A DNA stretch of 64,000 nt from Candidatus Woesearchaeota archaeon (lineage in GTDB: Archaea; Nanobdellota; Nanobdellia; Pacearchaeales; GW2011-AR1). The DNA is taken from assembly GCA_964530955.1 (NCBI GenBank), contig CAZHCL010000001.1, forward strand, positions 1 to 64,000. Direction: 5' to 3'. This document shows positions 1 through 64,000 of this stretch, in pieces (within the stretch, counting starts at the first letter, position 1; each line of letters starts with the position of its first letter). Both the position numbers and the translations under genes were made by a program. The notes under the pieces were generated by a model. It was given only the letters and a program-made list of their open reading frames with translations. It ran no database searches and was not told the origin of the DNA.

Positions 1-921
1 TCCAGCAAATCTGCCATAAGCAACAGATTCTCTTCCTTCTGGAGTCTTCATTTCTTTTTCAACTCCATTTCCTGCTTCAGGCTTACTTCTTTCTTGCCCT
101 TCTTCCCCGCCTTCACCATTGCTTTCATAAGCAGAAAGTCTTTCACTAGGAGATTGGTCTAACAAATGAGCTAAATTTCTTGTGAAATCAGAAGCCATTT
201 TCGGCCATTGCTTTCTTTCAAAGAGAGGAGTTGTTCCTTGTGGAGAGCTTGCTACATTTTTTGGTAAATGAAGGTCTTTGACAACCTTCTGAACTCCTGT
301 TTCAATTGCTCTATCGTTAGTATAATGTCTCTTTAGTAAAGCAGTATCGACATTATCTCCGATAAGATGCATATTAAGCTTGACAAATGCTTCATAAAAT
401 GGAGTATATCCTTTTTTACCTTCTGCTTTTAAAGCTAATCCTTCATTGTCCCAGAATAAAACTTGTCCATTAAAATCTCCTTTAAATTCCTTACATCTAG
501 CATTTACAAAAACATCTTCAAAAGCGTTGGATACATAACGTGCTAAACCTTTCTTACCTTCAGGCAATGCATCTTTGACAGCTTCAAGAATTTTATCATG
601 GTCATAAACATCAAAGGGACACCCTCTTTCAGAGCCGACAGGAAGTTCCCAATGCCCGCATTCATGATAAAGAACATCAGTAATTAATGCCTCCAAACCA
701 TCAGCAATCTTTTTCTTTCTCGCATATGCCCTCTGTCTTCTGTCAGTTACTGGATTAAATCCTTTTCTTAAATTAATCTCAATATTCCATCCTTCTGGAG
801 TTATATGAGCAGCAACATTGTGTTCAGCTTGGTCGTATTCCTGAATCTTTAACGAACCTCCGACTAAGCCTATCTTACTCTTAGCTTGATGCAAATTTTG
901 TTTGATATTTTGTAAGTTCAT
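1..921 (-). CDS. Zincin-like (HExxH) protein, N-terminal 307 aa only (runs off window edge); probable metallopeptidase/VWA-type partner of the upstream AAA+ ATPase
   Basis: Not in the ORF track. Manual translation from ATG at 921 is open to base 1 (MNLQNIKQNLHQ...). Contains VLYHECGHWE (H86-H90, nt 652-666) and NAFEDVFVN (E135), then an acidic/Gly linker. SD-like AAGGAA lies just upstream. A VWA domain is not visible in the window. Confidence 0.7.
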   Translation of the reverse strand, partial: MNLQNIKQNLHQAKSKIGLVGGSLKIQEYDQAEHNVAAHITPEGWNIEINLRKGFNPVTDRRQRAYARKKKIADGLEALITDVLYHECGHWELPVGSERGCPFDVYDHDKILEAVKDALPEGKKGLARYVSNAFEDVFVNARCKEFKGDFNGQVLFWDNEGLALKAEGKKGYTPFYEAFVKLNMHLIGDNVDTALLKRHYTNDRAIETGVQKVVKDLHLPKNVASSPQGTTPLFERKQWPKMASDFTRNLAHLLDQSPSERLSAYESNGEGGEEGQERSKPEAGNGVEKEMKTPEGRESVAYGRFAG

Positions 922-934
922 TTTAATTTATTCC

Positions 935-1735
935 TTATTTTTGCGAGCCTGCGGTGCCTACGGCACCGATGCGTACCCCAAGCGAGGAATACGCGCCAGA
1001 CGCAACCCCACCGCAGACCAGGCCAGCCCAGTCCGAACCCGCACCGAACCCCGCGACTCTTTCAGTATCTTGTTTTGAATTAACTCTCCACAGATAAGTA
1101 TTAGTTCCATTTAGCCACTCAAAAGTATTTTTAATTTCATTGGCATCATCAGCAGTGCCTAAAAGAAACTGATAAGGCAAAATATTATTTGTAGAACTTA
1201 TTAATTCATCAGAGCCTACAAAATTCACATTTTTTGAATATCTTTCTCTTGTGCCGTGATTGTGTATAACTTCATCTTCGCCAGTAGCTTGATATTTTAC
1301 TCTTGTTAGAGTCATCAACCATTTTGCTCTTGCACTGCTCTTCAAAAATTGTTTTGCTTCTTCCACTTCTTGAGCTTTCGATACATCGTTTCTCGCAATA
1401 TAAAGCGCCTTTACTATTCCATAAAGTAGAGGATAATCTGGAGTTCTAAAACCATTTTGAGCAATTGCAGTTTCTGCATAAGCAGCCCAATCATCTTGTG
1501 TTTTCGCACTTCCATTTTCTAATAATGATTTGGCTAAGTCAACAGAATAGATTCCATTCCTATATGCAACTCCAGATATCTGCCATGCATCAGAAATATT
1601 ACTAATTTGAATATTTGAAGGCAAATTAGACTGACTTGGATTTGGAGAAGTTTGATTTTGAGCAGACGCTAGCACTCTTTCAAGTGAGCCTTCAATTGGT
1701 CTTCCCATGTAATTTTTAGGTATTTTTATTGTCAT
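935..1735 (-). CDS. DGR target protein 1 (C-terminal variable region, probable CLec fold)
   Basis: The 3' end carries VR1 and ends ...AYSSLGVR, resembling the terminal GxR strand of CLec-type DGR targets. Confidence 0.9.
   Translation of the reverse strand: MTIKIPKNYMGRPIEGSLERVLASAQNQTSPNPSQSNLPSNIQISNISDAWQISGVAYRNGIYSVDLAKSLLENGSAKTQDDWAAYAETAIAQNGFRTPDYPLLYGIVKALYIARNDVSKAQEVEEAKQFLKSSARAKWLMTLTRVKYQATGEDEVIHNHGTRERYSKNVNFVGSDELISSTNNILPYQFLLGTADDANEIKNTFEWLNGTNTYLWRVNSKQDTERVAGFGAGSDWAGLVCGGVASGAYSSLGVRIGAVGTAGSQK
952..968 (-). promoter_or_regulatory. GC-rich DNA hairpin just 3' of VR1/IMH (7-bp stem, GTA loop), probable DGR homing element
   Basis: Minus strand CGGTGCC-GTA-GGCACCG is a perfect inverted repeat starting 4 nt after VR1. 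Confidence 0.75.
973..1057 (-). repeat. DGR variable repeat VR1
   Basis: 85-nt ungapped match to TR 4280-4364 with 21 mismatches, all at TR adenines (17 A>G, 4 A>T). Confidence 0.96.
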
Positions 1736-1744
1736 ATTATTCTC

Positions 1745-2518
1745 CTAATTTTTCGGGCGCGCAGCGCGTACCCCAAGCGAGGAATACGTGCCAGACGCAT
1801 TCCCATCGCAGCCCAGGTACGCCCTGCCCGAACTCGCATCGAACCTCGCGACTGCTCCATCTACTGGCGTCCAATAGTATAAACTTCCTTTCTTAGTTTT
1901 TGGAGTAGGTAATCCTTGATAATTAGCTTTTTTCAACCAATCATTAAAATTTATTCCAGGAGTTTTATCTGTCTTAATATAATTGACTAAATGTTCATTG
2001 ACTTCTACCAAATTGCCTCCCCCATTAAAATTAAAGGTATGATAAATTATATTGCTTCCTTCAAATCTAGTATCTAACCATTCTGACCTCCAAGGGTCTC
2101 TAACTTTAACTATCTCATCAAAAACACTTTCTAACTTTCCTCTGTTAATTAATTTTCCAGTTCCATCAAATGCTCTTCTGGATTTAAGTAAACTAAGAAA
2201 GTCCACAAATTGCCTTATAGTTAGCATATAATTTCCTTCTTTTGCCAAATCTTCATGAGTTTTAGTCCAATTTTTACCCATGTGACTTTTCTCCATAGAA
2301 ACTAACATATCAGGATATGAATAACTTCCGTGTTGTTTAGCTTCAAGTAAGATATAGTTTTCTGGATTAGTTAAATTTGAAGACGAAGGCACAATTTGAG
2401 AAGTATTTCTACTTTTTTTCTTAGTTTTTACAGAAGGAGGACTATTGCTTGCTAAAATAATTTCAATGGCTCCTTTTATGGGCTTACCACTATATATTGC
2501 TGGAATTTTAATTGCCAT
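1745..2518 (-). CDS. DGR target protein 2 (C-terminal variable region, probable CLec/FGE-like fold)
   Basis: The 3' end carries VR2. NW...MLTIRQF and SEW segments resemble FGE/CLec targets, and the protein ends TYSSLGVR. Confidence 0.9.
   Translation of the reverse strand: MAIKIPAIYSGKPIKGAIEIILASNSPPSVKTKKKSRNTSQIVPSSSNLTNPENYILLEAKQHGSYSYPDMLVSMEKSHMGKNWTKTHEDLAKEGNYMLTIRQFVDFLSLLKSRRAFDGTGKLINRGKLESVFDEIVKVRDPWRSEWLDTRFEGSNIIYHTFNFNGGGNLVEVNEHLVNYIKTDKTPGINFNDWLKKANYQGLPTPKTKKGSLYYWTPVDGAVARFDASSGRAYLGCDGNASGTYSSLGVRAARPKN
1768..1852 (-). repeat. DGR variable repeat VR2
   Basis: 85-nt ungapped match to TR with 14 mismatches: 13 at TR adenines (11 A>G, 2 A>T) and one synonymous T>G at 1820. 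Confidence 0.96.
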
Positions 2519-3734
2519 AGTTGGCCTCTTGCTGTTGTGTAAGATATGTTAAGATATCTTTCATAAAAGACCAACGCCCAGTAAATCTATTTAAGACTTT
2601 ATCATTTAACTTTCCCGAACTAGCCATTTCTAATCCAGCACGAATATCATCATCCTTAGCTACAATCTGTGTTTGAGTAGTCTGAACGATAGCATCTAAT
2701 GCTTTATATTTATCTCCCCCATAATGAGCTTCGACCGCAGCTTCATTTAAAACTCCTGAATAAGCTGCTACAAACTTATAAGCCTGAAGCACAGATTCTA
2801 GAGGAACAACTAATCCATCTTTTCCAGTCTTATCTCTAACAATACTATCTAATGCTTGTGATAATCTAAGAGTTGATTTTGCTGCTCTTGTAGAAAGAGG
2901 AAATATTAATGATTCATCTGAACCTTTAGCATGATTCTTGATGGCAGTAGGCCATTGGTCTTTAAGTTTTCTTTTGCTTGTGACATTGGAATCAGTAGTG
3001 CAATAATCTAATCCGTGAACAAGATAAGCAACAATATTAAGTTTTTCGAGAGGAGTTTCTTGTTTAACAAGATCTTGATGTCTCTTTATAACTTCTTGAG
3101 ACCTGTCTTTGCCATCAGTCTCAAAATTGACCCTTGGATTTGTATTTCCTGCAAGAATTTCAAGAGTATCGTAAGATTGAGGAGCAAAATAATCCGTATC
3201 TAATATTACGTGCATTCTATCTTTTAATGCTCTTCCTAAATCATTTGAAGATTCTGTGAATTTCTGACCTAGATTACCTGTAGCAACTCCGACTGAATAT
3301 CCATTTCCAATTGGATAAGCCTTTCCATTAATCTCTATAAATCCATCAAATAAATTAAATAGCTGTCCTCTTACTGAAGGAACGCAATTAGGCAATTCAT
3401 CAACAACAATTAAATGATAGTCTATTTTATCAGTTAGTTCTCTAGGGTTCATGCCTTTGTCAAGTCTTCCTTCCTTTAATGCTCTAAAGAAATCTGGGTT
3501 TAATTGCTGGAACAATTCTCTTGTGTCCATATCATTTCTTCCTAGAATAAAAGTTGCTTTGTCACCAAAATAACTCATCATATCTCTAGCTAATTGAGTT
3601 TTACCACTTCCAGTATCTCCAACAAGCAAAAGATTTAACCTTCCTCTAAGACACGCCTCAGCCATATCATGCATGTAAATAGGCTGACCACCCAATTGCA
3701 TTATCTCAGTTGAATTTTTGTATGTTTGTTCCAT
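2508..3734 (-). CDS. AAA+ ATPase, MoxR/AAA_5 (dynein-related) type
   Basis: Walker A GDTGSGKT, Walker B LIVVDE, sensor-1 ATGN, Arg finger ALKDR. Confidence 0.85.
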   Translation of the reverse strand: MEQTYKNSTEIMQLGGQPIYMHDMAEACLRGRLNLLLVGDTGSGKTQLARDMMSYFGDKATFILGRNDMDTRELFQQLNPDFFRALKEGRLDKGMNPRELTDKIDYHLIVVDELPNCVPSVRGQLFNLFDGFIEINGKAYPIGNGYSVGVATGNLGQKFTESSNDLGRALKDRMHVILDTDYFAPQSYDTLEILAGNTNPRVNFETDGKDRSQEVIKRHQDLVKQETPLEKLNIVAYLVHGLDYCTTDSNVTSKRKLKDQWPTAIKNHAKGSDESLIFPLSTRAAKSTLRLSQALDSIVRDKTGKDGLVVPLESVLQAYKFVAAYSGVLNEAAVEAHYGGDKYKALDAIVQTTQTQIVAKDDDIRAGLEMASSGKLNDKVLNRFTGRWSFMKDILTYLTQQQEANYGN

Positions 3735-3886
3735 TATTCAGCCTCCTTGATTATATCAATTTTAATTTCAACTATAGTTTTAGGTTTTAAATCTTCCTGC
3801 AAATATTTAGGGATAAGTATGACTGATTGTTTACCGTGCTTGGCGATTCTCTTTGTTATTACATAACTTTTTTGTTTGCTTTCCAT
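3734..3886 (-). CDS. 50-aa AbrB/SpoVT-like (DUF2080-like) putative DNA-binding protein
   Basis: Not in the ORF track. MESKQKSYVITKRIAKHGKQSVILIPKYLQEDLKPKTIVEIKIDIIKEAE has the G.Q..I.IPK swapped-hairpin pattern. Its TAA overlaps the ATPase ATG (TAATG). Confidence 0.7.
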   Translation of the reverse strand: MESKQKSYVITKRIAKHGKQSVILIPKYLQEDLKPKTIVEIKIDIIKEAE

Positions 3887-3933
3887 TTTATGTTGTTTAT
3901 GTGTTTTCTGTTATTTTCCTACAGATTAAAGGG

Positions 3934-3948
3934 TATTTAAATCTTTCT
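3934..3948 (-). promoter_or_regulatory. Archaeal BRE-TATA promoter candidate for the regulator-ATPase-target operon
   Basis: Minus strand AGAAAG-ATTTAAATA about 48 nt upstream of ATG 3886. The same motif type precedes other genes in the window. Confidence 0.55.
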
Positions 3949-4207
3949 ATTTAGTTATAACTATATAGTAATAACATAAGTAGATACTCGAAAGCAATAA
4001 TACATTAAAATAGAAATTACAAAACAAAATCACCCTAGAGGAGTTTATAACTTCGTTCCCCAAAGGAATTCCTAAAAATAAACGCCAACAGGGTACAAGC
4101 ATAGTCATAGTGCTCTCTAAAAGAGCCATAAAATACAGCGATAATAGATAGTAATAATGAAAGACCTTGGGTAAGTTTAGAGTGAAACCTAAAATCGCAG
4201 TGATACT

Positions 4208-4255
4208 CTGAAAATCTAATAAGATTTTCAGGGCCTCAAGAACTTAAGTTCTTGA
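4208..4255. repeat. Two tandem inverted repeats just upstream of the TR
   Basis: CTGAAAATCT-AATA-AGATTTTCAG (4208-4231, 10-bp stem) and the perfect 20-bp palindrome TCAAGAACTTAAGTTCTTGA (4236-4255). Confidence 0.85.
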
Positions 4256-4279
4256 AGCTGAATGATTGTGCTACAACTT

Positions 4280-4364
4280 GTCGCGAGGTTCAATGCGAAT
4301 TCGGACAGGGCTAACCTGAACTGCAATAGGAATGCGTCTAACACGAATTCCTCGCTTGGAATAC
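4280..4364 (+). ncRNA. DGR template repeat (TR), core of the template RNA
   Basis: In the VR frame it has 8 AAY codons and ends TCCTCGCTTGGAATAC, where both VRs have TCCTCGCTTGGGGTAC. Confidence 0.93.
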
Positions 4365-4387
4365 CCTGTCCTCTAGGGATTTAAAAC

Positions 4388-5565
4388 ATGAAAACACACA
4401 AAAATTTGTATAAGAAGTTATGCACAATGAAGAATGTGCATGACTCTTATCTCAAGGCAAGAAGAGGAAAATCAAAGAAACAAGCAATTATTGAATTTGA
4501 CCAAAAGAAGGAAGAGAATCTTGAACAATTGCAAAAAGAGCTAATAGAAATGAATTATGAGCCTAAACCTCTCAAAAGATTTATTGTTAGAGACCCAAAA
4601 ACAAGAACAATTCACGCTTCCAAATTCAAGGATAGAGTTGTCCATCATATGCTGGTAAATGTTTTGGAGCCTATTTTTGAAAAAATATTCATTTTTGATT
4701 CCTACGCCAGCAGAAAAGACAAAGGAGCACATTTAGCAATAGAGAGATTTGACAGATTTAAGAGAAAAGTATCACAGAACGGAAGACTCGTTCGGGGGGG
4801 GGGCGTAGCAAAAATGAAGTTCAGGGTTATGTCCTAAAAGCAGATATCGCTCATTATTTTGATAGCGTTGACCATGAAATATTGTTAAATATAATAAAGA
4901 AGAAGGTTAAAGATGAAAAAATTATATGGCTTACAAGAAAGATTTTAAACAATTTCAATACTGAAGTTAAAGGCAAGGGCATGCCTCTAGGAAATTACAC
5001 ATCTCAATTCTTTGCAAATGTTTATCTTACTGAATTGGATTATTTTGTTAAACATACGTTAAAAGCTAAATATTATATTAGATATGTAGATGACTTTGTA
5101 ATATTGCATAGAAGCAAGAAAAGATTAGAATACTTCAAAAAGAGTATTATAGAATTTCTGAGAGAAATAAAATTAGAATTGCATCCTGACAAGTCAGATA
5201 TAATTCCATTGCAAAAAGGAGTTAACTTTTTAGGTTATAGAATTTTTTATAAATATAGATTATTGAGGAAAAGAAACAGAAATTACTTTCTAAAGAAATT
5301 TGAAAAATATCTAAAACTCTATAATGAAGAAATTATTAGTGATGAACAATTAATATTCAGATTACAAGGTTGGTTTGGCTACGCTCAATGGGCTGATACT
5401 TATCTTTTCAGAAAAAAGATGATAGAAAAAGCTGCAAATTCATTCAAAGCAAAAGGTTCTAAACTATTGGATGAATTATCTAAACTTAAGAAAATAACAA
5501 AACCGCAAGGTATAAAAGAAATAAAATGCATTCAAAGTGATAAAATAAGGGGAAAATGGACATAA
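4388..5565 (+). CDS. DGR reverse transcriptase, interrupted by a frameshift (ORF-track pieces 4388-4837 and 4882-5565 are one gene)
   Basis: The N-part has RT motifs RDPKTRTI..FKDRVVHH and SYASRKDKGAH. The -1 frame continues GYVLKADIAHYFDSVDH, GMPLGNYTSQFFAN, YIRYVDDF and FLGY. G11 or G8 instead of G10 restores a ~392-aa ORF. Confidence 0.92.
4794..4803 (+). repeat. G10 homopolymer at the RT frameshift
   Basis: TTC-GGGGGGGGGG-CGT, inside the interval (~4760-4835) where both frames are open. Confidence 0.95.
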
Positions 5566-5843
5566 TTGTCATATCCGGCATTCTTGGAGGAATAGGTGGT
5601 TTGACTAGGGGAGTTGTTGGTTTGTTAAAGGCTCTTTCTCTTAGAAGAAGGATTATATGGACTTATTATGCTATTACTGTTCTTGTTGCAATGATTATAG
5701 GCGCTTTTGTAGGGATAATATTCAGCTTTGACAAACGTCTTTCTTTACTGGCAGGATATGCTGGTACCGATATATTAGAGGGAATTTACAAGTCTTTTGC
5801 AGTTCAGAAGGTCTATGTTTCATCTGCAAAAGCAAGCAAATAA
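5556..5843 (+). CDS. Small membrane protein (about 3 TM), overlapping the RT stop
   Basis: Hydrophobic Gly-rich helices; GYAGTDILE motif. Confidence 0.65.
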   Translation: MDIIVISGILGGIGGLTRGVVGLLKALSLRRRIIWTYYAITVLVAMIIGAFVGIIFSFDKRLSLLAGYAGTDILEGIYKSFAVQKVYVSSAKASK

Positions 5844-5844
5844 A

Positions 5845-6234
5845 ATGAATACCATTGATGAAAGACTTTTAACATTTATCAGTGAAGCAAGAAGGAGAGG
5901 TTACAGTGATTCTAAAATAAAACAGGCTCTTATTGAGAAGAGCTGGCCTGCTGATGAAGTTGAACAAGCATTTCATCTTGCTAAGCTGTCTGAGAGCGAG
6001 CAGAATTCTAAGAAAGAAGGAGGGAAATTCAAAATAGAAGTATATCTTGAAACTGAAGTTTTCAAAAATGTGGAAAAAAGAGCTAGGAAGAATATGCTCT
6101 CTGTTCCTGAACAGATTGAAGATATAGTAAGAAGAAGCTGCGTGCGTTCAAAATTGATTAAACCATTCCAAAGTGAAAAAATAGATGACTTGCTCATTAG
6201 TGTATTTTCAAGAAGAAAGTCAGGAAGAAAATAA
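5845..6234 (+). CDS. Hypothetical protein (start probably 5845, MNTIDE...)
   Basis: ATG follows the previous stop; helical N-terminus and a possible ribbon-helix-helix-like C-terminal segment. Confidence 0.6.
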   Translation: MNTIDERLLTFISEARRRGYSDSKIKQALIEKSWPADEVEQAFHLAKLSESEQNSKKEGGKFKIEVYLETEVFKNVEKRARKNMLSVPEQIEDIVRRSCVRSKLIKPFQSEKIDDLLISVFSRRKSGRK

Positions 6235-6987
6235 GGATAAATAATTATCAAAAACCTTTTTCTTTGCTTCCTCTAAACTTATTCCTTTTATTTCTGAGAT
6301 TTTTTTGTAGCTCTCAATAACATTGGCTGGTTCATTTGGCCATTTTTTATCTGGGTGAAGGTAAGGAGAGTCTGTTTCACATAATAATCTTTCTATGCCT
6401 ACTTCCTTTATTATTTTCTGAAAGTGCTCACTGTTTTTTACTGAAGTTGGAATTGTAATAAACCAATTATTTTCAACAATTCTTTTGACAAGAGAAAATT
6501 TTCCAGAGAAACAGTGCATCACTACTTTTTTCGCATTGTTTTTTTCCAATATTTCAATACATTCAAGTTCTGCTTTTCTTGAATGAACTATTATTGGCTT
6601 GTCAAGCTCGATTGACAATCTTACGAATTTTTCAAATATATCTTTCTGTCTTTCTCTATCTTCTTCTTTTTCAGATTCCTTGAAATCGATTCCAACTTCT
6701 CCTATTGCAGTTAATTTACTTTTGTTTTTTCTGATGAATTCAATTTCATTATCTATCTCAGCAGCAGATAGGGCAAGAGCATCTATTGGATAAATACCCA
6801 GAGCAGATTTTACTTCAATATTTTTTGCAGAAAGTTCGAAAACTTTTCTGTTGCTTTGGGGATTAACGCCCTGTGTAATAATAATATTAACTCCTGCTTT
6901 CTTTGCTGATTCAATTACTTTTTCTACATCCTCACACATATCAAGATGACAATGTGCATCTATAAAGCAGGTTTCCTTATTTTTCAT
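6220..6987 (-). CDS. tatD: TatD family nuclease
   Basis: DAHCH, GEVGID, VHSR, MHCFSG and ETDSPY motifs. Confidence 0.93.
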   Translation of the reverse strand: MKNKETCFIDAHCHLDMCEDVEKVIESAKKAGVNIIITQGVNPQSNRKVFELSAKNIEVKSALGIYPIDALALSAAEIDNEIEFIRKNKSKLTAIGEVGIDFKESEKEEDRERQKDIFEKFVRLSIELDKPIIVHSRKAELECIEILEKNNAKKVVMHCFSGKFSLVKRIVENNWFITIPTSVKNSEHFQKIIKEVGIERLLCETDSPYLHPDKKWPNEPANVIESYKKISEIKGISLEEAKKKVFDNYLSLFSS

Positions 6988-7115
6988 CTTATGATAGGAT
7001 GAGAAAATTGCTATTTTAAAGCCTATCGGGCAGGGATATAGAATTTAATTTGGACCTATACTTAATTAAATTTATAAGGATAGATTCAATCAAAGTAAGA
7101 TGATTGGAGTTAACT

Positions 7116-7724
7116 ATGAATTTTAAATTATGGCTTTCTGAAATAAGAAATAATAGGAAAAGATTACTTATAGCTTTATTATTTATTGTTCTCGCTAGTT
7201 TTGCATATTCCTTATCTGGGGATTATCTGACAGACCATCAAGGATATGTTTCTGCGCAGGATTTGATATTAGACCATTTTGGGCCTTACAACCTTTCATT
7301 TATTTTTGTCTGGTTTTTCCTTTTTGTCGGATTTATTTTCTTTACTTATCCAATAATATTTAAGCCTCAGGAGCTGCATTATGTTCTAATAATGTTCAGT
7401 ATGTTTGTTATAGTTAGGTCTGGATTTATTATGTTCACTCATTTAGCAGTACCCGCAGATGCTATACTGCCTACATTCCCAGGTTATTTTCAGGTACTTA
7501 ACTTTGCCAATGACCTTTTCTTTTCAGGACATACGGGTTTTCCTTTTCTTGGATTTTTGGTATTTAGAAAAAATAAATTAATAAGTTACTTTATGCTATT
7601 TTCATCTATACTTCTTGGAATAACTGTGCTGTTAATGCACGTCCATTATTCGATTGATGTTTTTAGCGCATATTTCATAACTTATGGAATTTACGTTTTT
7701 GGAAACAAATTTGTAAAAAAATAA
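7116..7724 (+). CDS. PAP2-superfamily membrane protein, sphingomyelin/IPC-synthase-like C-terminal domain
   Basis: DLFFSGHT and HYSIDV motifs; about 6 TM helices; GGAG before ATG 7116. Confidence 0.75.
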   Translation: MNFKLWLSEIRNNRKRLLIALLFIVLASFAYSLSGDYLTDHQGYVSAQDLILDHFGPYNLSFIFVWFFLFVGFIFFTYPIIFKPQELHYVLIMFSMFVIVRSGFIMFTHLAVPADAILPTFPGYFQVLNFANDLFFSGHTGFPFLGFLVFRKNKLISYFMLFSSILLGITVLLMHVHYSIDVFSAYFITYGIYVFGNKFVKK

Positions 7725-7737
7725 AAATTTAAATTTT

Positions 7738-7959
7738 TTAGTCGAAATAATCTCTAACTCTACTTGCAAAAGATTTTTTCTCTCTTCCTGCAACAGCATT
7801 AACAATCAAGGCCACCGCTGCTCCAACTCCTGCTGCAATGGCAACTGAAGTCCAAGGGTTTTTCTTCATGAAACTTTCTGTCTTGTCTTTGGCTTCCTCT
7901 ACGTTTTCTCTTGCTTCACGCACTACATTTCTTGCAAAACTTATTCTTTTTTTTGGCAT
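7738..7959 (-). CDS. DUF883/YqjD-ElaB-like tail-anchored protein
   Basis: Charged helix followed by KKNPWTSVAIAAGVG. Confidence 0.7.
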   Translation of the reverse strand: MPKKRISFARNVVREARENVEEAKDKTESFMKKNPWTSVAIAAGVGAAVALIVNAVAGREKKSFASRVRDYFD

Positions 7960-7971
7960 TTTCTTCTCCTT

Positions 7972-8262
7972 TCACCTTTTGAATTTTATTATTATCCCTA
8001 CAAGAAGGACTATTATTGAAACTATGAGGAAAGAAAGGGTCTTGCTTAAACCAGTATATTCTATAAAGAAGAAAATTAGTGAGAACGCGAAGAATATTAC
8101 TGCTGCTACAATTAGAAGCATTCCTGTAATGTCTTTTATTATTTTTCTTATTGTTCTTTTTATTGCTAGATTAAATGATTCAAAAACATCATCTCTTGCA
8201 TTTCTAAGAACTTTTCCCAATCCAACTTTAAGCAAATCTCCAAGATAATCAGTAAATCCCAT
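7972..8262 (-). CDS. Two-TM membrane protein (YqjE/holin-like architecture)
   Basis: Basic N-terminal helix plus two TM segments; directly upstream of the DUF883 gene. Confidence 0.55.
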   Translation of the reverse strand: MGFTDYLGDLLKVGLGKVLRNARDDVFESFNLAIKRTIRKIIKDITGMLLIVAAVIFFAFSLIFFFIEYTGLSKTLSFLIVSIIVLLVGIIIKFKR

Positions 8263-8338
8263 GTAATGTATAGGGGCTTCGCGTATAAAAACATATCCTG
8301 AGATTTTTCATCTTAATTGAGTAGTTAATAAGATTAGT

Positions 8339-9583
8339 TTACTCATATCTCAAAGCATCAACTGGCTTGAGCTTCGAAGCACGGTAAGCTGGCCAGGCTC
8401 CTGAAATCATTCCAATTATTACTGAAAAAGCTAGGGAGAAGAAAAGCAATCCGAAGCTTACTGCGGTTGTCAGTCCACCTCTTGTTCCTGGAAGCCCTAA
8501 ACTTGAGCCCAGAACAGAAGGCAATATGGTAGATATTCCCGCGCCTATTATTATGCCTATTAATCCTCCGACGAACCCCAGCATTCCAGAGTTTATTAAA
8601 AAGATAAACATTATATCTTTGTTCTTTGCTCCTATCGCCTTCATAATTCCTATGTCTTTTGTTTTTTCTAGAACAGAAGTAAACATGGTATTAGCTACAC
8701 CTATGCCTCCAACAAGAAGAGAAACTCCTGCAATCATTCCCAGAAATAAGGTAATTGCAGAGGTTACTTGGCTAAATCTTTGTTGCAAAGCTAATGGAGA
8801 AGTTACTGAAAAATCTATTTTGTCTGACCTTGTATGCCTTTCATTTGTCAATGCATCAGTAATCTGATTAGTTGTATCATTGATATAATTAACATCCGAA
8901 ACTTTAACCTCAATTGATGAATATTCGTTGCTTTTGATGTCGATTGTATCGCCCAATACATTTCTTGCATCCTTCTCTGACATGTATATTACATTATCAG
9001 AGCCTCCAAGGCCACTTGTGGGACTTAAAATTCCGATTATCCTGTAGGGACGGTTATTTACCATAAGCATAGAGCCTACAGCTAAAGGACTGTTGAAAAC
9101 ACTGTTGGCAATTCGGTCTCCGATAATTATTGAGCCAGACTCTCCATTGCTGAAAACTCTTCCAGATGCAATGGTCGTAGTAACAAAGTCTGAAAAAACT
9201 CCTGTATCGATGCCATCAACACTTGTTGACGCATTTTGTGCATTGTAAGTTATTGTTGCCCTCCCGCTCACTATCGGATCTATGCTCTTTATTCCAGGAA
9301 CAAGTTTAAGTGCGTCTGTATCTCTTGTTGACAAGGGAACAGCATTTAATGAACTTCCGCCCCCTCCCCCGAAGGCTCTTGCCGAACCAGCATTTATTGT
9401 AATAATATCCTGCCCTAAACCACCTATCTGTGACTGGACGCTCTGCTGCAAACCTTGTCCTATAGAAATTATTGCTACAACAGCTGCAACTCCAATAACT
9501 ATTCCAATGATAGTAAGCCAGCTTCTCAATTTACTATGAAGAAGCATATTAAGAGAAAGCTTTAGAGTTTTACTTGTTTTCAT
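8339..9583 (-). CDS. ABC transporter permease, MacB/FtsX family
   Basis: KLRSWLTIIGIVIG, GVSLLVGGIGVANTMFTSVLE, RASKLKPVDALRYE. Confidence 0.93.
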   Translation of the reverse strand: MKTSKTLKLSLNMLLHSKLRSWLTIIGIVIGVAAVVAIISIGQGLQQSVQSQIGGLGQDIITINAGSARAFGGGGGSSLNAVPLSTRDTDALKLVPGIKSIDPIVSGRATITYNAQNASTSVDGIDTGVFSDFVTTTIASGRVFSNGESGSIIIGDRIANSVFNSPLAVGSMLMVNNRPYRIIGILSPTSGLGGSDNVIYMSEKDARNVLGDTIDIKSNEYSSIEVKVSDVNYINDTTNQITDALTNERHTRSDKIDFSVTSPLALQQRFSQVTSAITLFLGMIAGVSLLVGGIGVANTMFTSVLEKTKDIGIMKAIGAKNKDIMFIFLINSGMLGFVGGLIGIIIGAGISTILPSVLGSSLGLPGTRGGLTTAVSFGLLFFSLAFSVIIGMISGAWPAYRASKLKPVDALRYE

Positions 9584-10568
9584 GTTTAGCGCCCTTCATC
9601 TTTCTTCTAACTACCATAACACCTACTCCTATTACTGCGCCTAGAATAATATACATTAATGTTGAAAAGTTAAAAGTGGATGAGCTTGAACTTGTTGATG
9701 TCCTTGAGAATGTTCCTGTTCCTCCGATTCTTGTGGAATTGAATGGTACTCCCATATCAATAGATACATTTTCTTCTTCAACAGTTCTAACATTTGCAGT
9801 ATCTGTATAAGCAACATCCATTTTAATTGTTTTTACTCCATTCTGAGGTAGAATCTGGAATGTCACGGAAGTAAAATCTCCAGTATTAAGGTTTCCTATT
9901 ATTGATGATTTAGGACCGCTAATTCTCACGCCTTCTTGATCAGGAATGCTAACTATTACTGCACTGGCAGGATTTTCTCCAGTATTTGCTATTGCAAATG
10001 AAGTTCCCTGAGAGCTGGACTGCTGGGTGATTAGGCTAAAGTCTGTTCTTGTTTTTGCTATTTCTATAGGTATCTGATATTGTGAATTTAGAACTGAATT
10101 ATTATTAGTAGTCATCTGAAGATTTAATATGCTTTGACCTTCAGGAGCATTATCTGCAACCTTTACCCTGAATTTCATTATTATCTGATTTGCCTCTATC
10201 TGAGTATCTCCCAGTTGCCTTTGATATTTATAGGCGTTGTTTGTACCTGCAATCAATCCAAAATCTTTTGTTGGAGAATCAACATTCTCAAAAACTTTAT
10301 CCGTCAAAAGATTAAATTCAACATTTGGAGCATCATTTTGTCCTGTGTTCTGAACTTTTACCCACAGATCAAACCATTGACCCGGATTTACTGGATAAGG
10401 TTCATACTGCAATGCTTCTACAACCAATTGAGGATAAGTCGTTGAAAAACCAGTATCTACCGAAAAGTTTGTCTGATTAGATGTTGCTGCCTGTGTCTGT
10501 GGAATAATTGAAAATAAACAAGTTACTAAAATTGCCGAAGCTAAAATAAACAAAAACTGCTTTTTCAT
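9570..10568 (-). CDS. COG1361-like S-layer-domain protein with signal peptide and C-terminal TM
   Basis: YEPYPVNPGQW, Ig-like repeats, located in an ABC operon. Confidence 0.75.
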   Translation of the reverse strand: MKKQFLFILASAILVTCLFSIIPQTQAATSNQTNFSVDTGFSTTYPQLVVEALQYEPYPVNPGQWFDLWVKVQNTGQNDAPNVEFNLLTDKVFENVDSPTKDFGLIAGTNNAYKYQRQLGDTQIEANQIIMKFRVKVADNAPEGQSILNLQMTTNNNSVLNSQYQIPIEIAKTRTDFSLITQQSSSQGTSFAIANTGENPASAVIVSIPDQEGVRISGPKSSIIGNLNTGDFTSVTFQILPQNGVKTIKMDVAYTDTANVRTVEEENVSIDMGVPFNSTRIGGTGTFSRTSTSSSSSTFNFSTLMYIILGAVIGVGVMVVRRKMKGAKHENK

Positions 10569-11248
10569 CTTTTGCTCCCTATGACTTGTCCGTCCGCAAG
10601 TCTTATTACTCTTTTGCTGTATTTTATTAGATTCATATCGTGAGTTATGAGTATAATTGTTTTGCCCTCTTTATTAAGCTTTTCAAATAAAAACATTATT
10701 TCTTTTCCCGTCTTGCTATCTAAATTTCCCGTGGGTTCATCTGCAAGAATAACCTCGGGGTCATTTGCCAAAGCGCGGGCAATTGCAACTCTTTGCTGTT
10801 GCCCTCCAGATAATTCCTTGGGTTTATGATTTACTCTATCCTTAAGACCAACAAGATCCAAAGCATCAAGTGCTTTCCTTTTTGGATCTGGAGAATCTTG
10901 AAATTCCATTGGTAGCATCACATTTTCTAAAGCAGTGAGAGTGTTAATAAGATTAAACTGCTGAAAAACAAAGCCTATTTTCTTTCCTCTTATTACAGCA
11001 AGAGAAGACTCGCTCATTTTTGAAATATCCTTATTGTCTAGATAGATTGAACCTTTGGTAGGGAGGTCAAGCGCACCCACCATATTCATCATAGTGCTTT
11101 TTCCAGAACCAGAAGGACCTGTAATAGAAACAAACTCACCTATTTGTATGTCTATATCTACTCCCCTTAGAGCTTCAACTTTTACGTCACCAACTTGATA
11201 AACTTTCCATAGGTTATCAAGTTTAATGATTGTTTTTTGGTTTTTCAC
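10565..11248 (-). CDS. ABC transporter ATP-binding protein (LolD/MacB-like); start probably GTG 11248
   Basis: [29 protein letters not shown]. Confidence 0.93.
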
Positions 11249-11341
11249 GAATATAATTGCAAAATTCTCTTTATAAACAGTATGGAAGATACGTCCATAT
11301 ATTATAAAAAGATTAAAAAACAGATTAATATTAGATAAAAC

Positions 11342-12025
11342 ATGATATTTGAAGCCAGACTCTTTAACCAATATGATTTATGGATTGACCTTACTTATTC
11401 TCTGATAGTCTCTATTTCATGCTTTTTGATATACCTAAAAACTAAGGAACTTTATGATTTAAGTCAGTACAAAGGAATAAATTATTTCAGGAATACATTT
11501 TTATTTTTTGGAATTTCTGAGACTATAAGACTTTTACTTCACTTGACTGCTAAATTCAGTGCCCCTTTATTACCCGTAAGACCCGAACTAGTTTTCATTT
11601 TTAATGCTTGTTCATTTTTAATGATCTACGCCAGTTGCATGGCTCTGGTATATCTCCTGTTGAGTATATTCTGGAAAAGAATGAGCAATAAATCTCTTGG
11701 CAACGTATATCTCGCCCATTATATCTCTCTTATCGTAGCTTTTGTCAGCCTGCTTAAGGATAGACACCCTACATTTATAATATTTCAAGCTGGATTGTTT
11801 GTTCTTCTTATCATAGTCAGCTATCTTAATTATAAAAAATCTAAACATGGAGAAAGTTTTTCTAATATTTATCTTATTTACCTGCTTATTTTCATTCTCT
11901 GGATAGTAAGCAATGTAATGGAATTCATCGTCATCTTTTCCCCAATTACTGCTTTTATAATATACTTCTCATCTATAATAATTTTCCTTCTTATTCTTAT
12001 AAAAGTTATAGAAAGACTAAAATAA
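11342..12025 (+). CDS. Multi-pass (about 7 TM) membrane protein, sensor-like
   Basis: Alternating hydrophobic helices; coupled to the downstream wHTH gene. Confidence 0.65.
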   Translation: MIFEARLFNQYDLWIDLTYSLIVSISCFLIYLKTKELYDLSQYKGINYFRNTFLFFGISETIRLLLHLTAKFSAPLLPVRPELVFIFNACSFLMIYASCMALVYLLLSIFWKRMSNKSLGNVYLAHYISLIVAFVSLLKDRHPTFIIFQAGLFVLLIIVSYLNYKKSKHGESFSNIYLIYLLIFILWIVSNVMEFIVIFSPITAFIIYFSSIIIFLLILIKVIERLK

Positions 12026-12026
12026 A

Positions 12027-12299
12027 ATGGATAAAAAAAGGAGCAAATTAGAAGTCATATATGACATTCTTGATATAATAAAGAAAAATAAAAATTCGAT
12101 TAAAATGACTCCTCTTCTTAGGCATTCCAATCTTTCTTCAGAGAGATTTGGAAAATATTTTTCTGAATTGGTTGAAAAAGGATTTGTGAGGGAGATAGAT
12201 GATGAAAATGGTAAGTCAGTTACACTTACTGATAAGGGATTTACTTATCTTGAAAAGTATAGGACAATTGTTTCTTTTATTGATGAGTTTGATTTGTAA
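12027..12299 (+). CDS. Winged-helix transcriptional regulator (COG3432-like)
   Basis: KRSKLEVIYDIL...NLS...LTDKG..YL pattern. Confidence 0.8.
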   Translation: MDKKRSKLEVIYDILDIIKKNKNSIKMTPLLRHSNLSSERFGKYFSELVEKGFVREIDDENGKSVTLTDKGFTYLEKYRTIVSFIDEFDL

Positions 12300-12314
12300 T
12301 TAATGAGAATAATC

Positions 12315-12352
12315 GGGGGGATTTCTCCCCCCTAAAGGGTTTGATTTTTTTC
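12315..12352 (+). terminator. GC hairpin plus T-tract after the wHTH gene
   Basis: GGGGGGA-TTTC-TCCCCCC followed by TTGATTTTTTT. Confidence 0.5.
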
Positions 12353-12501
12353 CTTGTTAACATCACCTCCTTCACAGCGTGTTGGTTTAATTAATTATTT
12401 TAAAGAAATGATATATAAATGGATTGGGAAGAAAAAATCAGTAAAGTGAATAGGGAGCAATAATTCATAAATTTTAAAAAGACAATTCAGGTTATTCATT
12501 A

Positions 12502-12810
12502 ATGGCCGTTCAAAAAGCATCCTTCGCCGCAGGATGTTTCTGGGGTGTTGAATATGTTTTTTCTAAGTTTTCTGGAGTAACTAAGACTGATGTAGGTAAT
12601 CAGTATCGTTCAGAGATATTTTATTATAATGAAGAACAGAAGAAAGAAGCGGAGAACGCTAAGAAAGATTATGAGAAACTACTAGGCAAGAAAGTAGTGA
12701 CTAAAATTGAAAAGGCGGGAAAATTTTATTCTGCTGAAGACTATCATCAAAAGTATTATGAAAAGAAAGGCTCAGAGCCCTATTGTCATATTGTTCCTAG
12801 GGTAAGCTGA
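12502..12810 (+). pseudogene. msrA: Peptide methionine sulfoxide reductase MsrA with an in-frame internal deletion
   Basis: GCFWGVE and AEDYHQKYY are present, but GVTKT is joined directly to DVGNQYRS, so the central part of the domain is missing. Confidence 0.75.
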
Positions 12811-12817
12811 TAACTTC

Positions 12818-13795
12818 CTAATGCCAATTTACTTTTATGTCATCAGTTCTTTCTCTGGGAGAAATGTCTATTTTGTCATATTGAAATGAAATTCCTTTTT
12901 TGAAAATTATTTCTCCAGTATATGCTATCATTGCTGCATTATCTACGAGCAAAGACTTTTCTGGGCAGAAGAATTTTGCCCCTCTCTCTTTACACATTAT
13001 CTGACACATTTCCTGAAGTCTTTTATTGCAGGCAACTCCTCCTCCAAGCACCAGCTCTTTCTTTCCAGTATGAGCAAGAGCTCTCTCAGCAGCCTCAACT
13101 AGCATGGAAAAAGCAGTTTCTTGCAAAGAGAAAGAAAGGTCTTCAATTTTTTCTCCTTTATCAAGAAGTTGCTGAAATTTCGTCTGCAATCCTGAGAAAG
13201 AAACATCCATTCCTTTTATCATATAAGGCAATTCAATGTATTTTCCTTTCAAAGCAAGCTCTTCTATCTTAGGACCTCCTGGAAAGGGAATCCCTGCGTA
13301 TCTTGCGCATTTATCTATGAAATTTCCTACTCCTATGTCTAATGTTTCTCCAAATACGCGGTACTTTCCCCCCGCATATGCTATTATTTGGGTATTTGCT
13401 CCGCTGGCATATAGAAGAACAGGGTCTTTTGCCCCCTCATGTCTTCCTATTTCAAGATGAGCTATGCAATGATTAACTGGAATAATTTTTACACCCAACT
13501 GACTTGCTTTTTCTTTTGCAAATTTCATTCCGGCAAGCAAACATGGAGCTAGTCCGGGGGCATTTGAAAGAGCTATAGCTGTTATTTCTTGTTCTTTAAT
13601 TCCGGATTTCGACAAAGAATCTTGATATATTTTTTCTGCAACATCTTCGTGATGCTTGGCGCTTTCCATAGGTATAATTCCTTCCTTGGCTGGGCGGTAC
13701 ATATCTCTCACATTAGAAAGAATCTTTCCTTTACTACACAGACCTACTCCAAATGTATGAGCAGTGCATTCAATGCCTAAAATGATAGTTCTCAT
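12818..13795 (-). CDS. kae1: tRNA N6-threonylcarbamoyltransferase Kae1/TsaD
   Basis: GIECTAHT, VNHCIAHLE, SGANTQ, DNAAMIA. Confidence 0.95.
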   Translation of the reverse strand: MRTIILGIECTAHTFGVGLCSKGKILSNVRDMYRPAKEGIIPMESAKHHEDVAEKIYQDSLSKSGIKEQEITAIALSNAPGLAPCLLAGMKFAKEKASQLGVKIIPVNHCIAHLEIGRHEGAKDPVLLYASGANTQIIAYAGGKYRVFGETLDIGVGNFIDKCARYAGIPFPGGPKIEELALKGKYIELPYMIKGMDVSFSGLQTKFQQLLDKGEKIEDLSFSLQETAFSMLVEAAERALAHTGKKELVLGGGVACNKRLQEMCQIMCKERGAKFFCPEKSLLVDNAAMIAYTGEIIFKKGISFQYDKIDISPRERTDDIKVNWH

Positions 13796-13924
13796 GATAA
13801 AACCTGCAGAACATATAATATAAACATTTTGAAAATGAGATAAAAAATAAAATTAATATAATAAAAAAAATAAAAAGTAAGAAGAATGACGACACGACCT
13901 CGGCTGAGTATCGAATATGATTAA

Positions 13925-14044
13925 TTATTTCTTCTTCTTTCTTCCACGAGCCATTTTGGCTTCGCATACATTGCCTTTTCCATCAACGTAATACAAATAT
14001 CCTGGCTTGCGTTTTATTGCGTTCTTTACAAGAATTGTCCCCAT
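13925..14044 (-). CDS. 39-aa basic protein MGTILVKNAIKRKPGYLYYVDGKGNVCEAKMARGRKKKK
   Basis: Not in the ORF track. Strong SD (GGAGGT) about 6 nt upstream of the ATG. Confidence 0.75.
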   Translation of the reverse strand: MGTILVKNAIKRKPGYLYYVDGKGNVCEAKMARGRKKKK

Positions 14045-14070
14045 TTTTTTACCTCCTTTTATCAAGTATG

Positions 14071-14448
14071 TTAGTTTATCGAGGATTTAATATTTAAATG
14101 TTTCCTTCCGACGAATAAAGATATAATTTCCATGTTTTTATTATTTAGGGGTACTTCAAGAAGCTTTCTGAACTTATTTTTTGGTATAATTGAAGGGGTG
14201 AAAGAAGTAACTAGCTTATATTCAAGAAAGGCATTATCCTTATCAAGCCAAATAGCTAGAAAAGGAAAGAAGACAAAAAATGAATGAATTGAAATTCTGA
14301 CATCCTTTTTGAATTCGAACAGCAAGTTGGCTGTTTTCTTTGATTTAAACATCAATCCTGTTATCTTTCCGATATTTGATAGTTTTTTAACATTATTTAT
14401 TTCTATAATTTTAGTTTTATATCTTATTTTGAACTTATCAATCTCCAT
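14071..14448 (-). CDS. DUF192 family protein
   Basis: GLMF...LLFEF...IHSFFVFFPFLAIWLD...LLEVP. Confidence 0.75.
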   Translation of the reverse strand: MEIDKFKIRYKTKIIEINNVKKLSNIGKITGLMFKSKKTANLLFEFKKDVRISIHSFFVFFPFLAIWLDKDNAFLEYKLVTSFTPSIIPKNKFRKLLEVPLNNKNMEIISLFVGRKHLNIKSSIN

Positions 14449-14531
14449 CTATGTAACTATGTGTTAAGCTTTATAAAATATGCTTGCTATAATCGGATAA
14501 CTTTTTATACTACTTTAACTAAATTAATATT

Positions 14532-15245
14532 ATGGTTATGGATGACAAACTGGAAGCAGAAAAGATAGGTGAATATTCTTCCTCTAAATCCGATTATCTT
14601 TCTGAACTTGAAAAAATAAGCCAAAGTGCTCAGCCATTTAGTGTTAAACTTAATCTGTTAGACGTTCTTGTTAAGGATTTCTTAAGAAAAAAGTTTCGCT
14701 TGCCTAGGGATGATGAATATTCTGAAATGATTGATTTTTTTCTTCAGAAAAAAAAACCAGAAATAGCTATATTTTGTCATAATATGGTTAAGCTTATGTA
14801 TTCAGGCGATTTAATTGATAATAATTCTGTGATGAGCTTAGTTGAAGAAGCTAAAAGTGTGATTGAATCAGAGTCTTCAGCACAAACAGTTTCTTCTAAG
14901 CATAAGAATGGTGGATTGTTTTCCTTTGGAAAGAAAAAGAAAATAGAGGCATTTGATATAAGAAAGGTCAGCAAGCCTACTGAAAAGCTGATAGATAAGG
15001 CATTGGTTCCTGAACAGGGAATTTTTGAGCCACTTACCAGAAAAAATACTTCTGAAGATGGGTCTGTTGATGAACTTAAATCAAAGCTTGACCTTTCAAT
15101 GACTGAGTCTCCTGAAAAGATAATCTCTGATGGAGACCATCAAGGAATAGAGAATATTGATAACCTTGAAAGAATAAAGGAAAAACTTAGGTATAGAAAG
15201 GTTGCTTCTGCAGAAAAAAATCTAGCACAAGCTCAAAATTACTAA
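14532..15245 (+). CDS. Hypothetical protein
   Basis: 237-aa ORF with no recognised motif. Confidence 0.55.
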   Translation: MVMDDKLEAEKIGEYSSSKSDYLSELEKISQSAQPFSVKLNLLDVLVKDFLRKKFRLPRDDEYSEMIDFFLQKKKPEIAIFCHNMVKLMYSGDLIDNNSVMSLVEEAKSVIESESSAQTVSSKHKNGGLFSFGKKKKIEAFDIRKVSKPTEKLIDKALVPEQGIFEPLTRKNTSEDGSVDELKSKLDLSMTESPEKIISDGDHQGIENIDNLERIKEKLRYRKVASAEKNLAQAQNY

Positions 15246-15286
15246 TTTAGATAATTTATAATTTTTGTGAAAGATAAATCTGTTAA

Positions 15287-16207
15287 TTAGGGGAATGTTC
15301 TGTAACGAGTGTTTATTAGTATATATTCTATTAAAAATAAAAGAAGAGCAATAAGAAGAAGGTACTTCGAAACATCAATTGGAACGACTGCCTGTTTCTG
15401 ATTCAATGCATTTTGGAAAGCTTGCGCAAGTTTATCTGAGTTTTCTGCGGTAGAATAATTACCTCCAGTGTTATAGGCGAGATACTGCAGAGACTGCTCA
15501 TCAACTTGAGACAAACCATATGAAGTCTGGCCTCCCTGTCTTGTACCTATCGATATTGTGTTAATAATCGCATGATATCTATTCGCGTAATTAGCTGCGT
15601 ATTCAAGAGAACCAGTGTTTATCTGCCCATCACTTAAAATTATCAATGCTTTTGTGTCTTCATTAACTAATAAGTTTACTCCAGTCACGACTGGCTCATA
15701 TATATCTGTTCCTCCAACGTCAGAAATGTTGATATTTATTATTGCTGCCCTAAGTAGGCCCTTATCATCAGTAACAGTCTGTTCTATTACCGAGCTGCCC
15801 GCGAAAGATAATATCCCTACCTTAGTACCGAATGGCAAAGAATCAAGAAAAGACAGAGCAGTGTTTTTCGCTGCGTCTAATCTAGTTGGATAAAAATCAT
15901 TTGCCCCCATGCTTTGAGAGGAATCTATTGCTATCACAAAAGAAAATTTGCTGACTGTTTTTGTAATTACCATTGTTGTACCGGCCAGAGCAAGTACGGA
16001 AAGAACAACTATTATGCACGTTAGAGCTAATATGGTGACGTTTTTTGAATATAAATCTAGGCCTGTAATTCTTGAGAGCGCATTGAAATTAGCAAATTTT
16101 AAAGTCCTTTTTTTTGTAATCTTTATTGAAATAAAATGTATTAGAATTATTATTGGAATAAAAAGAAGCAAGGCTAGATAAGCTGGTTGGGCGAATATTA
16201 AGTTCAT
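15287..16207 (-). CDS. VWA-domain membrane protein, BatA-like
   Basis: N-terminal BatA-like TM, MIDAS motif DSSQSM, GTD, LSDG, C-terminal TM. Confidence 0.88.
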   Translation of the reverse strand: MNLIFAQPAYLALLLFIPIIILIHFISIKITKKRTLKFANFNALSRITGLDLYSKNVTILALTCIIVVLSVLALAGTTMVITKTVSKFSFVIAIDSSQSMGANDFYPTRLDAAKNTALSFLDSLPFGTKVGILSFAGSSVIEQTVTDDKGLLRAAIININISDVGGTDIYEPVVTGVNLLVNEDTKALIILSDGQINTGSLEYAANYANRYHAIINTISIGTRQGGQTSYGLSQVDEQSLQYLAYNTGGNYSTAENSDKLAQAFQNALNQKQAVVPIDVSKYLLLIALLLFLIEYILINTRYRTFP

Positions 16208-17118
16208 ATTGCAATCACCTTTTTTACTCTTCTTTTCATGAATTCAATTACATCAAATATGAATGGACTTGCTGTTGAAAGAGAAAGGTAGTCAATATTT
16301 GCTTCTTTGAATGATTGTTTTACAAATTCTTCCTGTTTTAATGCATGTTTTTCATAATTTTTTCTTGCGAGTCTTGGTTCAATCAGTAGCTGTTGGTGTG
16401 TAGACGGATCTTCAACTATATATTCTCCTCCAACGTCTGGCAAAGAAATATCTATGGGATCCTTTATCATGAATGCTATTGTCTCGTATTTATTTCCAAG
16501 TAATTCTAAGGAATGTTTTGTTCTTTTGTCAAAATTAATAAAGTCTGACACAAGCACAATTGCAGAAACGCCTTTCATTGGACTTTCAAGCATTAAATCA
16601 ATCGCAGAGGAGATATTTGAACCACTCTTATAATTATCTGGATTAGACAAAACGCTAACAAAGAGTTCGAACTGTTTTTTTCCTCTTTTTGGAGTTTCGA
16701 TTCTGCTTACTTTGTCGTTAAATAAAATCAGGCCTGCGCGGTCATTTTCCTTTATAACCATATCAGCCATCGAAATCACAAGTTCTGCAGCGTATTCGCA
16801 TTTTAACTTTTCTGTTGAACCAAAAAGCATGTTCTCTCCCGTGTCAACAACAAAAAGTATCTTCTTTTCTTCCTCTTCCCTATATTTTCTTACCATTATT
16901 TTCTGCGACCTTCCGCTCGCTTTCCAGTCTACTGCAGAAAAATCATCCTCTCCATTATTAAAAGGTCTGAAACCGTCAAAATCAAAACTTTTTCCTCTGA
17001 AAAATATTTTATACGTCTTATTTCTTGTTTCAAATGACTTAAGAAAATGTCTGAGGGCAGATATGCTCTCACCTATTGACAGATTTAGCCTTCTTTCTTC
17101 TTTCATATTATTTGGCAA
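16204..17118 (-). CDS. DUF58 family protein
   Basis: FDGFRPF...VDWKASGR...REEEE, then VDTGENM. Confidence 0.85.
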   Translation of the reverse strand: MPNNMKEERRLNLSIGESISALRHFLKSFETRNKTYKIFFRGKSFDFDGFRPFNNGEDDFSAVDWKASGRSQKIMVRKYREEEEKKILFVVDTGENMLFGSTEKLKCEYAAELVISMADMVIKENDRAGLILFNDKVSRIETPKRGKKQFELFVSVLSNPDNYKSGSNISSAIDLMLESPMKGVSAIVLVSDFINFDKRTKHSLELLGNKYETIAFMIKDPIDISLPDVGGEYIVEDPSTHQQLLIEPRLARKNYEKHALKQEEFVKQSFKEANIDYLSLSTASPFIFDVIEFMKRRVKKVIAI

Positions 17119-18117
17119 TTATTTTGCATGCACTTCCTTGAATATTTCTTCTATAATTATCTCAGGGGTTATTTTGTCAGCCTGCGCCTTATATGCTAAA
17201 ATTATTCTATGACGGAGAATATCTTTTGCTACTGCCTTGACATCTGAGGGTATAACAAAATTTCTTCCATTGACTAGTGCCTCGGCTTTCGCTCCGATAT
17301 ATAATGCAATGCTTCCTCTGGGGGAGCAACCCAAGTCTATATACTCTCCATATTTGAATTTCTTATCACGAGTTTTCTTTATTATTGCAAGAATATAATC
17401 CTTAATTTTTTCATCAAGATAAATTTCATGCGTAAGTTGTTGCATAAGTTTTATTTTTTCTGCTGTGACTATTGAATTAATTTTGTAATCTTCAAATTTT
17501 TTAAAAGTTGCATTTTCTTCCATAACGTGCAGTTCACTTTTGTCATCAGGATATTCCATAAGTATTTTGAACAAAAACCTATCTATTTGCGCTTCTGGAA
17601 GGGCGTAGACTCCTTCAGTCTCAATTGGATTCTGGTTCGCCATGACAAAGAACGGAGTTGGCAAGGGGTAGGTTGTAGAACCTATTGTAACTTGACCTTC
17701 CTGCATCGCTTCAATAAGAGCAGACTGTGTTTTAGGAGGACTTCTGTTTATTTCATCAGCTATTATAAAATTAGAAAAGATAGGACCTTTTATTACTTCA
17801 AATCCTTTCTTGGGATCATAGGCAGTAATTCCTACTATGTCGCTAGGCAAAAGGTCTGCTGTAAACTGAATTCTTTTGAAACTGCATCCGCTTACTTCTG
17901 CTAGGGTTTTGATAAGAAGGGTCTTGGCTATTCCTGGAACTCCTTCAAGCAATATGTGTCCATTGCAAAGTAATGCTCTCAAAAGAGAATCGACTATTTT
18001 TTCTTGACCAAAAAAGACTTTCGATATCTCTTTCCTCATTAGAGCAAGTGCTTTTGAAGCATCCTTTACCTTACCCATGTTGGCTTTTTTTACCACTTCT
18101 TTTTTATAAATTTCCAT
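17119..18117 (-). CDS. moxR: MoxR family AAA+ ATPase
   Basis: GVPGIAKT, RIQFTADLLPSD, ADEINR, NQNPIE, QIDRF, SPRG. Confidence 0.93.
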   Translation of the reverse strand: MEIYKKEVVKKANMGKVKDASKALALMRKEISKVFFGQEKIVDSLLRALLCNGHILLEGVPGIAKTLLIKTLAEVSGCSFKRIQFTADLLPSDIVGITAYDPKKGFEVIKGPIFSNFIIADEINRSPPKTQSALIEAMQEGQVTIGSTTYPLPTPFFVMANQNPIETEGVYALPEAQIDRFLFKILMEYPDDKSELHVMEENATFKKFEDYKINSIVTAEKIKLMQQLTHEIYLDEKIKDYILAIIKKTRDKKFKYGEYIDLGCSPRGSIALYIGAKAEALVNGRNFVIPSDVKAVAKDILRHRIILAYKAQADKITPEIIIEEIFKEVHAK

Positions 18118-18147
18118 ATCAATTCTAATAGGAAAAACACACCCTTA

Positions 18148-18163
18148 CTTTTAAACCTTTCTT
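18148..18163 (-). promoter_or_regulatory. BRE-TATA promoter candidate for the moxR operon
   Basis: Minus strand AAGAAAGGTTTAAAAG about 30 nt upstream of 18117. Confidence 0.5.
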
Positions 18164-18189
18164 CAAAATCTCATTAATCAATAATAAAA

Positions 18190-21100
18190 TCACTCATAGC
18201 CCATCAAAGCTCTTCTGAGCTTAATTCTTTTGTACATGTAATACCCTATGCCCCCCACCAATGCAAGCCCGCTCGCCCAAATAGTATAATAGAATATATT
18301 GAAATTACTGTTTACCCCTAGTACTTTCTTAGAATTTATTTGTTCTATCGACTTTTTGCAAGCGTTTATTGCTTCATTGACTTTTGAATCTGCAAGCGAA
18401 AGATTTCCCTGAGCTAGGGCAATATCTGCTTGATTTACTATTTCTTTTACTTCGGCGCACTCAGGATTATCAACCAAAAGTTGGTCTGCAAAAAGAATAT
18501 TTCTCTCTATACTTGCTCCTTCTTTAACGGTGAGGTATATTTTACCCCAGTCAGAGAATTTTGGATTTTCGACTGTTGCATTTATATTTATTTCGTATAA
18601 TCCTTCAAGCAAAGTATCCACCTTAATTGTTAATGTGACATTTTTCATTTGACCGACTCCCAAAGAATCTATGAAATTTGTATCATATTGAGCAGTCACG
18701 CCAGGTATTGAACTTCCGTTAAGAAAAACTGAACTGGATAAATTTATATGATTAAGTATTTCTCCGCCGTTATTGTAAACTGTGATGGGCACGACTATAA
18801 GATCTTTTTTATCGGCTGAAATTGGCCCTGGTAGGATTAATTTTAATTCTATAGGAGTTGTAACTGTTTGTGTGCCTCCTCCACCTCCTCCACCTCCGCC
18901 CCCGCTACTTGGAGAAGGAGTATTACTTGTTACTGAGATACTAACAGAAAAATTATTGCTTGAAATATTATTTATTACTGCATTAGATGAGTTATACTCG
19001 AGTGCTGTAATGCTGAAATTAGCTGATGCATCAGAACTTGAACTGAAAGTTATTGAAGGAGCAGAATTATGTGTCCAGTTCACTGATGAAATTGAAATTC
19101 CTGTTCCTGAAAGATTAGTTACTAAAAAAACAACTGTTTGATTTACGCAAAGGTCATTTACATCTAGGTCTGAGAAATAACTTGATAAGGAAAGTATTAC
19201 TGGACTCCCTCCTGATTGGGTGGGAATTGGAGACGAAAGGGAGATGGGATAGTTAGTATGATTGATTATTGTTGACCAACTTGAAGAGTTACTAAACTCT
19301 GGATTTGAAACATTTAGGGTTAGATTTACTGGGCCAGAGCAGGTTGTTTCATCTGTAAAATTAGTTGTAAAATTCCAGAAGAAAGAACTTCCGTTTCCAT
19401 AGCTGGCTGTTTGATTTCTTAAGATATTATTAAGATAAAATGAATAAATAAGTGGGTCTCCGGCAGTATGATTTGCAGTAAAATTAAGATAATATGTTTT
19501 ATTTTCTGCAAGATTAAATGAAGTTGAAAATGAAGGGGAGACTATATCTGGGTAATCATATATTCTCAAAGTAAAATTACTTGTTGAGTTCAGTCCGCTG
19601 CTGTCTTCAACCTGAACGCTGTAATTCCAAATTCCTGATTTTAAAAAAGAAGAATTTGTAATTATCCCTGTTTTGTTTGTTATATTTAGGAAATTTCCTA
19701 ATGATGTGAGATTATATAGTGTATAAGTCAGGTTGCCCGTACTTTCATTTATGTCTTCAACATCTGTAGAATTAACGTCATAACTGAACTGCTGAACAAA
19801 TGAAATATTCATGTCAGGTATTGGACTAATGTTTGGACTGTGTTGGACAGAATTAATAATTATTGTAAAATTAAAAGCATCAGTATTATTTGTTAAGTCA
19901 GATACATTAGCTAGAACATTATATGTTCCAACATCACTCTTCTTAGATGTAAAATGAATTCCAAAAGAAGATTTATTACCTGAAATTATTGGAGAATCAG
20001 GAGAAAATAAATTTAGGTTGGGGCCACTTAAAATTGTAATATTTAGTTTTATTGATTCGTTATAAAAAGAGGGTTGCTTTATTAGAAGGTCATTATCTTC
20101 GGCGTTTATGTAAAAAAAGGTATAATTGTCTTCATATGCATGAATAGTTGAATCTTGGCTTATACTATAGTTAGATGACTGAGCATCTGAAGAATTTAGT
20201 CTCATTATGTAAACTTGGTCAGGTATATTATCTATAGTAAGATTGACTGAAATTATATCGGATGATCCAGCATTGTCAGTTACATTCCATACTAATGCGT
20301 GAAATCCGACATCGCTATCATCTGGAGTGAAATTAACTATACCTGTTGTTGAATTTATGCTAAATGAAGGTAAAAAGGTATTACAATTTTGGTCACATGT
20401 GAAAGTAAAAGTCATATTGGTAATTCCATCAGGGTCAGTAAAGTTTTTGCTAAGATTGAGATAAAAATTATTTCCCTCAGTTAGATTAAATGAAGTTAGC
20501 ATGGTGGTATTCCATAGAGGGGGAGAGTTTTGGCTAACGATTATTGAAAATGTTTTTGAGTCGAAAGAAAAGTTATTTGCATCAGTTACATTAATCGTTG
20601 CGTTATAGGTACCTCCTGCAAGAGTCGAATTAGGATATATCGCTATGGTAGCTTGTGTAATATTTGTATTATTTATTACCCTTTGAGATATTACTCTTAC
20701 CCAATCAAGATTTGATCTGAAAGTAATACTTTCATTGTAAACATATTTACTTATTATCAAAAGGTCATTATCACTTGCATTAACAAGCAAGGTTACATTT
20801 CCAGTGGTGTAAGCAGTTAAATTATCTATTGTCTGAAGAGATACAGGGTCATTTGTATTAGCAATTGAAAGATTAATTACTGTTGAGTTTATTCCTGTTG
20901 GAACTCCAGTGTCTGTAATGCTTATATTAATTGACCAGTTTCCTACGGCAGTATTATCTGGTGTGAAATTAACTATAAATGAAGCATTAAATCCTGTCGA
21001 AATATTTACCGGCAAGGTTATATGATTAGTATTGGTTCCGTTAAATAAAAACCAGCTCTGGTTTGCACTTATTGTGAGATTATTGACCTCGTCTAAATCA

Positions 21101-22359
21101 GTAACGTTAATTCTGCAATTAAAAATAGACTTTTCTATGCCCGTGTTCTCATTATTACATGCATAGGTAAAATATGGTGGCTGATTTGCGTTATTCATTG
21201 AAAAGGTGACTATTTTACTTGTTGTTGCATTAAAAGGCAATATCGTATTTCCAGAATCGGAAATAGTGAAATTAACTGTGTAATTTCCCACGTCATTTCT
21301 TGATGGAATGAAAGAAATATTGATTGTGCCAGTTGTATTGTCAAATGCATATTGAGTTGAATTAAAAAGATCACATTGAGTGCTATTTCTATTGCTCCAC
21401 TGTGCTGTGGAACAATTAAGAAAAGTAATGTTCAATTTGTAGGGAAAATTATTTTCCTCATCACTAGAAAAGATAGTATAGTTAAAAACAGAAGAACCAG
21501 TCACATTAAATGAAATATTATTCAAATTTGTGAACAAGGGAGGATCATTTATTGCGGTTGTGCTGATTGGGAGAGTTGCAAAATCTGTTCCTCCGCTGGA
21601 ATCAGTTACTATGAATTGAAGCTGTTCACTCGGAGTACTTTGATTCATTCTTGTTTTGTTGACAGTCAAAAATCCAGAGCTTGTAAAAGTGTAATTGTTA
21701 TAGCTATCAGTTGGTAAAGTAGTATTTGCGCTTACAATTGAAAATGTGAGAGAATTTTTATCATTGAAATCATCATCAACAGTATTCGCAGATATATTAA
21801 ATAAGCAAATACTGTCCTCATTACAAGATAAAGTTGTCATAGTATTTCCGAATACTTTATTTATTTGGGGAGGACTATTCTGAATTGTGAAATTGTCTGA
21901 TAAAGTAATATTCCCATAATTACTAGTGCAATTAATTCTAAAGCTTGAAGGTCCTTTGTAATTAAAACTTGAATTGGACTGCCAAAGAGAAATTCCTGAA
22001 TTATATTCCATATATGCTGCTGGGCCGTATGTCCCTGTGTTGTTGAATTGTATCGTACAATTTGCTCCTGTTCCGAGTCCAAGGGTGCTGTTTGTTGAAT
22101 TTGTATAGTTTGCATAAAAATAGAAATTCCAATTTGATGCTGTCTTACTATTAGTCGAGCCGAATGTAAGGTTCGCACTTATCGCAGGCGTCTGCGTTAA
22201 TGTTCCGTTAGTCCAAACAGAAAGTGTTGCATTTCCATTTGAAGATGAATTAATAGCTCTTATCGTGCCAATAAGCAAAATTATTGCTATAGAGATTAAA
22301 ATAACTGTTAGAAAAGAGAAAAATCTTGCTCTGCCTGCTTTTTTTATATTCGATACCAT
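18190..22359 (-). CDS. 1389-aa surface protein with tandem cadherin/Ig-like repeats, poly-Gly linker, CARDB-like domain and C-terminal TM
   Basis: N-terminal TM; repeated N..P/D.D motifs; N/S/T-rich with many N-x-S/T sequons; PSSGGGGGGGGGG linker. Confidence 0.8.
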   Translation of the reverse strand: MVSNIKKAGRARFFSFLTVILISIAIILLIGTIRAINSSSNGNATLSVWTNGTLTQTPAISANLTFGSTNSKTASNWNFYFYANYTNSTNSTLGLGTGANCTIQFNNTGTYGPAAYMEYNSGISLWQSNSSFNYKGPSSFRINCTSNYGNITLSDNFTIQNSPPQINKVFGNTMTTLSCNEDSICLFNISANTVDDDFNDKNSLTFSIVSANTTLPTDSYNNYTFTSSGFLTVNKTRMNQSTPSEQLQFIVTDSSGGTDFATLPISTTAINDPPLFTNLNNISFNVTGSSVFNYTIFSSDEENNFPYKLNITFLNCSTAQWSNRNSTQCDLFNSTQYAFDNTTGTINISFIPSRNDVGNYTVNFTISDSGNTILPFNATTSKIVTFSMNNANQPPYFTYACNNENTGIEKSIFNCRINVTDLDEVNNLTISANQSWFLFNGTNTNHITLPVNISTGFNASFIVNFTPDNTAVGNWSINISITDTGVPTGINSTVINLSIANTNDPVSLQTIDNLTAYTTGNVTLLVNASDNDLLIISKYVYNESITFRSNLDWVRVISQRVINNTNITQATIAIYPNSTLAGGTYNATINVTDANNFSFDSKTFSIIVSQNSPPLWNTTMLTSFNLTEGNNFYLNLSKNFTDPDGITNMTFTFTCDQNCNTFLPSFSINSTTGIVNFTPDDSDVGFHALVWNVTDNAGSSDIISVNLTIDNIPDQVYIMRLNSSDAQSSNYSISQDSTIHAYEDNYTFFYINAEDNDLLIKQPSFYNESIKLNITILSGPNLNLFSPDSPIISGNKSSFGIHFTSKKSDVGTYNVLANVSDLTNNTDAFNFTIIINSVQHSPNISPIPDMNISFVQQFSYDVNSTDVEDINESTGNLTYTLYNLTSLGNFLNITNKTGIITNSSFLKSGIWNYSVQVEDSSGLNSTSNFTLRIYDYPDIVSPSFSTSFNLAENKTYYLNFTANHTAGDPLIYSFYLNNILRNQTASYGNGSSFFWNFTTNFTDETTCSGPVNLTLNVSNPEFSNSSSWSTIINHTNYPISLSSPIPTQSGGSPVILSLSSYFSDLDVNDLCVNQTVVFLVTNLSGTGISISSVNWTHNSAPSITFSSSSDASANFSITALEYNSSNAVINNISSNNFSVSISVTSNTPSPSSGGGGGGGGGGTQTVTTPIELKLILPGPISADKKDLIVVPITVYNNGGEILNHINLSSSVFLNGSSIPGVTAQYDTNFIDSLGVGQMKNVTLTIKVDTLLEGLYEININATVENPKFSDWGKIYLTVKEGASIERNILFADQLLVDNPECAEVKEIVNQADIALAQGNLSLADSKVNEAINACKKSIEQINSKKVLGVNSNFNIFYYTIWASGLALVGGIGYYMYKRIKLRRALMGYE

Positions 22360-24323
22360 TTAAACTCCTCATTTGATCTCTTCTCTCTGAGAGAACGTAT
22401 AAGCTTGATTATAGCGATAATAATTAATATCAATATAATCAGAAGAATTAGTAAAAAGACATATATAAGACCTTGGTTTTTGCTTGCGTTACTTACGGGG
22501 CACTGCTTTGGGCAGGGACCTCCGCAATCGATTCCTTTCTCTCCTTGATTTTGGATTTTATCTGAGCAGGTTGCACAGGCGGAGCAGGGACCTCCGCAAT
22601 CTGTTAATACTTCGCAACTTCCATCATGACAGTTTTTTATTCCGTCTGAACAAGTTGGTTTTAAGGTGAATTCGCACATCTGGCTTTGGGGAAGAAAACT
22701 TTGGGTGAAGTTACAATAATGTAAATCAAGACAGTTTCTTGTTTGAAATCCACAATTATCGCTTACTAAACCTACTGATACACATGAACTCTTAAAACCT
22801 ACGTAGTCATTGTTTTTGACAGTACTCTCTTTCAAAGAAGTGTCTAAATTTTGGCAGATATTCCAATTTCCGCAAACTTCTAAGGGAGCACAATTAATAT
22901 TTGCTCCCCCGCCTCCAGCACCAGCACTTCCCCCGCCTACCGATGAAGGACAGATAACTTGAGTTACATTAATTGTCCAGATTAAACTTTTATTGAGAAG
23001 CCCATCTGTAATTTCAGATTTTATCGCGTGTATCCCACTTACTCCGCAACCTAAAATTTCTGTTATTGAAGAAAATGAATTGTTCAATGTCTTTGATAAA
23101 CTCTTATTATCTAGGTACCAGTAAGTATCTGGAACATTTCCGTCGGGGTCTGCAGAAGTAGTATTAAAGTAAAGAATGTCGTTTCCCGAAATATTTAAAT
23201 CAAAGAATGTCGGATACCAAGAAGTAAAGTAGGGAGCTCTATTTTCTTTTGTTACGGTGAGCGAAAAGTTCTTGCATGTCGTCTGAGCCAGACCTGTCTG
23301 CCCGCACAAACTGATATTAGGACTGATGCTAGACAAGGATTTATCAGTTGCGCACACGCTAAGATTATAATTGCCTAAAACGCTTTCATTGGCTGTAAAA
23401 TTGATTACTCCCTTGCTGCTCATGCTGAAGAAAGGAGAGCCATTAAGAAAAGTTAAATTAAGAGTAAGGTTACCTACCATCGAATTTCCATCTTCAACAT
23501 CTGTTACACTAATCTCTTTATAGAAATTTGAATTATCTCCATGGCTCCAGACCGTTTGAACACCTATATCAGCCATAACTGGAGGATTATTTATTTCTAT
23601 TACAGTTATATTAGTGTTTACGGTATCTGCAAATTGTCCATCTGTGACTGAAATTGCTTCGGAATATTTTCCGATATTTGATTTTCCTAACAATCCTGAG
23701 AGTATAAATGATTTTGGATTTGTTTGAGCGATAAATGAATCAGGACTAAGAAAGAAAATACTTTGAGGGGAAATTGTTAAGCTTAGATTGTCTTCGTCAG
23801 GATTATAGACGTTGAATGGATAAACAAGAACTCTTCTTTCACAGACATATATATCTGGGTCTATTCCTTGAATTAAAGGAGCTGAATTTGGGACATCAAT
23901 ATAGAATATTACGCTGCTGCTTCCAATCGTTCCGCTCGTGCTATTCGCAAAAACTGTCAGTTTATTACTCCAGCGGACAGCATTTAGGGTAGAGTTGGGG
24001 ATAAAAGTTATATTGCTTGCGGCAACTGTGCCATGACGTAAATCTTCCAATGTGTACCACCAACTGTCTATATCTAAATTTGTTGTGGAAACATTAAGAT
24101 CTAAAGTATAATTGCTGCCTATATTGAAGTTATAAGTTACGTTCAAAGGACTCCAAATAGTAACCACTACTTCTGGAGTTTTTATGAAAAGAGTTATACT
24201 CCCGATATTCGCAAATCCAGTAATGGGAATTTTCATGGTTTGTGATAAAATGAAAAAAAACGATGTTCCAGCGATGAATATTAAGACTATGCTAATAGCT
24301 AAAAATAACTCCCTTTTTTGCAT
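22344..24323 (-). CDS. 659-aa surface protein: cadherin-like repeats, Cys-rich region with DCGGPC repeats, C-terminal TM
   Basis: NSAP/NNPP/NRAP repeats, Gly linker, two DCGGPC motifs. Confidence 0.78.
   Translation of the reverse strand: MQKRELFLAISIVLIFIAGTSFFFILSQTMKIPITGFANIGSITLFIKTPEVVVTIWSPLNVTYNFNIGSNYTLDLNVSTTNLDIDSWWYTLEDLRHGTVAASNITFIPNSTLNAVRWSNKLTVFANSTSGTIGSSSVIFYIDVPNSAPLIQGIDPDIYVCERRVLVYPFNVYNPDEDNLSLTISPQSIFFLSPDSFIAQTNPKSFILSGLLGKSNIGKYSEAISVTDGQFADTVNTNITVIEINNPPVMADIGVQTVWSHGDNSNFYKEISVTDVEDGNSMVGNLTLNLTFLNGSPFFSMSSKGVINFTANESVLGNYNLSVCATDKSLSSISPNISLCGQTGLAQTTCKNFSLTVTKENRAPYFTSWYPTFFDLNISGNDILYFNTTSADPDGNVPDTYWYLDNKSLSKTLNNSFSSITEILGCGVSGIHAIKSEITDGLLNKSLIWTINVTQVICPSSVGGGSAGAGGGGANINCAPLEVCGNWNICQNLDTSLKESTVKNNDYVGFKSSCVSVGLVSDNCGFQTRNCLDLHYCNFTQSFLPQSQMCEFTLKPTCSDGIKNCHDGSCEVLTDCGGPCSACATCSDKIQNQGEKGIDCGGPCPKQCPVSNASKNQGLIYVFLLILLIILILIIIAIIKLIRSLREKRSNEEFKWYRI
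22512..22601. repeat. Exact 18-bp direct repeat GCAGGGACCTCCGCAATC (22512-22529, 22584-22601) encoding DCGGPC
   Basis: Seen directly in the sequence. Confidence 0.85.
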
Positions 24324-24360
24324 TTAAAGCAAAACAAAACTCAATATAAAAATATTGCTT

Positions 24361-24804
24361 TTATCCAATTTTCCTCTGAATGCTAATTATTAGTTCTCCA
24401 GTGTAATTACCTAGAGGATAACTGGTTGGTATTGCTAGAGTTAAACCTACATTAACTGACTGGTTTTTTACTATCGAATAATCTGGTTGGAAAATCAGAA
24501 TACCTTTCAAATTATCACTAGGATAAACTGTTGCCCTGATTGGAAAAGAATATTTGTTATTTATAACTAAAAACCTCTTAAGTGTCTCCCCAGGTAAAAC
24601 ATTCCCAAAAGTAAGAGCAGTCCTATTCAAATCAAGACCAATCTTATCTGTTACTGCGAAGCTGACTTTGACTTTCTCTAAACTTAAAGGAATAGAAGAT
24701 AAAAAATAAAAGACTAAATAGGCAATTAAAATTAGCCAAATAATTATCAATCCTATAATTATCCTATTATTTTCCTTTTGACTTTTTATTTTCTTTCCTA
24801 CCAA
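24361..24804 (-). CDS. Membrane-anchored single Ig-like domain protein
   Basis: N-terminal TM followed by LTFGNVLPG. Confidence 0.6.
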   Translation of the reverse strand: MVGKKIKSQKENNRIIIGLIIIWLILIAYLVFYFLSSIPLSLEKVKVSFAVTDKIGLDLNRTALTFGNVLPGETLKRFLVINNKYSFPIRATVYPSDNLKGILIFQPDYSIVKNQSVNVGLTLAIPTSYPLGNYTGELIISIQRKIG

Positions 24805-25915
24805 TTTTTCTCCTTACTCTTATTAAGTATGCTATTAATGTTATTACTGCTATGAGAGCAATTGCAATTGCTGCCACAAGCCCTATTAGTAAATAATTAT
24901 ATTCTCTTTTGAAATTAATATTTACATATTTTTCAGTTGTTTTGTTGGCATAATCTATCTCTATTCTCGCTCTGAAATTATCTTCTTGAATGCTAGTAGT
25001 GTCAAAATATCCTGTAAGAGTTGATTGTTCAAATCCCTTCAAATCTACTGATGGGGTCTTAAAGGTTATAGGATAACCTAGAATAGAAACTGTTGCATAT
25101 ACATTTTCAATTGGATCATTCCACAGACTTTCTATCTTTACGTCAAATCTATTTATCTTGTTTTTAGTAAGATCATTTGAGTAATTTACTATTGAAATTG
25201 CTAGCTCGCCTATTCTGAAAGGTATCTCGGATTTCAACTGACTTTCCCCACCATAACTAAGAAGAGCCAAAGCAGTATATTTTCCAGGATTATAGGAAGA
25301 AGTGTTCAATGTAAATTCTTGTGATATTGAATCCTGTGAGACTATATTGTCAAAAGATGCGGGTATTTTTTCAATTGATGCTTTATTCTGGTCGTAAATA
25401 TAAATGAAACCATCTACCGATATAATTTCTTTTCCGAGATTATGAATAATCATACTAAACTTAACTGGTTCGCCCCTGTTTACATTAGTTGATGAAAAAT
25501 CGATGGTAGCATATTTTCCTGGGAAAGGAACATCTACTTTTATGTCTCCTCTTATCTTTCCGACTAGAGAAACTCCAGACGCTCCATTTCCTTCTTGGCT
25601 TGCCGATATATATATGTCATGTCTTCCAGGTATTTCTATGCTCCGAGGAAGCTGGAGAAGAGCATTCACTCCGCCCGCATCTGCGCCGAGGGAAGTTGTG
25701 CTTAGAGTTACATACTTTGCCAGATCTCCTTCTGCGCTTATTTTAAGTTGATAATCATTATCCTGTAGAAAGTCAAAATGAAAAACTTGTTTTAGTCCGG
25801 GCTGAAAATCAACCTGATAAGAAGCAGGACTAACCCCTATAAATGCATCTGCTCTTGCCAAAATAATTAATAGGAAAAATGCAAAAATAAACGCACCTTT
25901 TTTAATCAAGTTCAT
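24767..25915 (-). CDS. Secreted/anchored multi-Ig-like protein
   Basis: Signal peptide, GVSPA motif, C-terminal TM with basic tail. Confidence 0.65.
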   Translation of the reverse strand: MNLIKKGAFIFAFFLLIILARADAFIGVSPASYQVDFQPGLKQVFHFDFLQDNDYQLKISAEGDLAKYVTLSTTSLGADAGGVNALLQLPRSIEIPGRHDIYISASQEGNGASGVSLVGKIRGDIKVDVPFPGKYATIDFSSTNVNRGEPVKFSMIIHNLGKEIISVDGFIYIYDQNKASIEKIPASFDNIVSQDSISQEFTLNTSSYNPGKYTALALLSYGGESQLKSEIPFRIGELAISIVNYSNDLTKNKINRFDVKIESLWNDPIENVYATVSILGYPITFKTPSVDLKGFEQSTLTGYFDTTSIQEDNFRARIEIDYANKTTEKYVNINFKREYNYLLIGLVAAIAIALIAVITLIAYLIRVRRKIGRKENKKSKGK

Positions 25916-25964
25916 AAACTACCTCATTCTTCATTATTTTTATACGTTTCTAATCATTAAACAA

Positions 25965-26600
25965 TTAAAGCCCTGTTCCTGTTGCAGTTATTGTATCTGA
26001 AAGATTTCCTGTGACTGAGTCAGAAGGAACACCTAGTTTTATATCTATTCTTATCTGGTTCTTTGTGCTTACAAAACTGAAGTTCATGCAAATATTTGTT
26101 CCGGGAGAAGTTGAATTAAGGTCATACCATTGTCCGAGATTGAATACGGTAGTGTTCTGACAACTTGAAGCCTTCGAGTTTGAAACGTTGTACTGGTAGG
26201 AGGGACCTCCGCCGGCTGTTCCTCCTATGAATTGACTAGAATTCTTCCCAGATGATAAAGTAAGATTCACGTCATCATTTCCTATATTTTGAAGAATGAA
26301 TCCTTGGGTGATGTTATTCCAACTACCATTAATTACTGCTGTTGCGAGAGGGGTCGCAGTGCTTAGGACTGCTATTGTTGCTCCGGGATTAACCGCTCCG
26401 CTTCCCCAGTTAATATTATTTGTTGTAAAATTAATTGCGACCTGAGAAGTAACCGTAATATTGACTGTTCCAGTACTTGTTGCATATCCAGTTAATATTT
26501 GTTCCTTGAAATGCGCTAAAGAATAATAAGTTGCACTAAATGCTATTCCTGAAATTAAGAATGCTACTAAAGCCAAAACTAAAACGATTTTTTCATTCAT
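25965..26600 (-). CDS. Secreted/anchored S/T/N-rich surface protein
   Basis: N-terminal TM, then ILTGYAT. Confidence 0.6.
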   Translation of the reverse strand: MNEKIVLVLALVAFLISGIAFSATYYSLAHFKEQILTGYATSTGTVNITVTSQVAINFTTNNINWGSGAVNPGATIAVLSTATPLATAVINGSWNNITQGFILQNIGNDDVNLTLSSGKNSSQFIGGTAGGGPSYQYNVSNSKASSCQNTTVFNLGQWYDLNSTSPGTNICMNFSFVSTKNQIRIDIKLGVPSDSVTGNLSDTITATGTGL

Positions 26601-26812
26601 GGGGTTAGGTTAACCTCTTCTTTGGGTTGGTAAGGTTGAACACCTATATAAACTCCTCCGGCAGGAAGCCCCGAGCCCGATTCATTTTTGTAAGAGGCAG
26701 AACTATTTGTGATTTTTAAGTGCGACCAAGAAAGACTTATTATAATTGCTCCGACAGCTAACATTATTGATAAAATTAAAAGAACTGCAGTTATCCTCTT
26801 TGTCGAATTCAT
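26597..26812 (-). CDS. Small membrane-anchored protein
   Basis: One TM; overlaps the next start codon. Confidence 0.55.
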   Translation of the reverse strand: MNSTKRITAVLLILSIMLAVGAIIISLSWSHLKITNSSASYKNESGSGLPAGGVYIGVQPYQPKEEVNLTP

Positions 26813-26966
26813 GTTATTCTATTTCTCTGCATTTCTATTATTTAAATCTTTTCTAGCTCCTCTTAATTGAAAATAAGTAGCAAAAAATTAGACAATCATA
26901 TGTAAATTCTCCTCGTAAGTGCGCTTTAATAAAGATTTAAAAACGCATATATTCATTTAGCTACGA

Positions 26967-27041
26967 GGCCTCGTAGCTCAGCCCGGTTAGAGTACTGGAC
27001 TTTTAATCCAGGTGTCGCGGGTTCAAATCCCGTCGGGGCCA
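26967..27041 (+). tRNA. tRNA-Lys(TTT)
   Basis: Acceptor GGCCTCG/CGGGGCC; anticodon arm CTGGA-CTTTTAA-TCCAG; T-loop TTCAAAT. Confidence 0.95.
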
Positions 27042-27082
27042 CTTTCTCTTTTAGATTATCCTCGATAGAAAAGATTTATAAA

Positions 27083-27112
27083 TATAGGATATGAGTATAG
27101 GATATGAGTATA
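27083..27112 (+). repeat. 13-bp tandem repeat (TATAGGATATGAG x2.3) upstream of the pilin gene
   Basis: Seen directly, between a TTTATAAA box and the GGAGG SD. Confidence 0.8.
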
Positions 27113-27147
27113 AGCATAATTGCTTAAACAACTAAAAGGAGGTTAAA

Positions 27148-27591
27148 ATGTATAATAAAAAGGCCATAAGTGATGTTATATCTACAGTTCTTATTATTCT
27201 GCTTGTCGTAGCTGCAATTGCAATAATTGGTGCTATCGTACTAAACACAGTCAATAAGGGAGCTACAGGAGTAAACAGCGCAGTATCGTGCCAGTCTTTG
27301 GATATCAAACCTACGAGATGCTCACTAGCAGGAGTTGCTTCAACATTTGCTGTTGCTCAAAGAGGAGCAAGCGGTTCTGATATACAAGTAAATTCAGTAA
27401 CATTCTTATTCACTAAGAGTGATGGAACAACTACTCAATTGAGTACTAGTTCATCAATTAATGCGGTAGGGAGCACAGTTACTGGAAACCAGTCTGGAGC
27501 TTTCACAAGCGTAGCTACTTTTGAGAATGTAACATTGTCAGATGGAAGTAATACTGTCTGTCCGGCATCTACACCAGTAAGCTGCTCTTAA
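27148..27591 (+). CDS. Archaeal type IV pilin-like protein (class III signal peptide)
   Basis: KKA/ISDVISTVLIILLVVAAIAIIG; paired Cys; strong SD. Confidence 0.88.
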   Translation: MYNKKAISDVISTVLIILLVVAAIAIIGAIVLNTVNKGATGVNSAVSCQSLDIKPTRCSLAGVASTFAVAQRGASGSDIQVNSVTFLFTKSDGTTTQLSTSSSINAVGSTVTGNQSGAFTSVATFENVTLSDGSNTVCPASTPVSCS

Positions 27592-27640
27592 TTAAATTTA
27601 TTTTTTATTTTAATTCTATTTATTTTTATAGAATCTTTTT

Positions 27641-28078
27641 TTATCTTAATTTTTTTGCAAGCCAATTAGTTAGTAAGAACTCTCTTCTGTAGAAAATATC
27701 TCTTTGTATCAAGTATATCAGGTCAAGGAAAGAATGGAAAACCATTCCAATAAAAACATAAATGAAAGGATCCCAGATTAATCCCAAGAGAAAAGTCAGA
27801 AGCAAAAATTCTATAGTGTGGAAAATATGAAAGTCTCCTCTTTTTCTTATTCCTTTTTCTCTTTCAATTAGTGCTATCTTTCCCTGCTGAATATGGTAGT
27901 CGAATGCCTTCTTTAAACTTAAAGAATGATTCTTCATTACTGGTTCTAGGTAATGGTCAAAATCGATAAGAAAAGAAGACAAGAAAATTAGAATTGTTCC
28001 GTATATGGGAATTTTAAATGCCAGAAAAACAATTAGGGAAAAAATAGCTCCTAGAATAATATGTGTTTTTGGAAGCAT
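27641..28078 (-). CDS. Membrane-bound metal-dependent hydrolase (YdjM-like)
   Basis: TH, DFDH, FHT, HSFLD motifs. Confidence 0.7.
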   Translation of the reverse strand: MLPKTHIILGAIFSLIVFLAFKIPIYGTILIFLSSFLIDFDHYLEPVMKNHSLSLKKAFDYHIQQGKIALIEREKGIRKRGDFHIFHTIEFLLLTFLLGLIWDPFIYVFIGMVFHSFLDLIYLIQRDIFYRREFLLTNWLAKKLR

Positions 28079-28080
28079 TG

Positions 28081-29607
28081 CTAATGATTCTCAAGTTTTC
28101 TTATCATTTCTGCGAATGCAGGTCTAGAGATGAATACTCCTGCAGTTATCCCTATTATGGTAGTAACTGCAAATCCTTTGAGAAGACCTGCGCCTGCCCA
28201 ATAGAGAGGAAGAAGAGAAGCAACTGCTGTCGCGTAGGATGCGAGGATTATGAAGATGGCTCTCTTAATTCTTTCACTTAAACTTGATTGTGAACCTCTT
28301 TTTGCTTCATCCAAGATTACTATCTGACTATCAACTCCCGTGCCTATTGTTGCGAGTATTCCTGCTATAGAAGGCAAATCAAGATTCCATTTAATAAGAG
28401 CAGCTACTCCGAGAATTATAATTAGTTCAGAGAAAGAAGTGAAAAGCAATGCAAGAGAAGCCTTGACTTTTCTATACCTAATAAAGATTATTATGCTGAC
28501 CGCAAGAAGTGATGCTATGCCTGCTAAAATTAAAAGCCAAGTGAAACTGTTTCCCAGATTAGGCGAAATGGTGTCGAGCTTTACTATATTTAACTTATAT
28601 GGCAAACTACCAGTTATAAGAATAGTCTGAAGTCTCTTCATGTTATCTAAAGCGTTGGACATCGCTTCATCCTGGGTGTTTCCTGTTCCCGGTCCTTGGA
28701 TTGATATTTGGGTTGCTGCCTGTCCCTTCAAATCGGCGCCTATTGAAAGAGAATCAACTAATTTGCTGTCTACGTAAAGATCTAACTTCTGAGATAAATA
28801 TTGAGGTGCGGAAGGGTCAATTGAAACGTTGCTCGTTATATCTGCCTGCCTTTGCGCGGCCTGTGCTGTTAAATATACTGTAAATCTAAACTCACAAAGG
28901 TATCCTCCTTGTTGTGCGGGATCACATGAAACTACTCCTGAGCAAGAGGCATCATTTCTGCATACATCGCTTATATCCTTTTTTCCTCCTTCAAATATAG
29001 TTGAATTTCCTATTTTTGCTTCAAACTTTCCCTGCTGAGATATTAAATCCTGTAAATCATTAGGAGTTGCTCCTGCAACTTCGACAAGCATATACTTATT
29101 TCCTGATAAATCACTGACACCACTTATCTGAACATCCGACAGACCGAAAACATTAAACCTATTTGTACTAACCTGAATTAAATCATCCAGTTGTTTGTCA
29201 GTAATAACTGTATCTGGTTGAACTAGTGCTCTTGCTCCTCCTCTTAAATCTAATCCTGTTTGAATTCTAGACTTAGGTATATCTTCAATCGTGATATTCG
29301 GAACCTGACTAGATAACAGAACGTAATCATTCTTGTCCGTCTTTATATCTATGCGCTTTGATTCATTACTACCCGTTGTAAAAATAGAGCTTATGATATT
29401 AGAATAATCCTGAGCATTATTTATTGTCTGACTATTTATAGAACTTATAATTTCTCCTGAACGCATACCTTGATTAAAAGCAGATGAATTAGGCTCGACT
29501 GACTTTACAACAACTCCTTTTCCAAAGAAGTTAGGACCTATGGCTAATATGGATAATATCAGCACGATAATCAAAAGCCAGATTTTCCATCCCCAATTAA
29601 ATTTCAT
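28081..29607 (-). CDS. secD: Protein-export membrane protein SecD (start probably 29607, ATGA overlap with secF)
   Basis: GLDLRGG, ISPNLG, LPSIAGILATIGTGVDSQIVI, GFAVTT. Confidence 0.93.
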   Translation of the reverse strand: MKFNWGWKIWLLIIVLILSILAIGPNFFGKGVVVKSVEPNSSAFNQGMRSGEIISSINSQTINNAQDYSNIISSIFTTGSNESKRIDIKTDKNDYVLLSSQVPNITIEDIPKSRIQTGLDLRGGARALVQPDTVITDKQLDDLIQVSTNRFNVFGLSDVQISGVSDLSGNKYMLVEVAGATPNDLQDLISQQGKFEAKIGNSTIFEGGKKDISDVCRNDASCSGVVSCDPAQQGGYLCEFRFTVYLTAQAAQRQADITSNVSIDPSAPQYLSQKLDLYVDSKLVDSLSIGADLKGQAATQISIQGPGTGNTQDEAMSNALDNMKRLQTILITGSLPYKLNIVKLDTISPNLGNSFTWLLILAGIASLLAVSIIIFIRYRKVKASLALLFTSFSELIIILGVAALIKWNLDLPSIAGILATIGTGVDSQIVILDEAKRGSQSSLSERIKRAIFIILASYATAVASLLPLYWAGAGLLKGFAVTTIIGITAGVFISRPAFAEMIRKLENH

Positions 29608-30782
29608 GTTATGTGCTTGACCTCCATGTACCACTTTAGCATTGAAGCATTTGATATCCATGTGTTTAGGATATCAAAGAATAAACCTATAAGAATAATT
29701 CCAAATATCTGTCTTAGAGTATCTGAAAAACCATAAATTACTGTAAATGAAACTGCTACTGCTGCTATGGCAGTAAGAGTCATTGTAATTCCTGTTTTAA
29801 ATGCCCCAAAAATTCTGTGATTTACATTGCCATCTTTACTTTTAAGTAAACGGGTAGTTAACAAAATGTCTGTATCAACAGAATATCCTATAAGCATAAG
29901 GAATGCAACTATTCCTGCTGTTGACAACTGCATCTTGAGAATATCAGCCACAACAACAGTCATAATTATGTCTGCAAATGCGGAGAGAATTACTGCAAAG
30001 CTAGGTATTGAATAAAATACATATATGAAAATCAATGCAGCTGCAATTGGTATCAGAATTATTGGATTTGGATAAATGAAGAAGAGTAGCACTGATACTA
30101 CAAAAATTGAAAATGAAATTAGGTAATCATTTCTGACTTTATTTTTAGAAGTAAGACAAATTATTAAACCGCAAAACATCGCAAGCAGAGAAAGCATATT
30201 TATTGCAGGTATAGCTGGGAGCAATATGCTTAGACCTAAAAAAGAAAGTATAGTTGCGATTCCTTTCATTTTTCTTGACTCTGCGAAAATAATAAAGACA
30301 ACCCAACCCATAAGCAAAAAAGCTGCGAAAACGGCGTTTTTCAGCTGTGAATAAAATCCGCTTGAAAGATTGCTCCCTGAAAACTCAACAGATGAATTAT
30401 CGCTCGTCAGATTATAGCCAATAACCTTTTCTATTGCTGCCTTTGCAGTATTTGCATCTGCCTTCGTTTCTACAAAGAAACCTACCTGCTTCTGAGTTCT
30501 GAAATCTGATATGGACCTTACGATGACATCAGGGAATTGAGTTTTGAGTTCTGTTTGAAGAGAAGCTATATTTACGTGAGAGTCAGATATGGTTATAGTT
30601 GTTCCTCCTGTGAGAGAAACGTCTTTGTAAATAATGTCTTGATTAGTACTATAAAAATTAAACAAATAGACTAAAGAGAATAGTATTAAGATTGCAGGAA
30701 TTAAAAGAAGCCACTTGTAATGTCTATCGTACCATCCTCTTACATGTGTGGATTGTTCAGTCTGATGTTGCTGGTTTTCCAT
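29604..30782 (-). CDS. secF: Protein-export membrane protein SecF with a ~90-aa hydrophobic insertion
   Basis: SLTGGT, IGYSVDTDILLT, TGITMT motifs. Confidence 0.9.
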   Translation of the reverse strand: MENQQHQTEQSTHVRGWYDRHYKWLLLIPAILILFSLVYLFNFYSTNQDIIYKDVSLTGGTTITISDSHVNIASLQTELKTQFPDVIVRSISDFRTQKQVGFFVETKADANTAKAAIEKVIGYNLTSDNSSVEFSGSNLSSGFYSQLKNAVFAAFLLMGWVVFIIFAESRKMKGIATILSFLGLSILLPAIPAINMLSLLAMFCGLIICLTSKNKVRNDYLISFSIFVVSVLLFFIYPNPIILIPIAAALIFIYVFYSIPSFAVILSAFADIIMTVVVADILKMQLSTAGIVAFLMLIGYSVDTDILLTTRLLKSKDGNVNHRIFGAFKTGITMTLTAIAAVAVSFTVIYGFSDTLRQIFGIILIGLFFDILNTWISNASMLKWYMEVKHIT

Positions 30783-30834
30783 TATAAATAAATATATTTA
30801 AGGCGCTTTTAAACCTAATCTTTAATTGCCTTGA

Positions 30835-30935
30835 TGCGCGATACGAGAATCGAACTCGTGTATATTGGTTTTTTCCTCTCAGAATTAACTGAGGTGCGAT
30901 GGAAACCAATCATTCTGCCATTAAATTAATCGCGC
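30835..30935 (-). tRNA. tRNA-Gly(TCC) with a 30-nt intron at 37/38 (30870-30899)
   Basis: Acceptor GCGCGAT/ATCGCGC, A73; anticodon stem ATTGG/CCAAT; BHB-like central helix TTTC/GAAA. Confidence 0.88.
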
Positions 30936-30991
30936 TTGAATTTATGATTAAAATAGAGGTTTTAAAGGTTTTTATTCTTTATACTTATTAA

Positions 30992-31372
30992 TTATCCTGT
31001 TTGATTATATCTTCCAGACCTATAGCCCATCATTCCGCTAAAATTCATTATTTCTCTACATATACTCTGATTACTTAAATTCCTGCAGTAATAAAAACAA
31101 TAACCTCTGTTTTGGGAGCAATAACTTGTTATTTTGTCTGGACTTGGATTTGAATCAAAGAAAGAATTTATCTCATTAATCTGTTGCGAGCTTAGTTGGA
31201 AAGCAGTTCTATCTCCCCTCATCATTCCCATGAAATAATTATTAGAATTGCCAGAATAATTATTTTTATTGAATGCTCCTGAAAAATAGAGGTATCCTGC
31301 AACTATAGCAATTACTAAAAAAATAGAAACCACTATAATCATCGTTATTTTTCCTTTCTTCATAAACATCAA
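30992..31372 (-). CDS. Membrane-anchored hypothetical protein
   Basis: N-terminal TM; four clustered Cys. Confidence 0.55.
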   Translation of the reverse strand: MMFMKKGKITMIIVVSIFLVIAIVAGYLYFSGAFNKNNYSGNSNNYFMGMMRGDRTAFQLSSQQINEINSFFDSNPSPDKITSYCSQNRGYCFYYCRNLSNQSICREIMNFSGMMGYRSGRYNQTG

Positions 31373-31429
31373 TAAAAAATTTGACTTTTAAACCTAATGC
31401 AATTTGCGTCCATATCTAGAAAGGTATAA

Positions 31430-31506
31430 CGCTCCCGGCAGGATTTGAACCTGCGACCCCTGCCTTAGGAGGGCAGTGCTCTAAATCCAGGCTGAGCTAC
31501 GGAAGC
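31430..31506 (-). tRNA. tRNA-Arg(CCT)
   Basis: Acceptor GCTTCCG/CGGGAGC, G73; anticodon arm CTGCC-CTCCTAA-GGCAG. Confidence 0.95.
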
Positions 31507-31555
31507 ATAACAATAAAGAACTTGTATCGTTTTAAAAAGTATCTATCTAAATAAG

Positions 31556-32371
31556 TTAATTGAAAAGAGAATAATTTACCCAGTCAGCCTTTTGTCTTAA
31601 TGGCTCTATCCTATCATAGAGAGAAGAAGGAAGAAGTTGCTTCAATCTTTCCGTACCATCAATGATTTCTTTTTCCTCTTTTACTCTGGCAAATCTTAGT
31701 GCAACTATTCCTTGTAGAGTCCTATCTAAAAAGTCGGGCTCTGCAACTTTTGCATATCCTTCTCCAAAGCTGCAAAAATCAGAACGCAACAAAGCATAGG
31801 CAACTAAAAAGTCGCTTCTTACTTTATCTTGTCTGAACATTCCATTTGCCAACATATTTTCATTTTGAAATTCAGAAAATAAAGTATGTTTTTTCCAAAG
31901 ATATTCTTGGTCATGCAATCCAGGCCAATATAGTTCTCTAACAATGGAAATGTCAGATAATAATAAGGGTTCACGTATTCCTGTTGTATGCCCTATGCTA
32001 GTTGACCCGTTAACTTCTGCATAATTTCTTAAATCCAAAATCTTTAATAATTCTCCAAGAGCCTTATTTCTTCTTTCTCTATCCAAAAAAGGATAAACTG
32101 CGCCAATGGAATTATACAATGCCCAAGGAACTGTTTCAGCAGGACCTCCTGCGGTGGCTTCTATAAATGCCCTAGTTTTTCCGTCTTCTTCACTATGATA
32201 TGCATCGTCTAACGCATTATTGTAAGTTGCTACTATCTGAGAAATAGCTTTATCAGGATCATCTTGAATAAGCCTCGCTAAGGGTTCTACATGAATTGCA
32301 GCTGCTGCTTCATGAGCCGCAAATGCTCCTCTAATGCCTGCCATTATTCTTTTTAAATCATTTTCGTTCAT
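31556..32371 (-). CDS. Hypothetical helical protein
   Basis: 271-aa ORF with no recognised motif. Confidence 0.55.
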   Translation of the reverse strand: MNENDLKRIMAGIRGAFAAHEAAAAIHVEPLARLIQDDPDKAISQIVATYNNALDDAYHSEEDGKTRAFIEATAGGPAETVPWALYNSIGAVYPFLDRERRNKALGELLKILDLRNYAEVNGSTSIGHTTGIREPLLLSDISIVRELYWPGLHDQEYLWKKHTLFSEFQNENMLANGMFRQDKVRSDFLVAYALLRSDFCSFGEGYAKVAEPDFLDRTLQGIVALRFARVKEEKEIIDGTERLKQLLPSSLYDRIEPLRQKADWVNYSLFN

Positions 32372-32503
32372 TGAAATATCAAAGAAAGAGTCTTTTTAAC
32401 ATTAATCTGCAATATTCATCTAAATTAGTAGTGACTTTACTGCAATAAAGACTAGCAAATCTATCACGACAAAGCTTAAATATTATTTGCCCTTATTTTA
32501 ATA

Positions 32504-33052
32504 ATGAGAAAAAATATTTATCTTGCTGTTTTTGCTGTTTTCTTTCTGGCACTGACTCTTGGACTTGCTTCTGCAGCTGACAGCTATTCAAGTTATTGGA
32601 ATGGCAATAGTTATTCAGGTGGCTCTTTTGGAATAAATTATCCAAGTTACACTTATACACCCACAGTAAACAGTCAAGCTTCTGATATGATCCAGCAGTC
32701 AAGCTATTCAAATGCAAATTATAATGGACCTTTAATAGAAAAAGTCTTCACTTACGACTCTTCTCTTGATGTAATTAATAGAGATAGATTCAAACAAACT
32801 CTTTCAGTGAAAATGAATGAGTATTATTCTGGTGGTTCATCTTATTCTAACTCTGGAAGCAACAGCAACGAGCAGCACACTAATAATTATAATTCATATT
32901 CTCCAAACCCTAATTCATATAATGGTGGATCTTACTGGGGAAAGGCTCCAGATTATGACTCATCTAATTATAGAAGTAGTTCCTATTCCAACCCTTACTA
33001 TTACTCTCCAAGATATGACTCTAGTTCTGGATATTACAACTGGAGATATTAA
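32504..33052 (+). CDS. Secreted Ser/Asn/Tyr-rich low-complexity protein
   Basis: Signal peptide; extreme S/N/Y composition. Confidence 0.65.
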   Translation: MRKNIYLAVFAVFFLALTLGLASAADSYSSYWNGNSYSGGSFGINYPSYTYTPTVNSQASDMIQQSSYSNANYNGPLIEKVFTYDSSLDVINRDRFKQTLSVKMNEYYSGGSSYSNSGSNSNEQHTNNYNSYSPNPNSYNGGSYWGKAPDYDSSNYRSSSYSNPYYYSPRYDSSSGYYNWRY

Positions 33053-33706
33053 TTAAGAAGATTCTTTTTTAAACAAACTTATTTTATTTGTTATAAGCAC
33101 GTAAATACAAAGAAGGAATATTCCAAGTGCAAATGAACCTAGCACATCTGAGAACCAGTGAACATTTAAAATCAATCGTGAAACGCCTATGAGCAATACA
33201 AGTAAGGCTGCTAAGACAATCAATATTCTTTTGGCACTTCTAGACTTAATATGATGCTCAAATAAATAAACAAGAGTTCCAAAAAAGACAAGAGCCATCA
33301 AAGCATGACCGCTTGGGAAAGAAAAATCAGTTTCTGTTATAAGAGAATTGAGGGGTCTTGGCCTATGAACTAGTATCTTTATTCCTTGACTTATAATTGA
33401 AGTTATTATTGTTAATATAGTCAGAGAAATCGCCTCTAATTTTCTCTTCTTGTAAAAAAGAAAACAAATTACTACTAAGAATAGGATTATAAAAATACTC
33501 GGCTCAAAAGAATAATGAATTATTTTCGATATTTCAATAAAAAAGTTGTTTCTTATTTCAGGAATAGAAAGATTAATTTTTGTATCAAAATTGCTAAGCC
33601 ATGAGTTCGAGAGACTTTGTAGAATTAATATAAAGGAAATTAATGATACAAATGAAATTAGGTAAATAACTTGTTTTTCTCCTGATGTCAACTCTTTTTC
33701 AATCAT
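33053..33706 (-). CDS. PAP2 family phosphatase
   Basis: KILVHRPRP, SFPSGH, SRLILNVHWFSDV. Confidence 0.9.
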   Translation of the reverse strand: MIEKELTSGEKQVIYLISFVSLISFILILQSLSNSWLSNFDTKINLSIPEIRNNFFIEISKIIHYSFEPSIFIILFLVVICFLFYKKRKLEAISLTILTIITSIISQGIKILVHRPRPLNSLITETDFSFPSGHALMALVFFGTLVYLFEHHIKSRSAKRILIVLAALLVLLIGVSRLILNVHWFSDVLGSFALGIFLLCIYVLITNKISLFKKESS

Positions 33707-33747
33707 TTGAATTTATGGAACTATTATGTATTTAAACTTTGACAGAA

Positions 33748-33969
33748 TTATTTCTTCTGAGTGAACTCAGTATAATGGCACTTGCCACAGTAAACTCTGT
33801 CCTTATGCTTTGCCAAAAATATGCCTGGTCCGCATCTTGGGCAAAATCCATTTCTGTTTGCTTTCTCACCATCTACTTTATAATGAGAATATTTCTTGCT
33901 TGTGGGCTTGTTCTTATGCGGCTTCTTTCCTTGCCTGTCTTTTCCTGTTCCGCCTGTTGTTGCTGCCAT
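33748..33969 (-). CDS. rps27ae: 30S ribosomal protein S27ae (eS31)
   Basis: [20 protein letters not shown]. Confidence 0.95.
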
Positions 33970-34251
33970 TTACTTTGCCCCTCCGGCTGCGGCATCTTTT
34001 TTAACTTTTTTCTTAGGTTCTATTAATTCCTTATCCTTCACTGAATCATATATAAAAGCGTCAATTAGAAATGTATTTCTTCCAAATTTGCTTTTAACTT
34101 CTTTTACTGCTATTGAATCTTCTGACGCCTTAAACTGGTCTGCAATCATCTTAATTGAATTCTGGAATCCTGGATTTGATGGAGATTCAACTACCACTTT
34201 TACTTCCCTTCTTTTTAGTAGACTATTTTTAAAATCGTTCATTGTTTTCAT
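33970..34251 (-). CDS. rps24e: 30S ribosomal protein S24e
   Basis: KNSLLKRREV...FG; conserved synteny. Confidence 0.9.
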   Translation of the reverse strand: MKTMNDFKNSLLKRREVKVVVESPSNPGFQNSIKMIADQFKASEDSIAVKEVKSKFGRNTFLIDAFIYDSVKDKELIEPKKKVKKDAAAGGAK

Positions 34252-34439
34252 CCTAGCTTTATCGCATAAGCGCCCTTGTCTTTAATTTTCAGATTTTTAG
34301 AGACTTCTGATTGGTCTGGATTAAGAACTACTATCTTTCCTTTTGAATTTTCAGCTATTTCTTCTGAGCCACACTTAGAGCACTTCGTTCCCTCGGTGAC
34401 TATACTTTTGCATTGCTTGCATGCTTTCTGAGGAGCCAT
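34248..34439 (-). CDS. spt4: Transcription elongation factor Spt4 (RpoE'')
   Basis: KACKQC...CSKCGS...GAYAIKL. Confidence 0.92.
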   Translation of the reverse strand: MAPQKACKQCKSIVTEGTKCSKCGSEEIAENSKGKIVVLNPDQSEVSKNLKIKDKGAYAIKLG

Positions 34440-35041
34440 TATTTCTTGCCCCCTTTCTTTTCGCCCTTTTCAGATTTCTTGGCTGCTGCCTTAGCTGCAT
34501 GTTCTTTTTTCTTTTTATCTTCATTTATCCAGTCGACTTTTCCAAGTCCTGGCTGTCTCATTGTAAGACCTATTTTTGGCTCACCTGACTTATAACTTAT
34601 CGCGACAATTCTAGCAAGGCATTCGTCACCCTTTGAAATTACTCTCTTGCTTGCTTTTCCAGATAGTGTTCCAGTCTTGCTAAGAGAGACATAATCTTCC
34701 ATTGTCTGAGAAATATGTATCATTCCCTGTGCAGGACCCATTTGGATAAATGCTCCAAAACTTGTTATTTCACTTATTGTTCCATAAACTAATTCATGTA
34801 ATTCAGGTCTCCAAGTAAGAAGCTTGAAAATTGACTTATAGAAAGGAGCCCCATCTCCTGGAATTATTATTCCATCATCGACTACTTGTGCAGATATCAC
34901 TTTTACTACAAAGCCTAATTCTTTTGTGACTTTCCCTACATAAGTCTCGTTCAACTGCTTTTCAACTGCTTCTTTTGTCTGAAGGCCAAAAAGCCTAGGC
35001 TCGACTCTTACATGATCTTCTACTTCTAAGATATAGAACAT
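34439..35041 (-). CDS. rpoE: RNA polymerase subunit E' (Rpo7)
   Basis: VRVEP..FG, FGAF, GMIHISQ, KIGLTMRQPGLGK. Confidence 0.95.
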   Translation of the reverse strand: MFYILEVEDHVRVEPRLFGLQTKEAVEKQLNETYVGKVTKELGFVVKVISAQVVDDGIIIPGDGAPFYKSIFKLLTWRPELHELVYGTISEITSFGAFIQMGPAQGMIHISQTMEDYVSLSKTGTLSGKASKRVISKGDECLARIVAISYKSGEPKIGLTMRQPGLGKVDWINEDKKKKEHAAKAAAKKSEKGEKKGGKK

Positions 35042-35104
35042 AGTCTCATGAGAAAAAATTGCTTTAAAAAGCTTTGCTTGAAATCAGAAAGGGCTTATTT
35101 TGGC

Positions 35105-35647
35105 CTATTTAATGTCAACAGACAATATGAAGATAGTGAGTATTATTAACGGTAGGGTAGAATGATAAAGATTCAAAATGTAGAAACCTAGAAAAGTTGA
35201 TTCATAACCAAATAGTGCTAGAGCTAGAGCAGATATGGCGAATATAATTAAACCCAATAATTGAGTATAAACAAGTATTTTATTAAAAGAATGCACTTTT
35301 TTATTCTCCTTTCGGTCATTTATCTTGAAGAAAAAATAATTAATGAAAAACATGGCTATTACGGCGATGCCCCAAACAAACAAAGCAGGCACTTTTGAAC
35401 TTGAAACAGGATTCAGCCCCACCATCGCCCCGATCTTGTACATTCCCATCTCAAGAGTTGTTAAGTCTCCCAGCCAAAGGCCTATAAGGAAAAAGAGGCC
35501 AAATATGGGGGCGAGAGGGTTAATCTTTATATCTTTTATTTTCTTCTTTCTTTTAATCACGTAATAAATTGTTGACAATAGTAAAGCAAGAATTGTTAAA
35601 AATAGTAAATAAGTAAATATGCTGCTGGAATCCATGTTTATGCTCAT
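35105..35647 (-). CDS. Hypothetical multi-pass membrane protein
   Basis: About 5 TM helices. Confidence 0.55.
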   Translation of the reverse strand: MSINMDSSSIFTYLLFLTILALLLSTIYYVIKRKKKIKDIKINPLAPIFGLFFLIGLWLGDLTTLEMGMYKIGAMVGLNPVSSSKVPALFVWGIAVIAMFFINYFFFKINDRKENKKVHSFNKILVYTQLLGLIIFAISALALALFGYESTFLGFYILNLYHSTLPLIILTIFILSVDIK

Positions 35648-35922
35648 TTTATTGCCTTCCTATATACAAAATAGATAACGATAGTAATTATGACTGCAAA
35701 GATAAAAGTTAATGCTATTATTTGAATGTTTGAGAATGTTGACTCGGACATATTGAAAAACTTTTGCTGGACTCTGCCCAAAGAAAGAATTACAAAAGAT
35801 ATAGAATAAATAACTACTAGAATTAAAGACTCAATTAACAACTCTTTATCTCTATTTTTCATCCTTTTTCTTGTAAATGGCAATCTTATCCTGTCTAAAA
35901 GAGATCCTTTTTTTATTTTCAC
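35644..35922 (-). CDS. Hypothetical two-TM protein
   Basis: Overlaps the next start; hydrophobic segments. Confidence 0.5.
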   Translation of the reverse strand: MKIKKGSLLDRIRLPFTRKRMKNRDKELLIESLILVVIYSISFVILSLGRVQQKFFNMSESTFSNIQIIALTFIFAVIITIVIYFVYRKAIK

Positions 35923-36087
35923 ATCTATGAGTGGAATATCTTATATAAAAATCTATTTAAGAGATTAATCTGAGATTTTTCAGGAAAGCATAATTTTATA
36001 AATACCTCTTTCCACAAAAAAGTATAGAGAAAATGAATGCGATTGCATCAAGTTTTTTTCTTGAAGATGAAAGGAGTATAGAATTTA

Positions 36088-36426
36088 ATGGGAAAGAAAT
36101 TGTATGTCGGAAATTTACCTTTTTCTGTAACATCAGAGAAATTGAAAGAAATCTTTTCTGCTTATGGCGAAGTTGAAGCGGAAGTTATTTCATTCAAAGA
36201 CACAGGCAAATCAAAGGGATTTGGTTTTGTAACTGTAGCTGATGACATTCAAGCTGAGAAAGCTAAGCAAGAAATGAACGGAAAGGAACTCGAAGGAAGG
36301 AAAGTGCTTGTTAATGAAGCAGCGCCTTTCGATCCGAATAAGCCAAGAAGACCTAGAAGAGATTTTGGGGATAGAAGATTTGGCGGCGGCGGACGAGGAA
36401 GATTCGACAGAAGAGACGACGATTAA
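36088..36426 (+). CDS. RRM-domain RNA-binding protein with RG/RD-rich tail
   Basis: RNP2 LYVGNL, RNP1 KGFGFV. Confidence 0.92.
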   Translation: MGKKLYVGNLPFSVTSEKLKEIFSAYGEVEAEVISFKDTGKSKGFGFVTVADDIQAEKAKQEMNGKELEGRKVLVNEAAPFDPNKPRRPRRDFGDRRFGGGGRGRFDRRDDD

Positions 36427-36496
36427 GAAATCGAGCTCTTCAAATAAGTTATTTTATTTTTTTATTTAACGTTTTGTTTTTTACTTGAAATGGCAG

Positions 36497-39400
36497 TCAC
36501 AAGCCATAGACATATTCATTACAGAATTCACAGTTCTTTTCTATTGGACAGGGAGAAAAGCCATTCTTGTAGCATTCCTGTATCTTTAATGCTATATCAA
36601 TAATTTCCTTCTTGACTTCTTTTATATTAAATCCATCTATGAATTTTGATGAAGTACAAACAGCATTTCCGTCATTGTCTATTTCAAATTCTATTGGTCT
36701 TTCCTGCCTTAACATATCAAGAATTACTTTTCTAACTAGCCCGTACTTCTCCTCTGCAGCGAGAGCATAAAATCCTAGCTGCCAATTTCTCTCCTTGGGG
36801 CCTATATTTGACTTACCTGTTTTGTAATCAACTATCTGCGCCCCTCCATTTATAAAATCAATTCTGTCAGCAAAACCTATAAAATCTATTCCTCCAATTT
36901 TTAGGTTTAAGAATTGCTCCGTCTTGCTGTTTGAATCATATCTTCCTTTGTGCCTTTCAAAAAATACTCTCACCATTGTCTGCGCTTCGGAAAGTTCGAC
37001 AGATTCCCATTCATCGTCAAGATTTAGCTCTTTAGCAAGCTGAAGGAATTCATCCAGAGAAGAAAAACCACTTTTTACTCCTTTTTCTAGAACGAGATGA
37101 ACAAAAGAGCCGAGGCGCATAGCTTCCCAGGAAATTTTTTTTCTTTCAGGCATATTAAATACATATTTGTATTCGAATTCTTTCTGGCAGTTAGAGAAGA
37201 GAATTAATGCAGAAGGAGAAAGCCTTTTGTTTTCCTTCTTTTTTTCAACAACGCTATTTGAGCTTACAATCTCATTAAGGACTTCTGGAAAATTCTGATA
37301 TTGCAAAGCCGTTGAAAATTCAGGAATGTTTTTTTCATTTTTTCTTTCTTCTTGAGTATATTTTTGGTCCAAATCCTTTTCGAATGAAAAATCTGTGTTT
37401 GATTTATAATTAACTTCATTAAGAAACTGCGAAGGTAAAAATTCCTTTCCAGAATATTCCTTTGAATAGGTGAAAACTAATTTTTCCTTTGCTCTTGTAA
37501 AAGAGACGTAGGCAAGCCTTCTCTCTTCCTGCATTTGGTGATGTTTTTCATAGCTGACAAGAAAATCTTTCTTTTCCTCATCACTAAATCTCTTTATTTC
37601 TTCCTTTATGTCTGGGAAAAGCTCTGTTGGTATAAGGCTGTTGTTCACATATCTTTCAATTGGAAATCTTCCCTGTGCCATGTTGGTTATAATTACCGTT
37701 CTAAATTCAAGTCCTTTAGTTGAATGGCAACTCATTAGCCTTACCCCCTCTTCCTCAAGCTGTGCTGCATCAATTTCTATGTCTAAATCTTCAAGCACCT
37801 GAAGATAATACAAAAAATTGTAAAGATCGGAATCGTAAAGTTCTTCGTGAGACTTGGCTATTTCATAAAACTTTGAGAGATTTAGCATAATCTCTTTCTC
37901 CTCTATTGTTTTCTGTTCATTTGCAAGTCCAGATATTCTATAAACTTCCTGCAATAGAGCTGAGATGGGTTTATCTAGAAAACCAAGCATTAATTTTATT
38001 CTTTCAATCAAAATCTTGGCTGCTAATTTTCCATCATCACTTAAATCAATTTCCATTATATTATTAAAGAGATAAACTGAAGGAAGTTCTTTTCCATTTA
38101 CTTCTTCAATTTCCAAAGAACCATTACCCTTATTTCTTGCGCGAGATTTTGAAAGAGATTTAATCATCTTTCCTATTTTTATTAAATCTTCCTGCTGGAA
38201 GTTTAACTGATAAGCTAAATCCCACCATGCCTGTTCACCCCCTTTTTCCTTTCTTTTTAGTTTGTTTAGAATAGTCAAGTAATCTACGACTGTCTTAACT
38301 GACTTTTGTTTGAGCAAAGAAGATTTTGAAACTGAATGGTATGGAATTCCTGCTTGTTCAAGAGCAATTTTTATTATTCTTCCATATTGATGTGCTCTAA
38401 ACATTACACATATTTCCTCAAGTGGAACCTGATTTTGTTGCTCATGTTTTATTAATTCAACTACTTTTCTTGCTTCTTCCTGCGCATTTTTCATTTCATA
38501 AACTTTTATTTTTTCCCCTTCTAAATTATGTGCATTTTCAACAAAGAATAAGTCTTCCTCGTTATCATAATTATTTGAAATTAATTTATGAGCTGCTTTT
38601 AATACAGTATTTGGAGAACGGTATGATTTTTTTAGATTAAATATATCTTTTTCTGAAACAGAGAATTGTTTTTTAAAATAAGAAAGATTGTCCTTATATG
38701 CTCCTCTGAATCTATATATGCTTTGATTTATGTCTCCGACTATGGTGATATTTTTATGAGGGGCTAGTCTTGCTAGAAAATCAAGTTGTAACTTGTTTGT
38801 ATCTTGGAATTCATCTACTATAATATAGTCAAAATTAACTGCAACTTCAGGGTTTTTGTCAAATAATGAAATGGCAAGAATGTTAAGGTCAGAATAGTCC
38901 AGATAGTTTCCTTTTGATTTTAATTTTTCATAGGCATTCCAACAATTTGAGAACTTTTTCATCTCAATTATATCTTTAATATTTTTTATCTCCTTGACAA
39001 GTTCCTTTTTGTCTACTTTTGATTTACTCAAATGAATTGTTTGCAATTCGAAATTTAAATTTTCAAATCTTTTTTCTATATCTATTACTTCATATTTTTT
39101 CATTCTGTCAGAAATAAAATTCTGCATTTCGTTTAGAGTTATACCTAAATCTTTTGCTGAGCCTATTGCTGAAATATACCTGTGGCAGTTAATGGGGTTT
39201 ATTTTTAGGTTTCTGTGCAAAACTACTTTAGCCTGGTCGGGATCAAGAATTTTAAATTCTTTTGATATTCCTATTTCCGAACCATATTTTCTAAGCAAAT
39301 CAGCTGAAAATCCGTGAAAAGTTCTTATAATTGCTGAACTCTGGCCAACAATCTTGCTCACTCTTAATGAAAGGTTGTTTGCTGCCTCGTTTGAAAAGGT

Positions 39401-39544
39401 TATACAAACTATTTTTTCAGGTGGATATATTTTATTCTCGATGAGATATTTTATTTTTTCAACAATAGTATAGGTTTTTCCTGTACCTGCCCCAGCAAGA
39501 ATAACACATGGACCCGTTGTCTTTTTAATCGCCTCTGAATTCAT
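36497..39544 (-). CDS. UvrD/PcrA-like SF1 helicase fused to a C-terminal PD-(D/E)XK nuclease (AddA/AdnAB-like)
   Basis: AGAGTGKT, VDEFQD, GDINQSIYRFRGA, EERRLAYVSFTRAK, ADRID...IVDYKTG, four-Cys Fe-S pattern. Confidence 0.9.
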   Translation of the reverse strand: MNSEAIKKTTGPCVILAGAGTGKTYTIVEKIKYLIENKIYPPEKIVCITFSNEAANNLSLRVSKIVGQSSAIIRTFHGFSADLLRKYGSEIGISKEFKILDPDQAKVVLHRNLKINPINCHRYISAIGSAKDLGITLNEMQNFISDRMKKYEVIDIEKRFENLNFELQTIHLSKSKVDKKELVKEIKNIKDIIEMKKFSNCWNAYEKLKSKGNYLDYSDLNILAISLFDKNPEVAVNFDYIIVDEFQDTNKLQLDFLARLAPHKNITIVGDINQSIYRFRGAYKDNLSYFKKQFSVSEKDIFNLKKSYRSPNTVLKAAHKLISNNYDNEEDLFFVENAHNLEGEKIKVYEMKNAQEEARKVVELIKHEQQNQVPLEEICVMFRAHQYGRIIKIALEQAGIPYHSVSKSSLLKQKSVKTVVDYLTILNKLKRKEKGGEQAWWDLAYQLNFQQEDLIKIGKMIKSLSKSRARNKGNGSLEIEEVNGKELPSVYLFNNIMEIDLSDDGKLAAKILIERIKLMLGFLDKPISALLQEVYRISGLANEQKTIEEKEIMLNLSKFYEIAKSHEELYDSDLYNFLYYLQVLEDLDIEIDAAQLEEEGVRLMSCHSTKGLEFRTVIITNMAQGRFPIERYVNNSLIPTELFPDIKEEIKRFSDEEKKDFLVSYEKHHQMQEERRLAYVSFTRAKEKLVFTYSKEYSGKEFLPSQFLNEVNYKSNTDFSFEKDLDQKYTQEERKNEKNIPEFSTALQYQNFPEVLNEIVSSNSVVEKKKENKRLSPSALILFSNCQKEFEYKYVFNMPERKKISWEAMRLGSFVHLVLEKGVKSGFSSLDEFLQLAKELNLDDEWESVELSEAQTMVRVFFERHKGRYDSNSKTEQFLNLKIGGIDFIGFADRIDFINGGAQIVDYKTGKSNIGPKERNWQLGFYALAAEEKYGLVRKVILDMLRQERPIEFEIDNDGNAVCTSSKFIDGFNIKEVKKEIIDIALKIQECYKNGFSPCPIEKNCEFCNEYVYGL

Positions 39545-39584
39545 CTAATTTTACAATAGAAGGGATATTAAAAGATTATGTAAA

Positions 39585-39977
39585 TTAGAAAGATGTAAAA
39601 TTATAATCCTCATGTAATTTATCAACTATTTTTCTACTTATATCTGAGAGAGGATATTGCTGGCTTTCATTATAATTAATCCAAGTAACATCATCTATTT
39701 CTGCAGATGGACTTTTTAACTCCCCATTTAATGAGCAAAAATAAACTCTTGCTTCTAAAATATCTCCTTTGTGTGGAGTTTTTCCCCTAAAAGTAGAATA
39801 AAATCTTTGTATCTTTATCTTTGTCCCAGAAAGTTCTTCCATTACTTCTCTTTCCAGACAACCACTATCTTTTTCTCCTTCTTCGGGCTTACCTCCAGGA
39901 AGAATCCACACTTCTCTTTTCTTTACTACTAGAAGTCTACCAGAATTAATTATTGCTGCGTTTACAGCAGTTCTCAT
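39585..39977 (-). CDS. NUDIX hydrolase
   Basis: PGGKPEEGE..SGCLEREVMEEL. Confidence 0.9.
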   Translation of the reverse strand: MRTAVNAAIINSGRLLVVKKREVWILPGGKPEEGEKDSGCLEREVMEELSGTKIKIQRFYSTFRGKTPHKGDILEARVYFCSLNGELKSPSAEIDDVTWINYNESQQYPLSDISRKIVDKLHEDYNFTSF

Positions 39978-41183
39978 TTACAAAACTTCTCCGTAGCCGA
40001 TTAAACGCCAGTGATTATTTATATTTCTTGCAATGCCTACATTTTCTCCTTTGCTAGGAACAATAGGTATTTTCAAAGACAATTCAATATCATTCTTACT
40101 TATTTTTTTTAACACGCCGACGGTCATAGAGGTGTTTATGCTTAACATTAACATTTCAGAAGCTTTCAAAGGGTCTACTTTTTTAGCGCCTAGCTGAGTG
40201 AATATTTCAGGAAAAAGAGTATATTTTAGTTTTATCGATTGGGTTATCTCTGGAAGCTTTCCAGTATAGGAAGCTACACATCCCGCAAGTGCGTCTGACT
40301 TTCCTAAGGACATATCAAGAGTAGTTTCAATTGAAACGCTTCCCCCGGGAGTTAAAGACTGAACTTCCTTTGAGCCATTAAATAATTTTAGAATTTTTGC
40401 CTTTACTGTCTTGTAATGATATTGATTAGCTTCTTTTATTACTCTTCCAGGCTTTATCTCTATTTCATCCCCTATATTGAGTTTGCCTTGCTTTAGGGTT
40501 CCGCCTAATACTGCTCCGTGAAGTTTATCAGGAGTTGTTCCAGGTTTGTTAATATCGAAACTTCTTGCAATAAGGAAAAGAGGATTTCCTGATAAGTTTC
40601 TTTCTGGTATTGGAATTTCCATTATGGCCTGGTATATTTCATTAATGTTTACTTCCTGTTGTGCTGAAACTGGAATTATTGGAGCTGAGTCATATCTTCC
40701 CTTAAGAAGTTCTTTTATTTCAGAATAGTTTTTCTTTGCTTGAGCAGAATCAACAAGATCAATTTTATTTTGCACAACAATAAGATTCTTAATTTTCTTT
40801 GCCTGTAAAGCCATCAAATGTTCCCTAGTCTGAGGCTTTATTCCTTCATTTGCTGCAACAACTAATATTGCAGCATCGATTATAGCGGCTCCGCTTAACA
40901 TGGTAGCCATAAGCATTTCATGACCTGGAGAATCAACAAAAGAAACATGTCTGACTGGAGTGCCTTTTTTCTCTCGGTTATAACTACCATCAGAATCCTT
41001 GCAAAGAGTTATATCTGCATATCCTAATTTTATTGTAATTCCTCTTTTCAACTCTTCTGAATGTGTATCTGTCCATTTTCCGCTGAGTTTGTAAAGAAGA
41101 GTTGTTTTCCCATGGTCAATATGCCCTACTATTCCAACATTTAATGTTTCAAGTTCAGGTAATTCATTAGTAATCTTATTCAT
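39978..41183 (-). CDS. eif2g: Translation initiation factor aIF2 gamma
   Basis: GHIDHGKTT, DSPGHE, QNKID, WRLIGYG. Confidence 0.96.
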   Translation of the reverse strand: MNKITNELPELETLNVGIVGHIDHGKTTLLYKLSGKWTDTHSEELKRGITIKLGYADITLCKDSDGSYNREKKGTPVRHVSFVDSPGHEMLMATMLSGAAIIDAAILVVAANEGIKPQTREHLMALQAKKIKNLIVVQNKIDLVDSAQAKKNYSEIKELLKGRYDSAPIIPVSAQQEVNINEIYQAIMEIPIPERNLSGNPLFLIARSFDINKPGTTPDKLHGAVLGGTLKQGKLNIGDEIEIKPGRVIKEANQYHYKTVKAKILKLFNGSKEVQSLTPGGSVSIETTLDMSLGKSDALAGCVASYTGKLPEITQSIKLKYTLFPEIFTQLGAKKVDPLKASEMLMLSINTSMTVGVLKKISKNDIELSLKIPIVPSKGENVGIARNINNHWRLIGYGEVL

Positions 41184-41218
41184 ATAAACTCGTAGAATAA
41201 AGGTTTTTTAAAGATATC

Positions 41219-41647
41219 TTAAGCTGCTGCCGGCTCTGCGGGCTTGGCTTCTTTTTTCTTCTTTTCCTTAGGCTTGTTTTGCTCAGGGAAAACCTCTGTG
41301 AGTGATTTTGAACCTGATTTTACAATAGAAAGGTTAATCTGAGAAGTTGCTTGGGAAAGAACTTTTCCTCTCACTGTCTTTCTAAGTCTAATTCCTTCAC
41401 GTGCATCGTGCATTCCCCAGCCTTTTGTTAATAGTAGTCCTTTAAGTCCAAGACCTTCAACATCGTTTGAATGTGGAAAACCAGCAGAATCGCTAGCTCC
41501 AGTTATTTCAAGCTCATAACCTTCAAGTTCAGGCTTTATATCTTTTCCAGATATCTTATCACCTATGCTCTTTCCCATAAGTGATTCTGACTCTGTTTCA
41601 ACTTTCCAGGCTTTTCCTTTCTCTGATATGTTCAATTTGAATGGCAT
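41219..41647 (-). CDS. rps6e: 30S ribosomal protein S6e
   Basis: ITGASDSAGFP, R.RKTVRG. Confidence 0.93.
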   Translation of the reverse strand: MPFKLNISEKGKAWKVETESESLMGKSIGDKISGKDIKPELEGYELEITGASDSAGFPHSNDVEGLGLKGLLLTKGWGMHDAREGIRLRKTVRGKVLSQATSQINLSIVKSGSKSLTEVFPEQNKPKEKKKKEAKPAEPAAA

Positions 41648-41752
41648 ATCTTTTCTTAAGAAATTGGCTTTTTAAACGTATCTTTGATTAAAATTTATCT
41701 GTAATAATTAAGGTTTACAAAGATTTATAAGCCAGAATTAAAGGCTTATTTT

Positions 41753-42070
41753 ATGAAAGATAGTTCAGATAGTAGAATAGAAGAAATGATTAGAGTAACG
41801 AAAAGACTTTTTTATGAACAGATGGGTGTAGAATGGATGCAAGAACAAGTTACACATAAGGGCCTTAGTCGTATTATTGACATGGGATATATTGCGATAA
41901 TATTAGGGACACCTTTCGCGGCGTATCATGATATAAGACAGATACATCCTTCGCATTCAAGTCATTCTCAAGTTATCAGAACTGCCGAAATAAGAAAAGA
42001 AAGCAGCAAAACAGCAGAGGTATATCATTTGCCAAACAAGGCAGATTATGCGATAAATGAAAAGCGTTAA
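41753..42070 (+). CDS. Hypothetical protein
   Basis: ORF opposite to the flanking translation genes, with its own TTTATAA box. Confidence 0.45.
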   Translation: MKDSSDSRIEEMIRVTKRLFYEQMGVEWMQEQVTHKGLSRIIDMGYIAIILGTPFAAYHDIRQIHPSHSSHSQVIRTAEIRKESSKTAEVYHLPNKADYAINEKR

Positions 42071-43791
42071 TCGCTAAACTTCTTTATCAAAGAGATTTCA
42101 TGTAGTACCTTAAGTTCTGAAGCTGAAAGAAGCTCCTTGTTATCCTTAAATTTCTTAAATTGCTTTTCTGAAATGTCTGCATAGAGATATTTAATATCCT
42201 TAAGTCTTCTATCAAACATTATTCCTGGAATTGCAAGTGCAAGCTCCTGACCTTCCTTAGCTTCTTCTACTCCGCTTTTATCAACCTGCAGCGACTTAAT
42301 TCTCCCTACATGCTCTCCCCTATCATCTATCAAAGGAAGATTGACTTTCGCTCTCCCGCCTGCAATTTTTACTCCAAATATTGCTGGATTAGAATTTCTG
42401 AAGACATAATTATGTAATATTTCTATCTTACATACTGTGGCAAGATCCATCATCTTTTCTTTTTCTATTTCTGCCTGTTTATTCTTTCTCCAGAGCTGCA
42501 AATCTTCTATTAACTTGTATATTACATCGTTAGTAATTACTTTTATATTTCCTTTTTCGACTCCTTCCTCTAACTCAACATTGAAACCGATAACTACTGA
42601 GTCAAGAGGAGAGTTCTCTGAATTTGCCTTTGCTGAAGTCATATCTGATTTTCCTATGGGCCCTATTCCTGCCTTGATAATTTGAATATTTTCTTGCTTA
42701 AGCAAAGTTATGAGTGCTTCGAGACTTCCCAGAGATTCTGCCTTGATTATTATTCCTTGCTTGTCTAGTTGTAAAGCTGTTGAGATTTCTTTCTTGAACT
42801 GAAGTTTTGCTTTTTCTAAATCCATCTTGCTTTTTACCTGCTGGAAAGGCATTCCTGGGAGAACTCCTTCATTATTTGTTAATTGCATTCTAACTCCTGT
42901 TGCTGCAAGTGCGTACTTAACACTTGCAAACTTGCTCTGCAGAGGTAGGATTTCCTGAATTGCTCTTACTTTAGCCATAATAGGCTCAGAAAGGCTCGCA
43001 ATGACCAACTCATCACCTTCATCAAGTCTTCCTTCATAAAGTATTGCCTCACCATAGTGCATTGATTTATCTTTTTTGACTTCAAGAATTACTCCTTTAG
43101 CCTCTTCAGACACTTTCAATCTTTCTTTAAGAAATTTCTGACAGAGACCACAGAGAACAAATAATAGTTCCGATATTCCTTGTTTTGTTCTAGCTGAACA
43201 TGGAACAAGAGCAATCTTCTTTGTAAAATCAGTGACCTCAAAAAATAAGTCTGAATCAAATCCGTGCTCTCTTAAAGAACCCTGAAAAGTTAGAAGAGAT
43301 TCCTGAAATTCATCGTTAACATTTTGTGCTTGTCCTTGCACTGACTCTTTTACTGAGCCAAGGTCTTTCCAACCTGAAATAGTGTCTATTTTATTAAGCG
43401 CAATTAAAAAAGGAGTTTTGTTAGCTTTTAATATCTGCAAAACTTCTGCTGTTTGAGGCTTTATTCCTTCCTTTATACTGACTACAAGAATTGCAAGGTC
43501 GGCAAGAGCGCCTCCCCTCTTTCTTAGATTGGTAAATGCTGCATGACCTGGAGTGTCAATAAATAGAAATCCTGGAATCTCAAGAGATATATTATTCTTT
43601 TCAATAAGAGGACATGTTTCCTTAATCATCTCATAGGTATATTTTGTAAATGATATCTTTTGCGTTATGCCTCCCGCTTCTCCCTGCTGAAGGGAAGTGC
43701 CTCTAAAACAGTCCAAGATGCTTGTTTTGCCGTGGTCTACATGCCCGCATACGGTTACGATTGGACTGCGGAGTTGGTTCTTTTCAATCAT
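42067..43791 (-). CDS. infB: Translation initiation factor aIF5B (IF-2)
   Basis: LRSPIVTVCGHVDHGKTS, DTPGHAAF, NKID. Confidence 0.96.
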   Translation of the reverse strand: MIEKNQLRSPIVTVCGHVDHGKTSILDCFRGTSLQQGEAGGITQKISFTKYTYEMIKETCPLIEKNNISLEIPGFLFIDTPGHAAFTNLRKRGGALADLAILVVSIKEGIKPQTAEVLQILKANKTPFLIALNKIDTISGWKDLGSVKESVQGQAQNVNDEFQESLLTFQGSLREHGFDSDLFFEVTDFTKKIALVPCSARTKQGISELLFVLCGLCQKFLKERLKVSEEAKGVILEVKKDKSMHYGEAILYEGRLDEGDELVIASLSEPIMAKVRAIQEILPLQSKFASVKYALAATGVRMQLTNNEGVLPGMPFQQVKSKMDLEKAKLQFKKEISTALQLDKQGIIIKAESLGSLEALITLLKQENIQIIKAGIGPIGKSDMTSAKANSENSPLDSVVIGFNVELEEGVEKGNIKVITNDVIYKLIEDLQLWRKNKQAEIEKEKMMDLATVCKIEILHNYVFRNSNPAIFGVKIAGGRAKVNLPLIDDRGEHVGRIKSLQVDKSGVEEAKEGQELALAIPGIMFDRRLKDIKYLYADISEKQFKKFKDNKELLSASELKVLHEISLIKKFSD

Positions 43792-43936
43792 AGCTATGAC
43801 AGAAAAGGCGTGTTTAAAAAGATTTATAAATGAAAAATGCCTTTACTTGTTATACTTCTGATGAATACTGGTTAGAAAATAGACTCAAGACAAAGGTTAA
43901 AAAGCTTATTTTGACTCTTCTGATTAAGAGGAAAAA

Positions 43937-45727
43937 TTGACTAATCCACGTAAAAGTAAAAAGGTAGAAATTAGACCTACAATACGGTTGTATTGGAGTT
44001 TCCTAAAACCGTATAAATGGCTTTTTTTAGTTTTGGTTGTGGCCATTTTAATCTGGCAAAGTCTCTTTATTGTTGACAGATACTTATTCAAAATTTTAAT
44101 CGACCAAGGTTCTCTCTTTGCAAGCAAGAGCATAAGCTCTCAGGTCTTTTTATTGTATATTAAAGTTTTGGCAATTTCTTTTATAACTGTTGTTTTAGCC
44201 CGTATAGGATTGAGATATGGAATAAGAAAGCAAATAAGGAATCTAGAAGGAAATATTTCATTTGACTTTAAAAAAAGGTTCTTTAACCACATTATATCTC
44301 TTTCAAATAGTTTTCACTCTAAAAATAAACCTGGATCTTTGATTGTGAGAATGAGCAGGGGCGAAGATTCAATTGAAGATATAACTGACTTCTTCTTGCA
44401 GCTGGCTTTTCCCTTTATTATACAAATAGTTATTGTGAGCTTATCAATCTTCTATTTTGACAAGATTTCTGCGATAGTTGTTATTGGAGTTACAATTGTT
44501 TTTACAATATATGGTCTTTTCATACAGAATCTACAAAGAAAAGCCACTCTTTCATTAAATAATACGATAGATAAGGAAAAGGATTTCATTGCAGGTTCAA
44601 TAACCAATATAGACTCAATCAAGTATTTCGGCAAAGATAACTTTATTAAAGAAAATTATTTTGGGTATGGAAACTCTTCACTTAGAGCATTGCTAAAACA
44701 TAGAAAGTATTATGAGTTTATGACGATAGGTAACATGATTCTCATGGCTATTGGTGTGCTTTTAGTAATATATTTTCCACTTAGACAGTTTTTGGTTGGC
44801 GCTATATCTATAGGTACTGTGGCTTTTATTTATACTTCATATCTAAGCTTTTATGGAACCGTTGGAGACTTCGTCAGAAATTTGAGGCAGTTTTATAAAT
44901 TTACAGCTGATTTTCATTCTATAATAGATTATTTCAAAGTCAAGAATGAGATAAAAGATAGCCCAAACAGTAGAACAATGGAAGTTATTAAAGGAGAAAT
45001 TAATTTCAAAGATATATCTTTTAGTTATAATAAAAGAAAAATAATAAAAAACCTTAACTTAGAAATAAAACCTGGTGAGAAATTGGCTTTGGTTGGACAT
45101 TCAGGTTCAGGTAAAACTACCTTGGTTAAACTGCTATATCGGCTTTATGATGTGGATAAAGGAGAAATATTGATTGATAACAATAATATTACCGAATACA
45201 AGCAGGAATCATTACGTTCAGAGTTAAGTATTGTTCCTCAGGAATGTGTCCTGTTCAATGATTCTATTTATAACAATGTCAAATTCTCCAATCCTAAAGC
45301 AAGTAGAGAGCAAGTATTAAAAGCGATAAAATTTGCGCAACTTGATAAATTCATTGAAAATCTTCCAAAAAAAGAAAACACGATAGTAGGAGAAAGAGGA
45401 ATCAAACTCTCTGGAGGTGAAAAACAGAGAGTTTCGATTGCTAGGGCTCTCTTGGCAGATAAAAAAATAATTGTTTTGGATGAAGCTACCTCTTCTTTGG
45501 ATTCCCAGACAGAACACGAAATTCAAAATGATTTAGAGAACCTTCTCAAAGGTAGAACATCAATTATAATAGCACACCGATTGTCAACAATCATGAAAGC
45601 AGATAAGATAGTCGTTCTGAATAAAGGAAAGATTGTACAGGCTGGAACTCACAGGAGTCTGATTAATGAACCTGGATTGTATAGAAAACTCTGGAATTTA
45701 CAAAAAGGCGGATATATTGGTGAGTAA
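43937..45727 (+). CDS. ABC exporter, fused permease-ATPase (MsbA/Atm1-like)
   Basis: Six-TM domain, GHSGSGKT, LSGGEKQR, LDEATSSLD, AHRLST. Confidence 0.92.
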   Translation: MTNPRKSKKVEIRPTIRLYWSFLKPYKWLFLVLVVAILIWQSLFIVDRYLFKILIDQGSLFASKSISSQVFLLYIKVLAISFITVVLARIGLRYGIRKQIRNLEGNISFDFKKRFFNHIISLSNSFHSKNKPGSLIVRMSRGEDSIEDITDFFLQLAFPFIIQIVIVSLSIFYFDKISAIVVIGVTIVFTIYGLFIQNLQRKATLSLNNTIDKEKDFIAGSITNIDSIKYFGKDNFIKENYFGYGNSSLRALLKHRKYYEFMTIGNMILMAIGVLLVIYFPLRQFLVGAISIGTVAFIYTSYLSFYGTVGDFVRNLRQFYKFTADFHSIIDYFKVKNEIKDSPNSRTMEVIKGEINFKDISFSYNKRKIIKNLNLEIKPGEKLALVGHSGSGKTTLVKLLYRLYDVDKGEILIDNNNITEYKQESLRSELSIVPQECVLFNDSIYNNVKFSNPKASREQVLKAIKFAQLDKFIENLPKKENTIVGERGIKLSGGEKQRVSIARALLADKKIIVLDEATSSLDSQTEHEIQNDLENLLKGRTSIIIAHRLSTIMKADKIVVLNKGKIVQAGTHRSLINEPGLYRKLWNLQKGGYIGE

Positions 45728-45747
45728 ATTTTTAAGGTCAAATTATT

Positions 45748-46008
45748 TTAATAAACATCATCATGGTGTGCGTAATCAAGAAGACGGACAAGGTTTTCAT
45801 TTTCAAGAAATTCATAAGTAAGAACAAAATTTCGAATATGAACTCTTCTTTGCCCAACCATATTTGCTGTGAGCGGCTTTCCAATCCATGGATTTTCAAT
45901 AATTTCTTTTATTTTTCTACTTAATATCTCAAATTGCAATTTATCTCTTTTAGAAATTTTGTTAAATATCCTGTCTAGATTTTCAGAAACTTCCAGTTTA
46001 TAAGTCAA
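45748..46008 (-). CDS. RelE/ParE family toxin
   Basis: GKPL...RRVHI..FVLTY...HHDDVY. Confidence 0.8.
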   Translation of the reverse strand: MTYKLEVSENLDRIFNKISKRDKLQFEILSRKIKEIIENPWIGKPLTANMVGQRRVHIRNFVLTYEFLENENLVRLLDYAHHDDVY

Positions 46009-46010
46009 TT

Positions 46011-46238
46011 TTATTGGTACCTTTTCTCAAAATCTTTATATGCACCTATCTTAATAAATTCAGCTTTTCTAATTGCATCAAGCTTCTTCAGATATTCTTC
46101 TCTGACTTTAGGCTCAGTCTCAACTTGAGCTTTGATAAAAGTATTAATTTGGTTGCTCATGCTAATTCCATTTTCCTTGCAAAACTGAGAATACTTTTCA
46201 TAGATGCTCTCTTCTACATTAAATGTTTTCAATACCAT
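46011..46238 (-). CDS. Ribbon-helix-helix antitoxin
   Basis: KTFNVEESIY...CKENGISMS; directly upstream of the toxin. Confidence 0.72.
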   Translation of the reverse strand: MVLKTFNVEESIYEKYSQFCKENGISMSNQINTFIKAQVETEPKVREEYLKKLDAIRKAEFIKIGAYKDFEKRYQ

Positions 46239-46305
46239 ATTAAATAAAGTTATTTAATCCTATTTAAGCCTTTTGCTGGTCGATTAAAGTGCCAAAAGTG
46301 TGGAA

Positions 46306-46389
46306 TGCGGGGAGAAGGGTTCGAACCTTCGTAGGCACTAAGCCAATGCGTCTTGAGCGCATCCCGTTTGACCACTCCGGCATCCCCGC
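46306..46389 (-). tRNA. tRNA-Leu(CAA)
   Basis: Acceptor GCGGGGA/TCCCCGC, A73; anticodon arm ATGCG-CTCAAGA-CGCAT; long variable arm. Confidence 0.95.
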
Positions 46390-46482
46390 TTAAAATAGTG
46401 ATACAAGAAGATGTTTTAAATTTTAGTATTTACAAAAATAGGAGATATTAACATTTTTATACCTCCTGCCTCTATAAAAAAT

Positions 46483-48297
46483 ATGAAAAGTAAAGAAAAA
46501 TTTTACATTACGACTGCAATAGATTATGTAAACTCCAGACCGCATTGTGGGCATGCATTTGAGAAAACCTTAGCTGATACTCTGGCTCGTTATAAAAGGC
46601 TGCATGGATATAAAGTATTCTTCCTTACTGGTGTAGATGAAAACGCTCAAAAGAACGTTCAGGCCGCCGAAAAGGCAGGCGTTCCAGTCAAAGAGTTTAT
46701 TGATAAAAATACCTCTTTTTTCATAGAATTATGCAAGAAGCTCAATTTGAGCCATGATGATTTTGTTAGAACAACTGCTAAAGAGCACGCAGTTGTAGTC
46801 CAAAAGCTGGTAAAAAAGATGATAGATAAAGGAGATATTTACAAGGGAACTTACGAAGGACTTTACTGTGTTGGCTGTGAAGCATATTATACTGAAAAAG
46901 ACCTGATTGACGGCAAATGCCCAGAACATAATACCAAACCAGAACTCAGAAAAGAAGATGCTTACTTCTTCAAATTGAGCAAATATAAATCTAAGCTCTT
47001 AAAACTAATTCCAAAATATGTAGTGCCTAAATCCAAAGCCAACGAAGTTATCGCTAGGATAAAAGAAGAGTTAAGTGACATCTGCGTAAGTAGGAAAGGC
47101 GCAAAATGGGGAATAGATTTCCCTAACGACTCTAATTTTAAAGTTTGGGTCTGGATTGACGCTCTCATAAATTATATTTCGGGTCTTAAAGGGAAGGAGA
47201 AAGAATATTGGCCTGCAGACGTTCATGTAATCGGAAAAGGTATAAATTGGTTTCATTCTGTTATTTGGCCAGCATTGCTAATATCTGCAGAATACGAATT
47301 GCCTAAGACTCTTTTGGTTCATGGCTATCTTACTATAGGAGATAAAAAAATGTCAAAGTCATTAGGAAATATAATAGATCCTTTGGTCTTGCTCGAAAAA
47401 TACTCTGCGGATAGCATGAGATATTCTCTGTTAAAATGCTCTGTTTTTGAAGATTCTGATTATTCTGAAGATATACTTGTCAGAAGGAATAATGATGAGC
47501 TTGCAAATAAATTAGGCAACCTCATAAGCAGAGTTTCGACTTTAGCTGAAAAATATGGTTTGGAAAAGACAAAGCCTCTTGACAGTTCAAAAACGGTCAA
47601 GTCTGTGGAGAAACATATGGATAATTATGAATTTGATAAAGCATTAAACGAAATATTTTCATTTGTTGATAAGAGTAATGAATACGCACAGACAAAAAAG
47701 CCCTGGGAAAATGGAGATAAGAAAGTAATTTACGAGCTGGCAAGTGCAATAAAGGATATTGCAATATTACTCAGCCCATTCATGCCTGAATCTGCTGAGA
47801 AGATAGCTAGAACATTCAAATTTGAAATCTCCCTAGAGGCATTAAAGTCTCCTCTTAAAATAAATAAAATAGTCAAGGCAGATATTTTGTTCAATAAAAT
47901 AGAAGGCAAGGAAAAAGAATCTGAAAATCAAAAAGTTAATAAATCTCCTAAGATTGAGGGAATTATGTCAACAATAGAATTTCCTGATTGGGAGAAAATA
48001 GATCTTAGAGTTGGGAAGATAGAGAAAGCTGAAGATATAGAAGGAGCCGACAAACTCTACAAGCTAACTATTAATCTTGGTTCAGAAAAAAGAACTATCT
48101 GCGCGGGAATAAAGAAATTTTATTCAAAGGATGAGTTGAAAAATAGGAAATGTGTTATTTTTGTTAACCTAGCTCCTAGAAAAATGAAGGGAGTTGAGTC
48201 TCAGGGAATGCTTCTGGCTGCTGTTTCAGATGACCAGTCACAGGTAGTTCTTTTGCAGCCTGAAAAAGAGATAAAAGAAGGCAGTAAAATAAGATAA
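46483..48297 (+). CDS. metG: Methionyl-tRNA synthetase with C-terminal tRNA-binding domain
   Basis: HCGH, GVDENAQK, KMSKS, DLRVGKI. Confidence 0.95.
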   Translation: MKSKEKFYITTAIDYVNSRPHCGHAFEKTLADTLARYKRLHGYKVFFLTGVDENAQKNVQAAEKAGVPVKEFIDKNTSFFIELCKKLNLSHDDFVRTTAKEHAVVVQKLVKKMIDKGDIYKGTYEGLYCVGCEAYYTEKDLIDGKCPEHNTKPELRKEDAYFFKLSKYKSKLLKLIPKYVVPKSKANEVIARIKEELSDICVSRKGAKWGIDFPNDSNFKVWVWIDALINYISGLKGKEKEYWPADVHVIGKGINWFHSVIWPALLISAEYELPKTLLVHGYLTIGDKKMSKSLGNIIDPLVLLEKYSADSMRYSLLKCSVFEDSDYSEDILVRRNNDELANKLGNLISRVSTLAEKYGLEKTKPLDSSKTVKSVEKHMDNYEFDKALNEIFSFVDKSNEYAQTKKPWENGDKKVIYELASAIKDIAILLSPFMPESAEKIARTFKFEISLEALKSPLKINKIVKADILFNKIEGKEKESENQKVNKSPKIEGIMSTIEFPDWEKIDLRVGKIEKAEDIEGADKLYKLTINLGSEKRTICAGIKKFYSKDELKNRKCVIFVNLAPRKMKGVESQGMLLAAVSDDQSQVVLLQPEKEIKEGSKIR

Positions 48298-48321
48298 ATC
48301 TAAAGAATATAAAAGATAAAA

Positions 48322-49077
48322 TTATCTTCCCAGAAGAACATCCATGAAGGTAACTTTTTCCTTGTAGGAGCCATTGCCAATTATTCTAGCGGCTATTTCT
48401 CTATATGCTCTTGAAGCTTTGCTCTTTGGATGAGTATGAATTAATGCATTTTTCATAAGAAGAGCTTTTTGCATGTTTTTATCATCAGGCACAACACCAA
48501 GAATAGGCAGTTCAAGCATATCTCTTATATTTCTTATCGGCATTTCAGTTTTGAGACCGCGGTACTTGTTGACTATCACTCCTTTTACTCTCTTTCCCAT
48601 TTGTTCTATCACTTTGCTTGTTTTCAAAGCATCCGTGACTGCAGGTATCTCTGGGTTTGTTACAATAATAAGTTCGTCAGCAGATTCAATCGCAGCAATT
48701 GCTTCTTCCCCCAGACCTGCAGCAGAGTCGTAAAGAATGTAGTCAGCCATCTTTCTTAACTTTTTACCTACTTCTTTGAGTCGACCATGATTAAGTCTTC
48801 TAAGTTCTCTTACTGATAATGAACTTGGAATTATTTTTGTGCCTGATTCGTGCTCGTAAATTGCATCAGCAATCTTAGCTTTTCCCAAAAGAACATGATT
48901 CAAGCTGACTGGAACAATGGGCGCGCCTAGATGAAGCCCAACGTTAGGAGTTGTCAAATTGGCATCAAGAATAATAACTTCTTTACCGAAAGAATTTAAG
49001 GCTGCTCCTAAATTAATAGTGGTTGTCGTCTTGCCTACTCCCCCTTTTCCCGATGTAATCGTGATTAACTTAGCCAT
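48322..49077 (-). CDS. minD: MinD/ParA family ATPase (archaeal MinD)
   Basis: SGKGGVGKTT, DANLTTPN, DSAAGLG, TNPEIPA. Confidence 0.9.
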   Translation of the reverse strand: MAKLITITSGKGGVGKTTTTINLGAALNSFGKEVIILDANLTTPNVGLHLGAPIVPVSLNHVLLGKAKIADAIYEHESGTKIIPSSLSVRELRRLNHGRLKEVGKKLRKMADYILYDSAAGLGEEAIAAIESADELIIVTNPEIPAVTDALKTSKVIEQMGKRVKGVIVNKYRGLKTEMPIRNIRDMLELPILGVVPDDKNMQKALLMKNALIHTHPKSKASRAYREIAARIIGNGSYKEKVTFMDVLLGR

Positions 49078-49117
49078 ATTTTCCCAGGTGAATAAAATAA
49101 CACCTGAATAAAGAGAA

Positions 49118-49543
49118 CTATTTCAAAGCACTTATAAACCTTTCTAAGATAACTGAATACTCTTTCAACTTATCAAGATTTATATTAATAACCTGAGCCT
49201 TATAATTTACTCTGAGATTTACTCCTTTTCTAAATTCATTCTCTCTTACTTTTTCCAGAGTTTCTATATCTCTGAATAAATCATACAGATTTAAAGTATC
49301 AAGAATATCTTTATTATTTGAATAAATCTGCTTTAGTTGCACAAGTTTTGCTCTTGGAGCGTTTGGAACTGGTTTCCACTTCTTACTCTTCTTCGAGTCT
49401 TCAACTAACTTATCCATTCCCATCTCTATCATTATCTTCCACCTTAGCAAAAGGTTTATGATTACGTCACACGTCTTTGTATACTTCAGGCTGACGTACA
49501 GCAGATGGTCGGCACTGATTTTTTCCTTTATTATCGATTCCAT
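49118..49543 (-). CDS. Conserved-looking helical hypothetical protein
   Basis: 141-aa ORF, ADHLLYVSLKY segment. Confidence 0.6.
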   Translation of the reverse strand: MESIIKEKISADHLLYVSLKYTKTCDVIINLLLRWKIMIEMGMDKLVEDSKKSKKWKPVPNAPRAKLVQLKQIYSNNKDILDTLNLYDLFRDIETLEKVRENEFRKGVNLRVNYKAQVININLDKLKEYSVILERFISALK

Positions 49544-49658
49544 TTAAGACAAATACCTAGCTTGAAAAGTAATAATCTGGAATAATTTCTCCTATTTATA
49601 TCTTTCTGATTAGAAAAATAATATATATTTTACATTAGTATAATAAGTTCGCTTTAAT

Positions 49659-50141
49659 TTAATAATGCTGGGATATTTTATTACGAAAATCAAAAAGCAA
49701 CTTCTTTAATAGAATTATGAACTCATTCATCTGTTCAGTTGTAAGCTCGTTCATTTCTAAATTATCATCTAGGATTATAGCTTTTCTTTTGTGTGAAAAT
49801 TCAAAGCCCGACTGTTTATGTTTTTTTCCAAGAAAAATAATTTTCTTTAAGTTATCCTGCTCAGACTTAGTCAGATTATATATTGCTGCACACTTTTCAA
49901 AAAAGATTTCAAAATTTTTATCTTTTTCTTTAGAAAGTTCTATTCTTTTAGAAATATACTCATACTTCAGTATTGCAGAAATTAAGGAAACTGCCTCTTT
50001 ATGCAATAACTCTAAAACCTTTATTAAAATTCTAGAATCTCCCGTATTAGGAAGTATTGAATTTGTAATATTTTGAGCGTCGCCGAGATTTTTTTCTGCG
50101 CTTATTATTGAATCAGCAAATTTTTTTTCAAATGGAACCAT
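49659..50141 (-). CDS. Helical hypothetical protein
   Basis: 160-aa ORF. Confidence 0.55.
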   Translation of the reverse strand: MVPFEKKFADSIISAEKNLGDAQNITNSILPNTGDSRILIKVLELLHKEAVSLISAILKYEYISKRIELSKEKDKNFEIFFEKCAAIYNLTKSEQDNLKKIIFLGKKHKQSGFEFSHKRKAIILDDNLEMNELTTEQMNEFIILLKKLLFDFRNKISQHY

Positions 50142-50146
50142 TTTTA

Positions 50147-50482
50147 TTAAGACAAACTCACGATAGCTTCAGCGATATCACCATTTGCTTTTTCTAAAGC
50201 AGACTTAGATTCTTCTTCTGATTTGCCTGTTTTTTCCATAACCAGATTAATATCTTCTTGCTTTATTCCTTCTTCTTTTGATTCTTCTCTTATTTCTCCA
50301 GCTATCTGAAAAGTGGTTTGGCCTTGCATAATTATCTTCTGAACGCTTGCAGGCTCTATTACGATATTTTTTTCAGAACCTTCGATTACCACTCTAAGTG
50401 CATCTACTTCCTCATTTTTTATACCCATTTGCTTCATCATAGCCTGCATTTTTTTTGGGTCTAATCCGCCGAACATGTTCAT
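50147..50482 (-). CDS. nac: Nascent polypeptide-associated complex protein
   Basis: MMKQMGI, QTTFQI, UBA-like end DIAEAI. Confidence 0.93.
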   Translation of the reverse strand: MNMFGGLDPKKMQAMMKQMGIKNEEVDALRVVIEGSEKNIVIEPASVQKIIMQGQTTFQIAGEIREESKEEGIKQEDINLVMEKTGKSEEESKSALEKANGDIAEAIVSLS

Positions 50483-50525
50483 TGGAAAAATAAAGACTAT
50501 AAATAGATTTCGAATTTGTCAAAAA

Positions 50526-50690
50526 TTAGCCAGTGATTGGCCAGAATACCTTCAATCCTATTACTAGCAGGATCAAAACAACTATAAAAGCCACTACGTG
50601 AGCTGGCTTAAGCATTACCTTACTATCATACTCTTCATCGTATCTCATCAAGCCGCCAAAACCTGGCAAGCTTATTTTGTCATCAGCCAT
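50526..50690 (-). CDS. secG: Preprotein translocase subunit Sec61-beta/SecG
   Basis: Not in the ORF track. MADDKISLPGFGGLMRYDEEYDSKVMLKPAHVVAFIVVLILL...; GLMRY.EE...P pattern plus one TM. Confidence 0.88.
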   Translation of the reverse strand: MADDKISLPGFGGLMRYDEEYDSKVMLKPAHVVAFIVVLILLVIGLKVFWPITG

Positions 50691-50720
50691 ACTCTAAAAG
50701 AACAAAAATAGTATAAAAAC

Positions 50721-51347
50721 TTATCTCTCATCCAATTTTTCTAAAAACCTTTTCTTTTCTCTTCCAGGAACTTCCTTACCCCAAAGAACAAAAACACGAT
50801 TAATTCTTGACCAATAGTTTTTGGGAGCTATTTTCATCAGTTCAAACTCTGTCTCTGTGGGATTTTTAGTTTTTACAATATTTAATACATTTGAAATTCT
50901 ATGGACATGGGTGTCTACTGTGATGCTGTCTTTATTATGTATTTCGCTTAAGACAAGATTCGCTGTTTTTCTACCTACCCCTGGAATCTGAACAAGAAGT
51001 TCTATCTCATCAGGAACTTTAGAATTAAAATTTTCTACCATAAATTTGGCAGCTTCAATCACATTCTTTGCCTTAGTTCTATTATAGTTAAGACTTTTAA
51101 AAATTAAAAGCACTTCTTCGTATTTTGCCTTTGAAAGAGATTCTAAAGAATGATATTTTCCGAATAGAGATTCGGCAATGGGTATTGTTGTTTCATCCCT
51201 GCTTTGAGCGCTCATTATTGTTGCAATAAGAGTCTGCCAATCCTCTTTCCATCCCTCTCCAGCAAGCCTTTTCGTATCTTTGCTGTATTTTTTCTCAGCT
51301 CTTTTAAATATTTTTAGAAAGAAATCTCTTTTTTCTTGTAGATTCAT
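50721..51347 (-). CDS. nth: Endonuclease III (HhH-GPD), lacking the C-terminal 4Fe-4S motif
   Basis: SAQSRD, IPGVGRKTA, VDTHVHRI; no C-terminal Cys. Confidence 0.9.
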   Translation of the reverse strand: MNLQEKRDFFLKIFKRAEKKYSKDTKRLAGEGWKEDWQTLIATIMSAQSRDETTIPIAESLFGKYHSLESLSKAKYEEVLLIFKSLNYNRTKAKNVIEAAKFMVENFNSKVPDEIELLVQIPGVGRKTANLVLSEIHNKDSITVDTHVHRISNVLNIVKTKNPTETEFELMKIAPKNYWSRINRVFVLWGKEVPGREKKRFLEKLDER

Positions 51348-51406
51348 AAGCATATTAGGTAACAATGTTATAAAAAAGTTTGCTAATTGTTTTTTGGAGA
51401 GTTATA

Positions 51407-51805
51407 CTATGCCTTTTCTGATATAGGTATTTGAGCTAAAGAGTATATATGTGATATCATTTTGTCCAAAGTTTCAGAAGCGGCGACTAAATAAGCAACG
51501 TCTGAAAATTTTTGGGCAGCAGGTTCAGCTACAGACTGACTATCGTAAAATTTCCTAGCACCTCTAAGACAATGAACTAGCTCACCAGCCAATGTTCTTG
51601 ATCTTTCTGGACGATCTTCAACTAAAGAGAATAAAGGCAGAATAGCACTATTAAGTGCGTAATGCGCATCTGCAAGCTGTGCAGGGTTCAATCCAGGAAG
51701 AGAATTGAGATGCCTTACTGATAACTCATAGGCAGGTAAAATTATTTTTCTTAGAGAGGGACGTATTGAGTCCGCTTCATCCTCTGCTGTGAATTGTCTT
51801 GCCAT
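51407..51805 (-). CDS. Hypothetical protein
   Basis: 132-aa ORF with a TATA-like box upstream. Confidence 0.5.
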   Translation of the reverse strand: MARQFTAEDEADSIRPSLRKIILPAYELSVRHLNSLPGLNPAQLADAHYALNSAILPLFSLVEDRPERSRTLAGELVHCLRGARKFYDSQSVAEPAAQKFSDVAYLVAASETLDKMISHIYSLAQIPISEKA

Positions 51806-51936
51806 TTTAATCTTCTATAAAAACAAATAGTGCGTATTTAAACCATTGCCCTATTAAAAATAAAAAAGTTTTAACGAGATATTAGTAGTGAAAAATTAGA
51901 TACAAGATTTAAATAAACATTTAATTTAAATTTCCT

Positions 51937-52323
51937 ATGGAAAACGAATATATCGGAAGGGAGATTCGCATTGCTGGCCCGGATCATAGAGGTTGCACTA
52001 ACCCTCACATAGAGGTCATTGTTGACGGCTCAGCTGATTGTTTGGTGTATTTAAGAACAGATTTTAATCCTGGAAGAGGTCCACCTAAATTTGAAGAATC
52101 ATTAGATAAAAAAGTTAATCTTGAAGCAAGTAGGGAAGACATTAGAGCTTGGAGTGGCAATAATCCTCTCTTTGAAAATATTCCTCGTCAAAGAGCAGAT
52201 AAAGTTGCTCTTGAAGAAGCTAAAAGAAGAAAATTAGTGCTATATAGAACAGTTCATGAACCAAGGTATAGCACCATTGTTGCTTGGTGTCCAGATGATT
52301 GGCAGCCTCATGAGGAGAGATAA
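51937..52323 (+). CDS. Hypothetical protein
   Basis: 128-aa ORF with a TTTAAATA box upstream. Confidence 0.5.
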   Translation: MENEYIGREIRIAGPDHRGCTNPHIEVIVDGSADCLVYLRTDFNPGRGPPKFEESLDKKVNLEASREDIRAWSGNNPLFENIPRQRADKVALEEAKRRKLVLYRTVHEPRYSTIVAWCPDDWQPHEER

Positions 52324-52369
52324 TTCTTCCCACCCTAAAATTTAAAACATCTTCTTTCTTACTGAAAAC

Positions 52370-54745
52370 ATGACTATGCCTAGATTTAAGGATATTAAGA
52401 ATTGGTCCCCTGAAATAGAGAAACAAATAACTTCTGAATGGGTTAAGTCTGATAAATTTAAGTTCAATGAAAAAACGAAAAAAAAGATTTATTCCATAGA
52501 TACTCCTCCGCCTTATGTTAACACTCCAGTACATATCGGTCAGACAGTAACTTACTGCTACATGGATTTTTTTGCCCGCTACAGAAGAATGAAAGGATTT
52601 GAAGTCATTTTCCCTCTTGGACTTGATAGGAATGGTCTTCCGATCGAGATGGCTGCTGAGAAAAAGTTCAATGTTTCGCCATTTTTAATCGGAAGAGATA
52701 AGTTTATTGAATATTGCGAGCAACTTCTTAAACAAACTTCTTCTGAGACAACAAACACGTTTGAGAAGTTGGGAATTTCATTCACCTCTTACAAGCAAGG
52801 CGAACATATTGGAGCAGTTTACTTTACAGATTCTCCAGAATATAGGGCGGTTACCCAGGCAACATTTATTGAACTATATAAAAAAGGATTAGTATATGAG
52901 GATACTAGAATAAATAACTGGGATCCTAGGTTGCAGACTACTATTGCTGATTCTGAAATAGAATATAAAGAAGTACCTTCTAATTTTAATCACGTTAAAT
53001 GGCAAATAAAGGAAACTGGTGAGGAAATAATAATTGCTACAACCCGCCCAGAACTTATATGTACATGCGGAATGATTATATATAATCCAAAAGATGAAAA
53101 ATATGTAAATTTAAAGGGTAAAACGGCTGTTTCCCCCATATTTAACAAAGAAATACCTATCCAACCCCATCCATTGGCACAAATTGATAAAGGTTCAGGT
53201 CTTGTAATGATGTGTTCTGCTGGAGACTTATCCGATATTCAATTTTTTAGAGAGATGAATCTAAAACCAAAAATAGCGATTGAAAAAGATGGCAGAATGA
53301 ATGAATATGCTGGCAAATTTAAAGGATTAAAAGTTAAGGAAGCAAGACAGAAAATTATTGAAGAACTGAAATCAGAAGGATTGCTGATAAAGCAAGAACA
53401 GATAATGCACCGAACTCCAATATCTGAGCGTTCTGGCGCAGAGATAGAGTTCATAGAAATGCCTGAATTTTATCTTACACAGTTAAATATAAAAAATAAG
53501 ATAAAAAAAATTTCCAGGGAAGTTGATTTTTACCCTCCAGAATCAAGAAAGATTCTTGATGATTGGATAGATTCAATCTCGATTGACTGGCCTATTTCAA
53601 GAAGAAGATATTACGCTACCCCGATACCAATCTGGCATAGTAAAGATAGAAAAAAGATAGCATTGCCTTCTGCAGGAAATTACTATATTCCTTGGAAAGA
53701 ATCTCCACCAAAAGATGCAGAAGTATATGAAAAAGGAAAATTAATAGGAAAATTAAAAGATTTTAAGGAAGAATGGTCTGGAGAAGAGAGAGTGTTTGAT
53801 ACATGGATGGACTCTTCAATTTCTGAGCTGGTCATGCTAAAATATAAATCAAATCCTGAATTCTTTAAGAAAGCATATCCTGCATCTCTCCGCCCACAGG
53901 GTAAGGAGATAATTAGAACTTGGCTTTATTATACTCTTCTCAGAGGTTATCTGGAGACTGAAAAAGCATGCTTTAAAGATGTATGGATAAATCAACATAT
54001 TGTTGATGAAAAGGGCAAGAAAATGTCAAAGTCAGTTGGAAATGTGGTTGATCCTCAGGAATTATTGAAAAAATTTGGTGGAGAAGCAATAAGACTCTGG
54101 GCATCTATAGAAGGAAATCTTGCTAAGCAGGACTTAAAATGCTCAGAAGATAAAATAAGAGCTGAAACAAAAACAATTAACAAACTTATAAATCTCACAA
54201 AATTCGTTTTGCAATTTAAAAGACCAAAAAAAGCAGATACTACTGCTCTTGACTCTCTGTTCATTGATTATATTGAAGACTTGACAGATTTTGCAGACAG
54301 ACAATATGAAGAATATAATTTTTACCAGCCGGCGTTAAAGATAAGACAATTCCTTTGGGAAATATTTGCATCTCATTACATTGAGATAGTCAAAAATAGG
54401 GTCTATAATCAGGAAAAAAGATTCACACAACGCGAGCAAGAATCTGCGCAATACACATTGTACTACCTTTTGGAAAGAATGCTCCTACTCCTTCATCCTA
54501 TTGCACCACAAATAACTTCGGTTATTCTGGAAGAGTTGAATGTTGAAATAGAAGATTTTCCAAAGCCTAAAAAAATAAAGAGCGATTTGGGTTTGATTGA
54601 AAAGATAATGCAATTTAACAGCGAAGTATGGAAGACTAAAAAAGATAAGGGCATTTCTTTGCGGGACCCTATATCTAATATGACCATTCCAAATGAAATA
54701 AAAATATTTGAATCAGATCTTAAAGCGTGCCATAACCTAGTTTAG
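52370..54745 (+). CDS. valS: Valyl-tRNA synthetase
   Basis: SIDTPPP, HIGQ (HIGH variant), DWPISRRRYYATPIP, DTWMDSS, KMSKS. Confidence 0.95.
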   Translation: MTMPRFKDIKNWSPEIEKQITSEWVKSDKFKFNEKTKKKIYSIDTPPPYVNTPVHIGQTVTYCYMDFFARYRRMKGFEVIFPLGLDRNGLPIEMAAEKKFNVSPFLIGRDKFIEYCEQLLKQTSSETTNTFEKLGISFTSYKQGEHIGAVYFTDSPEYRAVTQATFIELYKKGLVYEDTRINNWDPRLQTTIADSEIEYKEVPSNFNHVKWQIKETGEEIIIATTRPELICTCGMIIYNPKDEKYVNLKGKTAVSPIFNKEIPIQPHPLAQIDKGSGLVMMCSAGDLSDIQFFREMNLKPKIAIEKDGRMNEYAGKFKGLKVKEARQKIIEELKSEGLLIKQEQIMHRTPISERSGAEIEFIEMPEFYLTQLNIKNKIKKISREVDFYPPESRKILDDWIDSISIDWPISRRRYYATPIPIWHSKDRKKIALPSAGNYYIPWKESPPKDAEVYEKGKLIGKLKDFKEEWSGEERVFDTWMDSSISELVMLKYKSNPEFFKKAYPASLRPQGKEIIRTWLYYTLLRGYLETEKACFKDVWINQHIVDEKGKKMSKSVGNVVDPQELLKKFGGEAIRLWASIEGNLAKQDLKCSEDKIRAETKTINKLINLTKFVLQFKRPKKADTTALDSLFIDYIEDLTDFADRQYEEYNFYQPALKIRQFLWEIFASHYIEIVKNRVYNQEKRFTQREQESAQYTLYYLLERMLLLLHPIAPQITSVILEELNVEIEDFPKPKKIKSDLGLIEKIMQFNSEVWKTKKDKGISLRDPISNMTIPNEIKIFESDLKACHNLV

Positions 54746-54782
54746 CGCATAGCTTTATTAATCATTCTTATATTTTATAATT

Positions 54783-55883
54783 ATGGAAATCGACCAAAAG
54801 AAAAGACAGGAACTTGAAGAACTTGTAAGCTTACTTGGAAGCATCAGAGGAAGTCATACTGAACTCGTAACTGTTCTTATTCCTGCAGGTACTAATATTC
54901 ATCAAGTTTCAAACCAGCTCGCTGCAGAAGCAGGAACTGCTGAAAACATAAAATCCAAGTCAACAAGAACAGCAGTAGTCACTGCTCTTGAAACGATTAT
55001 AAGAAAATTAAAAGACTATAAACAGACTCCTCCTCATGGACTTGCTATTTTCTGCGGAAATATTTCTGAGAAAGAAGGCGTTCAGGATGTGAAAATATGG
55101 TCCTATGAGCCTCCAAGACCCTTGAACGTAAGAATTTATAGATGCGATAAAACATTTGTCGTTGAACCTTTAAAAGAAATGCTTGAAGTTCAGGAGGTTT
55201 ATGGTTTACTTGCAATAGACAGACAGGAAGCGACTATCGGAGTTCTTGAGGGTAAGCAAATTAAGGTCATAAGAAAGCTTAGCTCTGGAGTTCCAGGAAA
55301 AGTTAGGGCGGGAGGGCAGTCATCCCAAAGATTTGCTAGAATAACAGAAGGACTTGCAAAAGAGTTTTTTAGGAGGGTCTCGGATTCTATGAAAGAAATA
55401 TTTTTTGACATGCCAAAGCTAAAGGGAATACTTGTTGGCGGACCAATTCCTACAAAAGAAGAATTTCTTGAGTTAGGAGATTTGGTTACAAAGTTAAAAG
55501 AAAAAGTAATTGCTGTTAAGGATATAGGATACACTGATGAGCATGGTCTAAGATTACTTGTTGAGGCATCTCAGGAAGATTTGTCAGAGCAAGAGTTGAT
55601 GAAGGAGAAAGATATAGTAAATAAATTCCTTGAGACTCTTGGAAAGCACAGAGAAAAGGCATCCTATGGTCTTGAAAAAACATCTTTGGCATTGGAAAGG
55701 GGAGCAGTTGAAAAACTCCTTTTATCGAAAAAACTTGATAAAAGAGAGACTCTGGAATTAGAGAAGAAAGCTGAGAATATTGGTTCTGAAGTTTTTATAA
55801 TTTCTACTGAAACTGAAGAGGGTGAGCAATTTTATAATATAACCAAGGGGATAGGCGCCATTTTAAGATTTCAAATTGAATAA
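54783..55883 (+). CDS. prf1: Peptide chain release factor aRF1
   Basis: NIKS, YRCD, GGQS. Confidence 0.96.
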   Translation: MEIDQKKRQELEELVSLLGSIRGSHTELVTVLIPAGTNIHQVSNQLAAEAGTAENIKSKSTRTAVVTALETIIRKLKDYKQTPPHGLAIFCGNISEKEGVQDVKIWSYEPPRPLNVRIYRCDKTFVVEPLKEMLEVQEVYGLLAIDRQEATIGVLEGKQIKVIRKLSSGVPGKVRAGGQSSQRFARITEGLAKEFFRRVSDSMKEIFFDMPKLKGILVGGPIPTKEEFLELGDLVTKLKEKVIAVKDIGYTDEHGLRLLVEASQEDLSEQELMKEKDIVNKFLETLGKHREKASYGLEKTSLALERGAVEKLLLSKKLDKRETLELEKKAENIGSEVFIISTETEEGEQFYNITKGIGAILRFQIE

Positions 55884-55969
55884 TAGCTGATTAGAATTGA
55901 TTTTGAGTAATATTAAAGATGATATCTAAAAACAACAAACCATTTAAACGTAAATTACAATAGAATCCA

Positions 55970-57997
55970 ATGGAACCTGTCCTTCAAAAGAAAAAAAAGC
56001 AGGAAGAACTGCTGCTAGAGGCAAAGAACTTTTTTGATGCTTATAAGAAAGAAATAAGCGATTCTTTAAGAGAGGGAGATAAAATTGTTCATTTAATCTT
56101 CCAAAATCTTATTGAGCATTCTCCAACACTATCCGATGCAGTTATAGAAGACCCTCAACAAACTCTTGCTATATTAGAGACCGCACTGGATGAAGCAGGA
56201 TTCATAAAAAATCCAAGAGTGAGACTGCAGGAGCTCCCTATTTCAGTCAAAATAAAGATAAGAGAGATAAGAGCTAAACATCTTGACCAGCTTCTTTGGA
56301 TTGAAGGAATAATCAGGCAGGCTTCTGAAGTTAGACCGCAGGTTGTGAATGCTAAATTTGAATGCCCAAACTGCGGAGCTTTACTTTCAGTTTTACAAAT
56401 AGATAATAAATTTAGGGAACCTTCTAGATGTACCTGCGGATGGAAGAGTGCATTCAGACTTATATCTAAAGAAATGGTTGACACTCAGAGATTAGTAATT
56501 GAAGAGTCTCCAGATTCACTTGATGGAGGAGAACAGCCAAGAAGAATCAATGTATTCCTTCAGGAGGATCTTGTTGACCCAAAAATGGAAGAAAGAACTA
56601 CTCCTGGAAGTAAGGTTAAAATATTTGGTATTTTGAAAGAAGTTCCAATACCGTTGAAGACAGGCTCAATTTCAACAAGATATGACATTGCAGTGGAAGC
56701 GAATAATATAATCCCCTTGGAAGAATCATTTGAAGATCTTAATATAACTGAAGAAGAGGAAGACCAAATAATTCAAATGGCTGCTGATCCAATTATATAC
56801 GACCGCCTGGCAAAAAGCATTGCTCCAAGTATTTATGGATTTGATAAAATAAAAGAAGCAGTACTTCTTCAAATGTTTGGTGGAATAAAAAAGTCAAAAT
56901 CTGATGGAGGAAGCACCAGAGGGGATATTCACATACTTCTTGTCGGAGATCCGGGAGTTGCAAAGTCAGTAATGCTTAAATTTATCTCAATAATTGCCCC
57001 TAAAGGAAGATATGTTTCTGGTAAAGCGGCAACTTCTGCAGGCCTGACTGCTGCCGTCGTGAAAGACGAGTTCCTTAGGGGATGGAGCTTAGAGGCAGGA
57101 GCTATGGTATTGTCTAATAAGGGAACTGTCTGTATAGATGAAATAGAAAAGATGAATGAGCAAGATAGAAGCGCGATGCATGAGGCGATGGAACAGCAAA
57201 CAGTTACTATTTCGAAAGCGAATATTCACGCAAGCCTTAGAGCTGAAACTACTGTTCTTGCTGCGGGAAACCCTAAAATGGGAAGATTTAATCCCTATGT
57301 TCCAATTCCTGAGCAGATAGATATCTCTCCAGCTTTACTTAGCAGATTTGATGTTATTTTTGTAATAAAAGACTTGCCTAATAAAATTCAGGATGAAGCA
57401 ATTGCTTCACACGTTTTGGAAGAACACAAGCAGGAAGTTATCAGAGATACGATTCCTCCAAAACTTTTAAGAAAATATATTTCATATGCTAAACAAAAAT
57501 TTAAACCTAAATTAACTGATGAAGCAATAGAGGAAATAAAGGATTTTTATGTCAAATTAAGGGGACAATCGGTTAACAGTGATGCTGCAATAAAGCCAAT
57601 CCCTATTACTGCTAGACAATTAGAAGGAATAATCAGATTATCAGAAGCACGAGCTAAAGTAAGATTAAGCAAGGAAGTTAAAAGAGAGGATGCAAAAATA
57701 GCTATTGAACTTTTGAAGACTTCTTTAACACAGGTAGGTTATGATGAAGAAACCAAGACATTTGACATTGACAAAATAACCTCTGGTATTTCAGCAGGTA
57801 AAAGAAATAAAATAATGATAGTAAGAGAGACTATTGCTCAGCTTGAAACACGTCTAGGAAAGCTGATTCCTACGGAGGAACTTGAAAAAGCCATCCAGGG
57901 AAAGATGTCTTCTCTTGAATTAGAGGATGCTATAAATCAACTTTCTAAATCAGGAGATATATTTAAACCTAAAAAGGGATTCATACAGAAATTATAA
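55970..57997 (+). CDS. mcm: Replicative helicase MCM
   Basis: CPNC..CTC zinc finger, GDPGVAKS, IDEIEKM, SRFD; no intein. Confidence 0.96.
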   Translation: MEPVLQKKKKQEELLLEAKNFFDAYKKEISDSLREGDKIVHLIFQNLIEHSPTLSDAVIEDPQQTLAILETALDEAGFIKNPRVRLQELPISVKIKIREIRAKHLDQLLWIEGIIRQASEVRPQVVNAKFECPNCGALLSVLQIDNKFREPSRCTCGWKSAFRLISKEMVDTQRLVIEESPDSLDGGEQPRRINVFLQEDLVDPKMEERTTPGSKVKIFGILKEVPIPLKTGSISTRYDIAVEANNIIPLEESFEDLNITEEEEDQIIQMAADPIIYDRLAKSIAPSIYGFDKIKEAVLLQMFGGIKKSKSDGGSTRGDIHILLVGDPGVAKSVMLKFISIIAPKGRYVSGKAATSAGLTAAVVKDEFLRGWSLEAGAMVLSNKGTVCIDEIEKMNEQDRSAMHEAMEQQTVTISKANIHASLRAETTVLAAGNPKMGRFNPYVPIPEQIDISPALLSRFDVIFVIKDLPNKIQDEAIASHVLEEHKQEVIRDTIPPKLLRKYISYAKQKFKPKLTDEAIEEIKDFYVKLRGQSVNSDAAIKPIPITARQLEGIIRLSEARAKVRLSKEVKREDAKIAIELLKTSLTQVGYDEETKTFDIDKITSGISAGKRNKIMIVRETIAQLETRLGKLIPTEELEKAIQGKMSSLELEDAINQLSKSGDIFKPKKGFIQKL

Positions 57998-58044
57998 TTG
58001 AATACCTAAAAACTTAAAAGGCCTGATTGTTAAATCAAATAAAA

Positions 58045-58680
58045 ATGGAAAACACACAAGTTCAACCAAGCACTTCACCTAAAAGAAATACTGCCTACAA
58101 GTTAAGAGTAGGAACAATAATGTCGGCAAAGCAGAATCTTGAAGGTGAAAAGCTAAAAAATATTCAAATAGCTGATAAAATGATAGTGAGAGTCAATGTT
58201 ATAGCTAATGTGACTGACAAATATATTCAGGAAGGCGAGAAGAAATTTGGTTCCATAACTCTCGACGATGGAACTGGTCAGATAAAGGCTAAAGCTTTTG
58301 GGGATGATGTTGAGTCCTTCTTTTCAGAGCTTAATCAGGGAGACACGACGATGGTCTTAGGTCTTTTACGCTCTTGGAATAATGAATTGTACATTTCTCC
58401 AGAGATAATAAAGAAAAAAGATCCTTCTTTTCTCCTTGTCAGAAAGCTTGAAGCGGAGTCTGAGGAAGTAAAAGTTCAGGATAAGGTGCAAATGACCGTA
58501 CTTAAAGATAAGATACTTAGTATGATAAAAGAGGCTGAAAAGGACGGAGGAATAGATACTGAAAAAATTTCCAGAGAACTTAAAGAAAATCCAGATGTAG
58601 TAAATCAGGAAATAAAGAAATTCCTTGAAGAAGGAATAGCTTATGAGCCAAGACCTGGAAAAGTCAGATATCTTGGTTAA
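58045..58680 (+). CDS. RPA32-like OB-fold protein with C-terminal winged helix
   Basis: RVNVIA, LDDGTGQI, YEPRPG. Confidence 0.82.
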   Translation: MENTQVQPSTSPKRNTAYKLRVGTIMSAKQNLEGEKLKNIQIADKMIVRVNVIANVTDKYIQEGEKKFGSITLDDGTGQIKAKAFGDDVESFFSELNQGDTTMVLGLLRSWNNELYISPEIIKKKDPSFLLVRKLEAESEEVKVQDKVQMTVLKDKILSMIKEAEKDGGIDTEKISRELKENPDVVNQEIKKFLEEGIAYEPRPGKVRYLG

Positions 58681-59211
58681 ATGTACCACAGAAAATTTAA
58701 TAGTGTAATGTCTCAGTTAAACGAAATTTGGGCGGCGAATGCCCTAAATATGAATGTTAATCTCCATCCAGGTATTGATCTGCTGGGAGAAGAAAAAAAT
58801 GTTGAAGTAAAATTTAATCTCCAAGCCAGAGGCATTTATAGGCACCGCTCATGGAGAGTATTAGACCATGAATTAGCTTATCAAAATGGAAAATCTTGTT
58901 TTTGGGCTCTTGGTTTCTATTGGTTAACCGATGATGTTGCAAATATTAATGTGCAGACTCAACTGGCTCTTGAAAGAAGAGTTACCGAAAGAGAATTGTT
59001 TATTGTTGGATGGGATTGGATGAATAGATTTGATAGGTATCACGAATCCGGAGAAACAAGAAAATCAAAATGGAATAACTGTTTAAGGTTTCCCAAATAT
59101 AACCAATTGCCTTCAGTAGTGAATACTTACAAAGTAAAAAATGGAAGAGTTCACTTGACAGAAGGAGTTGACCCTAGTTTTTTCAAAGATATGAAAATAA
59201 TTTCACCTTAA
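58681..59211 (+). CDS. Putative PD-(D/E)XK nuclease (restriction-endonuclease-like)
   Basis: E.W...PGIDL....VEVK motif. Confidence 0.45.
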   Translation: MYHRKFNSVMSQLNEIWAANALNMNVNLHPGIDLLGEEKNVEVKFNLQARGIYRHRSWRVLDHELAYQNGKSCFWALGFYWLTDDVANINVQTQLALERRVTERELFIVGWDWMNRFDRYHESGETRKSKWNNCLRFPKYNQLPSVVNTYKVKNGRVHLTEGVDPSFFKDMKIISP

Positions 59212-59793
59212 CTTTTTCAGTGCAAGATATATTGCAGCAATAACTAACAGGGCAAGAACTATTATTACTGCCAATTTGTCGTCAAAATTCTTAACTGCTG
59301 CCTCTATAACCAAAATAGCTCCTGCGGGAAGTGCAATTATTTGAAGCAGAAGTGTTGGAATGAAAAGCCCTAAAACGACAAGAATAAAGCCTATTATCGC
59401 AAAAATAAAGAAGCTTACTCTATTGTAACTCTTTGTGTCCGTATCTAGTTGTTTTGCACAGAAGTCACATTGCTTAAGAGCAACAGTACATCCATTATCA
59501 TTATACTGATAAATAGGCGAACCTCCTTGAGCAGTACAAGAATCAACCTGATTATTTAAAGTCGAATTGAAAAAACAAGAGGCATTTGTTTCTGGCTGAG
59601 GAAGGTAGGGTTTTGCAGGATAGGAATAATAATAGTTGGAAGAAGAATTACAGTATTTGTTATACTCTGGAGCAGGATAGGAATAGCTTACAATTAGATT
59701 TACCAGAGTTATCACCATTATTGCAATAAAAATTCCTACAATTATTGTCAGAGCAAGTGTTCGGCCATGTATTGGATGTTTGTTCTCAGGCAT
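59203..59793 (-). CDS. Membrane protein with extracellular Cys-rich loop
   Basis: TM, YPAPEYNKYC...C..C..C..C, then about 3 TM. Confidence 0.6.
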   Translation of the reverse strand: MPENKHPIHGRTLALTIIVGIFIAIMVITLVNLIVSYSYPAPEYNKYCNSSSNYYYSYPAKPYLPQPETNASCFFNSTLNNQVDSCTAQGGSPIYQYNDNGCTVALKQCDFCAKQLDTDTKSYNRVSFFIFAIIGFILVVLGLFIPTLLLQIIALPAGAILVIEAAVKNFDDKLAVIIVLALLVIAAIYLALKKLR

Positions 59794-59843
59794 CTAATTA
59801 TTAGATAAATAAAGCTTATAAACCTTATTTTACGCAGAGTATT

Positions 59844-60254
59844 ATGGAATCTTATGACTCATTGCTTGAGAAAGCTTATTCTAAAGTAAAAGTGGTCAAA
59901 TCTTCAGGTGAAAGATTTGAAATACCTAAAGTTACTGGGCAAGTTCAGGGTAAAAATACAATAATAACTAATATAACTTCTATAGCAAATTATCTTAGAC
60001 GCCCTGTTGACCAAATTTCAAAATTCCTTCAGAAGGAACTAGCTGCTTCAGGTAAAATAGAAAACGAGAGGCTTATCTTAAATACTAAATTGGGTTCAGA
60101 TAAAGTAAATGACAAAGTTGCTCTTTACACCAAAGAATTTGTTATCTGCCCTGAATGTTCAAAGCCAGATACTGAAATTATAGTCGATAAAGGAGTAAAA
60201 TTCAAGCATTGCCTTGCATGCGGGGCTAAATCACCCATAAAAAGGAAATTATAA
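59844..60254 (+). CDS. eif2b: Translation initiation factor aIF2 beta
   Basis: RFEIP, CPECSKPDT, CLACGA. Confidence 0.95.
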   Translation: MESYDSLLEKAYSKVKVVKSSGERFEIPKVTGQVQGKNTIITNITSIANYLRRPVDQISKFLQKELAASGKIENERLILNTKLGSDKVNDKVALYTKEFVICPECSKPDTEIIVDKGVKFKHCLACGAKSPIKRKL

Positions 60255-60553
60255 TGATATCAGTAAAAATACATAAATCCTACAGAACGGTAGTGGCAAT
60301 GTGTGATTCTGAGCTGTTAGGGAAAAAATTTGAGGAAGGAATAAGACAGCTTGATGTTAGGACAAATTTTTACAATGGGGAAGAAGTTAGTGAAGAAAAG
60401 GCTTTAGAAATAATGCAAAATTACGGCATAGAGGACGCAACCTTCAATATAGTGGGAGATAATTCTGTTAGACTTGCAATACAAGCAGGAATTATTGGAG
60501 AAGAATCTTCTGCTAAAATTCAGAATATACCTTTTGCTTTAAAATTACTTTAA
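60254..60553 (+). CDS. DUF424 family protein
   Basis: VAMCDSELLGK, FYNGE, NIVG. Confidence 0.85.
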   Translation: MISVKIHKSYRTVVAMCDSELLGKKFEEGIRQLDVRTNFYNGEEVSEEKALEIMQNYGIEDATFNIVGDNSVRLAIQAGIIGEESSAKIQNIPFALKLL

Positions 60554-60555
60554 AA

Positions 60556-61458
60556 TTAATTTCTTTTGAGTGCCTGTAATCTCAAAGCATTCTTCTTTTT
60601 CTTATTTCTTGATCTGATTACGAGCCAAACAATGATGCCTATTACTATTAGCAATACAATTATGAAGGTATAATTTGTACTTTTTTGGTCTTTTATTCTT
60701 CCGGTGAATAACTCTGGATCAAAATTAACTGCCTTTGTTAATTCTCTTCTGACTCCGATATTATCATTGTATTTAATGTCTAAGGAAATAGCTCCTTTCT
60801 TTGGAATTCCCTCGAAGGTGAATGAAGTATCATCTCCACTATTAAAACTGCCCAAGATATTTCTTGTATTGCCCTTAACACTGAAGTTTTCCTGATTAGG
60901 TAAATCAACAGTCAATCCTTCAACATTATTTTTTCCTATGTTCAGAATTTCAAAAGTTGCGGTCTGAGTAGTATAGTCATAGTCTTTTATTGAAACTTCA
61001 AAATCACTTTTTGTATCATTTACCGCTAAGTTTAATTTCTTAAGAAAATATGTTGGCTGGGCTACTTGATTGTTTGGAGAGTATTTTACCCATAATTCGT
61101 TATCTCCGTTTAGTGCTGTTTCATTGACTCTTACTTTAAATGGAACAAGTGCAAAAGAACCATAATTACTTACATATGTACCTGATTGCAGAATCAGGCT
61201 GGTATTTGCTCCAGGATCAAAACTTATAGGATAATCGTTAATTAGTTCGAAATAAAAATTTCCGCAATTTGAATTATCAAGACCATCTACCTGAAATACA
61301 AGTTTTACATACTCTCCAGGTATTGCTGGATAGGGATCTTGATTAAGAAGACTTATTGAAGGATTACATGCACCTACATTTGCCTGAGAAGCGCCAGTCA
61401 TCCCAATCAACATTGCAGTTGCAATAAATATAATTGCGAAATTTATCACCTTTTTCAT
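60556..61458 (-). CDS. COG1361-like S-layer-domain protein (paralog of 9570-10568)
   Basis: NQDPYPAIPGEY; signal peptide; C-terminal TM. Confidence 0.72.
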   Translation of the reverse strand: MKKVINFAIIFIATAMLIGMTGASQANVGACNPSISLLNQDPYPAIPGEYVKLVFQVDGLDNSNCGNFYFELINDYPISFDPGANTSLILQSGTYVSNYGSFALVPFKVRVNETALNGDNELWVKYSPNNQVAQPTYFLKKLNLAVNDTKSDFEVSIKDYDYTTQTATFEILNIGKNNVEGLTVDLPNQENFSVKGNTRNILGSFNSGDDTSFTFEGIPKKGAISLDIKYNDNIGVRRELTKAVNFDPELFTGRIKDQKSTNYTFIIVLLIVIGIIVWLVIRSRNKKKKNALRLQALKRN

Positions 61459-61527
61459 ATATTAATTTAGATAATAATTGTTTTAAACCTTTCTATGACT
61501 TATATTGACGACAAAAATAAAATTTGT

Positions 61528-63087
61528 TTAAGCCTTCGTGTTATTTATATAGGCTATTTCGGCAGCAGGCAAGACTTTGTTGTAAATTCTTATCTGGTCA
61601 ATTGTTCCATTGAAATATTCACTTCCAAAGTTCGTTCTTCCTATCATCAAATAGGCACTAGAATCGATAGGAGGTGAATTTGTTAATGAAGAATTAGCTA
61701 CATTGACTCCGTCGAGGTAAAACTGCACTGCTGAAGAGCTGACTACCCATGCTCCATGATGCCAAACTCCTATACTCGGACTTACGCCTGATTCTTTCCA
61801 CCCGTTAGGAGAAGAGTCCCAGTAATCAAAGAAGTTACCTATAGCATTTCTTCTCGCAATGAAGTTGACTCTGTTTTTAGTTGAGCCACCAGCTATTGAA
61901 AGAAGACCATAATGCTGATTTTGTATTCCAGAATTGATTCTGAACCAAATTGATACTGTAAAATTACTCTGCCCTAAGTTCGAAAACACCGGAGAAGATG
62001 ACACGTTTATGTACTGATCTACTCCATTGAAATAATATGTCCCACCAGATATTCCTCCTCCGAATGGAAGGCTCGTTATTCCTGTGTTATTGTATGTTGA
62101 GCCATTAATTCCATTTCCGGAATAATCAGTTACTGTTGATGAACCTAAGTCTTCAGGGTAATAGGCAACCAGTGAACTCGTTAAATCGTATAGTGAATAT
62201 GTTGTACTACCTACGCCAGAAGCAATTTGGAAAAGAGTATTATTAGTGGAACTCGTTGCAATTACTTCAAAAGTGTAATTGGTTCCATTCTTCAATCCTA
62301 TTATTCTAGCTGGTAAAAATGATGACAAGGGCAACATGTTTCCAAAGGTCTGTACGCTCATATTTGGAGTTGATAAATAATGTACTCCACCGTCAGTGGA
62401 AAGATAAATGTCATAGGTATCTGCGCCAGTTGCGTTGTTCCAAGTCAGATCAATTTCAGAAGCTGAAACATTTGTTGCTACTAAACCGAATGGATTTGTT
62501 CCTGGTCCATTCCCGCTTTGATTGGTGTTATTCCCTCCATTATTACTTCCATTGTTAGGAGGATTAGGATTTCCTTGAGGATTATTATTTGTTAGTGAAA
62601 GACTGGGATTACAATTTATTTTCTGTGATTGAGGACAGTTGATGATATTTCCATTTGTTCCTCTGAGAGTTACTGTGACGGCAACTGAATCAGGACTTGA
62701 AGTAGAACCAAGATATCCTCCTGCAACCTGTAAGGGATCAGACAAATCATAACTTCTAGTGTCCAAAATATTTGGCAAGGAAAGAACGCTCCTCACTTCA
62801 GTTATTGATGATTTGTAGAATATAAGACTTAAATTAATTATATTTCCGGGTGCGCTGTTTCTTTTTACAAGGACTACTGGGTTGGCAGGACCAGGAGAAG
62901 TAGAATTATATGAACATTTAGAGGTGACAACTTGAATTTGCTGGCACGAAACTGAAGATGAAATTTGGTTTGCTCCTTTATTGACTGTATTTAAAACAAC
63001 AACACCGATTATCGCAATAGCGACAACAACAAGCAAGATTACCAATACTGTAGAAATTACACTACTTATCCCCTTTTTTGACATCAT
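61528..63087 (-). CDS. Type IV pilin-like N-terminus fused to FN3 and LamG (concanavalin-like) domains
   Basis: KKG/ISSVISTVLVILLVV; N/G-rich linker; IDLTWN..GLKNGTNYTFEV; WHH..W...FYLDG...IG...FNGTIDQIRIYNKVL. Confidence 0.85.
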   Translation of the reverse strand: MMSKKGISSVISTVLVILLVVVAIAIIGVVVLNTVNKGANQISSSVSCQQIQVVTSKCSYNSTSPGPANPVVLVKRNSAPGNIINLSLIFYKSSITEVRSVLSLPNILDTRSYDLSDPLQVAGGYLGSTSSPDSVAVTVTLRGTNGNIINCPQSQKINCNPSLSLTNNNPQGNPNPPNNGSNNGGNNTNQSGNGPGTNPFGLVATNVSASEIDLTWNNATGADTYDIYLSTDGGVHYLSTPNMSVQTFGNMLPLSSFLPARIIGLKNGTNYTFEVIATSSTNNTLFQIASGVGSTTYSLYDLTSSLVAYYPEDLGSSTVTDYSGNGINGSTYNNTGITSLPFGGGISGGTYYFNGVDQYINVSSSPVFSNLGQSNFTVSIWFRINSGIQNQHYGLLSIAGGSTKNRVNFIARRNAIGNFFDYWDSSPNGWKESGVSPSIGVWHHGAWVVSSSAVQFYLDGVNVANSSLTNSPPIDSSAYLMIGRTNFGSEYFNGTIDQIRIYNKVLPAAEIAYINNTKA

Positions 63088-63195
63088 CTTACTATTTTTT
63101 ATGGACTATTCTCTTTATAAAACTTTCTCAGAAGCTAGTCTTGTTGAATTTAATGCCTTCAAAAGCTATTTAAAAGTTCTTTTGCTTCAATTATT

Positions 63196-63744
63196 ATGGA
63201 ATCATTTTATTTCAACAGAATTAAGGAATTAAAAAAGGAAAAAGACGAACTGGAAAGAAAACTTCAGGTAGTTATAACTATTACAGGTAAAAAGGTCGAA
63301 ATTGAGGGGTCTGCAGTAAATGAGTATGAAGCAGGTATTATTTTGGAAGCCATGCAATTCGGCTTTTCATCTAAAAAGGCACTTCTACTTCTTAATGATG
63401 ATATAATATTCAAGAAGGTGCCTATAAGAAGTTTTACAAGAAGAAAGGATATGAAGGAAGTAAGAGGAAGAGTCATAGGAAAGCAGGGAAAAACAAAAAG
63501 TACGTTAGAAGAAATATCTGGCTGCGATATATTAGTTAATGAGGAGCAAAATCAGATAGGAATTATAGGTTCTGCTCTGGAAATGGATGAAGCTACGGCA
63601 GCAATAGAGAAACTTATAAGAGGCTCAAAACAAGCGAATGTTTACAGATATTTAGAGAGAATGAATGCGGAAAAGAAAAAGATGGATTCTGACCTCGGCC
63701 TTAAGTTAAAGAAGAAGGAAGAGAAAAAGTATTCTGAAGAATAA
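63196..63744 (+). CDS. KH-domain RNA-processing protein (Pno1/Dim2-like)
   Basis: RGRVIGKQGKTK, LIRGSKQANVY. Confidence 0.88.
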   Translation: MESFYFNRIKELKKEKDELERKLQVVITITGKKVEIEGSAVNEYEAGIILEAMQFGFSSKKALLLLNDDIIFKKVPIRSFTRRKDMKEVRGRVIGKQGKTKSTLEEISGCDILVNEEQNQIGIIGSALEMDEATAAIEKLIRGSKQANVYRYLERMNAEKKKMDSDLGLKLKKKEEKKYSEE

Positions 63745-63833
63745 TCTTTCGTGCTTCAAGCTATATAGCAATATTTATATGATTTTTAGAGAGATAGCAA
63801 TATTTAAATAACATTTTTATCTGACAAAAGTAA

Positions 63834-63983
63834 GTCCCCTTAGCTCAGACCTTCCGAGACGCTAATTAACGTTAGGATGGGAGCAATCGGTAGAGCATCT
63901 GACTGTTAGAGATTAACAGCAGCTTTCCGTTGGAAGGCCCTATAGAAATCAGAGGGTCGCTGGTTCGAGTCCAGCAGGGGACG
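63834..63983 (+). tRNA. tRNA-Asn(GTT) with two introns: 63849-63886 (position 15/16) and 63909-63947 (position 37/38)
   Basis: Removing both gives a 73-nt cloverleaf: acceptor GTCCCCT/AGGGGAC, D-loop AGTCGGTA, anticodon arm TCTGA-CTGTTAA-TCAGA, G73. Both introns form BHB-like helices. Confidence 0.9.
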
Positions 63984-64000
63984 TTTATTTTTTAAGAAGA

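Follow-up and report, generated by a model that had tools for sequence, protein, structure and literature searches.

A Conserved Archaeal Cassette of a MoxR-like ATPase, a Zincin-like vWA Protein and DGR-Diversified Proteins

Introduction

Proteins varied by diversity-generating retroelements (DGRs) have a precedent in bacteria as sensors of MoxR-vWA systems (PMC7159879, PMC10907252). These DGR-associated vWA-MoxR (VMAP) ternary conflict systems occur in multicellular bacteria, cyanobacteria and gammaproteobacteria among them (Kaur et al. 2020, PMC7159879; Dore et al. 2024, PMC10907252), and metallopeptidase effectors are called rare among them (Kaur et al. 2020, PMC7159879). The cassette described here, which adds an archaeal form to these DGR-coupled systems of bacteria, lies at the start of a 64,000-nucleotide stretch of DNA (the window) from a Candidatus Woesearchaeota archaeon (assembly GCA_964530955.1, contig CAZHCL010000001.1, positions 1 to 64,000). 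Like the VMAP systems, it combines a MoxR-like AAA+ ATPase with a vWA/MIDAS partner, a peptidase (predicted in the archaeal case) and a binding domain diversified by a DGR, all encoded together; in both, the targets have a predicted cytoplasmic location, and the variable part is proposed as the sensor. The predicted archaeal peptidase is a zincin-like domain at the N-terminus of the vWA protein, and the archaeal DGR targets are one to five separate small proteins that share a tag and are not fused to the vWA protein; the latter carries no VR, and the targets are separate ORFs of 257-266 aa. The host, moreover, is a DPANN archaeon with a genome of about 0.8 Mb and not a multicellular bacterium. 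No third VMAP protein was matched: Pfam, in a set that includes the related bpMoxR and from which the VMAP models are perhaps absent, matches no cassette protein other than the ATPase.

The known MoxR-vWA pairs, among which NorQ/NorD, CbbQ/CbbO, RavA/ViaA and midasin are listed, are mostly assembly or maturation chaperones and not degradation machines (PMC7159879). The model of the archaeal vWA domain aligns with the vWA domain of NorD and with the midasin (Rea1/MDN1) MIDAS that pairs with the Rsa4/Ytm1 UBL, and its own MIDAS is intact. Unlike the archaeal cassette, however, these systems have one fixed client, no protease domain and no hypervariable partner. Paul et al. 2017, as cited in PMC10907252, functionally couple a DGR-varied domain to an AAA_5/midasin-like ATPase in ultra-small organisms, a coupling that is also proposed here, and 'midasin' matches are reported in PMC5758913. 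As far as that citation describes the system, it differs from the cassette described here, in which the variable proteins are encoded apart from the ATPase and would be joined to it through the tag.

Organization of the Cassette

The cassette occupies five minus-strand genes at 1-3886, with ends that overlap or nearly abut, beside a DGR. These are a small first gene of 50 aa (3886..3734), a divergent MoxR-like AAA+ ATPase of 408 aa (3734..2508), DGR target 2 of 257 aa (2518..1745), DGR target 1 of 266 aa (1735..935) and the 307-aa zincin-like N-terminal domain of an approximately 590-aa zincin-vWA protein (921..1), which is open at the contig end. An earlier note on this DNA had described five co-oriented genes with tight junctions, and reading the junctions directly bears this out. 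The small gene and the ATPase gene share a TAATG overlap at 3734 with GGAGG upstream, the ATPase and target 2 genes overlap by 11 nt at 2508-2518, a 9-nt gap with GGAG separates target 2 from target 1, and a 13-nt gap separates target 1 from the HExxH gene. Judged from its sequence, the cassette is an operon with translational coupling. A Kyte-Doolittle 19-residue mean that never exceeds 1.13 leaves all five proteins devoid of a hydrophobic stretch, and no signal peptide or TM segment was found in any of them, in line with what the note had said of the targets.

The window opens at a contig end, which truncates the HExxH gene. The gene resumes on another contig of the same genome, C18, which overlaps the window exactly over 19 nt and carries the reading frame on without a break. 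C18 carries the rest of the gene on the minus strand (L051:8493-9362), including a complete vWA/MIDAS domain, and then a third DGR target. The C-terminal vWA/MIDAS domain that had been predicted to lie beyond base 1 is thus present on the genome's own C18 as well as in orthologues. The conserved cassette has six genes in all. The five at 1-3886 make up its front part, and the final one and a half are on C18. In order, the six encode a small, possibly AbrB/MazE-like protein, the MoxR-like AAA+ ATPase, target 2, target 1, the zincin-vWA protein and target 3.

The Diversity-Generating Retroelement

The template repeat (TR) of the DGR lies on the plus strand at 4280..4364 and forms inverted-repeat pairs with both VRs of the window. 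The description of the targets as DGR-hypermutated stands: mismatches fall on TR adenines in 13 of 14 cases in VR2 (1768-1852, target 2), 21 of 21 in VR1 (973-1057, target 1) and 14 of 14 in VR3 (target 3, C18), or 48 of 49 for the three targets together. The TR contains 8 AAY codons and has 22 of its 24 adenines at codon positions 1-2, and each VR carries 10-13 non-synonymous versus 1-2 synonymous codon changes. The VRs lie at the 3' end of the target ORFs, where the neighbouring DGR rewrites the last 28 or so codons of all three targets.

The reverse transcriptase (RT; 4388..5565, plus strand) is matched by Pfam RVT_1 on both halves, with 50.5 bits on the C-terminal part, and has further RT matches in NCBIfam and PADLOC. 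Its reading frame is disrupted within a G10 run at 4794-4803, which is the sole G/C run of at least 8 in the window. Since the frame is broken in the assembly, diversification may be off at present. A Pfam search of the two small ORFs 3' of the RT gave no Avd-like match. Across the host's phylum, DGR RTs occur in 112 of 401 genomes, and most of them do not adjoin this cassette.

The Variable Target Proteins

All targets, together with the target-like proteins of related cassettes, share a common build in which an N-terminal tag of about 20 residues is followed by a low-complexity flexible linker and a variable globular domain. The linker of target 2 is rich in Pro and Ser and leads to a C-terminal domain that ends in VR2, while target 1 has the same N-terminal tag, a different middle region and VR1. 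The tag is identical among paralogues of one locus and different between distant loci, and a pattern search of the host genome finds it only on the three targets. It is not hydrophobic and carries conserved acidic residues. That these three tagged, self-mutating proteins share one conserved operon with an ATP-driven motor and a protease-like adaptor protein suggests interchangeable intracellular recognition parts of one machine and not surface adhesins.

Pfam and PDB profile searches for the putative C-type-lectin fold of the targets, which the earlier note had named as CLec domains, gave no match. Aligned by hhalign with FGE-sulfatase domains of the same phylum, a target matches over 24-26 columns only, at a W..A...C..G..LPT..EW motif (E 0.015-0.022, probability 2-3%), and the VR end LGVR resembles LGFRC.

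The AAA+ ATPase

The ATPase had been named AAA_5/MoxR. The window protein passes Pfam AAA_5 (E 2.3e-10, 41.1 bits, cut-off 22) and matches it alone among the family models. Of 22 orthologues, 14 match AAA_5, 2 the MoxR model AAA_3 (best 2.8e-9) and 3 the MoxR model bpMoxR (best 1.1e-5). The family profile matches the MoxR structure 2r44 at 4e-5, with ClpC/ClpB D2 scoring better, and a single-sequence PDB search returns midasin AAA modules as the best match. The elements of the AAA+ core (Walker A, Walker B, sensor 1, arginine finger, sensor 2) are present. Among 22-28 orthologues, Walker A residues G44/K45, Walker B E113, sensor-1 N154 and R173 are invariant, and R283 is nearly so.

The Zincin-vWA Protein

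The zincin-vWA protein consists of an N-terminal zincin-like HExxH domain, a disordered acidic linker and a C-terminal vWA domain with a complete MIDAS site. The HExxH/NxxED motif named in the earlier note is both present in the window protein (H86, E87 and H90; N132, E135 and D136) and conserved: across 71-78 sequences H90 and D136 are invariant and H86, E87 and N132 are at least 90% conserved. An AF2 model of the window's zincin fragment (pLDDT 90.8) places HExxH where one helix (75-89) ends and D136 on another (121-147), and either D136 or E135 is the probable third metal ligand. The model looks zincin-like, in line with the note's assignment, with modest structural scores. Nearly all of the best 50 VIA-align matches are zinc metallopeptidases, with Z scores of 7.1 for ZMPSTE24, 6.8 for Ste24, 6.8 for DPP III, 6.0 for BepA and 5.2 for thermolysin, all below the tool's guide of Z 8, and Foldseek with the same model gave no match at E ≤ 1e-3. 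In one Atlas look-alike cluster of the domain, 13% of the members carry Peptidase_M48. The zincin-like fold of the model, the conserved HExxH and the invariant D136 together suggest a putative active site.

In the vWA half, the MIDAS (DxSxS...T...D) has D406, S408, T492 and D515 invariant and S410 at least 90% conserved in 71 sequences of 22-63% identity; the C18 fragment of the host genome has these residues too. Pfam VWA matches 10 of the 71 family members. An AF2 model of an orthologue, P0001, that is 58-67% identical to the genome's own protein (pLDDT 90.3) has a vWA domain that VIA-align superposes on 4fx5 with Z 16.6 (168 residues aligned, rmsd 2.5), and Foldseek also matches it to vWA domains. 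Against the MoxR-partner types, the model reaches Z 14.8 with NorD (9qh8) over residues 299-581 and Z 13 with the MDN1/Rea1 MIDAS, N-terminal extension included.

Proteins that join DUF2201_N (PF13203, a putative metallopeptidase) to DUF2201 (PF09967, VWA-like) usually adjoin MoxR-like ATPases, and they share with the archaeal protein an HExxH domain followed by a vWA-like domain and an ATPase neighbour. Unlike them, the archaeal protein has about 590 aa and a disordered acidic linker. Identity with this pair was rejected, as its HMMs match neither the window fragment at E ≤ 10 nor eight full-length orthologues at E ≤ 1. A six-frame search of the whole genome for PF13203 and PF09967 likewise gave no match at E ≤ 10, and control genomes responded.

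Conservation across the Phylum

The earlier note had proposed looking in relatives for the same gene order, with and without a DGR. Across the host's phylum one arrangement recurs (small protein, AAA+ ATPase, tagged variable protein or proteins, zincin-vWA protein, variable protein); it is kept in about 30 loci from many families, including distant relatives, at 25-60% protein identity, and both kinds of cassette exist. The ATPase has a match at E ≤ 1e-5 in 55 of 401 genomes, 42 of which also pass E ≤ 1e-17. With these 42 counted as carriers of the ATPase, the zincin-vWA protein is found in 36 genomes, and 33 of these 36 also have the ATPase; in 20 of the 33 both genes lie on a single contig, a median of 2 kb apart. 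Cassettes without a detectable RT keep arrays of 5-8 tagged paralogues. Since some cassettes lack a DGR, the element is an addition to the system and not its core. On one metagenome contig, a transposase lies near the cassette.

A Proposed Model of Tethered Adaptors and Its Alternatives

SspB, a tethered adaptor of the AAA+ protease ClpXP, joins a short docking peptide through a long flexible linker to its substrate-binding domain. The targets repeat this build of docking peptide, flexible linker and binding domain, a likeness in how they may work, since they have no sequence or fold relation to SspB. Unlike SspB, they have the docking peptide at the N-terminus, a binding domain diversified by a DGR, and a MoxR-like ATPase with a zincin-vWA protein as partner. 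In the proposed mechanism, the targets would act as tethered AAA+ protease adaptors whose binding surface is reprogrammed by the DGR. The tag would tether each variable protein to the complex of ATPase and zincin-vWA protein, most likely through contact of its conserved acidic residues with the MIDAS metal, in the manner of midasin-Rsa4 or of integrin ligands. A cytoplasmic ligand captured by the variable domain would then be remodelled by the ATPase, and the zincin domain would cleave the ligand or the adaptor. In lineages without a DGR, the arrays of tagged paralogues would serve the same purpose. In its favour count the coupled gene junctions, the adenine-specific changes in three targets, the gene order and linkage kept across the phylum, the conserved ATPase, MIDAS and HExxH residues, the shared tags, the lack of signal peptides and TM segments, and the bacterial precedent. 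Against it weigh the negative fold searches on the targets, the modest zincin matches, the chaperone role of most known MoxR-vWA pairs, the broken RT frame and the DGR RTs of the phylum, most of which lie away from such cassettes. Taken as a whole, from the cassette through tag-MIDAS docking to capture, remodelling and cleavage, this explanation has an even chance of being correct.

The likely ligands would be viral or host proteins, and the cassette would then correspond, in DPANN archaea, to the DGR-coupled MoxR-vWA conflict systems of bacteria. The earlier note had likewise seen the variable proteins as specificity subunits that deliver foreign proteins to an ATPase-peptidase machine. Its overall interpretation is partly supported; delivery of foreign proteins to a peptidase competes with at least one other reading compatible with the data. 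The full proposal, a programmable intracellular recognition-and-destruction system in DPANN in which adaptors rewritten by a DGR or expanded in arrays, and tethered by their tags to the MIDAS, pass viral or host proteins to the MoxR-like ATPase and the metalloprotease, is tentative and on the doubtful side. If true, it would provide an antibody-like adaptive layer within cells of genomes below 1 Mb, and DPANN DGR targets could no longer be viewed as surface adhesins.

The foremost alternative makes the variable proteins clients. The ATPase and the zincin-vWA protein would be a maturation or assembly chaperone for them, the tag would be a recognition or leader peptide removed by the zincin, and the mature lectin-like proteins would act elsewhere, for example in cell-cell attachment; in a related version, misfolded hypermutants recognized by the tag would be degraded as quality control. 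Leader peptides share the tag-and-linker build of the targets, the vWA model resembles NorD and the midasin MIDAS domain, and the characterised pairs NorQ/NorD, CbbQ/CbbO, RavA/ViaA and midasin are remodelling or assembly factors (PMC7159879). The literature, too, sees DPANN DGR targets as serving host attachment (PMC6349945). Yet across the cassettes compared there is no conserved export signal, TM segment or secretion gene, and the tag is not hydrophobic. The existence of cassettes without a DGR also weighs against it, since hypermutation quality control cannot then be the ancestral role. On balance, this client role is judged unlikely.

Far less probable is a module of a mobile element or virus, in which the variable proteins would be receptor-binding particle parts and the MoxR-vWA pair would assemble the particle, like the tail system of the archaeal virus ATV. 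Such a module would fit the patchy distribution of the family (the two ATPase counts given above), the transposase near one cassette and the archaeal phage-tail MoxR-vWA system listed in PMC7159879. The surroundings argue otherwise: neither the window flanks nor C18 contain capsid, portal, terminase or integrase genes, and the genes around the cassette encode TatD, an S8 subtilase, GNAT, an aminotransferase and a decarboxylase. The targets, furthermore, are small (about 260 aa) and without fibre-like regions. A chance neighbourhood, in which the DGR targets would merely have landed in an ATPase-vWA operon to which they have no functional relation, can hardly be right and is close to refuted by the conservation data, given that the interleaved order, the overlapping stop and start codons and the tags all persist at 25-30% identity and in cassettes without a DGR.

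The Small First Gene

The earlier note had placed an AbrB-like regulator first in the operon. The position holds, and most cassettes encode the 50-aa product, at 55-70% identity, ahead of the ATPase; the name is less secure, since Pfam and NCBIfam gave no match and the lead to PF04014 MazE_antitoxin from the Atlas is weak (score 0.85). The protein is possibly an AbrB/MazE/SpoVT-like DNA-binding protein, and paralogues of it are encoded on two further contigs of the genome, C2 and C7.

An operon divided between two contigs

The genome comprises 761 kb in 26 contigs at 34% GC, and search labels assign it to the DPANN archaea (Nanobdellota/Nanoarchaeota). The window takes in the first 64 kb of contig C1 and opens on a compact minus-strand cassette that encodes, in order of transcription, a small protein of 50 aa (3886..3734), an ATPase of 408 aa (3734..2508), two proteins called here target 2 (257 aa, 2518..1745) and target 1 (266 aa, 1735..935), and an HExxH protein that runs off the contig after 307 aa (921..1). 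The junctions, read directly, are a TAATG stop/start overlap following GGAGG, an 11-nt overlap, a 9-nt gap with GGAG and a 13-nt gap. These five ORFs lie where the earlier note had placed them, and its claim that the two targets lack an obvious transmembrane segment agrees with the absence of any hydrophobic segment from all five window cassette proteins.

The same note had called for an extension past base 1 and a search there for a vWA domain with its MIDAS. The end of C18, another contig of the same genome, supplies this half. When the HExxH protein is compared with a full-length orthologue, residues 1-304 of the latter match the window and residues 300-585 match the end of C18, where the family carries a complete MIDAS signature. 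There C18 overlaps the start of C1 by 19 identical nt, the reading frame continuing across the join, and the gene, referred to below as zincin-vWA, therefore codes for ~590 residues. Directly after it on C18 (locus L051) lies target 3 (L051:7702-8496, minus strand), which also has a variable repeat (VR). The structural predictions have thus held. The interpretation is supported in part, with its functional claim standing as a proposal.

A MoxR-like ATPase and its two-domain partner

The window ATPase passes Pfam AAA_5 above the gathering score, and its orthologues match AAA_5 (14/22), bpMoxR (3/22) or AAA_3 (2/22). The Walker A Gly and Lys, the Walker B Glu, the sensor-1 Asn and a candidate arginine finger are invariant in 22-28 orthologues, and the sensor-2 arginine is nearly so. 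Against the PDB, the single sequence finds its best match in midasin AAA modules, and a profile of the family picks out ClpC/ClpB D2 and the MoxR structure 2r44. Judged by these sequence matches, the cassette ATPase is best described as a divergent MoxR-like AAA+ protein, a term used here short of strict MoxR membership. Some orthologues reach 487-495 aa (L038:9134-10597, L036:9477-10964 and L039:9445-10929) because ~85 residues are inserted after the Walker A region and before residue ~95 in window numbering.

The zincin-vWA protein belongs to a large family whose N-terminal domain has no Pfam model; one search yields 309 clusters at 90% identity, and an exhaustive one 571 clusters at 50% identity. 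Pfam gives no significant match for the HExxH fragment or for any of eight full-length orthologues, NCBIfam and PADLOC return nothing for the fragment, and sequence and profile searches of the PDB return nothing for the family. Conservation among 71 members at 22-63% identity defines both halves. H86, E87, H90, C101, P102, N132 and D136 are invariant or near-invariant in the first, and D406, S408, S410, T492 and D515, which make up the complete MIDAS signature, are so in the second. Pfam VWA matches 10 of the 71, a relationship visible only by scanning diverse members.

Structural models extend this picture. The AF2 model of the full-length orthologue P0001 has a pLDDT of 90.3 and a pTM of 0.84, and that of the window's own 307-residue fragment a pLDDT of 90.8. 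The C-terminal domain of the P0001 model aligns with solved vWA domains at Z 16.6 and with those of the MoxR-partner type at Z 14.8 (NorD, residues 299-581) and Z ~13 (the MIDAS of MDN1/Rea1). For the N-terminal domain, a structure search independent of Foldseek places zinc metallopeptidases in nearly all of its best 50 rows, at Z scores that are modest: ZMPSTE24 7.1, Ste24 6.8, DPP III 6.8, BepA 6.0 and thermolysin 5.2, with selecase, BlaR1 and Wss1 also among the matches. Foldseek with the N-domain model gives no match at E<=1e-3. A zincin fold is supported by the consistency of these model-based matches and by the conserved HExxH, short of proof because the Z scores are modest and Foldseek is empty. 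Atlas models with the same two-domain shape come from Thorarchaeota, Thermodesulfobacteriota and Myxococcota, and in one look-alike cluster 13% of members carry Peptidase_M48. Another look-alike architecture, DUF2201_N plus DUF2201, was dropped as an identity for the HExxH protein, as its HMMs match neither the fragment, the eight orthologues nor the genome.

Tagged targets and the DGR that varies them

The targets match nothing in Pfam, NCBIfam, PADLOC or PDB sequence and profile searches, and their family of at least 258 clusters at 90% identity is entirely unnamed. A feature search of the ESM Atlas, which has no model of target 2 itself, retrieves for that protein nothing beyond unnamed Nanobdellota clusters. 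All targets nevertheless share a common build: an N-terminal tag of ~20 residues, a linker rich in Pro, Ser, Gln and Lys, and a globular domain whose final residues are the VR, with the consensus ...VARFxAxSGxAxLxC...SSLGVRxAR. The tag is near-identical among paralogues of one locus; the tags of distant loci differ, keeping an aromatic-small-Gly/Asp core followed by acidic residues. A pattern search finds it in this genome on the three targets only. When target profiles are aligned by hhalign with FGE-sulfatase domains of the same phylum, the only match is a low-probability one of 24-26 columns, covering the motif W..A...C..G..LPT..EW; because this is a short motif alone, a C-type-lectin fold is not asserted. 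A 208-aa protein (L043:13386-14012) considered as a further target proved to be an unrelated P-loop kinase-like protein (AAA_28).

Among DPANN archaea and CPR bacteria, DGRs occur unusually often, and the one in the window is real. Its template repeat (TR, 4280-4364) pairs with two inverted copies, one within the 3' end of each of the genes for targets 2 and 1. Differences from the TR fall at TR adenines in 13/14 cases in one window VR and 21/21 in the other, and all 14 differences in the VR of target 3 do the same (14/14). In the target reading frame the TR contains 8 AAY codons, with 22/24 adenines at codon positions 1-2, and each VR carries 10-13 non-synonymous codon changes versus only 1-2 synonymous ones.

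The RT (4388-5565) is recognisable on both halves of a frame broken within a G10 run (4794-4803); nowhere else in the 64-kb window does a G/C run reach 8. Related cassettes of two other genomes (L035:592 and L056:7320) likewise have an RT divided between two ORFs by a G9 or G10 run, and a third RT that is split (L059) lacks one. Either a slipped-strand on/off switch or a homopolymer error of the assembly may explain the G10 run.

The cassette across the phylum

In a sample of 401 genomes across the phylum, the ATPase occurs in 42/401 (E<=1e-17), the zincin-vWA gene in 36/401 (E<=1e-90) and both in 33/401, counts that include related, non-independent genomes, with matches spread over many families. 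One unpublished genome, G360, has a weak ATPase match only; it is left out and supports no claim. One homologue is labelled Paceibacterota; its contigs hold the same cassette with archaeal-type neighbours, and no claim of CPR-bacterial occurrence is made.

The two genes share a contig in 20 genomes at a median gap of 2 kb (range 91 nt to 9 kb), and in most of the remaining genomes with both, each lies at a contig end, as in the window genome. The earlier note had proposed looking for its gene order in other DPANN genomes, with and without a DGR. ORF maps of ~30 loci, with and without an RT, keep the same order: small protein, ATPase, target-like proteins, zincin-vWA and 0-2 further targets. 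The target-like proteins between ATPase and zincin-vWA range from none in one locus (genome G150) to eight in the array of genome G136. Identity to the window declines jointly for ATPase and zincin-vWA, from ~57/55% to ~28/26%, as expected for a co-inherited unit.

An RT is present in ~40% of the ~30 mapped loci, and at least 14 genomes have one no more than 10 kb from cassette genes. A reading of the lists places an RT in about two thirds of cassette-bearing genomes; DGR-type RTs occur in 112/401 genomes, most of which have no cassette. In four nearly complete cassette genomes (G115, G150, G136 and G159) the RT query used finds no RT. Two of these, G136 and G159, carry five to eight tandem paralogues between the ATPase and zincin-vWA genes (L052, G136:C2, 2466-11265; L047, G159:C1, 3033-9265). 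The paralogues have one common tag (FAGFS-acidic-acidic-A) and unlike C-terminal domains with no LGVR ending. The DGR is an add-on to the cassette. Since tagged arrays exist where no RT is detected, tagged, diversified partners appear to be the constant feature, their diversity coming from either hypermutation or paralogue expansion. The cassettes devoid of a DGR point to tagged variable partners as the ancestral design and to hypermutation as one diversifying route.

Proposed mechanism and relation to known systems

The sequences establish the operon and its conservation, the domains encoded, catalytic and MIDAS residues that are intact, the tags and the action of the DGR on the targets. We propose that the variable proteins dock through their tag on the ATPase/zincin-vWA machine. 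The favoured docking site is the MIDAS, since ligands contribute an acidic residue to such domains and acidic residues persist in the tags. The variable domain would then bind a cytoplasmic ligand, whose capture would lead to ATPase-driven remodelling and zincin cleavage. A docking peptide, a flexible linker and a binding domain are the build of the tethered adaptors of AAA+ proteases, and the targets have this same build. The main rival reading is that the variable proteins are clients rather than adaptors, which the machine matures, trims or quality-controls; this agrees with the roles of characterised MoxR-vWA pairs (PMC7159879). Complex prediction for a full-length zincin-vWA orthologue and its own target scored 0.00 in both runs, which is evidence neither way. 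From the fixed operon, concrete and testable predictions follow: the tag should dock on the MIDAS, remodelling should need ATP and cleavage should need zinc.

DGR-diversified lectin-like domains are known from MoxR-vWA 'ternary' systems of cyanobacteria, gammaproteobacteria and other multicellular bacteria, in which, in contrast to the cassette, the vWA protein usually includes the varied domain as a fusion, and a trypsin or caspase peptidase is carried on a separate VMAP protein, metallopeptidases being rare (PMC7159879; PMC10907252). A published survey reports no link of the DPANN/CPR RT clade to conflict-system domains (PMC10907252), and the usual guess for DPANN/CPR DGR targets is host-cell attachment (PMC6349945). 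'Midasin' matches have been noted in some CPR targets, with a function described as little known (PMC5758913). Full-text searches on DGR or DPANN combined with MoxR or von Willebrand find no paper that describes the archaeal cassette; Paul et al. 2017 lies outside this coverage, which is the main caveat on novelty. The cassette places one large DPANN target family (at least 258 clusters) in a fixed operon with an AAA+ ATPase and a zincin-vWA/MIDAS protein, and its tag-linker-domain build could offer a natural scaffold on which to program protein targeting.

Small proteins, neighbours and assembly breaks

The 50-aa protein finds nothing in Pfam, NCBIfam or PADLOC, and the Atlas offers only a weak lead to the MazE/SpoVT-AbrB family. 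It precedes the ATPase in most cassettes at 55-70% identity. Further copies in its own genome, 51-61% identical, lie at C2:10984-11121 and C7:14606-14734, and the family is therefore used in other contexts too. After the RT, ORFs at 5556-6234 encode a 95-aa membrane protein and a 145-aa charged protein, neither resembling Avd. Both are kept (73% and 49% identity) beside the ATPase gene of the same-family genome G395 (L036:8629-9123), where there is no RT.

The assembly break inside the zincin-vWA gene falls at a disordered acidic linker (window base 1; L051:9345-9363), and ATPase and zincin-vWA genes lie at contig ends in many other genomes too. This recurrence suggests that population heterogeneity or repeats within the cassette fragment assemblies. 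Downstream of target 3 by 62 nt, a Peptidase_S8 subtilase of 906 aa begins on the same strand of C18 (L051:4920-7640, minus strand). It is absent from the other cassettes examined and is therefore probably an unrelated neighbour; beyond it lie genes for a GNAT acetyltransferase and a LAGLIDADG protein.
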